From Gemmatimonadales bacterium (lineage in GTDB: Bacteria > Gemmatimonadota > Gemmatimonadetes > Gemmatimonadales > GWC2-71-9): a DNA stretch of 44,967 nucleotides. Below the pieces are notes generated by a model that saw nothing but the letters and a program-made list of their open reading frames with translations, made no database searches and was not told where the DNA came from. This document shows positions 1-44,967 of this stretch, piece after piece (position 1 is the stretch's first letter; the number at the start of each line of letters is the position of its first letter). Location of the stretch: positions 1 through 44,967 of the forward strand of contig JAYUAL010000383.1 in NCBI GenBank assembly GCA_043741355.1, given 5' to 3'. The translations under genes and the position numbers were made by a program.

Positions 1-1
1 C

Positions 2-1711
2 GGCCTCGACTCGATTCCGGACGCACGCAGCCTCACGGTCGCGCTTCCGCTCCGGGTGGGGCAGCCGTTCGACCGCACCCTGCTCGCCGCGACGGCGGAT
101 ACGATCGCCACCCGGCTGCAGGACCGCGGGTATCCCGAGGTGCGGGTGCGTCTGGGCAAGCGGGAGGTGAATCGGGAGGAGCACAGGGCCGATGTCACGC
201 TCCTGATCGAGCCCGGGGTTCCCTCGGTGATCGGGGAAATTCAGGTCGAGGGCGCTCAGACCGTGGACTCCTCGTTCGTGCGTTCGCTCCTCGCCACGGC
301 GCCGGGGCGCCGGTTCAGCTCCACCGACGTGGGCCAGAGTCAGCGCAACCTCTATCGCTCCGAGCTGTTCCGGTTTGCCACGGTCCGGCTGGATACGACG
401 CATTTCGTGGCAGGCTCCGGCGTGGTGCCGCTCACCATCGTGGTCACCGAGGGTCCCATGCACCGGGCTCGCGCGACCGTCGGCTACGGCACCAACGACT
501 GCTTCCGGCTGGGCGCGGGGTGGACCGCGCGCAACGCCCTCGGGCACGGGCAGATCTTCGACGTCTCGGCGCAGGCTTCGAAGGTGGGCGTGGGAGAGCC
601 GACACTGCTGGCCGCGCTCCGCAATTCGATCTGCTCGGCCCTCAAGGACGATTCGGTCGGGTCGGCCAAGCTCAACTACAACGTCTCGGCCTCGTTCCGC
701 CGGCCGGTCTTCCTTTCGCCGGCCAACACGCTCACGCTCTCGCTCTTTTCCGAGCGCAGGAGCGAGTTCGCGGTGTACCTGCGGGAAGACGTCGGCGGCG
801 CGGTGACCGTGCTCCGGGAAACCCAGAACCGGATTCCCGTCTCCCTGGCCTACCGGCTCTCCTATGGCAGGACCCAAGCGAACAATGTCTCGTTTTGCGC
901 ATTCTTCAACGCCTGCACCGAGACCGACATCAGCCAGCTCAGGCAGCGGCGCCTGCTCGCCACGCTGACCGCGAGCGCGGTGCGGATCCGAGTCAACAAT
1001 CCGCTGGATCCATCCCGGGGGACCTCGGCGACGGCCGAGGTGACCCACAGCTCGCGGCTGATCGGCTCATCGCGGTTCGCCCAGTTTACCCGCTTCCTGA
1101 GCGACGCCTCCTTTTACCAGCCGCTGGGCACCTCGGTGCTCGCGCTGCACGTCCGGGCCGGGATGGTGCTTTCGCCCAAGCTGGCCCTGACCGGTGGCGC
1201 GGCCAACTTCGTGCCGCCGGAGCAACGGTTCTACGCCGGCGGCCCCAACGACGTGCGCGGCTACAACCGCAATGAGCTCGGGCCGCTGGTGTACGTGGTG
1301 GGGGAGGGGGGGGTCGATTCCGCCGGGACGGTGGACCAGAAGCAGGTTCGGAGCGCCGCCACCGGCGGCAACACCCTGATCGTCGGCAACGCGGAGCTGC
1401 GGGTGCCGTCGCCGTTTCTCAAGACCCGGCTCCGCCTGGCCGGCTTCGTGGACGCGGGCTCGGTGTGGGAGCGCGGCGGGGGCCCCGGCTCGGGGCCCGC
1501 GCTTCGGATCACGCCGGGAGTCGGCCTGCGCTTCATCACGCCACTCGGCCCGGCGCGGCTGGATGTCGCCTACAACGGCTATGCGGTCCGGCCGGGTCGG
1601 TTGTACCTGATTCACCCCACCGGCAGCCTGGATCTGCTCCAATCCTCCTATCAGCCCCCCAAGCGGAACAGCCCCTGGGTGTTGCAGCTCGGCGTGGGGC
1701 AGGCGTTCTGA
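2..1711 (+). CDS. Omp85-family outer-membrane beta-barrel protein (TamA/BamA-like); 5' end lies outside the window
   Basis: The frame is open from nt 2 to the TGA at 1709-1711, so track ORF 56..1711 starts at an internal GTG. The C-terminal barrel shows surface-antigen-like strands (GGNTLIVGNAELRVP, RITPGVGLRFITPLGPARLDVAYN). A TamB-like giant protein follows with a TGATG 1-nt overlap. Confidence 0.8.
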   Translation, partial: GLDSIPDARSLTVALPLRVGQPFDRTLLAATADTIATRLQDRGYPEVRVRLGKREVNREEHRADVTLLIEPGVPSVIGEIQVEGAQTVDSSFVRSLLATAPGRRFSSTDVGQSQRNLYRSELFRFATVRLDTTHFVAGSGVVPLTIVVTEGPMHRARATVGYGTNDCFRLGAGWTARNALGHGQIFDVSAQASKVGVGEPTLLAALRNSICSALKDDSVGSAKLNYNVSASFRRPVFLSPANTLTLSLFSERRSEFAVYLREDVGGAVTVLRETQNRIPVSLAYRLSYGRTQANNVSFCAFFNACTETDISQLRQRRLLATLTASAVRIRVNNPLDPSRGTSATAEVTHSSRLIGSSRFAQFTRFLSDASFYQPLGTSVLALHVRAGMVLSPKLALTGGAANFVPPEQRFYAGGPNDVRGYNRNELGPLVYVVGEGGVDSAGTVDQKQVRSAATGGNTLIVGNAELRVPSPFLKTRLRLAGFVDAGSVWERGGGPGSGPALRITPGVGLRFITPLGPARLDVAYNGYAVRPGRLYLIHPTGSLDLLQSSYQPPKRNSPWVLQLGVGQAF

Positions 1712-4700
1712 TGCGGCGGCGCCTGATCCGCTGGGTCTTCGTCGTGCTGGTCGGCGCCGTGGCCGCGGTGCTCGGCGTGGCCACCGCGCTGCTCTATTCC
1801 CCGCCCGGGCGCGAGCTGCTGGTCCGTCTGGTCTCGGGGCGCGCCGGCGGCATGGTCCGGGGCTCCCTCGCGATTGGTGCGGTGAGCGGGCGCTGGCTGA
1901 CCGGGTTCAACCTCGAGCGGGTGGTCATCAAGGACAGCACCGGGGCGCTGCTCGCCGATGTCCCCCGGGTAGAAATCAGCTATCGCCTGGGCGACATCCT
2001 GGGCGGAAGGATCCTGATCGGCTCGCTCCGGCTTCACCGCCCGGTGATCCAGATCATCAAGCACCGCAGCGGCCGGGTCAACTACGAGGAAATCTTCCGG
2101 CTTGGTGAAACCAGTTCCACCGGCGGCCCTCCACAGCTGGTGGAGATTCACGACCTGGTCATCGACAGCGGTACCGTCACAATCCGGCTGCCCTGGAATC
2201 CCGACGGGCGGCTCCGTACCAGGGCGCGGGTGGACTCGGCCCTGGCCTACGAGCGGACCAAGCCGGGACGGCGCATCGAGCCGGGTCCCGAAGGGCTCGA
2301 GATGGTGCGGACGATCGAGGACCTCGATTCGTCGATGCCGCTGGTCCGGTTATCGAGTCCGGACAACTCCCCGACGCAGGTCGACATCGAGCGCCTCCGG
2401 GCCCGGATCAGCGATCCGGCCATCCAGATTTCCGATCTCAAGGCGGAGCTGAGAACCAAGAACGACAGCCTCGTCTTCACGGTGGAGCACGCCGAGCTCC
2501 CGGCCACCTCGCTCTCCGGGGCGGGACGCCTCGACTGGCCCCGGGATACCATCCTCTACCACTTCAGTCTCCAGGCCAGCCGGCTCGCGCTCCGGGACAT
2601 GCGCTGGATTTCGCCGGGTTTCCCCGATTTTACCGGGACGGCCCATATCGAAGCGAGCTCGGTGAGCGGCTCCCGCACCGAGTACAGTATCCGGAACCTC
2701 GCGGTGGGCGACTCGACCTCCCGGGTGACCGGCCGCCTGGTCGCTCTCACCGATGTGTACCAGGGGCTGGGCTTCCGGCGCCTCGGCCTCGAGCTCCAGA
2801 ATCTGAATCTCGATGTGGTGCGACCCTATCTGGATTCGATCCCGTTCTACGGCACGATCACCGGCAGGCTCGGCGCCGACGGCTTCTTCGGGGCGCTGAC
2901 TGTCTCCCTCGACTGGCAGTTCCGCGACGCGAAGATTCCCGGCGCCGAGAGCCGGCTGGGGCTGGACGGCCCGGTAACATTGGGCGGGCGCGACGGAATG
3001 GTCTTCCGCGGCGCCCGGCTGTCCCACACCGACGTGGATCTGCGGACGGTACGACGGGTGGCGCCGGGGGTCATCCTCGAGGGCCGGCTCGGGATGACCG
3101 GCTCCCTCACCGATCCGTGGAAGAACGTGGTGTTCGACGGCTCCGCCGAGCACCGGGACGACAGCCGGCCTCCGAGCCGGATCGTCGGGAGGGTTCGCCT
3201 CGATACTCGCGGCCCGGTGCTGGGGCTCGAGACGGACATCGTGCTCGACTCGCTGGCCTTCGAAGGCATTCGCCGCACCTTCCCGACGCTCACGGCGCGG
3301 GGCTCGCTGGGCGGCCGGGTCAAACTGTCGGGAACGCTCGACCGCCTCGTGGTAGACGCCGACGTGGGCGGGGCGATCGGAACCATTCGTGCCGTCGGTA
3401 CCACGACGCTCGCGCCTCCCCACTGGGGCGCCGACTCACTGCGGATCACATTCGGCAACCTGGACCTGCAGGCGCTGACCGGAACCGGACCGGAAACCCG
3501 GCTGCAGGGCGCCCTGGAGGCGTCCGGCACCGTCGACTCGGGCAAACCGCCGGCCGGCCGGCTGGCGCTGACGCTGGGGCAGGGACGAATCCGGGAGTTC
3601 ACCCTGGACTCGGCGATGGCGCTGGTGACCGCCGCCGACAGCGTGATCCGGCTCGATACCCTGCGGGCCTACTTTGCCGAGGGCCAGCTCGGCGGCGGAG
3701 GCACCATCGGCTGGGCTCCTCCCAAGACCGGCGTCATGGCCTTCCACGTCGAGGCGAAAGATCTGGCCCCGTTCGATTCGGTGGCGCTTCGGCTCACCGG
3801 GTTCACCCGGGACAGCCTGACCGGGGTCCGGATGAGCGGAAGCGCGCGGGGCGACGTAACCCTCGAGGGCGCCCTGGGGGCCCTCAAGATGGACGCCGCG
3901 GTGCTGGTCGATTCGTTGCACTGGCTCACCTACGGCGCGCGGAATCTTCAGGGACGGTTGCTCTGGTTGCGCGGAGACTCGGCCCTCACCGCCAGCGTCT
4001 CGGCCGACACGTTGAGAGACGGCGGTTTGGAGTTTACCGCCGTCCAGTTGGGGGGCCACGCACATCCCGATTCGCTGCACTGGGTCGCCTCGGCGGAGAG
4101 CCGCTACGGGATGCGGCTGGCGGGTGCCGGCCTGTTCCAGCGTCGGCCCGCGTCTATCTTGTTCCGCACCGACACCCTGAGCCTCGATCTGCTGGGCCGG
4201 CAATGGTGGCTGTCCCATCCGGTTGACGCAATCATCCGCGATTCGTTGGTGACGCTGGACACCGTCCGGCTGGTGACCCGTGACGGTTCCGGGAGCGTCG
4301 AGCTGGCGGGGGATATTTCGCGCGGCGCCGCCAGCAATCTGTCGATCACCGCCCTCGGGATCGAGCTGCGGGAGATTTACGGGCTGACCCAGCGCGATAC
4401 GACCGACATCCGTGGCTCGGTGCTGGTCGACGCCCGGGTTGCCGGCACCGCCAAGGCCCCCGAGCTCCGGGGGACCGGCAGTCTCACGGGCGGGGTGTTC
4501 GGCGATTTCCAGGCGCCCCTGGTTCGCAACGCGTTCGACTATCGGGGACGCGTGTTGCGCTCCAACCTCACCTTTTGGCGCGCCGGCGTGCCGGTAGTGG
4601 AGGTGGACGCTTCCCTGCCGCTCGACCTGGCGTTCGGCCCTGTGACCAAGCGGCAACTGCCCGGCCCGATCAGTATCGTGGCCAAGGGTGACAGTGTCGA

Positions 4701-6120
4701 CCTGGCGCTGGTGGAGGCATTCACTCCCAATTTGCGCAAGGTGACCGGCTTCCTGAGCACGGACCTGCGGGTGGAAGGGAGCTGGGACTCACCCCGACTG
4801 GCGGGACACATGCAGGTGATCGACGGGGGCGCAGACGTTCCGGCGCTTGGCGTTCGGTACGGGCCCATTACCGGCGGGCTCCGGTTTTCGGGCGACTCGA
4901 TCGTCGCCGAGAACCTCAGGATTGGTGGCAAGACGGGTGAGCTCGACGTGACCGGCGCGGTCCGGCTCGAACGTCTCACCACCCCGGTTCTGGGGCTCGC
5001 CCTCTCGGCCCGGGAGTTCGAGCTGATCGACGTTCGGGAGTACCTCAAAATCACCACCTGGGGCGACGTCAACCTGAGCGGTTCGCTGCTGCATCCCGTC
5101 CTTACCGGGGCGGGGCGGCTTACCAACAGCGTCATCTTCTTCGCGGACCTGGTGTCCAAGGACATCGTAAACCTCGAGGACCCGCTCAACGCCGACCTGG
5201 TGGATACGCTGGCACTCCGCCAGCAGGGACTCGGCGCCAATTTCCAGAGCCGGTTCCTCGACTCGCTCAGCATTCGCGACCTCGACTTCATCGCCGACGA
5301 GGGAGTCTGGCTCCGATCGACCGAGGCCAACTTCCAGCTCGAGGGCCGGTTGCGGGTGAACAAGACTCGCAAGCTCTACCAGATCGAGGGGAGCCTCAAT
5401 ACTCCGCGCGGCAGCTACACGCTCGCGATCGGCCCCATCATTCGGAGCTTCACGGTGGAGCGGGGGGCGGTGCGGTACTTCGGAGACCTGAACGCCGAGC
5501 TCGATGTCCAGGCGCGCCACGTGCTCAACTCCAATTCGGCCGGAAGTCAGAGCGAGATCCCGATCATTGCCCACATCACCGGGACGCTCAACGTGCCCAA
5601 GCTTTCGCTCTCGACACCTCCGGACCGGCCTCCCATGTCGCAGCAGGAGCTGATCGCGCTCCTGGTATTCGGAACCACGGATACCCGCGCCGCCGTTCAG
5701 TCCGTCGGGGGATTGAACGCGCCGGCGTACGCGTATGCCACCGCGCTCAATGCATTTGCCAGCGAGCTCCAGCGTTCGTTACTGTCGAGAAACAACGCCC
5801 CGGACATGTTCCAGATCCGGCCGGGGTATTCCTACGGGCTCCAGGGCTCGGTGAGCTCGGCCACTGAGATCGCGGTCGGGAATGCGATTGGAAAGAAGTT
5901 GTTCGTCACCGGCAACGTGGGCTTCTGCCTCAACAACAACCGGAACGCGTTCAGCGCCAAGAATATCGGCGCCAGCGTCGAATACCGGTTTGTCCGGGAT
6001 CTGCGGCTGGTGGTCTCGGCCGAGCCGGTGCAAACCTGTTTCGGTCTCGGAGCAGAATCGCTCGCGGCCACTCGTCGCTACCAGTTCGGTACCGAGCTTC
6101 GCTGGGACCGGGACTACTAG
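1711..6120 (+). CDS. tamB: Translocation/assembly module protein TamB-like (about 1470 aa, N-terminal signal anchor)
   Basis: ATG at 1711 (MRRRLIRWVFVVLVGAVAAVLGV...) lies inside track ORF 1465..6120 and overlaps the upstream stop by 1 nt. The product is a very long beta-rich protein placed directly after an Omp85 gene, the usual TamA-TamB arrangement. The DUF490 C-terminal assignment is from memory of the family, not from a search. Confidence 0.7.
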   Translation: MRRRLIRWVFVVLVGAVAAVLGVATALLYSPPGRELLVRLVSGRAGGMVRGSLAIGAVSGRWLTGFNLERVVIKDSTGALLADVPRVEISYRLGDILGGRILIGSLRLHRPVIQIIKHRSGRVNYEEIFRLGETSSTGGPPQLVEIHDLVIDSGTVTIRLPWNPDGRLRTRARVDSALAYERTKPGRRIEPGPEGLEMVRTIEDLDSSMPLVRLSSPDNSPTQVDIERLRARISDPAIQISDLKAELRTKNDSLVFTVEHAELPATSLSGAGRLDWPRDTILYHFSLQASRLALRDMRWISPGFPDFTGTAHIEASSVSGSRTEYSIRNLAVGDSTSRVTGRLVALTDVYQGLGFRRLGLELQNLNLDVVRPYLDSIPFYGTITGRLGADGFFGALTVSLDWQFRDAKIPGAESRLGLDGPVTLGGRDGMVFRGARLSHTDVDLRTVRRVAPGVILEGRLGMTGSLTDPWKNVVFDGSAEHRDDSRPPSRIVGRVRLDTRGPVLGLETDIVLDSLAFEGIRRTFPTLTARGSLGGRVKLSGTLDRLVVDADVGGAIGTIRAVGTTTLAPPHWGADSLRITFGNLDLQALTGTGPETRLQGALEASGTVDSGKPPAGRLALTLGQGRIREFTLDSAMALVTAADSVIRLDTLRAYFAEGQLGGGGTIGWAPPKTGVMAFHVEAKDLAPFDSVALRLTGFTRDSLTGVRMSGSARGDVTLEGALGALKMDAAVLVDSLHWLTYGARNLQGRLLWLRGDSALTASVSADTLRDGGLEFTAVQLGGHAHPDSLHWVASAESRYGMRLAGAGLFQRRPASILFRTDTLSLDLLGRQWWLSHPVDAIIRDSLVTLDTVRLVTRDGSGSVELAGDISRGAASNLSITALGIELREIYGLTQRDTTDIRGSVLVDARVAGTAKAPELRGTGSLTGGVFGDFQAPLVRNAFDYRGRVLRSNLTFWRAGVPVVEVDASLPLDLAFGPVTKRQLPGPISIVAKGDSVDLALVEAFTPNLRKVTGFLSTDLRVEGSWDSPRLAGHMQVIDGGADVPALGVRYGPITGGLRFSGDSIVAENLRIGGKTGELDVTGAVRLERLTTPVLGLALSAREFELIDVREYLKITTWGDVNLSGSLLHPVLTGAGRLTNSVIFFADLVSKDIVNLEDPLNADLVDTLALRQQGLGANFQSRFLDSLSIRDLDFIADEGVWLRSTEANFQLEGRLRVNKTRKLYQIEGSLNTPRGSYTLAIGPIIRSFTVERGAVRYFGDLNAELDVQARHVLNSNSAGSQSEIPIIAHITGTLNVPKLSLSTPPDRPPMSQQELIALLVFGTTDTRAAVQSVGGLNAPAYAYATALNAFASELQRSLLSRNNAPDMFQIRPGYSYGLQGSVSSATEIAVGNAIGKKLFVTGNVGFCLNNNRNAFSAKNIGASVEYRFVRDLRLVVSAEPVQTCFGLGAESLAATRRYQFGTELRWDRDY

Positions 6121-6122
6121 GA

Positions 6123-7028
6123 GTGGGACGGGTTCTCCTGATTGCCAATCCGGTTGCCGCGCGGACCAATGACCCTGCGCGTCACCGAGTGGTGGAGTAT
6201 CTCGGCCGCGAGGGGTGGCAGGTCGAGATGGCCGTGACCACCGGGCCGGACGATGCGCGGGCGCTGGCGAGCGAGGGCGTAGCCGCGGGCGTCGATGCCG
6301 TCGCGGTTTTCGGCGGTGACGGCACCTCGATGCAGGCGGCGGCAGCGCTGATCGGTACCGGCGTGCCGCTGGCGCTCATCCCGGGAGGCACCGGCAACCT
6401 GCTCGCCGGAAACCTCCGGATTCCGACCAATCCGGTGCGGGCCGCGCGGGCGCTGGTCCGCGGGAAGCGTCGGGTGATCGATCTGGGACGGGTGGTGCTT
6501 TCCGATGGAGACCACTACTTCGGAGTCGCCTGCGGCGCGGGGGTCGACGCGGCGGTGATGGGAGGGACCCAAACCGCCAACAAGCGGCGCTGGGGCATCG
6601 GCGCCTACTTCGCCAGCACCTTCCGGGTCCTCCCGACAATCAGGAGCGCTCTCTGCACCATAACAGTGGACGGAAGCTGCTTCGACGTCCAAGCCGCTCT
6701 GGTCCTGATCATGAACTGCGGCGAGATGATCCCGCCCCTGGTACGAGTCCGGCCCGAGATCAATCCGGAGGACGGCATTCTCGATCTGGTGGCCATCGCC
6801 GCGGACACGCCATGGGAGGGGATCCGTGGGCTGCTCCGGGTCGTCTTCGACGGCCGCCGCGAGGAAATCAGGGAGACTTCTTACATCCGCTATGCCCGCG
6901 GCAGCCGATTCACCGTAACGGCTTCCGAGCCAATGCCGGTGCAGTTCGACGGCGATCCGGTCGGCACCACGCCGCTCACCGCCGAGGTGATGCCCGGCGC
7001 GCTGACGGTGATGGTCCCGAGGGATTGA
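6123..7028 (+). CDS. Diacylglycerol kinase-family lipid kinase (YegS/BmrU-like)
   Basis: GTG start 2 nt after the tamB stop. Carries the DAGK catalytic-domain motif VAVFGGDGTSMQAA, and LIPGGTGNLLA. Confidence 0.8.
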   Translation: MGRVLLIANPVAARTNDPARHRVVEYLGREGWQVEMAVTTGPDDARALASEGVAAGVDAVAVFGGDGTSMQAAAALIGTGVPLALIPGGTGNLLAGNLRIPTNPVRAARALVRGKRRVIDLGRVVLSDGDHYFGVACGAGVDAAVMGGTQTANKRRWGIGAYFASTFRVLPTIRSALCTITVDGSCFDVQAALVLIMNCGEMIPPLVRVRPEINPEDGILDLVAIAADTPWEGIRGLLRVVFDGRREEIRETSYIRYARGSRFTVTASEPMPVQFDGDPVGTTPLTAEVMPGALTVMVPRD

Positions 7029-7085
7029 CCGGTGAAATCGGGTCGTATTGCGCTCGGGAGCGACTGCCTACATTCTTGACAGACA

Positions 7086-8429
7086 ATGACCGACTCCGTC
7101 CTCCTGATTCACGACGATAGCGGACTGCTCCGCAGTATCGGCGCCCGATTCGAGGAATCGGGCGCCGAGGTACTGCGGGAGCTCTCCGGCGACGCCGGCG
7201 CGGCCACGCTCGCGCGAGCCCATCCCGACGTTGTTTGCGTGGCGATGCACATCGCCGACGGGGCGGCTTCGCTGATGCAGAAGCTCGCGTCCGATCATGC
7301 GCTGGTGGTGGTCTTCGGCGAGCAGCTCGATCCTGCTGCCATCGCGCGGGTGATGACGGCGGGTGCGAGCCGCGTGGCCGATACCGCGCACGATCCGGAG
7401 CTCCTGTTCTCGGTGGCTCAGGGTGCCGCGGCGGAGGGACGCCGGCGGCGAGCGGCCGACCAGCAGTTCCGCGACGGGTCGCCCCGCTTCGGCTCGGACT
7501 CGCTGGGCAGCTCGCCGGCGCTGCGCCAGGTCTCCCATCAGATCGGCCTTCTGGCGCAGAGCGAGCGGACCACGCTCCTCATCACGGGCGAGGCCGGTGT
7601 CGGCAAGGCCTGGGCGGCCCGGGTCATTCACGATCTCGGCTCGCGCTCGGGGCGACCGTTTCTCTCGGTACGTCTCGGCGGGCGAAACCCGACCTATCTC
7701 GAGTCCTTGGTCTTCGGCCACGAAAAAGGAGCCTTCATCGAGGCCACCGAGCGCCGGCGCGGACTGCTCGAGCTCGCCGAGGGCGGCACCCTGCTGCTCC
7801 GGGAGATCGCGGATCTCCCGGTCGAGCTGCAGCCCAAGCTGCTCCGGGTCCTGGAGACCCGTACCTTCCGGAGGCTGGGCGGCACCCAGGACATCGCCGC
7901 GGACACCCGTCTCATGGTCACCACGCGTCGCGACCTTGCCGCCGAGGTGGACGCGGAGCGGTTCCGCCAGGATCTGTTCTATCGCCTGAGCGTGATGTCC
8001 CTGGCGATGCCGCCGCTCCGGGAGCGCTCGGCGGAAGACCGCGCGGGATTGATCGCGGCGATTCATGGCGAGCTCAAGGGCGTGCATCCCGAGGGACCGG
8101 CGGTTATTTCGCCCGAAGCGCTGGGCCGGCTCAACGAAAACGCCTGGCCCGGCAACATCCGCGAGATGGAAAACGTGCTGGAACGCAGCATGGTCATTGC
8201 GCGGGGGCAGATCGCCATGGGGGTGGAGCACCTCCCCGGAGAATTTCGCGCCCGCCCCGGCATCGGCGACCGCCGCCATACACCGATGAGCATCGACGAT
8301 CTGGAGCGCCAGCACATCGAGCGGACCCTGCGATACCACGGTGGCAACCGGACCCGCGCCGCCAAGGAGCTGGGGATTTCCCGCGCGACGCTGATCAACA
8401 AGATCAAGCTCTACGGCCTGACCGACTAA
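7086..8429 (+). CDS. NtrC-family sigma-54-type AAA+ transcriptional activator with degenerate receiver, GAFTGA and Walker B motifs
   Basis: Walker A GEAGVGKA. ESLVFGHEKGAFIEA sits where ESELFGHEKGAFTGA is expected. GGTLLLREIAD sits where GGTLFLDEIGD is expected. Also DLFYRL, PPLRERSED and WPGNIREMEN. C-terminal Fis-type HTH NRTRAAKELGISRATLINKI. Confidence 0.85.
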   Translation: MTDSVLLIHDDSGLLRSIGARFEESGAEVLRELSGDAGAATLARAHPDVVCVAMHIADGAASLMQKLASDHALVVVFGEQLDPAAIARVMTAGASRVADTAHDPELLFSVAQGAAAEGRRRRAADQQFRDGSPRFGSDSLGSSPALRQVSHQIGLLAQSERTTLLITGEAGVGKAWAARVIHDLGSRSGRPFLSVRLGGRNPTYLESLVFGHEKGAFIEATERRRGLLELAEGGTLLLREIADLPVELQPKLLRVLETRTFRRLGGTQDIAADTRLMVTTRRDLAAEVDAERFRQDLFYRLSVMSLAMPPLRERSAEDRAGLIAAIHGELKGVHPEGPAVISPEALGRLNENAWPGNIREMENVLERSMVIARGQIAMGVEHLPGEFRARPGIGDRRHTPMSIDDLERQHIERTLRYHGGNRTRAAKELGISRATLINKIKLYGLTD

Positions 8430-8435
8430 GACGTA

Positions 8436-8627
8436 ATGACCCTGCGACCCCGGAAGCCGGCGACCGATGTGATGGAGTGCCGCGCCTGCGGACGGGACGA
8501 GCGTGCGTCCGAGGGATATCCCTGTTCCCGCTGCGGCACCTTCATCTGCGTCATCTGCAACCTGCGCGGCGTTACGCTCTGCCGGAAGTGCTCGGTCGAA
8601 ACCGGGGGCGGAACGACGAACGCGTGA
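8436..8627 (+). CDS. Small cysteine-rich protein with four CxxC pairs (predicted double zinc ribbon), 63 aa
   Basis: ATG 6 nt after the activator stop. High GC3 codon usage. CxxC at C15/C18, C30/C33, C38/C41 and C49/C52. Its TGA (8625-8627) overlaps the GTG (8624-8626) of the next gene. Confidence 0.55.
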   Translation: MTLRPRKPATDVMECRACGRDERASEGYPCSRCGTFICVICNLRGVTLCRKCSVETGGGTTNA

Positions 8628-9322
8628 AGCGCAAGCTCGTCCTCTTCGATATCGATGGCACCCTTCTCCTCTCCGCCGGCGCCGGCCGCCGTGCAATCCA
8701 CTCGGCGTTGGGCGAACGGGGCGTCGACCTGGCACCGGTTTCCGGCGTCCGCTTCGACGGGAAGACCGATCCCCAGATCATCGTAGAGCTGCTCGCGGCC
8801 GCAGGAGATCCCGCGCCCGAAGAGCCGGTGCGGGTCGCCGAGCTGCTCGAGCTCTACATCTCCCACCTGGCGCGCGACCTGGCGGAACATGGCCACCGCT
8901 CCCTGGTGATGCCCGGGATCCCCGCGCTCCTCGATGCCCTCGAGGCGGACCAGGGAGTCGTGCTGGGGCTCCTCACCGGCAACGTGGTCACCGGCGCCCG
9001 GCTCAAGCTGGTCGCGGCCGGTCTCGACCCCGACCGGTTCGTCGTGGGGGCCTACGGCTCGGACCACCACCGACGCAGTGAACTGCCCCCCGTCGCCGCG
9101 CGGCGGGCCGAGCGGCATTTCGGGCGGATTCCCGAGGGCGCCGAGGTCGTGATCATCGGCGACACTCCGGCGGACGTGCACTGCGGTGAATGCATCGGCG
9201 CCCGCACCATCGCGGTGGCCACCGGCGGCTATACCGTGACCCAGCTCGCTGCGACAGGCGCCGACCGGGTGTTCGCCGATTTTGCGGACGTGGAGCAGGC
9301 CAGGGAGGCGATCCTATCCTAG
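8624..9322 (+). CDS. HAD-superfamily hydrolase (phosphoglycolate phosphatase-like)
   Basis: GTG start within track ORF 7235..9322. Motif I LVLFDIDGTLL (DxDxT), LLTGN, and motif IV IIGDTPADV. Confidence 0.8.
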   Translation: MKRKLVLFDIDGTLLLSAGAGRRAIHSALGERGVDLAPVSGVRFDGKTDPQIIVELLAAAGDPAPEEPVRVAELLELYISHLARDLAEHGHRSLVMPGIPALLDALEADQGVVLGLLTGNVVTGARLKLVAAGLDPDRFVVGAYGSDHHRRSELPPVAARRAERHFGRIPEGAEVVIIGDTPADVHCGECIGARTIAVATGGYTVTQLAATGADRVFADFADVEQAREAILS

Positions 9323-9909
9323 AGCGCGAGGTCAAGGCGGTCGTGTCCGATCCGGAGCAGGTTCGCGAGCGGCTTCGCCAAGCCGGAGCTCGGCTCGGCT
9401 TCGCGGGGATGATGATCGACGTCCGGTACGACCGGAACGGCGAGCTCGCCTCGCGCGCCGAGGTGTTGCGGCTCAGGCTCTTTCGGGGCACCACCGACGT
9501 GCGCGCCATGATCGGCTGGAAGGGGCCGACATCGATCAGCCCCGAAGGGCTCAAGACAAGGCACGAGCTCGAATACGAAATCAGATCCGCGAGCGCTCCG
9601 CCTGAGGCGTTCCCCCAAGCGCTCGGTTATCAGCCGGTGCATACCATCGAGCGGTACGTTGAGTACTATCGCCTGGGAACCGCGGAGGCCCGGTTGGAGT
9701 GGTATCCGCGCATGGACACGTTGATCGAGATCGAGGGCGACGCGGAGGGGATCGACGCCGTCATCCGTGTGACGGGCCTTCCGCGGGATGGGTTCACTCC
9801 CGAGCCGCTCTCGGTGTTCGCCGGGCGGTATGCATCGCGGACCGGGGCCGAGCCGGCGATGACCCTCGCTGAGCTCGGTGCCGAACGACCCGGGTGGCCT
9901 GAGCGATGA
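9316..9909 (+). CDS. CYTH-domain protein (CyaB-type adenylate cyclase / triphosphatase family); start unresolved
   Basis: The EXEXK signature (ILEREVKAVV) is encoded at 9316-9345. The only canonical in-frame starts are ATG 9190, which overlaps the HAD gene by 133 nt, and GTG 9343, which removes the motif. See the finding on the ATCCT duplication. The end at TGA 9907-9909 is firm. Confidence 0.65.
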   Translation: MLEREVKAVVSDPEQVRERLRQAGARLGFAGMMIDVRYDRNGELASRAEVLRLRLFRGTTDVRAMIGWKGPTSISPEGLKTRHELEYEIRSASAPPEAFPQALGYQPVHTIERYVEYYRLGTAEARLEWYPRMDTLIEIEGDAEGIDAVIRVTGLPRDGFTPEPLSVFAGRYASRTGAEPAMTLAELGAERPGWPER

Positions 9910-10610
9910 CCGTCCCGCCGGCGCTATCCTCCTTTCCGGAACTGGGTCCCTTCTTGGGCCATCTTGCGTCCCCGGATGCCCCGGACTCCCGCGACCCGGA
10001 GCTCGAGCCGGTGCGGCTCGGGATGCTCTCGGCGCTGTTCGAGCGGGCCGGCCGGGCCAGGGCGCTACTTGGGAGCGGAGACGCCGCCGGATCGCGCGCA
10101 GCGCTTTCGCGCGAGGCGTGGCTCGGGATCTGGGAAGAGGCGGTGGCGGGCGCCGCCGCCGCGTTACTGACCGGTGTGGAGCGGCGCCTCCGCGAGGTCG
10201 CCGCCATCTCCCGGATTGGGAAGCAGCCGGTCGCCGGCCTCCTGCCGACCATTGAGGATCGCCGAATACTCACCGCCCGCCTCGCCTCGGCTGGGCTCGG
10301 GCTGGAGCAGGCCACGCTCGAGCTGGCGAAGAGTTCCCCCGACTGGGACGAGTCCATCCGCCGCACCGCCGGGGAGCTCACCGGCGCATGGGATCAGCTG
10401 CTTGCCCTCTCGCAGCAGGAGCGGGGTTTCTGGGACCGGCGCATCGCCGACGTTCGCACCTGGCGGCGGCCCTGGCGCTCGCTGGTCCTGGCCGGCGCTG
10501 TGCTGCTCTTCCTGGCTATTTGGCTGGGCCTGGTGCTCGGCGGATACCTCCCGGTTCCCACCTTCCTTCGGCCTCTCACCGACTGGTACTGGAGTCTGCC
10601 TTGGCCGTGA
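9906..10610 (+). CDS. Hypothetical alpha-helical protein with a C-terminal transmembrane anchor
   Basis: ATGA overlap with the CYTH stop and GTGA overlap with the acpS start. High GC3. Hydrophobic segment SLVLAGAVLLFLAIWLGLVLGGYL near the C-terminus. No family recognised. Confidence 0.55.
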   Translation: MTVPPALSSFPELGPFLGHLASPDAPDSRDPELEPVRLGMLSALFERAGRARALLGSGDAAGSRAALSREAWLGIWEEAVAGAAAALLTGVERRLREVAAISRIGKQPVAGLLPTIEDRRILTARLASAGLGLEQATLELAKSSPDWDESIRRTAGELTGAWDQLLALSQQERGFWDRRIADVRTWRRPWRSLVLAGAVLLFLAIWLGLVLGGYLPVPTFLRPLTDWYWSLPWP

Positions 10611-10987
10611 TTGGACTCGGCGTCGACCTGGTGGATGTCGAGGAGGCCGAGCGGCTGCTCGAGCGCTGGGGGGAACGCCTGCTCCGGCGGCTGCTCACCG
10701 CGGCCGAGCGCGAGTACGTGCTGGGGTTCGAGCGGCCGGCGCAATATCTGGCCGTTCGGCTCGCCGCGAAGGAGGCGGTCTACAAGGCGCTGCAGGCCTT
10801 GCCGGGTACTCGCGAGGTGCGCTGGCGTCACATCGAGGTGGTGCGGCGGCACGACGGACTTCCTTCGATACGGCTGCATGAGGAAGCAGCGCGACTCAGC
10901 GAGGCGGCCGGAGCGGTCCGCATTTCGCTTTCGCTCACCCACACCAAGCGCACCGCGGGAGCGGTCGCCCTGATCGAGCGGGACTGA
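10607..10987 (+). CDS. acpS: Holo-[acyl-carrier-protein] synthase (4'-phosphopantetheinyl transferase)
   Basis: GTG start. VIGLGVDLVDVEEAERLL...ERE...FERPAQYLAVRLAAKEAVYKAL... matches the AcpS N-terminus and core. Length 126 aa. Confidence 0.85.
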   Translation: MIGLGVDLVDVEEAERLLERWGERLLRRLLTAAEREYVLGFERPAQYLAVRLAAKEAVYKALQALPGTREVRWRHIEVVRRHDGLPSIRLHEEAARLSEAAGAVRISLSLTHTKRTAGAVALIERD

Positions 10988-11000
10988 CTCCGGACCGTCT

Positions 11001-11028
11001 TTGAATTCCGAGTGCGCTACTCTACTAT
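11001..11028 (+). promoter_or_regulatory. Candidate sigma-70-type promoter (TTGAAT-16 nt-TACTAT) ending 7 nt before ATG 11036
   Basis: TTGAAT at 11001-11006 and TACTAT at 11023-11028, in the only AT-richer intergenic patch after acpS. The spacing implies a leaderless or near-leaderless transcript for the iron permease gene. Confidence 0.3.
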
Positions 11029-11035
11029 TCCGGCG

Positions 11036-13141
11036 ATGCTCAAAGATTACTTGAGAATTGCTCTCATCTTCCTCGGAGCAGTCGCACCGGCCGTCGCCCA
11101 GGATCCCGCGGCCGCGGCCCGGAGGGTAGCCGCGACCGCACAGCTCGCTGCCGAGGAGTACCGGCTCGGTGTGAGCGGTGGACGGGTGGTCGCATCCGAA
11201 GAAGTGGCGGAGGCTCGGCTCTTCCTGGCCGAGGCGCGGCGCAACGTCGCCTGGCTCCCGGCCTCCACGGTGGGCCCGGTTTCGGCCTCGCTCGATACGC
11301 TGGACGCGATGGTAGCGCGCAGCGCGGACCCGGATTTGGTCTCCGACCGGGTGACCGCGATGCTCGCGGCAATGGGTCGCGAGTTCAAGATCATTTTCGA
11401 CGAGATTCCGGCTGAGACACCCTCGCTGACGCGGGGCCGCGAGATCTACCAGACCACCTGCTCCGGCTGTCACGGGCTGGCCGGCTGGGGGGACGGACCC
11501 CTGGCGGTTGCCCTGAAGCCCAGGCCGGCAAATCTCGCCGACTCGGTGGCGCTGTCGGGCAGCTCTCCGCTCGACTTCTATCGCCGGATCACCGTCGGCG
11601 TTGCCGGCACGGCAATGGCTTCCTACGAGCGCATCCTCTCCACCGCCGACGGCTGGGCGGTGGCGCTGTACACCTCCTCGCTTCGGCTCCCCGCACCCGT
11701 CGGGGAGGCTCCCGCGGCGCTCCGCTCCTTCTCCGCCACCGCGCGTCTCAGTGATGCCGACATCAGGGCAGCTCTGGGCAAGGGAGCGAATGGCGCCCGG
11801 GTGGCCGCCGTGCGAACCGCGTCGGGTTCGGTTCCGGGTGGACCCGTGTCCGACCGGGTGTTTGCGACGGTGCGGGCCCAGCTCGATAGCGCCTACAACC
11901 TCGCCGTGGCGGGCCGCAAGGACGAAGCGCGCGGCACCGCCATGGACGCCTATGTCACCTTCGAGCAGGTCGAGCGGACGCTCCGGGTGAAGGATCCGTC
12001 GCTGACCGCGAGGATCGAGGCGGCCTTCTCGATTCTGCGGACCCGAGCCGGGTCCGGCGCCACGGCCTCCGAGCTTGCGAGGATCCGGCAGGACCTGGCC
12101 CGGGAGCTGGAAACCGCTGAACGCACCGTGGTGGACCAGCTTTCGCCGTCCAACCTCCTGGTCCAATCTTTCATCATCCTCATGCGTGAGGGTCTCGAGG
12201 CGATTCTGGTGATTGGCGCGCTGATGGCGTTCCTGGTCAGGACCGGGAACGGCCACCGTCGCCGCGACATCCATCTCGGCGTTGCGGCGGCCCTGGTGAT
12301 GAGCCTGCTGCTGGCGGCGGCGCTCGAGACGGTGTTTGCGCTGACCCGCTCCCACCAGGAGCGCCTCGAAGGCGCCGTGCTGATGCTCGCCACGGGTACC
12401 CTGTTCTATGTGAGCTACTGGCTGCTGTCCAAGATGGAAGTGGCCAAGTGGAATCGCTTCGTGAAGGGCAAAGTGCAGGACGCCCTGACCCGGGGCTCCG
12501 CCTTCGCGCTGGCGTCGGTCGCGTTCCTGGCGGTGTTCCGTGAAGGGTTCGAGACCGTGCTCTTCTACAAGGCGCTGGCGGTGTCGGGCGGTCCGGGCGC
12601 GTGGGCACCGGTGCTGGCGGGGATTGCGGCGGGCGGCCTGGCACTCGCCGCGGTGTATCTGGGCATCAACCGGTTCGGGGTACGGCTCCCGCTCAAGCCG
12701 CTGTTCGGCGTGACCAGCGCGTTGCTCTACTACATGGCGTTCGTCTTCGCGGGGAAGGGCATTGCCGAACTGCAGGAGTCCGGCGTGATATCGTTGACGC
12801 CGGTGGGCTGGGCTCCGCGCTTTCCCGCCATGGGCATCTATCCGACGGTGGAGTCGTTGGGATTGCAGGCGCTGCTGGTGCTGCTCGCGCTCGTAGCGCT
12901 GGTCTGGACCTTCCTGATCGAGCCCCGCCAGCTCCGACCGACCCAGGTGCTGGTGCCCGAACCGGAGCCGCTGCAGCGTCGCTCTACCGAGTTGCCGGTT
13001 CGCGACGCCACCCTGTTACGCTCGCTCGACCGGATCGAGACGGATTTGAAGGAGGTTCGCTCCGAGCTGGAGCGAATGCGGGAGACGGTGAGGCCGGAGG
13101 GCAAGGTCGGGGAGCGGGGAGCAGGGAGCGGTGAGCGGTAG
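11036..13141 (+). CDS. Cytochrome c / FTR1-family iron permease fusion protein
   Basis: Signal peptide MLKDYLRIALIFLGAVAPAVAQDP. Haem c motif CSGCHG with a downstream Met (GTAMASY). Two FTR1 REXXE motifs (REGLEA, REGFET) in a polytopic C-terminal half. An alternative GTG start at 11012 would lie inside the putative promoter. Confidence 0.8.
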   Translation: MLKDYLRIALIFLGAVAPAVAQDPAAAARRVAATAQLAAEEYRLGVSGGRVVASEEVAEARLFLAEARRNVAWLPASTVGPVSASLDTLDAMVARSADPDLVSDRVTAMLAAMGREFKIIFDEIPAETPSLTRGREIYQTTCSGCHGLAGWGDGPLAVALKPRPANLADSVALSGSSPLDFYRRITVGVAGTAMASYERILSTADGWAVALYTSSLRLPAPVGEAPAALRSFSATARLSDADIRAALGKGANGARVAAVRTASGSVPGGPVSDRVFATVRAQLDSAYNLAVAGRKDEARGTAMDAYVTFEQVERTLRVKDPSLTARIEAAFSILRTRAGSGATASELARIRQDLARELETAERTVVDQLSPSNLLVQSFIILMREGLEAILVIGALMAFLVRTGNGHRRRDIHLGVAAALVMSLLLAAALETVFALTRSHQERLEGAVLMLATGTLFYVSYWLLSKMEVAKWNRFVKGKVQDALTRGSAFALASVAFLAVFREGFETVLFYKALAVSGGPGAWAPVLAGIAAGGLALAAVYLGINRFGVRLPLKPLFGVTSALLYYMAFVFAGKGIAELQESGVISLTPVGWAPRFPAMGIYPTVESLGLQALLVLLALVALVWTFLIEPRQLRPTQVLVPEPEPLQRRSTELPVRDATLLRSLDRIETDLKEVRSELERMRETVRPEGKVGERGAGSGER

Positions 13142-13166
13142 TTCCCGCTCCCCGCTCACCGCTTCC
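13124..13166. terminator. GC-rich hairpin at a convergent gene junction (candidate bidirectional terminator)
   Basis: GCGGTGAGCGG (13128-13138) pairs with CCGCTCACCGC (13152-13162), extendable to about 15 bp. The FTR1 TAG (13139-13141) and the lgt TGA (complement of 13156-13158) both lie within the structure. There is no U-tract. Confidence 0.5.
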
Positions 13167-13992
13167 CTTTCTCCAGGTATTCCCCCGCCGGCACCAGGTC
13201 AGACCGCTTCCATCGCGAATACAAAACGGCCCCGGAAACCATCAGCCCGATCGCTACGAGCTGTGCCACGGTGATGCCCTCGCCGATGCGGTCTTCCTTG
13301 GCGCGGACGAACTCGATCAGGAACCGCTCGGCGCCGGCCAGCATCAGGTAGATGCTGAACAACCAGCCGGTGGCGTGCCTGTGGTTCCGGAGCCGCCACA
13401 GCAGCATGAACACCCCGATCATCAGCACCGCTTCGTAGATCTGGGTGGGATGTACCGCGAGGACCGCATCGGCCGGCGTTCCCGGCGCCAGCGTGACGCC
13501 GAACTCTCGTGAGAGCGCATCGGCGGTGGTGGGCGGCAAGCCCTGCGGGAACTTGACGCCCCAGGGCAGGGAGGTGGGACGGCCATAGTCGTCGCCCACC
13601 AGGAAACAGCCGATCCGGCCCAGCGCGTAGGCGGCCGGCAGGGCGGGGGCGGCCAGGTCCAGGGTCCAGCGCAGCGGCACCTTGAGCCGCCGGCTGTTCA
13701 GCAGCACCGCCACCACACCGCCGATGAATCCGCCATACCAGACCAGGCCGCCGCGGCTGAACAGCGCCCCGGGATCGCCGACCTCGACCACGTACCAGAG
13801 CTTGGCGCCCAGAATGCCGCCGATCACCGCGGCGACAGTCATGTCCGCGGCGTAATCGTGATTCCAGCCGCGGCGGCGCAGCTCGCGGTCCATCAGCCAG
13901 CCGCCCACGAGGAAGCCGACCATCATCATCACCCCGTAGCCGGTGATGTTGAGGGGGCCGATATGGAGATTCAGGGGATAGACGGTCGTCAT
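13156..13992 (-). CDS. lgt: Prolipoprotein diacylglyceryl transferase
   Basis: ATG at 13992 (MTTVYPLNLHIGPLNITGYGVMMMVGFLVG...) inside track ORF 13156..14568. Carries GGLVWYGGFIGG and is polytopic. ATGA overlap with the tsaD stop. Confidence 0.9.
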   Translation of the reverse strand: MTTVYPLNLHIGPLNITGYGVMMMVGFLVGGWLMDRELRRRGWNHDYAADMTVAAVIGGILGAKLWYVVEVGDPGALFSRGGLVWYGGFIGGVVAVLLNSRRLKVPLRWTLDLAAPALPAAYALGRIGCFLVGDDYGRPTSLPWGVKFPQGLPPTTADALSREFGVTLAPGTPADAVLAVHPTQIYEAVLMIGVFMLLWRLRNHRHATGWLFSIYLMLAGAERFLIEFVRAKEDRIGEGITVAQLVAIGLMVSGAVLYSRWKRSDLVPAGEYLEKGKR

Positions 13993-15023
13993 ACGCGTAA
14001 AATAACCGGTTGAGTGCCCGGAATCGGGCCCCGATCGAACGGTTCCAGGTCCAGCCCCGAGCGCTCGCCGCGCGACAAGCGCCACGCCCCGGCGGCCGCG
14101 ATCATGGCCGCATTGTCCGTATTGAACCGGGGCGACGCCACGACGACGCGTCCCCACCCGGCCACCCGCTCCTCGAGGGCCACCCGCAGCGCCTGGTTGC
14201 AGGCCACGCCGCCTACGATGACCGCGGTCTCCCGCCCCGCTTCCTCCAGCGCCCGGACGGTCTTGGTGACCAGCACGTCCACCGCCGCATCCTGAAAATC
14301 GCGCGCCAGGTCGGCGCGGTCCGCCTCCAGGTTGGGCGAGCCACGTACTGCGCGTAGCACCGCCGTCTTGAGGCCGCTGAAGGAAAAGTCGAAGCCCTGG
14401 CGCATCATCGGGCGGGGAAAATTGAAGCGGCCTGGATGGCCTTCCCGGGCGAGCCGTTCGATGGCTGCACCGGCGGGGTAGCCGAGCCCGAGCAGCGTGC
14501 CCACCTTGTCGAAGGCTTCGCCCGCCGCGTCGTCGAGCGTCTGTCCCAGCAGGCGATAGTCTCCCCACCCGCCCACATCGAGCAGCATGGTGTGGCCGCC
14601 GCTCACCAGGAGCGCGATGAACGGGGGCTCGAGGTCGGGGTGCTCGAGCCGCGGTGCGAAGAGGTGGCCCTCGTGGTGGTGGACTCCGATCAGCGGTTTG
14701 CCGAGACCCATGGCCAGGCCCTTGGCGTACATGAGGCCCACCAGCAGCGCGCCGATCAGGCCGGGCCCCGCGGTGACCGCGATCCCGTCGAGTTGGCTCG
14801 GCCCGATCCCGGCTTCGGCGAGCGCGCGATCGACGACCGGACCGATGGTGCGGAGGTGCTCCCGGCCGGCCAGCTCCGGCACCACGCCGCCGAAGACCCG
14901 GTGGATGTCCTGGGAGAGAATGACGAGGCTGTCGACCACGAGACGGCCGTCTTCGGTTCGGAGGACGGCCGCGGAAGTCTCATCGCAGCTCGTCTCGATG
15001 CCCAGGGTGCGGCTACTCGCCAC
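13989..15023 (-). CDS. tsaD: tRNA N6-adenosine threonylcarbamoyltransferase TsaD
   Basis: GTG start. LGIETSCDETSAAV, HHHEGHL and the GGVACN motifs are typical of Kae1/TsaD. Confidence 0.9.
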   Translation of the reverse strand: MASSRTLGIETSCDETSAAVLRTEDGRLVVDSLVILSQDIHRVFGGVVPELAGREHLRTIGPVVDRALAEAGIGPSQLDGIAVTAGPGLIGALLVGLMYAKGLAMGLGKPLIGVHHHEGHLFAPRLEHPDLEPPFIALLVSGGHTMLLDVGGWGDYRLLGQTLDDAAGEAFDKVGTLLGLGYPAGAAIERLAREGHPGRFNFPRPMMRQGFDFSFSGLKTAVLRAVRGSPNLEADRADLARDFQDAAVDVLVTKTVRALEEAGRETAVIVGGVACNQALRVALEERVAGWGRVVVASPRFNTDNAAMIAAAGAWRLSRGERSGLDLEPFDRGPIPGTQPVILRV

Positions 15024-15546
15024 CGAGCAGACTGGCCACGACGAGCTGGTTACCCTTCGAGCTCCAGGGATGCTCGCCGATGACTTTTTTCACGATGATG
15101 CCCTTCTTATTGAGCAAAAAGCTCTCCGGCACGCCGGTGGTCTGGAAGACCCGCTGGATGTCGCCGCTCCGGTCCTGGAGGACGTCGAAGGTCAGCCCGT
15201 ATTCCTTCACGAACCGCCGCACATCTTCAGTGCTGCCCTCGTCGATGCTGATCGCGATGATCCGGAGGCCCTTGGGACCCAGCTCCTTGTAGAGCTTCTC
15301 CATCGCGGGCATTTCGGCTCGGCAGGGGATGCACCAGGTGGCCCAGATGTTGACCAGGGTAACCTGGCCTTCGGTCGACGCGTGCAGCGACACCGAGTCG
15401 CCATTTTGAACGTCGACCGCGGTGAAGTTCGGCGCCCGCTTGCCGATTTCCACGCCTTCGAGCTGGGGCCCGAACTTGACCAGCGCCACGGCGCCGAGCC
15501 CGAGCCCCACGACGATGGCACCCACCATGGTCCATTGCTTCGACAT
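15013..15546 (-). CDS. TlpA/ResA-like membrane-anchored thiol:disulfide oxidoreductase (thioredoxin fold)
   Basis: ATG at 15546 (MSKQWTMVGAIVVGLGLGAVALV). Active site WATWCIPCRAEMP. Track ORF 15013..15666 extends further upstream without support. Confidence 0.8.
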   Translation of the reverse strand: MSKQWTMVGAIVVGLGLGAVALVKFGPQLEGVEIGKRAPNFTAVDVQNGDSVSLHASTEGQVTLVNIWATWCIPCRAEMPAMEKLYKELGPKGLRIIAISIDEGSTEDVRRFVKEYGLTFDVLQDRSGDIQRVFQTTGVPESFLLNKKGIIVKKVIGEHPWSSKGNQLVVASLLGGE

Positions 15547-15557
15547 TCGCCGCCTCC

Positions 15558-16223
15558 TCAGACCCCTATTGTGCAGGCCAGCTTGAGCCGCTTCACCGCG
15601 CCGCCCGGATCGGGCTCGCCGAAGACCGCCGTGCCCGCGACGAAGGTGTCGGCGCCGGCCTGCCATGCCCGACGGATCGTCGCGGTGGTGATGCCGCCAT
15701 CCACCTCCAGCACCGCCTTGCTTCCGACCCCATCCAGCAGTTCGCGTACCCGGCGGATCTTCCCGGTGGCTGCTTCAATGTAACGTTGGCCCCCGAAGCC
15801 CGGGTTCACCGACATCACCAGTACCAGGTCGAGATCGTTCACCACATCCTCGATCAATGTGATCGGCGTCGCCGGGTTGAGCGCGAGCCCCGCCTTCATC
15901 TCTCGCTCCCTCACCCGGGCCAGCTGCCGCTGCACATGGATGGTGGCCTCGGGGTGAAAGGTAAAGACCGCGGCGCCGGCATCGGCAAAGGCATCCACGT
16001 AGTTCTCCGGCTCCGTCACCATGAGGTGGACGTCCAGGGGAAGGTTGCTGAGCTTCTTGAGCGCCTGGATCAGGGGCGCGCCAAAGGTCAGGTTGGGCAC
16101 GAACCGGCCGTCCATGACGTCCACGTGGATCCATTCGGCCCCGCCCGACTCGATCTCGGCGACCTGGTCCTTGAGCCGGCCCAGATCGGCGGAGAGAATG
16201 GATGGCGCGATGCGGACGGTCAC
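15558..16223 (-). CDS. rpe: Ribulose-phosphate 3-epimerase
   Basis: APSILSADLGRL...IHVDVMDGRFVPNLTFG...VMSVNPGFGGQ. Confidence 0.9.
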   Translation of the reverse strand: MTVRIAPSILSADLGRLKDQVAEIESGGAEWIHVDVMDGRFVPNLTFGAPLIQALKKLSNLPLDVHLMVTEPENYVDAFADAGAAVFTFHPEATIHVQRQLARVREREMKAGLALNPATPITLIEDVVNDLDLVLVMSVNPGFGGQRYIEAATGKIRRVRELLDGVGSKAVLEVDGGITTATIRRAWQAGADTFVAGTAVFGEPDPGGAVKRLKLACTIGV

Positions 16224-16242
16224 GGGCGCTCCGGGTTCGGGC

Positions 16243-17013
16243 TCAATTGCTGATCACCAGACTGACCCGGCCTTCATGGGGACTGAACACTCCGGCAGAG
16301 GGCCGCTGCTCCAAAACAATTCCGGGCGGATTGCGCTGGCGCTTCTGGGTGGTGACAGTGCCGATCCGAAGTCCGGCCGCCTCCAGCCGCTGGCGCGCGT
16401 CCTCTTGCTTCAAGCCCATCACGTCGGGCACCCTGATATCCGCCGGCCCCTTGCTCACCAGCAGATCTACCGACGATCCCGGCTGGTGGGTGGTGCCGAT
16501 GGCCGGCCGGGTGCCGATGATCAGCCCCGGCTCGGATGAGCTGGGGATCGAGTCGATGCCTCCGACGCGGAGCCCGGCAGCGTCCATGACCTGGCGGGCC
16601 TGATCCAGGTCGAAGGAAAACACGTCCGGCACCGCTACCGGGCCGGGGCCGCTGCTCATCGTGAGGCGAACCACGGTGCCGGCGGGGAGCGACGTCTCCG
16701 GTGGCGGGTCTTGCCAGACGACGTGCCCTGCAGGAATGACGGGATCAGTCTCTTCGTCTTCCACCTTGTACCGGAAACCCTGCTCGCTCAGCTCCTTCTC
16801 GGCCTGCGCGCGCGGAAGGCCGAGCACCCGGGTCACCTGCCGCTCCCGCGCAATCAGTGGAGCGGGGTAAGCCACGCACGTGACCATATACCCGGCCAGC
16901 ACCGCCGCGCCGAGGAGGACCCCGATTCGCAATCGGTCGCGCCCCTGGACCGTCGTGGGCCAAAGTCCTCTGACCCGGGCCCAGAAGCGGGCCCACACCG
17001 GGGGAGATGACAC
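16243..17013 (-). CDS. Membrane-anchored protein with three PASTA domains and no kinase or transpeptidase domain
   Basis: N-terminal TM segment (IGVLLGAAVLAGYMV) followed by three repeats of the type VPDV-x-G-x4-A-x3-L-x2-AGL (RVLGLPRAQAEKELSEQGF; VPDVFSFDLDQARQVMDAAGL; VPDVMGLKQEDARQRLEAAGL). Confidence 0.8.
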   Translation of the reverse strand: MSSPPVWARFWARVRGLWPTTVQGRDRLRIGVLLGAAVLAGYMVTCVAYPAPLIARERQVTRVLGLPRAQAEKELSEQGFRYKVEDEETDPVIPAGHVVWQDPPPETSLPAGTVVRLTMSSGPGPVAVPDVFSFDLDQARQVMDAAGLRVGGIDSIPSSSEPGLIIGTRPAIGTTHQPGSSVDLLVSKGPADIRVPDVMGLKQEDARQRLEAAGLRIGTVTTQKRQRNPPGIVLEQRPSAGVFSPHEGRVSLVISN

Positions 17014-17014
17014 G

Positions 17015-18339
17015 TCAGCCCACCCTCAGAAGCCGGGCCGCGTACGCCCCGTCGGTCCCGTGGCGCTGGGGGAGCAGCATCAAATCCCCCGCGGGAGTAA
17101 GGAGCTCCCCAGGCACCGTCGAGGACGGCTCACGCCGGAATCGCGCATCGCTCGCGAGCAGGGCCTCGATTTGCACTTCGTTCTCCTCGGGTTCCAGGGA
17201 ACAGGTGGAGAAAAATAACCGCCCGCCCGGCCGGACTGCTTCAGTCAGCGCCCGGAGGAGCCGCCCACCCTGCCCCGCCAGCTCGGCCAGCGCGGCTTCG
17301 GAAACCCGCCATCGCGCGTCGGGGTGGCGGGCAAACGCCCCGGTACCGAGGCAGGGCGCATCCAGGAGGACCGAATCCAATGGCCGAATTGCGGGTGCCT
17401 CGGCGTCCGCCACCAGCACGGCGGCCGGCCCGGCGGCGGCGCGATCGAGATTCTCCCGAAGCCGCCGGGCTCGCGCGTGGCGGAGGTCGCCCGCGGCCAC
17501 GAATCCGGCCTGCGCCGAGAGGGCGATGGCCTTGCCCCCGGGGGCCGCGCAGGCGTCGAATATCGGTGTGCCGACCGGAACGTTGAAATAGCGGACCACC
17601 AGCGCCGGTGCCGGATCCTGGACGTAGCAGGACCCCGAGGCAAATCCGGGCAGTTCCTGGGGCCTCCGTCCGGTAACCACGAGGCCGGCGTTGAAGGGCG
17701 CCGGTCGCCAGGCAATGTTCTGCTGGTCCAGACCGGCGATCACCGCCTCGAGGCTCCAGCGGGCCGGCTGGATCACCAGGGCCGGGCGAGTGTTGTTGGC
17801 CATGAGGAGCTCCCTGGTTTCCTCGGGGCCAAAGCGCGCCAGCCACCGCGCCACCAGCCAGGCGGGGTGGGAATACTCCATGGCGAGGGATTCGGCAGTC
17901 GGGACTCCGACCGCGGCACCGGATTCCGGACTCCGGTCTCCTGAATCCTGCTCCGCCACCTTCCGCAGCACAGCATTGATGAACCCGCCCACGCGGGCCC
18001 CCGCGATGCGACGGCCCAGCGTCACCGCGGTATCCACCGCGGCGTGGGCGGGCACTCGCTTCAGGAACAGAAGCTGATAGGCGCCGAGTCTCAGGATGTC
18101 GAGCAGGTCGTCGCGAACGCCGTCCACGCCGCCGGTTACGTGAGGCGCGATGGCCTGGTCGAGCGGAGTGCGGTGGCGGAGCACCCCCGCCGCAAGCTCG
18201 TGGGCCAGCCGCTTGTCGTCATCGGGCAGACCGGCCAGCGCGCGCTCGAGCGCGCGGTCGAAGGGAACCTCGTGGCGGATATCGTGCAGAACGCGCCAGG
18301 CGGCGGCGCGGGGAGGAAGACCGGGGGACGCCCCCTGGC

Positions 18340-18343
<4 letters not shown>
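17015..18343 (-). CDS. rsmB: 16S rRNA (cytosine-C5)-methyltransferase RsmB/Sun family
   Basis: NusB-like N-terminal half plus a SAM-methyltransferase half with DACAAPGGKA and ...LDAPCLGTG.../...STCSLEPEENE. TTG start forms a TTGA overlap with the thiG stop. Confidence 0.85.
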
Positions 18344-19125
<782 letters not shown>

Positions 19126-19126
19126 G

Positions 19127-19327
19127 TCACCCGCCTCCGACAAAGTGCACCAGCTCCACCTGATCGCCCTCGCCCAGCGGGGTCTCCGCCAGCTCGGGGC
19201 GTCTCACGATGCGGCGATTGAGTTCGACCACCACCGCGCGCGGGTCGAGCTGGAGCACGGCCAGGAGCCCAGCGGCGGTGAGCGGGCCATCAACACGCTT
19301 CGGTTCGCCGTTTACGACCAGGTCCAT
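19127..19327 (-). CDS. thiS: Sulfur carrier protein ThiS
   Basis: 66 aa. MDLVVNGEP...VELVHFVGGG with the C-terminal Gly-Gly. Lies inside track ORF 19127..19645. Confidence 0.8.
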   Translation of the reverse strand: MDLVVNGEPKRVDGPLTAAGLLAVLQLDPRAVVVELNRRIVRRPELAETPLGEGDQVELVHFVGGG

Positions 19328-19329
19328 GC

Positions 19330-19953
19330 TCACGCCTCCGAGGTCCAGGGCGCCACCAGCGCCAGCGCCGCCGCGGCGGGATCGGGGGCTTCCCAGAGCG
19401 CCGTGATCGCCGCGGCGCCCCACGCACCCGCCTGCTTCACGTCGCTCGCCCGCTCCACCGTTATGCCGCCGATCGCCACCACTGGAGCGCCCAGAGCGCA
19501 GAGCTCCGCGAGCCAGGGAAGCCCCCGGGCCGGCCGCCCGGGGTGAGACGAGGTCTCGAACACGTTGCCTGCCACCAGATAGTCCGCACCCTCCGCGATG
19601 GCGGTCTGCGCCTCTTCGCGGCTGTGGACCGAGACTCCGATCCATCCTTTCAAGAGCACTAACCGAGCCTCGCGGGGCGCAAGGTCTTCCCGCCGGAGCT
19701 GCACGCCGTGCGCGCCCACCGCGCGGGCGAGGTCGGGCCGGCTATGCACGACCACTGCGGCCTCGGCGGGCCGGGCCAGGGAGGTGACGCGCTCGGCAAA
19801 GGCGGCGAGCTGCGCGGTGGTTCCGCCCGGAGCACGCACCACCAGGGCGGCCGCCGGGCCGAGCGCTGCCACCGCCGCGGCACGCACTCCGAAATCGGCG
19901 GCACGGCAGATAGTATCGGTGGTTACCGCAAAGAGACGCGGCAACGGCCTCAT
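19330..19953 (-). CDS. thiE: Thiamine-phosphate synthase
   Basis: LFAVTTD..., HGVQLRRED, ...GVSVHS...GADYLVAGNVFETSSHPG...GGI. ATGA overlap with the fmt stop. Confidence 0.8.
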   Translation of the reverse strand: MRPLPRLFAVTTDTICRAADFGVRAAAVAALGPAAALVVRAPGGTTAQLAAFAERVTSLARPAEAAVVVHSRPDLARAVGAHGVQLRREDLAPREARLVLLKGWIGVSVHSREEAQTAIAEGADYLVAGNVFETSSHPGRPARGLPWLAELCALGAPVVAIGGITVERASDVKQAGAWGAAAITALWEAPDPAAAALALVAPWTSEA

Positions 19954-20873
19954 TCGAACACCCGGCCCGCCTCGGCTCTCCGACCACGAGCCCAGTCCCG
20001 CGCCGGCATCCGTGCTTTCCCCGCAGGTTTGACCTCCTCAATCTGGACCGCGCCCCGCCCCGTGGCCACCGTGAGCGCCGGCGACACGGCCAGCACCTCG
20101 CCCGGCATGCCGGTGCCCGGAACGACGTGGGCTCCGAACACCTTGATCTCCAGCCCGTCGAGAGTGCTCCATGCCCCCGGCTGCGGATCGAAGGCGCGGA
20201 TTCCACGGCTCACCGCGTCGGCATCGCTGTTCCAGGCGACCCGGGCGAGGCCACGATCAATCTTGGGGGCGTAGGAGGCGCGCGATTCATCCTGCGGCAC
20301 GGGCGCAAGCCCGCCGAGCCGCATGAGCGCCAGCGCCTCGACCAGGGTATCGGCCCCGAGCGCAGCGAGCCGGTCGGTCAGGGTCCCGGCGGTTTCCGCC
20401 GGGCCGATCGGGAGGGCGCTCTGGTGCAGGACCGGGCCGGTATCCATGCCCGGCTCCATCGCCATAATGGAAATACCGGTTTCGGCGTCGCCCCCGTGAA
20501 TGGCCCAGTTGATCGGCGCGGCGCCGCGTAACCTGGGCAGCAACGAGGCGTGAACGTTTATCATGCCGCGGGACGGAAGCGAGAGCAGGTCGGGCCGGAG
20601 GATATGCCCGTATGCCACCACCACGCCGATCTCGGGGTGCCAGTGCCGGAGCGCGGCGAGGAATACGTCGCCTCGGGGCCGGTCGGGCTGCAGCACCGGC
20701 AGGCCGTGGCGGAGCGCGGCCTGCTTGACGGGGGGGGGCACCAGGGTAGAGCGGGAGCGGCCGTGCGGCTTGTCGGGCTGGGTGACGACGCCGACGACCT
20801 GGGCGCGCTCGGCGAGGAGCGCCTCGAGGCTCGGCACCGCAAACTCGGGGGTGCCGAAGAAGACGATGCGCAT
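19950..20873 (-). CDS. fmt: Methionyl-tRNA formyltransferase
   Basis: ATG at 20873 (MRIVFFGTPEFAVPSL). INVHASLLPRLRGAAPI. Track ORF 19950..20942 over-extends upstream. Confidence 0.9.
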   Translation of the reverse strand: MRIVFFGTPEFAVPSLEALLAERAQVVGVVTQPDKPHGRSRSTLVPPPVKQAALRHGLPVLQPDRPRGDVFLAALRHWHPEIGVVVAYGHILRPDLLSLPSRGMINVHASLLPRLRGAAPINWAIHGGDAETGISIMAMEPGMDTGPVLHQSALPIGPAETAGTLTDRLAALGADTLVEALALMRLGGLAPVPQDESRASYAPKIDRGLARVAWNSDADAVSRGIRAFDPQPGAWSTLDGLEIKVFGAHVVPGTGMPGEVLAVSPALTVATGRGAVQIEEVKPAGKARMPARDWARGRRAEAGRVFE

Positions 20874-21406
20874 TACTCCGGCCGCGCGTGCTCCGGGCGG
20901 ATGGTCTTGATGACGCCCTCCCCGCGATGCTCCTTTTTCCACCGGGCCACCAGCAGTTGCCGCTTGAGAGCGCCCAGGTGGTCGATGAACAGGATGCCGT
21001 CCAGGTGATCTACCTCATGCTGGATGGCCCGGGCCAGGAGGCCGCTCGCCTCCTTGCGGTACGGCGTGCCATCCCGGCCCACCGCTTCCAGGATGATGCG
21101 CTCCGGGCGGGTGACATCTCCATACGCCTCGGGAATGGACAGGCATCCCTCCTCGGCCCGGTCGCGCCCCTCCGCGCTCACGATCACCGGATTGACCATG
21201 ACGAGGCGCTCGGCTTCGACGCCCACCACCGCGACGCGGGTGGCTACGCCCACCTGGTTGGCCGCAAGACCCACCCCTTTGGCGGCGTCCATGGTCTCGA
21301 ACAGGTCGTCGATGAATCGACGCACCTCGGCGTCCACTTCGGACACCTCGGCGCTCTGCTGGCGGAGAACCGGCGAGCCCAGCAGGTGAAGGTCGCGAAC
21401 CGCCAC
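20873..21406 (-). CDS. def: Peptide deformylase
   Basis: GVGLAANQVG, EGCLSIP and HEVDHLDG metal-site motifs. GTG start. Confidence 0.9.
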   Translation of the reverse strand: MAVRDLHLLGSPVLRQQSAEVSEVDAEVRRFIDDLFETMDAAKGVGLAANQVGVATRVAVVGVEAERLVMVNPVIVSAEGRDRAEEGCLSIPEAYGDVTRPERIILEAVGRDGTPYRKEASGLLARAIQHEVDHLDGILFIDHLGALKRQLLVARWKKEHRGEGVIKTIRPEHARPE

Positions 21407-21407
21407 G

Positions 21408-24996
<3,589 letters not shown>

Positions 24997-25000
<4 letters not shown>

Positions 25001-25182
25001 AGCGCGCTCGCCTTCCAGCGCACCGGGCGCATCCCGGGGGTGATCTCATGCCTGGCGTGGCAGGAGACGCACTTGTCGATGACCTTGGTGGTCCCCGCGG
25101 GAACGAACTTCCGGTTGGTGGAGCCACAGCGGGTGCATTGCCACTCGGCGGTGACGTGCGGGCTGCTGGACACGGCGATCAT
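24997..25182 (-). CDS. Small zinc-ribbon protein (61 aa) encoded between ruvA and ruvB
   Basis: CTRC...(18 aa)...CVSCH. High GC3. ATG forms an ATGA overlap with the ruvA stop, and its TGA abuts or overlaps the ruvB reading frame. Confidence 0.55.
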
Positions 25183-25781
25183 CCCCGTCCTCCTCGTGGG
25201 GTAGTGAGGTGCTGCAGGGCCCGCCGGACCAGCACGGCCACGTCGTCGGTCCGGCCTTCGGCCAGCACCGCGCGGACCGCCTCGTCGGCGGTGGGCTGCG
25301 GGTAGCCGAGGGCCAGGAGCGCCTTCGCGGCTTCATCGGCCGGCCGACCCCGGCCCGGCGCGGGAGAAATGGCCAGGTCGCTGAACCGATCCGACAATTC
25401 CACGATCAGTTTCTCGGCGCGCTTTTTTCCGATGCCGTTCACGGTGCTGAGCGCCGCCACGTCCTTGCCCTGAATGCTGCGCACCGCGCGCTCCGGCCCC
25501 AGGGTGGAAAGAATGGCCAGGGCCAGCCTGGGCCCGAGGCCGGTCGCGCCGAGCAGACGCTGGAAGATCGCCCGCTCGACCACCGAGTCGAAGCCGTACA
25601 GCGTCCAGGCGTCTTCCCGGATCACCAGCTCGGTGTAGAGCTGGCAGCGCGCGCCCAGGGCGGGCAGGCGCTCGAACACGCCCAGCGGAACCGACACCTC
25701 GTAGCCGACACCGCCGTCGGTCTGAATCAGGACCGCCTCGCCCTGGCGATCGGCCAGGACGCCCGCCACGGTGGCGATCAT
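25179..25781 (-). CDS. ruvA: Holliday junction DNA helicase subunit RuvA
   Basis: MIATVAGVLA...GGVGYEV.VP..., with HhH region FQRLLGATGLGPRLALAILS and VNGIGKKRAEKLIVEL. Confidence 0.9.
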   Translation of the reverse strand: MIATVAGVLADRQGEAVLIQTDGGVGYEVSVPLGVFERLPALGARCQLYTELVIREDAWTLYGFDSVVERAIFQRLLGATGLGPRLALAILSTLGPERAVRSIQGKDVAALSTVNGIGKKRAEKLIVELSDRFSDLAISPAPGRGRPADEAAKALLALGYPQPTADEAVRAVLAEGRTDDVAVLVRRALQHLTTPRGGRG

Positions 25782-26275
25782 CGTCCGGCTCCCAGGCGGG
25801 CCGCGGTGAAGAAATGGGTCAGCGCCACCGCCACCGCGTCGGCGGCATCGGCCGGAGCGGGCGGCGCTTCGAGTTTCAGCAGCTTCGCGACCATGTATCC
25901 CACCTGAGGCTTGAGCGCCGCGCCACGTCCCACCACGGTCTTCTTCACCAGCGCCGGCGAGTACTCGGTGACCAGTATGCCCGCCTCAGCTCCCGCCAGG
26001 AGAATAACTCCCCGCGCGTGGCCCAGGACCACGGTGGTGCGCACGTTGGTGGCGTAGAAGATGCCCTCGACCGCCAGCACATCGGGGCGGTGCCGCTCGA
26101 GCAGCTCGGTGAGCCCCTCATGGATGATTTGAAGCCGCCGGGAGAGCGAGTCTCGAGGACCCGTCCGAATGATGCCGCATTCGACCAGCCGAAGTACCCG
26201 GTCGGCGTCGCGGGGTCGCTCCACCACGCCGTAGCCGACCGTCGCGGTGCCCGGGTCGATGCCCAGCACCTTCAT
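25778..26275 (-). CDS. ruvC: Crossover junction endodeoxyribonuclease RuvC
   Basis: MKVLGIDPGTATVGYGVV...AVEGIFY...ADAADAVAVAL. Confidence 0.9.
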   Translation of the reverse strand: MKVLGIDPGTATVGYGVVERPRDADRVLRLVECGIIRTGPRDSLSRRLQIIHEGLTELLERHRPDVLAVEGIFYATNVRTTVVLGHARGVILLAGAEAGILVTEYSPALVKKTVVGRGAALKPQVGYMVAKLLKLEAPPAPADAADAVAVALTHFFTAARLGAGR

Positions 26276-26288
26276 CGGCGGATCGCGA

Positions 26289-27038
26289 TCAGGCCTCTGC
26301 CTCGGCGAGCGTCGCGGCGTCGATGTCGAAGTTCGAAAACACCTTCGAAACGTCCTCCAGATCCTCCAGGACTTCCATCAGCTTGAGCAATTTCGACGCG
26401 TCGACGCCCTCGACCTTGACGGTGTTCCTGGGCACCATGGCGAGCTCGGCGGACTCGACGATGTATTTCTTGGCCTTGAGCGCGTCCTGCACCGCGTGGA
26501 ACGTGCCGGGGAGTGTGCTCACGACGTATTGCTCGCCGTCCCTGAGGAAGTCTTCCGCCCCCGCCTCCAGCGCGTCTTCGAGCGCCTGATCTTCCGAATA
26601 CCGCTCGGCGTCGAGGTAAATCTGACCCTTCCGCTCGAACATCCACGCCACCGAGTTGGTCGCGCCGAGATTGCCGTTATTGCGGCTGAAGGCGTGTCGC
26701 ACCTCGGCTACGGTGCGGTTGGGGTTGTCAGTGGTGGCCTCGATCATGATGGCCGCACCGCCGGGTCCATACCCTTCGTAGGCCACCTCTTCGTAGGTCT
26801 CGCCCTCGAGCTCGCCGGTGCCCTTCTTGATGGCGCGCTCGATGTTGTCGTTAGGGCAATTGACCGCCTTGGCGGCGTCAATGGCGGTCCGGAGGCGGGC
26901 GTTGCCGCCGGGATCGCCGCCGCCGGCCTTGGCGGCGACGATGACATCCCGGACGCGCTTGGCCCAAACCGCCGAACGCTTATTGTCGGTGGCGGCCTTT
27001 TTGTGCTTGATCTGCTTCCATTTACTGTGGCCGGCCAT
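26289..27038 (-). CDS. YebC/PmpR-family DNA-binding transcriptional regulator
   Basis: ATG at 27038. MAGHSKWKQIKHKKAATDNKRS... is the invariant N-terminus of the family. Confidence 0.9.
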   Translation of the reverse strand: MAGHSKWKQIKHKKAATDNKRSAVWAKRVRDVIVAAKAGGGDPGGNARLRTAIDAAKAVNCPNDNIERAIKKGTGELEGETYEEVAYEGYGPGGAAIMIEATTDNPNRTVAEVRHAFSRNNGNLGATNSVAWMFERKGQIYLDAERYSEDQALEDALEAGAEDFLRDGEQYVVSTLPGTFHAVQDALKAKKYIVESAELAMVPRNTVKVEGVDASKLLKLMEVLEDLEDVSKVFSNFDIDAATLAEAEA

Positions 27039-27109
27039 CGTCCTGCTCCCGTTGTCGTTCAGGGGGTGAATAATGGCAGCGGGAGAGGGTTCCGGCAATT
27101 CGGTGCGCC

Positions 27110-27496
27110 TCAGCTGTCCTCTCGGACGCGTTGCGACGCGCTGCGGGCGGCCCGGCTCAGCACCTCCGCGGCATCGCTGCCCAGCGCCTCACGCGCCGGC
27201 GCCACCAGGAGCTGGAGCACCTGGCCGGCCTTCTCGGGGCGCGGCTCATTCAGCTCGGCCAGCGCCGTGACCAGTGCGCGGCGGAGTTGCGCCGGCAGGC
27301 TCAGGCTCGATAGCCGCCGCTCCAGCGCCGCCACCCGCCGCTTGACCCCCCGTTCGGTCTGGGACGGCGTCAGCAGCAGGTCCTCCGCCACCCGCAGTGT
27401 GAGCCAGAGCGCGAAGACTCCCTCGCGGCGGGGTCCTCGGGGGGTTTCGCCCATGAGCTTGACCAGCGCCGCGCCTCCGGGGCTCAGCAGGCTCAT
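27110..27496 (-). CDS. Hypothetical helical protein (128 aa)
   Basis: ATG at 27496 forms an ATGA overlap with the stop of the GT9 gene. High GC3. It is the C-terminal part of the otherwise spurious 1122-aa track ORF. No family recognised. Confidence 0.4.
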   Translation of the reverse strand: MSLLSPGGAALVKLMGETPRGPRREGVFALWLTLRVAEDLLLTPSQTERGVKRRVAALERRLSSLSLPAQLRRALVTALAELNEPRPEKAGQVLQLLVAPAREALGSDAAEVLSRAARSASQRVREDS

Positions 27497-28500
27497 CGCG
27501 GCAGCCTTCGCAGGGCTTCCAGAACGTCCTCCGGCGTCAGGTCTTGCATGCAGCGGTGGTGTACCTCCGGGCATTTGGGGCCGCCGTGCGAGGTACAGGG
27601 CCGGCAGTAGAGCTCCCGTTCCAGCACCGTCGCCTTGGCATGATAGGGGAAAAAGCCGAACGGCTCGACGGTAGGTCCGAATAGCGCCACGACTGGCGTG
27701 CCGACGGCCGAGGCCAGGTGCATCACCCCGGTATCTCCCGACACCAGGGCGCGGGACCGCTTGAGCAACGCCGCCGAGCCGGGCAGGTCGAACTCGCCGG
27801 CGGCGCGCACGGCGCGCTCGGCTCCCGCTACGGCTACCGCATCCCCCACCTCCCGATCTTCCGCGCCGCCCACCACCACCACGTCGTTGCCGTTCTCCAC
27901 CAGGCGGCGCACCAGCGCGGTCCAGTGGTGAAGGGGCCACCGCTTGGTGAAGTGGGCCGCCCCCGGCGCTACGGCGATCAGCTGTCGGACGGCGCCGATC
28001 CCGTGTGCGGCGAGAAACACTTCCGCGGCACGGAGCGTGGGGCGGGGCAGAAACATTTCGAGCGAGCCCTCGTCGGGCTCGACATCGAGGCCACGGGCGG
28101 CGTCGAAGTAGCGCTCCGCCACCGGCCGGTGGTCGCGATAGACCTCCCGTTGGGTCCGAATCAACACTGCTCGCGCCACCCGGTGCTTGGGGTAGGTCTC
28201 CCAGCGACCTCCCACGTAACGGCGGAGCGCCAAGCTTCGCAGGCTGCCGTGCAGGTCCAGCAGGTGGCTGAATCCGCGTCCCTTGAGCTGCCGCCCCAAT
28301 GCCGCGAGGGACTGGGTTTCGTCCCAGCCGATGACCTCGGTGACGCGCGGATTGTGGGCCAGGAGAGGCGCGAAAGCCGCCTTGGTGACCACGGTGATCC
28401 GCGCGTCGGGATGGCGGCGGCGCAGAGCGCGCAGCAGCGGCGTCATGAGGAGAACATCTCCGATGGCGCTGAAGCGGACGATGAGGATGTCGGGCGGCAC
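27493..28500 (-). CDS. Glycosyltransferase family 9 (ADP-heptose:LPS heptosyltransferase-like)
   Basis: ILIVRFSAIGDVLLMTPLLRALR, ...SGDTGVMHLASAVGTPVVALFGPT. Confidence 0.85.
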   Translation of the reverse strand: MPPDILIVRFSAIGDVLLMTPLLRALRRRHPDARITVVTKAAFAPLLAHNPRVTEVIGWDETQSLAALGRQLKGRGFSHLLDLHGSLRSLALRRYVGGRWETYPKHRVARAVLIRTQREVYRDHRPVAERYFDAARGLDVEPDEGSLEMFLPRPTLRAAEVFLAAHGIGAVRQLIAVAPGAAHFTKRWPLHHWTALVRRLVENGNDVVVVGGAEDREVGDAVAVAGAERAVRAAGEFDLPGSAALLKRSRALVSGDTGVMHLASAVGTPVVALFGPTVEPFGFFPYHAKATVLERELYCRPCTSHGGPKCPEVHHRCMQDLTPEDVLEALRRLPR

Positions 28501-28552
28501 GGCGGGAATGTAGCCATGTGAAATGGGGTCGCCAGCGCGTTAGCTTCTCAGC

Positions 28553-30373
28553 ATGGCAGATCGCACGGCGTGGCGGCTCCTCGGGGCGGCGCAACCGTAT
28601 TGGGGGCTTTTCCTTCTGGGGCTGATGGCCACCCTGCTGGCCTCGCTGCTCGACGGCGTCACCCTGGTAATTCTGGTGCCCCTCCTCAAGGCCCTGTTCG
28701 GCACCGCGGGCGCCCTGGCGGGACAGGGGACCATGCTCGAGCAGGGCACCGACCGGCTTCTGGGTCCGCTGGTGGCCGGGCTGTCGTCCAGAGAAGTGGC
28801 GGGGCGCCTGGTCGTGGTGCTCCTGTCGGCGCTGGTCGTCAAGAACCTGATGCAGTATGTGGCCAACCAGCTCTCGGTGGCGGTCCAGGAGGGGCTGGTG
28901 CGGGACCTCCGGATCAAGCTGTACCGCCATCTGCTCACCCTGGACCTCAATTTCTTCCAGCGAACCCGCGCCGGACAGCTCATCTCGGGCGTGATGGTGG
29001 ACGCGGACCGGGTCAAGCAGGCGGTGACGGCTTCGCTCGCCGCGCTGTTCCAGAACTCGGTGGTCATCTTCACCACCGTCGCGATCATGGCGTTCATCTC
29101 GCTCCGGCTCACCCTGATCACGCTTGCGGCGGCGCCGATTCTGGTGCTGGGGATCCGGGCGCTGCTGACCCGGCTGCGGCGCCACTCGAGGCTGTGGCAC
29201 CAGGAACAGGCAGAGCTCACCGCCACGATCACCGAGCGCCTGGGCGCGATGAAGCTGATCCGGGCCTATGGAGGCGAGGAGGTGGAAGCGAGCTTCTTTG
29301 CCGAACAGGCCAGCCGGTACCGGAAGCGGGTCCAGCGCACCCAGCGCTATTCCTCGATGACCAGTCCGGTGAGCGAGGTCTTCGGTGGCCTGCTGCTGAT
29401 CCTGATCATCTGGTCCGCGGCCAATCCCTCGCTCAGCGGGGTTACCCTCGGCGCCGGGGCCACCATCGGCTTTCTGGTGGCGGCCCTCAAGCTCATGTCT
29501 CCCCTCAAGTCGATTTCGCAGTTCCCGGCGTCGTGGGCCATCGCGGTCACCAGTGCCGAACGGGTGTTCGGGATTCTGGACGAGCCCGCGACGGAAGTGG
29601 ATGGGCCCGATGCGCAGCTCGCCACGTTCCAGCGGGAGATTGTGTTCGACCGGGTGAGCTTCGCGTACGAGGCCGGCAATCCGGTCCTTCGGGAGGTGTC
29701 GTTCACGGTGCCCAAGGGTAGTGTCACCGCCATTGTGGGACCCTCCGGCGCCGGCAAGACTACGTTGCTCGAGCTGCTGCCCCGGTTCCACGATCCCGTG
29801 GAGGGGGAGGTACGGCTCGATGGCGTCGCACTCCCGGCACTCACCCGGGCCTCGCTGCGGTCGCACCTGGGTGTGGTGAGCCAGGACACGGTGCTGCTCA
29901 ACGACACCGTGCGCGCCAATATCGCCTACGGCCGCCCGGGGTCCAGCGCCCAATCGGTGGAGGCCGCGGCCAGCGCCGCGAACGCCCATGATTTCATAGC
30001 GCAATTGCCTCAGGGCTACGACACCCTGCTCGGAGAACGGGGCACCCGGCTCTCCGGGGGCCAGCGCCAGCGCATCGCGATTGCTCGAGCGCTGCTGCGC
30101 GATCCGCCCATTCTCCTCCTGGATGAGGCGACCAGCGCGCTGGACACCGAATCGGAACGCCTGGTGCAGAACGCCATCGAGCGCCTGATGAAGGATCGGA
30201 CGGTGCTCGTCGTCGCGCACCGGCTTGCCACGGTCCTGGACGCGGATGAGATCCTGGTGCTTGATGGCGGCCGGTTGGTGGAGCGGGGCAGTCACGCGGC
30301 GCTGGTAGCGGAGAACGGACTCTATCGCCGGCTCTACGACTTGCAGTTCCGCGGCGCGGAGGTGATGGCATGA
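28553..30373 (+). CDS. ABC transporter permease/ATP-binding fusion, MsbA-like lipid exporter
   Basis: Six-TM N-terminal half. GPSGAGKTT, LSGGQRQRIAIARALL and ILLLDEATSALD. Divergent from the heptosyltransferase gene. Confidence 0.85.
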   Translation: MADRTAWRLLGAAQPYWGLFLLGLMATLLASLLDGVTLVILVPLLKALFGTAGALAGQGTMLEQGTDRLLGPLVAGLSSREVAGRLVVVLLSALVVKNLMQYVANQLSVAVQEGLVRDLRIKLYRHLLTLDLNFFQRTRAGQLISGVMVDADRVKQAVTASLAALFQNSVVIFTTVAIMAFISLRLTLITLAAAPILVLGIRALLTRLRRHSRLWHQEQAELTATITERLGAMKLIRAYGGEEVEASFFAEQASRYRKRVQRTQRYSSMTSPVSEVFGGLLLILIIWSAANPSLSGVTLGAGATIGFLVAALKLMSPLKSISQFPASWAIAVTSAERVFGILDEPATEVDGPDAQLATFQREIVFDRVSFAYEAGNPVLREVSFTVPKGSVTAIVGPSGAGKTTLLELLPRFHDPVEGEVRLDGVALPALTRASLRSHLGVVSQDTVLLNDTVRANIAYGRPGSSAQSVEAAASAANAHDFIAQLPQGYDTLLGERGTRLSGGQRQRIAIARALLRDPPILLLDEATSALDTESERLVQNAIERLMKDRTVLVVAHRLATVLDADEILVLDGGRLVERGSHAALVAENGLYRRLYDLQFRGAEVMA

Positions 30374-31344
30374 CGCCCCCGGCGGTGCTGGTTGTGGCGG
30401 CCTTCGACGACGGTCCGCACGCCCACGCGGCCCAGCGGTGCCGGGCGCTGGAGCGGCTGGGCTGCAAGGTGGACGCATTCGATCTGCTGAAGCGTCCCGG
30501 ACTGATTGGCCGCCTGACCGGGAGCGATCTGCGGTCCCGGCTTCGGAAGGCTGTGGAAACCGCTCATGCGCGACTGGTGCTGGTGATCGGGGGACCCGAA
30601 CTCGAGCCGCCCGCCGTCGAGCAGCTCCGGCGCGACACCGGGATTCCCTGGGTCAACTGGTTTCCCGACGACATGCGCACCGCGGACGAAGTGGTCCGTC
30701 TCGCGCCGGCTTACGATTCGGTGTTCGTCTCCGGATCCGATGTGGCGATGCGGCTCGAGTCGGCCCTGCACCGGCCCATCGAGGTCGTGCCGCCCGCGGC
30801 GGACCCCTCGGTCTACCGACCGCTCCGATCCAAGGATCAGTACCGGGCCACCGTGGTGTTCGCGGGCTCCGCCACGGCCCGGCGGGAGACGTTGCTGAGC
30901 GGGCTGGTTGGGTTCGGGCTGGCTCTCTGGGGTCCCGGCTGGCGGCACACCTCGCTCCGGGACTACTGCCGGGGGGAAGTCCCCAGCACCGAAGACTACG
31001 TGCGCGCCTATGGCGGGGCGTCAGTGGCGGTGAACATCCATCACACCGCCGGCGGCAACGGCGACGGCGAGGCATGCGTGAATCAGCGGCTCTTCGAGGT
31101 GGCGGCGATCGGGGTGCCCCAAGTGGTGGACTATCGCGGGGATCTGACTCGGCACTTCAAGCCGGGCCGGGACCTCATTGTGTTCCACGATGCCGATGGG
31201 CTCAGGTCGACCGTCGCGGCGGCGCTTCAGGACTTGCCGGCGGCAGAGTTGACCGGGGTGAGTGCGCGGCGGGAGGTGCTGACGCGGCACACCTACATGC
31301 ATCGGCTGAAGATTATTCTGGATGCGGTGACGGGCGGACAGTGA
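30370..31344 (+). CDS. CgeB-like / DUF3880-type glycosyltransferase-family protein
   Basis: ATGA overlap with the msbA-like stop. VNWFPDD..., VVFAGS..., and NQRLFEVAAIGVPQVVDY. Paralogous to 32304..33254. The family name is from memory. Confidence 0.6.
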   Translation: MTPPAVLVVAAFDDGPHAHAAQRCRALERLGCKVDAFDLLKRPGLIGRLTGSDLRSRLRKAVETAHARLVLVIGGPELEPPAVEQLRRDTGIPWVNWFPDDMRTADEVVRLAPAYDSVFVSGSDVAMRLESALHRPIEVVPPAADPSVYRPLRSKDQYRATVVFAGSATARRETLLSGLVGFGLALWGPGWRHTSLRDYCRGEVPSTEDYVRAYGGASVAVNIHHTAGGNGDGEACVNQRLFEVAAIGVPQVVDYRGDLTRHFKPGRDLIVFHDADGLRSTVAAALQDLPAAELTGVSARREVLTRHTYMHRLKIILDAVTGGQ

Positions 31345-31383
31345 GGACGGTGAGGACAGACCTCACCGTCCCCACCGCCCGTC
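31329..31383. terminator. GC-rich imperfect hairpin at a convergent gene junction (candidate bidirectional terminator)
   Basis: GACGGGCGG...GGACGGTGAGG-acaga-CCTCACCGTCC...CCGCCCGTC. The plus-gene TGA (31342-31344) and the minus-gene TGA (complement of 31363-31365) both lie in the stem. Confidence 0.5.
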
Positions 31384-32268
31384 TCTCACGTCGCGGTACA
31401 AGGCCAAGTACTCCTCCGCCATCCTGCGGTGGGTAAACAACGTCGTCACCCGCGCCCGGCAGGCCTCCGGATCCAGCCGTGCAATGCCCGGCCGAAGCGA
31501 CACCAGCTCGTCCAGTGTGTCACCCAGCAGGCCAGCCTCCAGCGCCACGATTTCCGGTAGCGCGCCGCGCCGGGTTCCGAGCACCGGCGTGCCGCTTACC
31601 ATCGCCTCGATCAGCGTCAGCCCGAAGGGTTCGTCCCAGCGCGCCGGCATCCAGAGGCAGGCCGCGCCGGCCAGCAGCTCACGCTTCCGCTCTCCGCCCA
31701 CCCGCCCCACGGTCCGCACTCCGGGCCGGAGCAGCGTCCTCCAGGTTCCGGCCACCACCAGCCGGCGCCGGGTTCGCCGGGCACCCTCAACCGCCCATTG
31801 TAAGCCTTTGGCGGTGTGATGTCTGCCGAGGAAGAGGTCGTAGCCGTCCTTGCTCGCCCGGAAGCGATAGTCCGCAGGGTCGAGGCCGTTGTAGACGTAG
31901 GCCCCGGCCCCGCTCCGCCGCGCGTGATCCCGGCTCAGGGCAACCATGTGCGGGGGATAGTGCGGCCGAGTGGCGGTGCCGTGAAGCGTCCACAGGGTCG
32001 GAACGCCGGGGACCGAAATGGGGCGGTGGGCGTGGAGCACGTCGACGCCGGGGGGCAGCACGGGCCGCGGATCGAAGTTCACGGCTTCCGCGGCCGCGGG
32101 ATCCACCGGAATGAGGCGGGCCTCCGGCACCCGGGAGCCAGGCCCCGCCAGCAGCACCACTTCATGGCCGAGCTCCGCCAGTCCGCGCGCGAGCCAGACC
32201 ACCACTCGCCCGGTACCGCCGTAGCGCTCGACGGGCAGCCGGCCGTGATAGAGGAGGGCAATTCGCAT
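31363..32268 (-). CDS. Glycosyltransferase family 4 (GT-B fold)
   Basis: ATG at 32268. MRIALLYHG...YGGTGRVVVWLARGLAELGHEVVLLA, ...EPFGLTLIEAMVSGTPVLG. Confidence 0.75.
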   Translation of the reverse strand: MRIALLYHGRLPVERYGGTGRVVVWLARGLAELGHEVVLLAGPGSRVPEARLIPVDPAAAEAVNFDPRPVLPPGVDVLHAHRPISVPGVPTLWTLHGTATRPHYPPHMVALSRDHARRSGAGAYVYNGLDPADYRFRASKDGYDLFLGRHHTAKGLQWAVEGARRTRRRLVVAGTWRTLLRPGVRTVGRVGGERKRELLAGAACLWMPARWDEPFGLTLIEAMVSGTPVLGTRRGALPEIVALEAGLLGDTLDELVSLRPGIARLDPEACRARVTTLFTHRRMAEEYLALYRDVRDGRWGR

Positions 32269-32303
32269 CGGCGGGCAAAGTACCACGGGATTACCTTTCG
32301 CGC

Positions 32304-33254
32304 GTGCCGCCCGTCTACTCCGGCGTCCGCGTCCTGCTCGTTGCGAAGTTCAACCTCCGCTATCATCGCACCGGCATCGCGCTCCGCGACACCCTTCGGG
32401 CCATGGGGTGCGAGGTGGCCTGGGTCGAAGAGCGGACCCGGGGATTGAACGCGCTGCTCCGGCGCTCGCTCCCCCGCCGGCTTGAATCGGCGGTGAGGCT
32501 CCACCGCCCGGACCTGGTGCTGGTGTTCAAAGGAGCCAGGCTCCCGACTGAGGCAATCGACCGCCTTCGCCCGCTCGCCCGGGCCCCCTGGGTCAACTGG
32601 TTTCCCGACAGCCCCCACCAGCTCGACCTCTCGCTCCGGATCGGCCGTGCCTACGATCGCTGCTTCATCTTCGACACCTCCATGGTGGAACGGCACCGGG
32701 TCCTGGGACGCCGTGCCGACTACCTCGCCGAGGGATTCGATCCGGAGTACCATCGCCCGCTGCTCGACCCGAGGCCGCGCGCAAGGATCGCGTTCGTGGG
32801 CACCAAGGAGCCGTACCGGGCCAGGGCGCTCCAGGTGGCGGCCGATCTTGGCTTGACCGTGCGCGGGCCCGGCTGGCCCGGCGGACCGGTCTATGGAGAC
32901 GATTTCGTCCGGGCATTCTCCAACGCCGACATCGGGCTCAACATTCATCAGTTTTTCGGCGAGCCCGCCGACGCGGGGCGCTACGGCACCGGGGCCAACC
33001 GCCGGGTGTTCGAGCTGGCCGGCATCGGCACGGCGCAACTCTGCGACGCCAAGGCGGACATCGCGAGGAATTTCGTGGAAGGTTCTGAGATTGTGCTCTT
33101 CCGCGGCCCGTCGGAGCTTCGGGCTCGGGCCATCGAGTTACTGGAGTCCCCGGCGGAGCGGGTGGTCATCGCCGAGCGGGCCCGCGCTCGCGCGCTCCGG
33201 GAGCACACCTGGCGCCACCGCCTCGATGAGCTGCTCACGGTGTCCCTCCGATGA
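32304..33254 (+). CDS. CgeB-like / DUF3880-type glycosyltransferase-family protein (paralog of 30370..31344)
   Basis: GTG start. VNWFPDSP..., IAFVGT... and NRRVFELAGIGTAQLCD align with the first copy. Confidence 0.6.
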   Translation: MPPVYSGVRVLLVAKFNLRYHRTGIALRDTLRAMGCEVAWVEERTRGLNALLRRSLPRRLESAVRLHRPDLVLVFKGARLPTEAIDRLRPLARAPWVNWFPDSPHQLDLSLRIGRAYDRCFIFDTSMVERHRVLGRRADYLAEGFDPEYHRPLLDPRPRARIAFVGTKEPYRARALQVAADLGLTVRGPGWPGGPVYGDDFVRAFSNADIGLNIHQFFGEPADAGRYGTGANRRVFELAGIGTAQLCDAKADIARNFVEGSEIVLFRGPSELRARAIELLESPAERVVIAERARARALREHTWRHRLDELLTVSLR

Positions 33255-34117
33255 AGATTTCCGGGTTCACCATCGTGCGGAACGCCGAGCGGCTGGATTT
33301 TCCGGTCGAGGCGAGTATCCGCTCGATTCTTCCGATCGTCGACGAAATGGTGGTGAATGTCGGGCGGTCCGAGGACCGGACCCTGGACCTCGTCCGGGCC
33401 ATCGCCGATCCCCGGATCCGGATCGTGGAAACCGAGTGGGATTTCAGCCGCGGCGAGTCGGTGCTGCGGGAGGAGACGCTCCGTGCGATGCGGGCATGCC
33501 GTCACCCCTGGGGTGTCTGCATCCAGGCCGACGAGGTGCTCCACGAGTCCGGGGCGCCCCGCTTGGTCGAAGCCATCGAAGCCGCCGACCTGGATTTTCG
33601 GGTCGAGGGGCTGCTGGTGCGGTATCATCACATTTTCGGCGATCCGGGGACCGAAGCGGTAAACCGCAGGTGGTACCGCCGCGAGGTCCGTGCGGTGCGG
33701 CTCGATCCGGTGCTGGGCCTGGCTCCGTACCGCGACGCGCAGGGATTCCGGGTCGGGCCTGAGCAGCGGAAGGTCCGCGCGCGGGTGGCGGATTCCGACA
33801 TGTTTCACTACGGCTGGTTGCGCTCCGCGGCGGCGCTGCGCGCTCGCGGGGAGGTGGACCGGAGCCTCTACCCCGGCCGCTGGGTTCCCCCCAGCGACCA
33901 GGCCGCGGTGCTCCGGTGGTTTCCCGGCCTTCGGCCTTTTCACGGCAGCCATCCGCTGGTGGCGCAGGAATGGGTCGCGGCCCACGCCAGGGACCCCGAG
34001 CGCGTGGTGACACCGCCATTCTTCCACATCGAGCAGCTGAGATTCTATGCGTCGGACCTGGTAGAACGGGTCACCGGCACCCGGCCGTTCGAGTTCCGCA
34101 ACTACACCCTGGTGTAG
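33251..34117 (+). CDS. Glycosyltransferase (GT2-like, GT-A fold) family protein
   Basis: ATGA overlap with the upstream stop. MKISGFTIVRNAERLDFPVEASIRSILPIVDEMVVNVGRSEDRT resembles proteins commonly annotated as family 2 glycosyltransferases. Confidence 0.55.
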   Translation: MKISGFTIVRNAERLDFPVEASIRSILPIVDEMVVNVGRSEDRTLDLVRAIADPRIRIVETEWDFSRGESVLREETLRAMRACRHPWGVCIQADEVLHESGAPRLVEAIEAADLDFRVEGLLVRYHHIFGDPGTEAVNRRWYRREVRAVRLDPVLGLAPYRDAQGFRVGPEQRKVRARVADSDMFHYGWLRSAAALRARGEVDRSLYPGRWVPPSDQAAVLRWFPGLRPFHGSHPLVAQEWVAAHARDPERVVTPPFFHIEQLRFYASDLVERVTGTRPFEFRNYTLV

Positions 34118-34118
34118 C

Positions 34119-35135
34119 ATGGACGACATTCGCTGGTTTGCCCCCAACCACTACTGCGCGCTTCCGGTGCCCACGCTCCGGGAATCCGGCCTGAGGATCG
34201 CCCTGAACCACGACGCGCCGGCCGGCGTGGCCGTTGCCGCCGACGGGCAATGTGCCGTCGAGGCATTTGAATACGCCGAGCGGCACCGGTGTCCGCTCGT
34301 GTTGTACCTCTGGGATCTTCCCCCCTGGCGACTGGGACGGGGGCATCCCGACTATGTGTTCCTGTTGCGGGGTCGCGTCCGGCGGCTTCCGCGGCCGGGG
34401 GACCGCTACCCGGAGCGCGCCGGTTACTACAGCCGCCTCCGCTTCGTCGCCCGGCGGGCGGAGGAGGTCTGGTGCCCGTCGGAGAACACGGTGCGGGACG
34501 TACAGGGGCGCTGTCGCGTGAGGGCGGAGCGGGTGCCGTTCTGCTACGACTCCAGCCGGTTCCGCGACGTTACCAGCCACCGGTCCCCGGGAACCCGGTC
34601 CCTGGTCTCCTTGCTCTCGGTGTCGCGCCTCGTGCCACACAAGAATCACGCGGTCATTCTCCGCGCCGCCGCACGGCTCGATCCTCGGCCCGAGGTCACC
34701 TTGGTCGGCCAGGGGCCCGAGGCGGCAGCGCTCCGCGGGCTTGCCCGGGAGCTTGGGGTGACGCTCCATCTCACCGACACCTGGGCCTCGGACGACGAAG
34801 TCGTCGCAGCGTACCGCGCCGCGAGCGTCGTGGTCTGCCCCAGCCGATTCGAGGGGTTCGGCCTCACGCCCCTGGAAGGGCTGGCGATGGGCGTGCCGGT
34901 CGTCGCCTCGGACATCCCGGCGCATCGCGAGTTGGTGAGCGGTGCGGTGCACTTCTTCCCACCCGAAAACGACAAGGAGCTGGCCGGCGCGCTGACCGAA
35001 GCGATCGCGCCGGCGGGCGGCCAACCGTCCCGGTCCGGAACCTCCCAGCCGGCCGTGCTCTCCAGCCTGACCATCGAGGCCTGCGCGGCGCGATTCCTCC
35101 CCGGCCTCACGCGGTTGCTGGAGGCGAGGCGGTGA
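34119..35135 (+). CDS. Glycosyltransferase family 4
   Basis: VSRLVPHKNH..., and PSRFEGFGLTPLEGLAMGVPVVASDIPAHREL (EX7E-type motif). Confidence 0.75.
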   Translation: MDDIRWFAPNHYCALPVPTLRESGLRIALNHDAPAGVAVAADGQCAVEAFEYAERHRCPLVLYLWDLPPWRLGRGHPDYVFLLRGRVRRLPRPGDRYPERAGYYSRLRFVARRAEEVWCPSENTVRDVQGRCRVRAERVPFCYDSSRFRDVTSHRSPGTRSLVSLLSVSRLVPHKNHAVILRAAARLDPRPEVTLVGQGPEAAALRGLARELGVTLHLTDTWASDDEVVAAYRAASVVVCPSRFEGFGLTPLEGLAMGVPVVASDIPAHRELVSGAVHFFPPENDKELAGALTEAIAPAGGQPSRSGTSQPAVLSSLTIEACAARFLPGLTRLLEARR

Positions 35136-36319
35136 CCGCCGGGCCCGACCTCCTTCTCACTTTCGACTTCCCGCCCCTGGGCGGCGGGATCGCGCGCTGG
35201 ATGGCCGAGCTGGCTCTCGGATATCCGCCCGGCGGCCTGATCGTCTCCACCGGTTCTGCCCCCGGCGCGGCCGAGTCGGACGCCCGCTTCCCCAACCGGA
35301 TCGACCGCCTCGCGGTGCCGGCTACGCGGCTCAAGACGCTGCGCGGCCTCGTTCTCTGGAGCCGGCGGGTCACCGCGCTGACGGCGGAGCACTCGGTGCC
35401 GTTCATCTGGTGCGGCAACATCCGGCCGGCCGCCTATCCGGCGAAGTGGGCCCGCGACCGGAGCGGAATTCCCTACGGGGTCATGGTATACGGCGGCGAT
35501 CTTCTCGCGCTCCGGCACAACTATCAGGAATCCCGCTTCAAGCGCCTGGCCGCGAAAAGCCTGCTGGGAACCGCGGAGGTGCTGGTCGCCATCAGCCGCT
35601 TTACCCACGACCTGGCCTGCGACGTCCTGCGGGAGCTGGGCCTGCCTGAGCGCACCGGTCGGGTGCGGGTGGTTCCGCTCGGCACCGACCCCGGAGTTTT
35701 CCGGCCCGGCCTCGACCCGGTGCCGCTCGCCGAGCGTTACGGGTTGCCGGCGGGACGATGGCTGCTGACGGTGGCGCGACTGGTGCCGCACAAGGGGATC
35801 GATACGACCATCAAGGCGCTGGCGCTGCTCGCGCCCCGCCACCCCGACCTCCGCTACGCCATCGTCGGCCAGGGCGCCTACCGGCCCGCGCTGGAGTCGC
35901 TGGCCCGTGAACATGGCGTGGGGGATCGGGTGCACTTCCTGGCGGACATGAGCGATGTCGATCTCCCGCTGGCCTACGCGATGGCCGAGGTCTATGTGGG
36001 GGTGTCGCGGCTCACGGCCCGTGATGTGGAAGGATTCGGCATCGCGTTGCTCGAGGCCTCGGCCAGCGGCAAACCGGTCGTGGCGGGGCGTAGCGGCGGG
36101 ATGCCGGATGCCGTGCGGGAGGGTGAAACCGGACTGCTGGTCGATCCGGAGGACGCCGAAAGCGTGGCCCGCACCATTGAGGCCCTGCTGGAGGACCCCG
36201 CGCGCGGCAGGGCTCTTGGCGCGGCCGGGCGCCGCGCGGTCGAATCCTTCTACAACTGGCCCCGGGTGGTGGCCGATCTCCGCGCCATCAGCGCTACGGC
36301 CAGGTCTGCTCGGCCCTGA
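35132..36319 (+). CDS. Glycosyltransferase family 4
   Basis: GTG at 35132 forms a GTGA overlap with the upstream stop (track ORF 34289..36319 over-extends). VARLVPHKGID..., and EGFGIALLEASASGKPVVAGRSGGMPDAV. Confidence 0.8.
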   Translation: MTAGPDLLLTFDFPPLGGGIARWMAELALGYPPGGLIVSTGSAPGAAESDARFPNRIDRLAVPATRLKTLRGLVLWSRRVTALTAEHSVPFIWCGNIRPAAYPAKWARDRSGIPYGVMVYGGDLLALRHNYQESRFKRLAAKSLLGTAEVLVAISRFTHDLACDVLRELGLPERTGRVRVVPLGTDPGVFRPGLDPVPLAERYGLPAGRWLLTVARLVPHKGIDTTIKALALLAPRHPDLRYAIVGQGAYRPALESLAREHGVGDRVHFLADMSDVDLPLAYAMAEVYVGVSRLTARDVEGFGIALLEASASGKPVVAGRSGGMPDAVREGETGLLVDPEDAESVARTIEALLEDPARGRALGAAGRRAVESFYNWPRVVADLRAISATARSARP

Positions 36320-37358
36320 TCGCATGGGTGGGACAGGCGGTGAGAAGGTAGTCTCCCAGCGGAGACCACCATTGCTTTTCCTCCTTCGCTACTGCCAGCC
36401 CGTCGAATCCCATCTCGAAGACCTCCGGGGCCCGCGCCACGCAGGCCCCGCAGCCGACGCAAAGCGTGCGATCCACTTTGACGCTGACCTCGCGCTGGGG
36501 ATGGATGCCGGGTGGCAGATCCTCGAGGCCGTGGGGCAGGCGGTCGAGCGCCTCATTCATGGCCCGGTAGCCCTCCTCGAGCAGGAACGGCGTCCGGTTG
36601 AACGCGAACATCGACACCCGTTCCACCCGGGGCCGCACCAGCACGACCGGGGGCTCCGACCAATCGTTGAGGTGCTCGGCCGCCAGCGTCTGCATTACGA
36701 TCTCGAGACCCCGGCTGTACGTGGCCACGAATCCCTTCCGCTCCACGCCCTTGCGTTCCACCCGCGTGCCGCCCACGTCTACCGCGATGATGGGCACGCG
36801 CGAAATGGCGAGGGCGGCCCGAACCGGGAGGTTCTCGAGCACCGCGCCGTCGATGCAGTAGCGGCCGAGGATGGCGCGGGGCGGCAGGATGCCGGGGAGT
36901 GCGCAGGAGGCGAACACCGCATCGGCCACCCGGGCGTCCCGGAGGCCGGGCAGGCCCCAGAGCACCTGCTGCCCGGTGTTGAGGTCCACCGTGTTCACTA
37001 CCAGCCGGCGGGTGAGTTCCGTAAACGTGATGTCACCCACCAGGGAGCGGATCAGGTGGTCGAGCGGCTCGCGGCGGTAAATCGCGGGGGCGAGCATGCG
37101 CTTGAGCGCCATGTCGATATGGGCGATCCGGAACACGTCGGTCCGAACCACTTTGAGCGCCCGCTCCTCCATGACCGGCACCGGAATCCGGCAGGCCCAC
37201 GCCGCTGCCACCAGGGCGCCCATGCTGCAGCCGATTACCGCCTGGGGCGTGAGTCCCCGTTCCTCCAGGGCCCGGAGGACGCCGATATGGCTCAGGCCCT
37301 TGAGCCCGCCGCCGCCGAGCACCAGGTTGAACTGGGGAGAAGCCACCATGGAGAGCAT
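36294..37358 (-). CDS. Patatin-like phospholipase fused to a C-terminal single-cluster ferredoxin domain
   Basis: LVLGGGGLKGLSHIG (oxyanion hole), GCSMGA (GXSXG) and IDGAVLENLP (catalytic Asp). The C-terminus CVGCGACVARAPEVF...ACPTHAI is a CxxCxxC...CP iron-sulfur motif. ATG at 37358, or alternatively 37349. Confidence 0.8.
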   Translation of the reverse strand: MLSMVASPQFNLVLGGGGLKGLSHIGVLRALEERGLTPQAVIGCSMGALVAAAWACRIPVPVMEERALKVVRTDVFRIAHIDMALKRMLAPAIYRREPLDHLIRSLVGDITFTELTRRLVVNTVDLNTGQQVLWGLPGLRDARVADAVFASCALPGILPPRAILGRYCIDGAVLENLPVRAALAISRVPIIAVDVGGTRVERKGVERKGFVATYSRGLEIVMQTLAAEHLNDWSEPPVVLVRPRVERVSMFAFNRTPFLLEEGYRAMNEALDRLPHGLEDLPPGIHPQREVSVKVDRTLCVGCGACVARAPEVFEMGFDGLAVAKEEKQWWSPLGDYLLTACPTHAIRAEQTWP

Positions 37359-37367
37359 ATTACCAGC

Positions 37368-38543
37368 ATGACCCCGGTCTCCGCCGCCGTCGGCTCCGGT
37401 TACGATGTTCGCGCGCTCCGGGAATCGGAATTCCCCGGCGCCGACCACCAGATATACCTGAACCACGCGTCGACCGGTCCGCTGCCCGAGCGGACCCGTC
37501 GCGGCCTCGATGAGTTCATGGCAAACCGGGTCTTACCCTTCGGTCATTCCGATGAGCGGCTTCAGGGCATCCTGGCCGACGGGCGCCGCTGCGCGGCCCG
37601 TCTGATCAACGCCGACATATGCGAGATCGCCCTCGCCACCAACACCAGCTTCGGCCTGAATCTGGCGGCGCGCATGCTGCCCTTCGAGCCGGGAGACATC
37701 GTGTTGGTGAGCGAGGCGGAGTTCCCCGCCAACGTCTTCCCGTGGCGGCAGCTCTCGGATCGGTCTGTCGGCATGGAGCTGGTACCGGTCACCCCGCAAG
37801 GCTGGCCCGACGAAGCGCGGATCAAGGAACGGATGCAGGATCGGAAGGTGCGTGCCCTGGCGATCTCCCACGTACAATTCCACAACGGTTACACCGCCGA
37901 TCTCGACCGCCTGAGCGAGGCCGCCCGCGACAGCGGAACCTGGCTGGTGGTAGACGCCATCCAGGCGCTCGGCCAGCTGCCCTTCGACGTCCGGAAAACC
38001 CCGGTGGATATCCTGGCCTGCGGCGCGCAGAAGTGGCTGCTGTCGCCCTGGGGCTCGGGGTTCGTATATGTGCGACGCGAGCTGGTGCCGGAGCTGGTGT
38101 CGCCCTTCGCGGGATGGAGCGCGTTCGAGGGGACCGCGAACTACGCCACGCTGGGCGACTACAGCGGCGCGCTCCGCAACGATGCGCGCCGCTTCGAGCT
38201 GATCACGCTCCCCTTTCAGGATATCCTGGGGATGAACCACGCCCTCGACCTCCTCGACGAGCTCGGCGTGGCGCGGATCGCCCGCCACCTCGAAGCCATC
38301 GGCCGGCCAGTGCTGGAGTGGGCTGACCGCCGGGGCGTGGGGGTGGTCTCGCCGAGGGGGCCCAGGAGCTCCGGCATGGTCTGCCTCTCCGCGGCTGACC
38401 TGCCGGAGGGCCTGGCGACGCTCAAGTCGGCGGGCGTGGCCACCTCGGTTCGCGAGGGCGCGCTCCGGCTGGCGCCCCACTGCTACAACACCATCGAGGA
38501 GATGAGCCGCGTGGCCGATCTGCTCGACCGATCCTCCTTCTGA
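37368..38543 (+). CDS. Class V aminotransferase-fold PLP-dependent enzyme (cysteine desulfurase/SelA-like family)
   Basis: ATG at 37368 inside track ORF 35955..38543. IYLNHASTGPLP, ...VDAIQALG..., and ACGAQKWLLSPWGSGFVY (candidate PLP lysine). Confidence 0.8.
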   Translation: MTPVSAAVGSGYDVRALRESEFPGADHQIYLNHASTGPLPERTRRGLDEFMANRVLPFGHSDERLQGILADGRRCAARLINADICEIALATNTSFGLNLAARMLPFEPGDIVLVSEAEFPANVFPWRQLSDRSVGMELVPVTPQGWPDEARIKERMQDRKVRALAISHVQFHNGYTADLDRLSEAARDSGTWLVVDAIQALGQLPFDVRKTPVDILACGAQKWLLSPWGSGFVYVRRELVPELVSPFAGWSAFEGTANYATLGDYSGALRNDARRFELITLPFQDILGMNHALDLLDELGVARIARHLEAIGRPVLEWADRRGVGVVSPRGPRSSGMVCLSAADLPEGLATLKSAGVATSVREGALRLAPHCYNTIEEMSRVADLLDRSSF

Positions 38544-38552
38544 AAGGAGCCC

Positions 38553-40106
38553 ATGCCTACACTGAAAGACACGCTTGCATCCGGGTACGCCTTTGCCGCG
38601 CCGGTCGTCACGCTGGGCGGGGCGATCGACGGGTCGACCGTGGTGCAGGAACCCAAGGTCGCGATTCCCACTGCCATGCTGAACCGGCACGGGCTGGTGG
38701 CCGGGGCCACGGGCACCGGAAAAACCAAGACTCTTCAGCTCATGACCGAGCAGTTGTCGGCGCAGGGGGTGCCGGTGTTTGTGGCCGACGTCAAGGGGGA
38801 CGTGTCCGGACTGGCCGCGCCGGGAGTGCGGAGCCCCGGCGTCGACGAGCGGGCCACCGCGATCGGCTCGGCCTGGGCTCCGACCGCATTTCCGATCGAA
38901 TTCGTGAGCCTTACCGGGAAGACCGGCGCGCAGCTCCGGGCCACGGTCGCGAGCTTCGGTCCGCTGCTGCTCAGCAAAGTGCTCGGACTCAACGAGACCC
39001 AGACCAGCGTGCTCACGCTGGTGTTTCGGATTTGCGACGACCAGCGGCTGCCGCTGCTCGACTTCGCCGACCTTCGGGCGGTGCTGAAATTTCTCTCCGG
39101 CCCTGAGGGCAAGCCGCTGCTGGCCGAAATGGGGGGGATGTCGGCGGCCACGGTCGGTGTGCTGCTGCGCCAGATCGTCGAGCTCGAATCGCAGGGTGCG
39201 GCGCAGTTCTTCGGCGAGCCTGAATTCGACGTGCGGGACCTGCTTCACACCACCTCCGACGGAAGAGGCGTGATCACGGCCCTCGAGCTCTCCGATGCAC
39301 AGGACAAGCCCGCGCTCTACTCCACGTTCATGATGTGGATGCTGGCCGAGCTGTACCAGACCCTTCCCGAGGCCGGCGATCTTCCGAAGCCCAAGCTGGT
39401 GTTCTTTTTCGACGAAGCGCACCTGTTGTTCCGGGACGCCTCCAAGGCCTTCCTCGACCATGTGGAGCAGGTGGTCCGACTGATACGTTCCAAGGGAATC
39501 GGGATCTTCTTCGTCACCCAGACGCCCAAGGACGTGCCGGACGACATCCTTGCCCAGCTCGGCAACCGGGTGCAGCACGCGCTCCGCGCCCATACTCCCG
39601 ACGACGAGAAGAACCTGAGGGCCACGGTGCGGACCTACCCGAAGACGGAGCTATACGACCTGGCGGAGACGCTCACCTCGCTCGGGATCGGGGAGGCGAT
39701 CGTCACTGGCCTGAGCCCCAAGGGCGTGCCCACCCCGGTGATTGCTACCCGGCTGCTGCCTCCCCAGTCGCGCATGGGGCCGCTGACGGCTGAGGAGTTC
39801 CAGAAGGAGTTTGCCGAGTCGGACCTGATGCGGGAGTATGGCAACCCGGTCAACCGGGACAGCGCCTGCGAGATGCTCGCCAAGCGGCTGGAGCAGGCGG
39901 GTCCCCCGCCGGCGCCACCGGAAACGCCGAGGCGGCCGGCGGAGCCCGCGCCCCCGAGCCGGAGCGCGGGAAAGGGGGCCATCGGAACGCTGGCCGCCGC
40001 GCTCACCAGCAGCACGGCGCGGACCGTCGGGAGGGAGCTGGTTCGCGGGATTTTCGGAATGCTGGCCGGAAAGCCGGCCCGGAAGACCACCCGGTCGCGC
40101 TGGTAG
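38553..40106 (+). CDS. DUF853-family (YjgR-like, HerA-like) P-loop ATPase
   Basis: AAGGAG Shine-Dalgarno 5 nt upstream. RHGLVAGATGTGKTKTLQ, VFVADVKGD and LVFFFDEAHLLF (Walker B). Basic C-terminal tail. Confidence 0.8.
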   Translation: MPTLKDTLASGYAFAAPVVTLGGAIDGSTVVQEPKVAIPTAMLNRHGLVAGATGTGKTKTLQLMTEQLSAQGVPVFVADVKGDVSGLAAPGVRSPGVDERATAIGSAWAPTAFPIEFVSLTGKTGAQLRATVASFGPLLLSKVLGLNETQTSVLTLVFRICDDQRLPLLDFADLRAVLKFLSGPEGKPLLAEMGGMSAATVGVLLRQIVELESQGAAQFFGEPEFDVRDLLHTTSDGRGVITALELSDAQDKPALYSTFMMWMLAELYQTLPEAGDLPKPKLVFFFDEAHLLFRDASKAFLDHVEQVVRLIRSKGIGIFFVTQTPKDVPDDILAQLGNRVQHALRAHTPDDEKNLRATVRTYPKTELYDLAETLTSLGIGEAIVTGLSPKGVPTPVIATRLLPPQSRMGPLTAEEFQKEFAESDLMREYGNPVNRDSACEMLAKRLEQAGPPPAPPETPRRPAEPAPPSRSAGKGAIGTLAAALTSSTARTVGRELVRGIFGMLAGKPARKTTRSRW

Positions 40107-40109
40107 CCG

Positions 40110-40433
40110 TCACTTCTTGGTGACGGCCTCCTCGCGCAGCACCTTCTTCGCAAACCAGAAGACGATGAACGCCACCAGGAGGAAATCGATCAGGGCGCCG
40201 ACCACCTGACCGGTGCCGAACTGGAAGAGCGGCTGTTCCGGCGTGCCGCCGACCTTGAGCACCGCCTTCCGCCAGTCTTCGCCCGCGGCGCCCAGCAGCG
40301 GCGCCAGCAGCGGCATCAGGATTCCTTCCACGAACGCGGTCACCACCGCGTTCAGTTTTCCGCCGATCACCACGGCGATGGCCAGGCCAATGACTCCATA
40401 CTGCTTCAGGAACGCCATGAATTCCTTGAGCAT
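40110..40433 (-). CDS. mscL: Large-conductance mechanosensitive channel
   Basis: MLKEFMAFLKQYGVIGLAIAVVIGGKLNAVVTAFVEGILMPLL. 107 aa. GGAGGA Shine-Dalgarno upstream. Confidence 0.9.
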   Translation of the reverse strand: MLKEFMAFLKQYGVIGLAIAVVIGGKLNAVVTAFVEGILMPLLAPLLGAAGEDWRKAVLKVGGTPEQPLFQFGTGQVVGALIDFLLVAFIVFWFAKKVLREEAVTKK

Positions 40434-40463
40434 GGCACGATCCTCCGTAGGTAGTTGGGACGG

Positions 40464-41726
40464 TCAGCCGGCGTCGATCATGGCGTAGTGCTTTTTCCCC
40501 TTCTGGAGCACGATGAAGCGATCGGCCAGGAGATCGAAGGTACCGAGGGCGCGCTCGGCGGCCAGTTTTTCGCCATTGACGCTGTAGCCGTTGCCCTGAA
40601 TTCCCCGCCGGGCGTCGGCCTTGGAGGTGGCGAGGCCCGCGCCGACCAGGGCGTCGACGACCGGATACCCGGCCTCGAGTTCTATTCGGGAGACGGGAAG
40701 CGCTTGGACCTCGTTGGCCACCGTCCACAGGGCCATTTCGTTGGCGTTCCGGATATCGGCCCTGCCAAACAGAATGTCACTCGCGTGGAGGACGCCTTCG
40801 AGAAACTCTTCCCCATGAACGTGTCTTGTCATCCAGACTGCTAACCACCGTTGGGCGTCACGTTTCCCCGGATTGGCAGCGTGCTGCGCAACCAGTTCCG
40901 CAGCATCCCTGACCGGCAGGTCGGTGAAGAGCTTCAGAAAGCGCTCAACGTCCCGGTCGTCGGTGTTGAGCCAGAACTGGTAGAACTTGTACGGGGTGGT
41001 CTTGCCCGGATCCAGCCAGATGTTGCCCGCTTCGCTCTTCCCAAACTTGCCACCCGAAGCGGTGGTGAGCAGCGGCGAAACCAAGCCATGCACCTGGGTC
41101 TGCTCCCGTCGGCTGATCAGCTCGATCCCGGCCGTGATGTTGCCCCATTGGTCGCTGCCGCCCACCTGGAGCTCGCAGCCTCCCGTCCGGAAGAGATGAT
41201 GATAGTCGTAGGCCTGAACCAGCATGTAGGCGAATTCGGTGAAGGAAATTCCGGTATCCATCCGGGATTGTACCGATTCCTTCTGCAGCATGTAGTTGAC
41301 GGTGAAGTGCTTGCCGGTATCTCGAAGGAACTCCATCAGCCCGAGCGGGCGCAGCCACTCGGCGTTGTTCTGAATTCGAGCGGCGTTATTGCCCTCAAAG
41401 GAAAGGAAGCGGCCCAACTGCGCACCGATGGCCGCGGCGTTCGCGTCGATCTGCTCGATCGGTAGCACGGGACGCTCGCTACGCTTGCCGCTCGGGTCAC
41501 CCACCAGGGCGGTCCCTCCGCCGACGAGGGCGATGGGTGTTCCGCCCAGCTGCTGGATCCAGTGCAGCACCATCACGGGGACCAGATTGCCGACGTGGAG
41601 GGAGTCGGCGGTCGGATCGAAGCCTACGTACGCCGTGATGGGGCCCTTGGCGAGCCGCTCGCCCAGGCCCGGGGTGGCGCCGTGGAGGAGGCCACGTGCA
41701 GCCAGGATTGAGAGGAGGTCGGACAT
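40464..41726 (-). CDS. tyrS: Tyrosine--tRNA ligase
   Basis: ATG at 41726 ([15 protein letters not shown]). HVGNL (HIGH), KFGKS (KMSKS) and a C-terminal S4 domain. Track ORF extends to 41777 across the intergenic palindrome. Confidence 0.9.
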
Positions 41727-41751
41727 CAGGGCCAATATAGAGCGGGGACCA

Positions 41752-41777
41752 GTGACCGGTAACCGGTAACCGGTCAC
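41752..41777. promoter_or_regulatory. Palindrome/tandem ACCGGT(A) triplet in the tyrS-PBP1A divergent intergenic region (candidate operator)
   Basis: GTGACCGGT-AACCGGTA-ACCGGTCAC. Three ACCGGT hexamers at 7-nt spacing, with outer 9-nt arms perfectly complementary. Confidence 0.35.
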
Positions 41778-41805
41778 CCCCTCGGACCTCCCTTATCTTC
41801 CAGCC

Positions 41806-43938
41806 ATGGCCCGAAAGCTCCTCCCCGCCCGCCTCACCCGCTGGTGGCATACGCCGCGTCGCCGCCGCAACATCCTGGTCGGCTTGTGCGCGCTCCTGCT
41901 GTTCGGCACCGCGGTCCTGGCCGGGGGCTGGATGCGGGTCTGCGCCGGCGGCGCCTGCCCCTCCATTGCCGGCCTCGACAATTACGATCCCGACCAGGCC
42001 TCCAAGGTCTACTCCGCCGATGGCCGGCTGATGACCGACTATGGACAGCAGCGCCGAACGGTGGTGCCGCTCAAGCAGATGTCGCCCGCCGTGGCGGCCG
42101 CCTTCCTGGCGGTGGAAGACCGCCGGTTCTACCGGCATCACGGTATCGACTGGGTTCGCTTCTTCGGCGCGATCAAGTCCACGATATTCGGGCGGAAGCA
42201 GGGATTCTCCACCATCACCATGCAGCTCGCGGGCAACCTCTGGCCCGACATTATCAACCGGAACCAGCGGAAGGGCTTCAAGGGCATCTCGCGCAAAATC
42301 CGCGAATCGCGCATGGCGCTGGAAATCGAGCGGAACTACTCCAAGGACAAGATTCTCGAGCTGTACCTGAATCAGATCGACCTCGGCAACCGGGCCTTCG
42401 GAGTGGAAGCGGCCGCTCAGCGCTACTTCGGCAAGTCGGTTCGCTCCCTGAACGTGGCCGAGGCAGCCATGCTGGCCGGCCTGCCCCAGGCCCCCGCTAC
42501 CTACAATCCGCGGAAGAGCCCGCGCCTGGCGGTGCGGCGCCGGAACCTGGTGATCGGCATGATGGAACAGTGGGGCAAGCTCTCCCACGAATCAGCCGAG
42601 GCGTGGAAGGCGTATCCGCTCAGTCTCTCCAGCCGATCCGACTACAGCGGTGTGGCCGAGTACTTCGTGGAGTACGTCCGGCAGATTCTCCAGGCTCGAT
42701 TCGGCACCGATCTCTACAAGTCCGGATTCCGGATTTACACCACGCTCGATCTGGACATCCAGCAGGCGGCGGAGCGCGCGCTGGAAACCCAGCTGCAAAA
42801 CATCGAGGACGGCGGGACCGGCCCTTACCCGCACAAAACCTACCGGCAGTATCTCGACCAGCGCACCGACGCGACGCCCGACCCCGGCGCCGAACCGTTC
42901 AGCCCCTATCTCCAGGGCATGATCGTCACGCTCGACGCCGATTCCGGGTATATCCGCGCGATGGTGGGCGGGCGGGACTTCGAGGACAACAAGTACAACC
43001 GGGCCACCCAGAGCTTGAGGCAGGCCGGCTCGACCTTCAAGCCGTTCGTGTACGCCGCCGCCATTCGCGCCGGGATTCCACTCTCCTCGATCTGGGAAGA
43101 CTCACCGGTTTCCGTCGAGATCCCCGATCAGCCCACCTGGGAGCCCAAGAACTACGACAGCAAGTTTGCCGGCTTCATGACGATGCGGGAGGCGATCCGC
43201 CAGTCGCGCAACACGGTGGCGGTGAAGGTGGGGCTCAGGCTGGGTGAGGACGCGGTCATCGCGGAGGCGTCCAACTTCGGCATCAACACCCGCATTCCGC
43301 GAGTGCCCTCGATCTTCATCGGATCGGCGGATGTCTATCCCATCGAGCTGGTGGGCGCCTACACCGCCTTCGCCAACATGGGCGTGCTTGCGACGCCCAA
43401 CGCCATCCTCCGGGTCGAGGATCGCGATGGCAACATCATCTGGCAACCCGAAATCCGGCAGAAGCGGGTGATGGATCGGGAACATGCCTGGCTGATCCTG
43501 GATGCTCTGCGCGACGTGGTCCGGCGGGGCACGGCGGCGGGGGTGTTTTCCCGGGCGGGGTTCACCATCCCCGCCGGCGGCAAAACCGGCACGACCAACG
43601 ACGGCATGGATGTCTGGTTTGTGGGATTCACGCCCGACCTGGTTACCGGGGTCTGGATGGGCTTTGACAAGAAGACCAAGATCAAGGGCAACGCCCAGGG
43701 CGCTCAGCTGGCGGCGCCGGCCTGGACCATGATGATGAATCAGGTATACGAGCGGCGACGGAGGCCGGCGGGGTGGGGCATGCCCGACGGGCTCATCCAG
43801 GCCGATATCGACGAAGGCACCGGCAGCCTCGCAACACCCTTCTGTCCCCGCACCAGCGTGATCCGCGAGTACTACTACCCCGGCACCGAGCCGACCGAGC
43901 GCTGCGCGCTGCACAGCCCGTTCCGCGGCGGGTGGTGA
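41806..43938 (+). CDS. mrcA: Class A penicillin-binding protein (PBP1A-type transglycosylase/transpeptidase)
   Basis: GT51 motifs AFLAVEDRRFYRHHGID and RKIRESRMALEIERNYSKDKILELYLN. Transpeptidase motifs AGSTFKP (SxxK) and KTGTT. Confidence 0.9.
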   Translation: MARKLLPARLTRWWHTPRRRRNILVGLCALLLFGTAVLAGGWMRVCAGGACPSIAGLDNYDPDQASKVYSADGRLMTDYGQQRRTVVPLKQMSPAVAAAFLAVEDRRFYRHHGIDWVRFFGAIKSTIFGRKQGFSTITMQLAGNLWPDIINRNQRKGFKGISRKIRESRMALEIERNYSKDKILELYLNQIDLGNRAFGVEAAAQRYFGKSVRSLNVAEAAMLAGLPQAPATYNPRKSPRLAVRRRNLVIGMMEQWGKLSHESAEAWKAYPLSLSSRSDYSGVAEYFVEYVRQILQARFGTDLYKSGFRIYTTLDLDIQQAAERALETQLQNIEDGGTGPYPHKTYRQYLDQRTDATPDPGAEPFSPYLQGMIVTLDADSGYIRAMVGGRDFEDNKYNRATQSLRQAGSTFKPFVYAAAIRAGIPLSSIWEDSPVSVEIPDQPTWEPKNYDSKFAGFMTMREAIRQSRNTVAVKVGLRLGEDAVIAEASNFGINTRIPRVPSIFIGSADVYPIELVGAYTAFANMGVLATPNAILRVEDRDGNIIWQPEIRQKRVMDREHAWLILDALRDVVRRGTAAGVFSRAGFTIPAGGKTGTTNDGMDVWFVGFTPDLVTGVWMGFDKKTKIKGNAQGAQLAAPAWTMMMNQVYERRRRPAGWGMPDGLIQADIDEGTGSLATPFCPRTSVIREYYYPGTEPTERCALHSPFRGGW

Positions 43939-44967
43939 GGCCCCTCCGGCTCCGAGCCCGCTGGGCGGTACCGGTAGACACTCCAGTCATTCCCGATGCC
44001 GCGATCCTGATCGGCGCCGACGGCCGCATCGCGGCGGTCGGTCCTGATGCGGCGGTTCCCACTCCGCACCACGCCCGGGCGCTCGATCTGGGGAGCGCAA
44101 TCCTCATCCCCGGCCTGGTCAACGTCCATACCCATCTCGAGCTCACCGGGTTCGACGACCTCGCCCCTGGGCTGGCATTTCGCGAGTGGATCCTCACGAT
44201 TCGCGAGCGCAAGCAGCGCCGAAGCCCGGCGGAATTCCTGGCGGCCGCCCGGGCCGGCATTCGGGACTGCTGGGCTGCGGGCGTCACGACCGTCGCCGAC
44301 ACTGGCGACTCCGGCGCGGTGCTTCGGGCCCTCGCCGAGCTGGACGGCAGCGGGATCGTCTACCAGGAAGTCTTCGGGCCGCACCCATCCCAACTCGACC
44401 GGAGCTTCGCTGATTTGGAGGCGCAGATGGAGGCGCTCCTGCCCCTCGCTCGGGGGCGGCTCCGCCTCGGGGTATCGCCCCATGCACCGTACACGGTGAG
44501 CGGGCCACTCTATGCCCGCGTGGCGCAGTGGGCGCGGTCGCGGAGCCTCCCGATCGCGGTGCACATTGCCGAATCGTCGGCGGAGAGCGAATTCGTCATC
44601 CATGGCACCGGGCCGTTTGCCGCTGCGTGGCGGGAGCGGGGCATCCCCCCGATAGGTCATTCCACTCACCAATCGTCTCCCCCGTCCTCCCCGTCCCCCC
44701 CGTCCCCCCCGTTCTCGCCGGTTCACTGGCTGGACCAGCACGGGGTGTTCGGCGCTGATACCCTCTGCATTCATGCCATCGAGGTCTCCGACCGGGATAT
44801 CGGCTGGCTCGCGGCCCGGGGCGTGGCCGTGGCGCACTGCCCGGTCTCCAACGCCCGCCATGGGCACCGCGCCGCGCCCCTCCGGGCCCTTCTCGCCGCC
44901 GGGATCCGCGTCGGTCTGGGCACCGATTCGGTCGCCAGTGTGGGGAGACTGGATCTCATGGCCGAAG
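43935..44967 (+). CDS. Metal-dependent amidohydrolase-superfamily protein (TRZ/ATZ or deaminase-like); 3' end outside the window
   Basis: Not in the ORF track because it runs off the window. GTG 43935 forms a GTGA overlap with the PBP1A stop. My translation reads VRPLRLRARWAVPVDTPVIPDAAILIGADGRIAAVG...ILIPGLVNVHTHLELTGF...VHIAES...LCIHAI...GLGTDS. Confidence 0.75.
   Translation, partial: MRPLRLRARWAVPVDTPVIPDAAILIGADGRIAAVGPDAAVPTPHHARALDLGSAILIPGLVNVHTHLELTGFDDLAPGLAFREWILTIRERKQRRSPAEFLAAARAGIRDCWAAGVTTVADTGDSGAVLRALAELDGSGIVYQEVFGPHPSQLDRSFADLEAQMEALLPLARGRLRLGVSPHAPYTVSGPLYARVAQWARSRSLPIAVHIAESSAESEFVIHGTGPFAAAWRERGIPPIGHSTHQSSPPSSPSPPSPPFSPVHWLDQHGVFGADTLCIHAIEVSDRDIGWLAARGVAVAHCPVSNARHGHRAAPLRALLAAGIRVGLGTDSVASVGRLDLMAE
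44678..44712. repeat. C-rich CCCGTCC-type repeat, in-frame inside the amidohydrolase gene
   Basis: TCCCCCGTCCTCCCCGTCCCCCCCGTCCCCCCCGT encodes SPPSSPSPPSPP. It is related to the tgt/queA elements but in the opposite orientation relative to the coding strand. Confidence 0.65.

What the first reader, a model, noticed from the sequence alone, without database searches (positions are those of the whole stretch)
24997..25182. Uncharacterised zinc-ribbon mini-protein inserted between ruvA and ruvB
Seen directly: a 61-codon ORF ([61 protein letters not shown]) has genome-typical GC3. Its ATG overlaps the ruvA stop (ATGA), and its TGA abuts the ruvB frame (CTGA). It carries CxxC…CxxCH, a rubredoxin/zinc-ribbon-like knuckle pair. 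Established knowledge: ruvA and ruvB are normally adjacent and co-translated. I do not know of a described accessory subunit encoded between them. Inference: it may be a RuvAB-associated small protein, or a coupling ORF that delivers ribosomes to a ruvB lacking its own canonical start.
Basis: partly seen in the sequence, partly recalled or inferred. Interest (0 to 1): 0.6.

Follow-up and report, generated by a model that had tools for sequence, protein, structure and literature searches.

The report
Zinc-ribbon microprotein gene inside ruvAB operon
A real, strongly conserved gene for a 61-residue zinc-binding protein sits between the two genes of the RuvAB DNA-repair motor in one family of soil and sediment bacteria, and it may be an unrecognised helper of that motor, though this is untested.

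Summary
A 61-codon ORF lies at 24997-25182 (minus strand). Its ATG overlaps the ruvA stop (ATGA), and its TGA overlaps a CTG in the ruvB frame (CTGA).

It is a genuine protein-coding gene:
- dN/dS is 0.22 in its frame, against 1.5 and 2.2 in the other two frames.
- GC3 is 0.92.
- A GGAGG ribosome-binding site is conserved upstream.
- Four Cys, two Trp, a His and a TNR motif are invariant.
- The AlphaFold model is a confident five-strand zinc ribbon (pLDDT 86.6).

The gene is confined to one family of Gemmatimonadales: 132 of 136 genomes sampled, against 0 of 164 in two sister families and 0 of 175 elsewhere in the phylum. It lay between ruvA and ruvB in every locus that could be judged. No Pfam, NCBIfam, PHROG or PADLOC family claims it.

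In this genome ruvB has no ATG, GTG or TTG start. The CTG inside CTGA aligns with the GTG or ATG start of relatives, so ruvB is probably translated by reinitiation after the small ORF.

Function is inferred only. Most likely it is a basic DNA- or RuvB-binding accessory of RuvAB; an unrelated operon passenger is the main rival.

The scan has reported this gene before on other Gemmatimonadota genomes.

The parts
24997..25182 (-). Gene for a 61-aa basic C4 zinc-ribbon microprotein (pI 9.8), stop codon included
   Evidence: ORF and translation. dN/dS 0.22. GC3 0.919 and pI. Invariant T11 A12 E13 W14 C16 C19 T22 N23 R24 D36 C38 C41 H45 R55 in 46 sequences. AF2 pLDDT 86.6 with five strands.
25188..25195 (-). 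Shine-Dalgarno-like GAGGAGGA, 6 nt before the ORF's ATG, inside the ruvA 3' end
   Evidence: Read directly from the minus-strand sequence. A GGAGG-like core stands at the same distance in most of the 20 same-genus loci printed.
25179..25781 (-). ruvA (200 aa); its TGA overlaps the ORF's ATG (ATGA)
   Evidence: Pfam RuvA_N, HHH_5 and RuvA_C.
23969..25000 (-). ruvB read from the CTG at 25000-24998 (343 aa), stop codon included
   Evidence: Pfam RuvB_N, AAA_lid_4 and RuvB_C. NCBIfam NF000868 at E 5.8e-147, with profile position 13 at residue 31 of the read-through. N-terminal alignment with relatives.
24998..25000 (-). Probable non-canonical CTG start of ruvB, overlapping the ORF's TGA (CTGA)
   Evidence: Among the 20 distinct loci with the same 62-nt spacing, the homologous codon is GTG in 7 and CTG in 13. 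In relatives with unambiguous starts the RuvB N-terminus begins one residue before the aligned S/T-R.
25046..25048 (-). In-frame TGA that closes the ruvB frame upstream, so no canonical start is available in this genome
25778..26275 (-). ruvC; overlaps the ruvA start by 4 nt and begins the chain of coupled genes ruvC-ruvA-ORF-ruvB
   Evidence: Coordinates. The name rests on the typical RuvC sequence and position; no family scan was run on it.

Best explanation
**Shown**
- This is a real protein-coding gene for a 61-residue, basic (pI 9.8), four-cysteine zinc-ribbon microprotein.
- It is specific to one family of Gemmatimonadales.
- It sits precisely at the old ruvA/ruvB junction. Sister genomes without it have ruvA and ruvB overlapping as ATGA; here the same ATGA joins ruvA to the small gene.

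**Inferred from sequence**
- The gene has its own strong ribosome-binding site and is translationally coupled to ruvA upstream.
- In this genome ruvB has no ATG, GTG or TTG. It most probably starts at the CTG inside CTGA, by termination-reinitiation of ribosomes that finish the small ORF.
- The production of RuvC, RuvA, the microprotein and RuvB is therefore chained.

**Inferred function (not shown)**
- The microprotein works with the RuvAB Holliday-junction branch-migration motor as a small accessory.
- It would use its conserved basic surface (T22-N23-R24-K25 and R52-P53-V54-R55-W56) to bind DNA or the RuvB ATPase.

The confidence figure below refers to this functional claim. That the gene is real I put above 0.95.
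For: **Gene reality**
- dN/dS is 0.22 overall and 0.20 for codons 2-45, against 1.5 and 2.2 in the control frames. This pools all pairs of 18 same-genus sequences; 2 of the 20 were dropped for length differences.
- Third-position variability is 0.28, against 0.12 and 0.10 at positions 1 and 2.
- GC3 is 0.919.
- 19 of 20 same-genus loci have a 4-nt start/stop overlap with ruvA (18 ATGA, 1 GTGA), and all 20 end in TGA.
- The SD-like site is conserved.
- 84 protein clusters of 54-80 aa exist in public data.
- 317 species genomes encode a relative.
- None of 80 tblastn matches has an internal stop.

**Fold**
- The AF2 model has pLDDT 86.6.
- The best structural neighbours are small zinc ribbons: LysW at Z 5.2, rmsd 1.6 over 44 residues, and Tim15 at Foldseek probability 0.96, E 0.32.

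**Synteny**
- ruvA-ORF-ruvB order in 20 of 20 same-genus loci.
- Among 80 further loci (L021-L100; several are the same species genomes as the 20 above), ruvB is downstream in 80 of 80 and ruvA upstream in 78 of 80. The other 2 are cut by a contig end.
- One copy per genome.
- Median identity to the window: microprotein 67%, RuvA 59%, RuvB 80%. The microprotein figure covers the aligned core only.

**Distribution**
- Own family f1: 132 of 136. Sister families f2 and f3: 0 of 137 and 0 of 27.
- Phylum sample: f1 122 of 125; families f2-f12 0 of 175.

**ruvB start**.
Against: - There is no experimental or structural evidence of contact with RuvA, RuvB or DNA.
Adjacency is therefore weak evidence of shared function.
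- In 3 of 80 loci unrelated genes are inserted next to it. L091 has an FkbM-like methyltransferase ORF, read by eye, between ruvA and the ORF, and L095 has a gap of similar size whose content I did not read. L074 has GT2-like plus FkbM-like ORFs between the ORF and ruvB.
- Two genomes of the same family (G077, G107) and the four sister-family genomes looked at (G025, G026, G027, G029) lack the gene. Their RuvB has the same N-terminal motif, so no compensating change is visible.
- A profile search of 1.84 billion representatives found no credible natural fusion to RuvA, RuvB or any repair domain. The four long hits are garbled, frameshifted RuvA or RuvB reads.
- The structural matches are generic zinc ribbons.
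Confidence: 0.42

Rival explanations
1. It is a real zinc-ribbon microprotein, but its function has nothing to do with RuvAB. It could be, for example, a general nucleic-acid- or ribosome-binding or regulatory small protein. It landed at the ruvA/ruvB junction and stays there because the overlap-coupled operon leaves no neutral way to remove it.
For:
- Unrelated genes have inserted at the same junctions in 3 of 80 loci.
- RuvAB works without it in the rest of the phylum sampled and in G077 and G107.
- The only significant sequence hit among solved structures is a mitoribosomal zinc-knuckle protein, mS66, at E 2.1e-5.
- A profile comparison gives 70% probability to a DUF4379 treble-clef repeat protein.
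- JGI automatic names compare it with RpoP, Elf1 and L40E.
Against: - It lay between ruvA and ruvB in every locus that could be judged, across a whole family. It is single copy and never found elsewhere in these genomes.
- It is conserved at least as well as RuvA.
- It remains even where it is not needed for coupling.
Confidence: 0.4
2. It is only a coupling or spacer ORF. What matters is that ribosomes translate across it and deliver themselves to ruvB; the peptide itself has no function.
For: In this genome ruvB lacks any canonical start, and its best candidate start (CTG) overlaps the ORF's stop.
Against: - dN/dS is about 0.2 and 14 columns are invariant, including four Cys.
- The fold prediction is confident.
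- The peptide is equally conserved where ruvB sits 100-360 nt downstream with its own ATG, as in L013, L014, L018, L046, L050 and L065.
Confidence: 0.03
3. It is not a separate gene. It is an N-terminal zinc-ribbon domain of RuvB (or a C-terminal tail of RuvA), split off by an assembly frameshift or joined in vivo by programmed frameshifting.
For: - The ruvB frame is open for 46 nt upstream of the ORF's stop here, and for more than 200 nt in some relatives.
- Four long catalogue proteins join the ribbon to RuvA- or RuvB-like sequence.
Against: - The same frame relation and the same TGA recur in 20 of 20 same-genus species assemblies.
- Independent contigs show no indels.
- In many relatives the ruvB frame is closed between the ORF and ruvB, or the two are 100-360 nt apart.
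- The four 'fusions' have garbled RuvA or RuvB sequence typical of error-rich assemblies.
Confidence: 0.02
4. It is a mini c-type cytochrome or other haem- or iron-binding redox protein, because of the CxxCH motif.
For: Weak Pfam matches to Cytochrom_c3_2 in 21 of 46 members (best E 3.2e-5) and to Paired_CXXCH_1 in 8 of 46. Weak rubredoxin-type matches.
Against: - The His after the second CxxC is not conserved. It is H in 58 of the 73 loci that could be mapped, and otherwise R, G, K and others.
- The N-terminus has no hydrophobic export signal. This is seen directly; no predictor was run.
- For the window protein no match reaches its curated cut-off.
Confidence: 0.01

Closest known systems
Canonical ruvC-ruvA-ruvB(-queA-tgt) operons and the RuvAB branch-migration complex
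   Same: The gene order yebC-ruvC-ruvA-...-ruvB-queA-tgt is the usual one. RuvA and RuvB have all their Pfam domains. Sister genomes have ruvA and ruvB overlapping as ATGA.
   Different: A third, conserved gene is wedged exactly into the ruvA/ruvB junction throughout one family. In this genome ruvB has lost its canonical start and appears to depend on that gene's translation. I found no description of such a gene. Searches: read as listings and abstracts only.
Small stand-alone C4 zinc-ribbon proteins (Pfam Zn_ribbon_8 / FmdB family TIGR02605; LysW; DNL-type Tim15)
   Same: Two CxxC knuckles on beta-hairpins and a size of about 60 aa. LysW is the best structural neighbour (Z 5.2, rmsd 1.6 over 44 residues). 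Tim15 has Foldseek probability 0.96. Zn_ribbon_8 is weakly matched by 20 of 46 members.
   Different: No family is matched at its curated cut-off: Zn_ribbon_8 scores 15.7 bits against 34.4, and TIGR02605 scores 13.7 against 31.3. The protein is basic with an RPVRW tail, whereas LysW, as I recall it, carries an acidic carrier tail. The family's own invariant motifs (TAEW-C, TNR, D-x-C, RW) are not those of these families.
DUF4379 (PF14311, probable treble-clef zinc finger) and kinetoplastid mitoribosomal protein mS66
   Same: A shared N-terminal motif of the type A-E/K-W-x-C-x-x-C-G followed by a basic strand. hhalign gives probability 70% against a DUF4379 repeat protein. The profile hits mS66 at E 2.1e-5.
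   Different: The window protein does not match PF14311 at E up to 1, and only 4 of 46 members match weakly. Those proteins are multi-repeat or much larger, and none is linked to ruv genes.
Phage 'mini-RuvA' (zinc ribbon fused to RuvA domain III, next to phage RuvB), as described in earlier notes of this scan
   Same: A small zinc ribbon encoded immediately upstream of, and overlapping, a ruvB gene.
   Different: No relative of this family was found in viral contigs: 0 confirmed of 41 pattern matches. The one candidate I found upstream of a phage ruvB (L125:2143-2514) shows no similarity (hhalign probability 0.6%). It also gave no RuvA_C match in Pfam. This is an analogy only.

Membership tests
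C4 zinc ribbon (fold class) | Two CxxC knuckles, conserved | tested here: met
   C16, C19, C38 and C41 are invariant in 46 sequences. All four are present in the 73 of 80 loci that could be mapped position by position. The other 7 were misregistered by alignment gaps and were not evaluated.
C4 zinc ribbon (fold class) | Knuckles carried on beta-hairpins of a small beta-sheet | tested here: met
   The AF2 model has pLDDT 86.6 and strands at 9-15, 22-28, 34-37, 44-48 and 57-60. The nearest solved folds are zinc ribbons.
C4 zinc ribbon (fold class) | Binds one Zn(II) | not testable with these tools
   Needs metal analysis of purified protein.
Zn_ribbon_8 / FmdB family (PF09723, TIGR02605) | Score at or above the curated cut-off | tested here: not met
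   15.7 bits against 34.4 for PF09723; 13.7 bits against 31.3 for TIGR02605.
DUF4379 (PF14311) | Match to the family profile | tested here: inconclusive
   The window protein has no hit at E up to 1. 4 of 46 members match, best E 0.002. hhalign gives 70% against a DUF4379 repeat protein.
c-type cytochrome | Conserved CxxCH haem-attachment motif | tested here: not met
   H42 is present in 58 of 73 mappable loci and is replaced by R, G, K and others in the rest.
c-type cytochrome | Export signal | not tested
   No signal-peptide predictor was run. By eye the N-terminus ([10 protein letters not shown]...) is not hydrophobic enough.
LysW amino-group carrier | Acidic C-terminal carrier tail and a lysine/arginine biosynthesis neighbourhood (features recalled, not from a call) | tested here: not met
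   The C-terminus is basic ([10 protein letters not shown]). The neighbours are ruvA and ruvB.
DNL-type zinc finger (Tim15/Hep1) | Structural and sequence match to the family | tested here: inconclusive
   Foldseek probability 0.96 but E 0.32. VIA-align Z 2.7. No Pfam zf-DNL hit was listed at E up to 1.
RuvAB(C) machinery (as an accessory subunit) | Encoded in the ruv operon | tested here: met
RuvAB(C) machinery (as an accessory subunit) | Physical or functional interaction with RuvA, RuvB or junction DNA | not testable with these tools
   No multimer prediction or experiment was available here.

The most novel reading that the evidence does not exclude
The microprotein is a third, lineage-specific subunit of the RuvAB Holliday-junction motor. 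In this reading it is a basic zinc ribbon that docks on the RuvB hexamer or on junction DNA and alters loading, processivity or regulation. It is made in a fixed ratio with RuvA and RuvB, because ruvB translation has become dependent on it (CTG start inside CTGA).
Probability: 0.33. Interest if true: 0.7.

Novelty: new variant of a known kind. Interest (0 to 1): 0.45.

Why it matters
- **A possible new RuvAB component.** RuvAB is a textbook two-component motor, and no accessory subunit encoded between its genes has been described in what I could search. A microprotein kept at that exact position across an entire bacterial family, conserved at least as well as RuvA, is a concrete candidate for a new component or regulator.
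- **It is cheap to test.** The protein is 61 aa and the RuvAB assays are well established.
- **A clean natural case of chained translational coupling.** An essential repair ATPase appears to have given up its canonical start codon.
- **An annotation lesson.** Gene callers that demand ATG, GTG or TTG will truncate ruvB by 30 conserved residues in these genomes.
- **If the protein proves unrelated to RuvAB.** The finding is then an ordinary lineage-specific zinc-ribbon microprotein.

Tried and rejected
**Family and literature searches that named nothing**
- Pfam, NCBIfam, PHROGs and PADLOC scans of the protein gave nothing at a curated cut-off; PADLOC gave 0 families.
- Foldseek against the PDB gave no match at E 0.001 or better.
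- VIA-align wide gave one match with Z of 5 or more (LysW); the rest were generic.
- The ESM Atlas returned only its own unnamed clusters, plus an archaeal DUF7836 cluster at 0.94 with 124 shared features. That is a lead only.

**Natural fusions**
- The representative search has no length filter. It returned four long hits (P0108, P0117, P0120, P0122) whose RuvA or RuvB parts are garbled, so I rejected them as frameshifted assemblies.
- The divergent singletons P0096, P0116 and P0124 carry no name or context.

**Origin of the gene**
- A RuvB tree of 76 rows was built from loci L001-L106 after dropping identical sequences and matches shorter than 320 aa.
- It needs at least 2 changes of the presence label, but its well-supported branches allow 1. 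One gain with later losses cannot be told from a later gain.

**Co-evolution with RuvB**
- The RuvB N-terminal motif is the same in genomes with and without the gene. No signal.

**Phage lead from earlier notes**
- No relative of the family was found in viral contigs.
- Among the 21 viral ruvB loci I scanned only plus-strand ORFs ending near the ruvB match. One had an upstream ORF resembling a ribbon plus a RuvA-tail-like segment.
- That ORF shows no similarity to this family and has no RuvA_C Pfam hit.
- The top tblastn hits in the 'phages' collection look like bacterial RuvB on unannotated faecal contigs and were not pursued.

**Expression**
- Only one RNA-library run held any of the stretch (5% of sampled words).
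- One 151-nt contig from it covers 24916-25066 with 7 differences.
- It comes from a relative and may be DNA carry-over, so I do not count it as evidence of transcription.
- Parts without cover in runs X4 and X20 mean nothing.

**Limits**
- Supplementary files of papers were not consulted.
- No paper was read beyond search listings and abstracts.

Full report
**1. Observation**

The window carries, on the minus strand, yebC-like (26289-27098), ruvC (25778-26275), ruvA (25179-25781), a 61-codon ORF (24997-25182), ruvB and then queA and tgt.

- Its ATG shares TG with the ruvA stop (ATGA). Its TGA shares TG with a CTG in the ruvB frame (CTGA).
- RuvA and RuvB carry all their Pfam domains.
- The ruvB frame is closed by a TGA at 25048-25046. 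After that it holds no ATG, GTG or TTG until GTG 24910, which encodes the V of the conserved EFVGQ block.
- The NCBIfam RuvB model already aligns from its position 13 at residue 31 of the read-through. The real start must therefore lie well upstream of GTG 24910.

**2. Is the ORF a gene?** Yes.

- *Composition.* GC3 is 0.919 in its frame, against 0.51 and 0.61 in the other two frames. The neighbouring genes have 0.81-0.88.
- *Initiation signal.* GAGGAGGA lies 6 nt before the ATG. A GGAGG-like core is kept at that distance in most of the 20 same-genus loci.
- *Conservation.*
  - 22 of 24 same-genus genomes have it at 63-93% identity with no stops.
  - All 20 fetched loci have the order ruvA-ORF-ruvB.
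  - 19 of 20 have the 4-nt start/stop overlap with ruvA, and all 20 end in TGA.
- *Selection.*
  - Pooled pairwise Nei-Gojobori dN/dS over 18 ungapped sequences is 0.22. L014 and L015 were dropped for length differences.
  - It is 0.20 for codons 2-45, which lie outside any possible ruvB overlap.
  - The same columns read in the other two frames give 1.5 and 2.2.
- *Assembly check.* Contigs from two further runs of the same study span 24861-25208 with substitutions only, and no indels were reported in any run laid.

**3. The protein**

- An alignment of 46 homologues has 14 invariant positions: T11 A12 E13 W14 C16 C19 T22 N23 R24 D36 C38 C41 H45 R55. RPVRW is nearly invariant.
- The protein is basic, with pI 9.8 and net charge about +6.
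- AlphaFold2 on that alignment gives pLDDT 86.6 and a five-strand sheet.
- Foldseek finds nothing at E 0.001 or better. The top rows are small zinc ribbons (Tim15, LysW, ribosomal zinc-ribbon proteins).
- VIA-align puts LysW first, at Z 5.2 and rmsd 1.6 over 44 residues.
- No Pfam, NCBIfam, PHROG or PADLOC model reaches its cut-off.
- The 'CxxCH' motif attracts weak cytochrome matches, but that His is not conserved (58 of 73 mappable loci). I reject a haem site.
- A profile search of solved structures hits the kinetoplastid mitoribosomal protein mS66 at E 2.1e-5.
- hhalign gives 70% probability to a DUF4379 treble-clef repeat protein. This is a shared A-E-W-x-C-x-x-C-G type knuckle and a lead to a distant relationship, no more.

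**4. Distribution**

- Public protein catalogues hold 84 clusters of 54-80 aa. They are named 'hypothetical protein' or carry automatic guesses.
- A scan of one genome per species found 317 genomes encoding a relative. The 80 best are all Gemmatimonadales or Gemmatimonadota metagenome-assembled genomes.
- With the family profile, the window's own GTDB family f1 has it in 132 of 136 sampled genomes, one copy each. The sister families f2 and f3 have it in 0 of 137 and 0 of 27.
- In a phylum-wide sample the figures are 122 of 125 for f1 and 0 of 175 for families f2-f12.
- Six f1 genomes had no hit.
  - In four of them (G003, G018, G275, G302) no ruvB was found either, so the locus is probably not assembled.
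  - Two (G077, G107) have ruvA next to ruvB without the ORF.
- In G077 and in the sister-family genome G026, ruvA and ruvB overlap as ATGA. The small gene therefore occupies exactly the ancestral junction.
- A RuvB tree cannot decide between one gain with losses and a later gain.

**5. Synteny beyond the genus**

- In 80 further loci (L021-L100; several are the same species genomes as the 20 same-genus loci), ruvB is downstream in all 80. ruvA is upstream in 78; the other two are cut by the contig end.
- Median identity to the window is 67% for the microprotein core, 59% for RuvA and 80% for RuvB.
- There are three exceptions to tight adjacency.
  - L091 has an FkbM-like methyltransferase ORF between ruvA and the ORF.
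  - L095 has a gap of similar size (about 0.8 kb) whose content I did not read.
  - L074 has GT2-like and FkbM-like ORFs between the ORF and ruvB.
  - The gene names are by eye; no family scan was run.

**6. The ruvB start**

- Relatives with an unambiguous ATG or GTG start give a RuvB N-terminus of the form M-(S/T)-R-(L/V)-E-(I/V)-T-T-P. Genomes without the small gene have the same N-terminus.
- In the window the aligned codon is the CTG at 25000-24998.
- Twenty distinct loci share the 62-nt spacing. That codon is GTG in 7 and CTG in 13.
  - Four of the 13 have an alternative GTG 18 nt upstream.
  - Of the other nine, the ruvB frame is closed just upstream in the window, L003 and L016, so no canonical start exists there.
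  - In the remaining six a longer, overlapping N-terminus cannot be excluded.
- I infer that ruvB here starts at CTG by termination-reinitiation after the small ORF.
- This agrees with another first-stage note on the same window (e1-3989941).
- It cannot be the gene's only purpose. The peptide is equally conserved where ruvB lies 100-360 nt away with its own ATG.

**7. Function**

What is shown: a conserved, basic zinc ribbon, made from the ruv operon.

What is inferred: it acts with RuvAB. I put about 0.4 on that, and about 0.4 on an unrelated passenger function.

Points against a Ruv link:
- No credible natural fusion was found among 1.84 billion representatives.
- No change in RuvB accompanies the gene.
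- The fold matches are generic.

Earlier notes of this scan describe phage RuvB genes paired with a zinc ribbon fused to RuvA domain III. I looked for a link and found none:
- No viral relative of this family was found.
- The one candidate upstream of a phage ruvB shows no similarity and no RuvA_C match.

**8. Literature**

- Four full-text searches were read as listings and abstracts only: ruvA + ruvB + 'zinc ribbon'; 'ruvAB operon' / 'small protein' / 'zinc finger'; 'between ruvA and ruvB'; and Gemmatimonadota + ruvB.
- They returned no description of a gene between ruvA and ruvB.
- The library lacks most subscription journals, and supplements were closed.

**9. Verdict**

- This is an undescribed protein family of a known fold, in a new variant of a well-known operon.
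- The same gene has already been reported by this scan on other Gemmatimonadota genomes (e1-2202378, e1-2351324, e1-3217493, e1-3248994). What I add here:
  - the gene is confined to one family of the phylum rather than found throughout it;
  - ruvA and ruvB overlap as ATGA in genomes that lack it;
  - the ruvB CTG start aligns with the canonical start codons of relatives.

Noticed in passing
window 24910-25048 (minus strand): ruvB has no ATG, GTG or TTG start. The CTG at 25000-24998 aligns with the GTG or ATG start of relatives. Standard gene callers would truncate RuvB by 30 conserved residues (start at GTG 24910). This is also the subject of the separate note e1-3989941.
   Followed up: yes
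L091:2200-2961; L095 (about 0.8 kb between ruvA and the ORF); L074:about 3200-4955: In 3 of 80 related loci extra DNA breaks the ruvA-ORF-ruvB adjacency. L091 has an FkbM-like methyltransferase ORF on the ruvA side. L074 has a GT2-like glycosyltransferase ORF plus an FkbM-like ORF on the ruvB side. The names are by eye; no family scan was run. The L095 insert was not read.
   Followed up: partly
proteins P0108, P0117, P0120, P0122: Public protein catalogues contain apparent RuvA-ribbon and ribbon-RuvB 'fusions' whose Ruv parts are garbled. They look like products of frameshift-rich assemblies and could mislead domain-architecture surveys.
   Followed up: partly
protein P0105 (540 aa) and PDB mS66 chains 7aor_at, 6hiv_DS, 7ane_at: The family profile picks up the A-E/K-W-x-C-x-x-C-G knuckle of DUF4379 treble-clef repeats and of the kinetoplastid mitoribosomal protein mS66. 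This hints at a wider, unnamed knuckle type.
   Followed up: partly
L125:2143-2514: In a 119-kb viral contig, a 123-aa ORF overlapping the start of a phage ruvB has an N-terminal Cys-rich ribbon-like segment and a C-terminal segment that looks RuvA-tail-like by eye. Pfam gave no RuvA_C match.
   Followed up: partly
window 25778-25781 and 25179-25182: ruvC/ruvA and ruvA/ORF are both joined by 4-nt overlaps. With CTGA at ORF/ruvB, four consecutive genes are chained by start/stop overlaps.
   Followed up: partly
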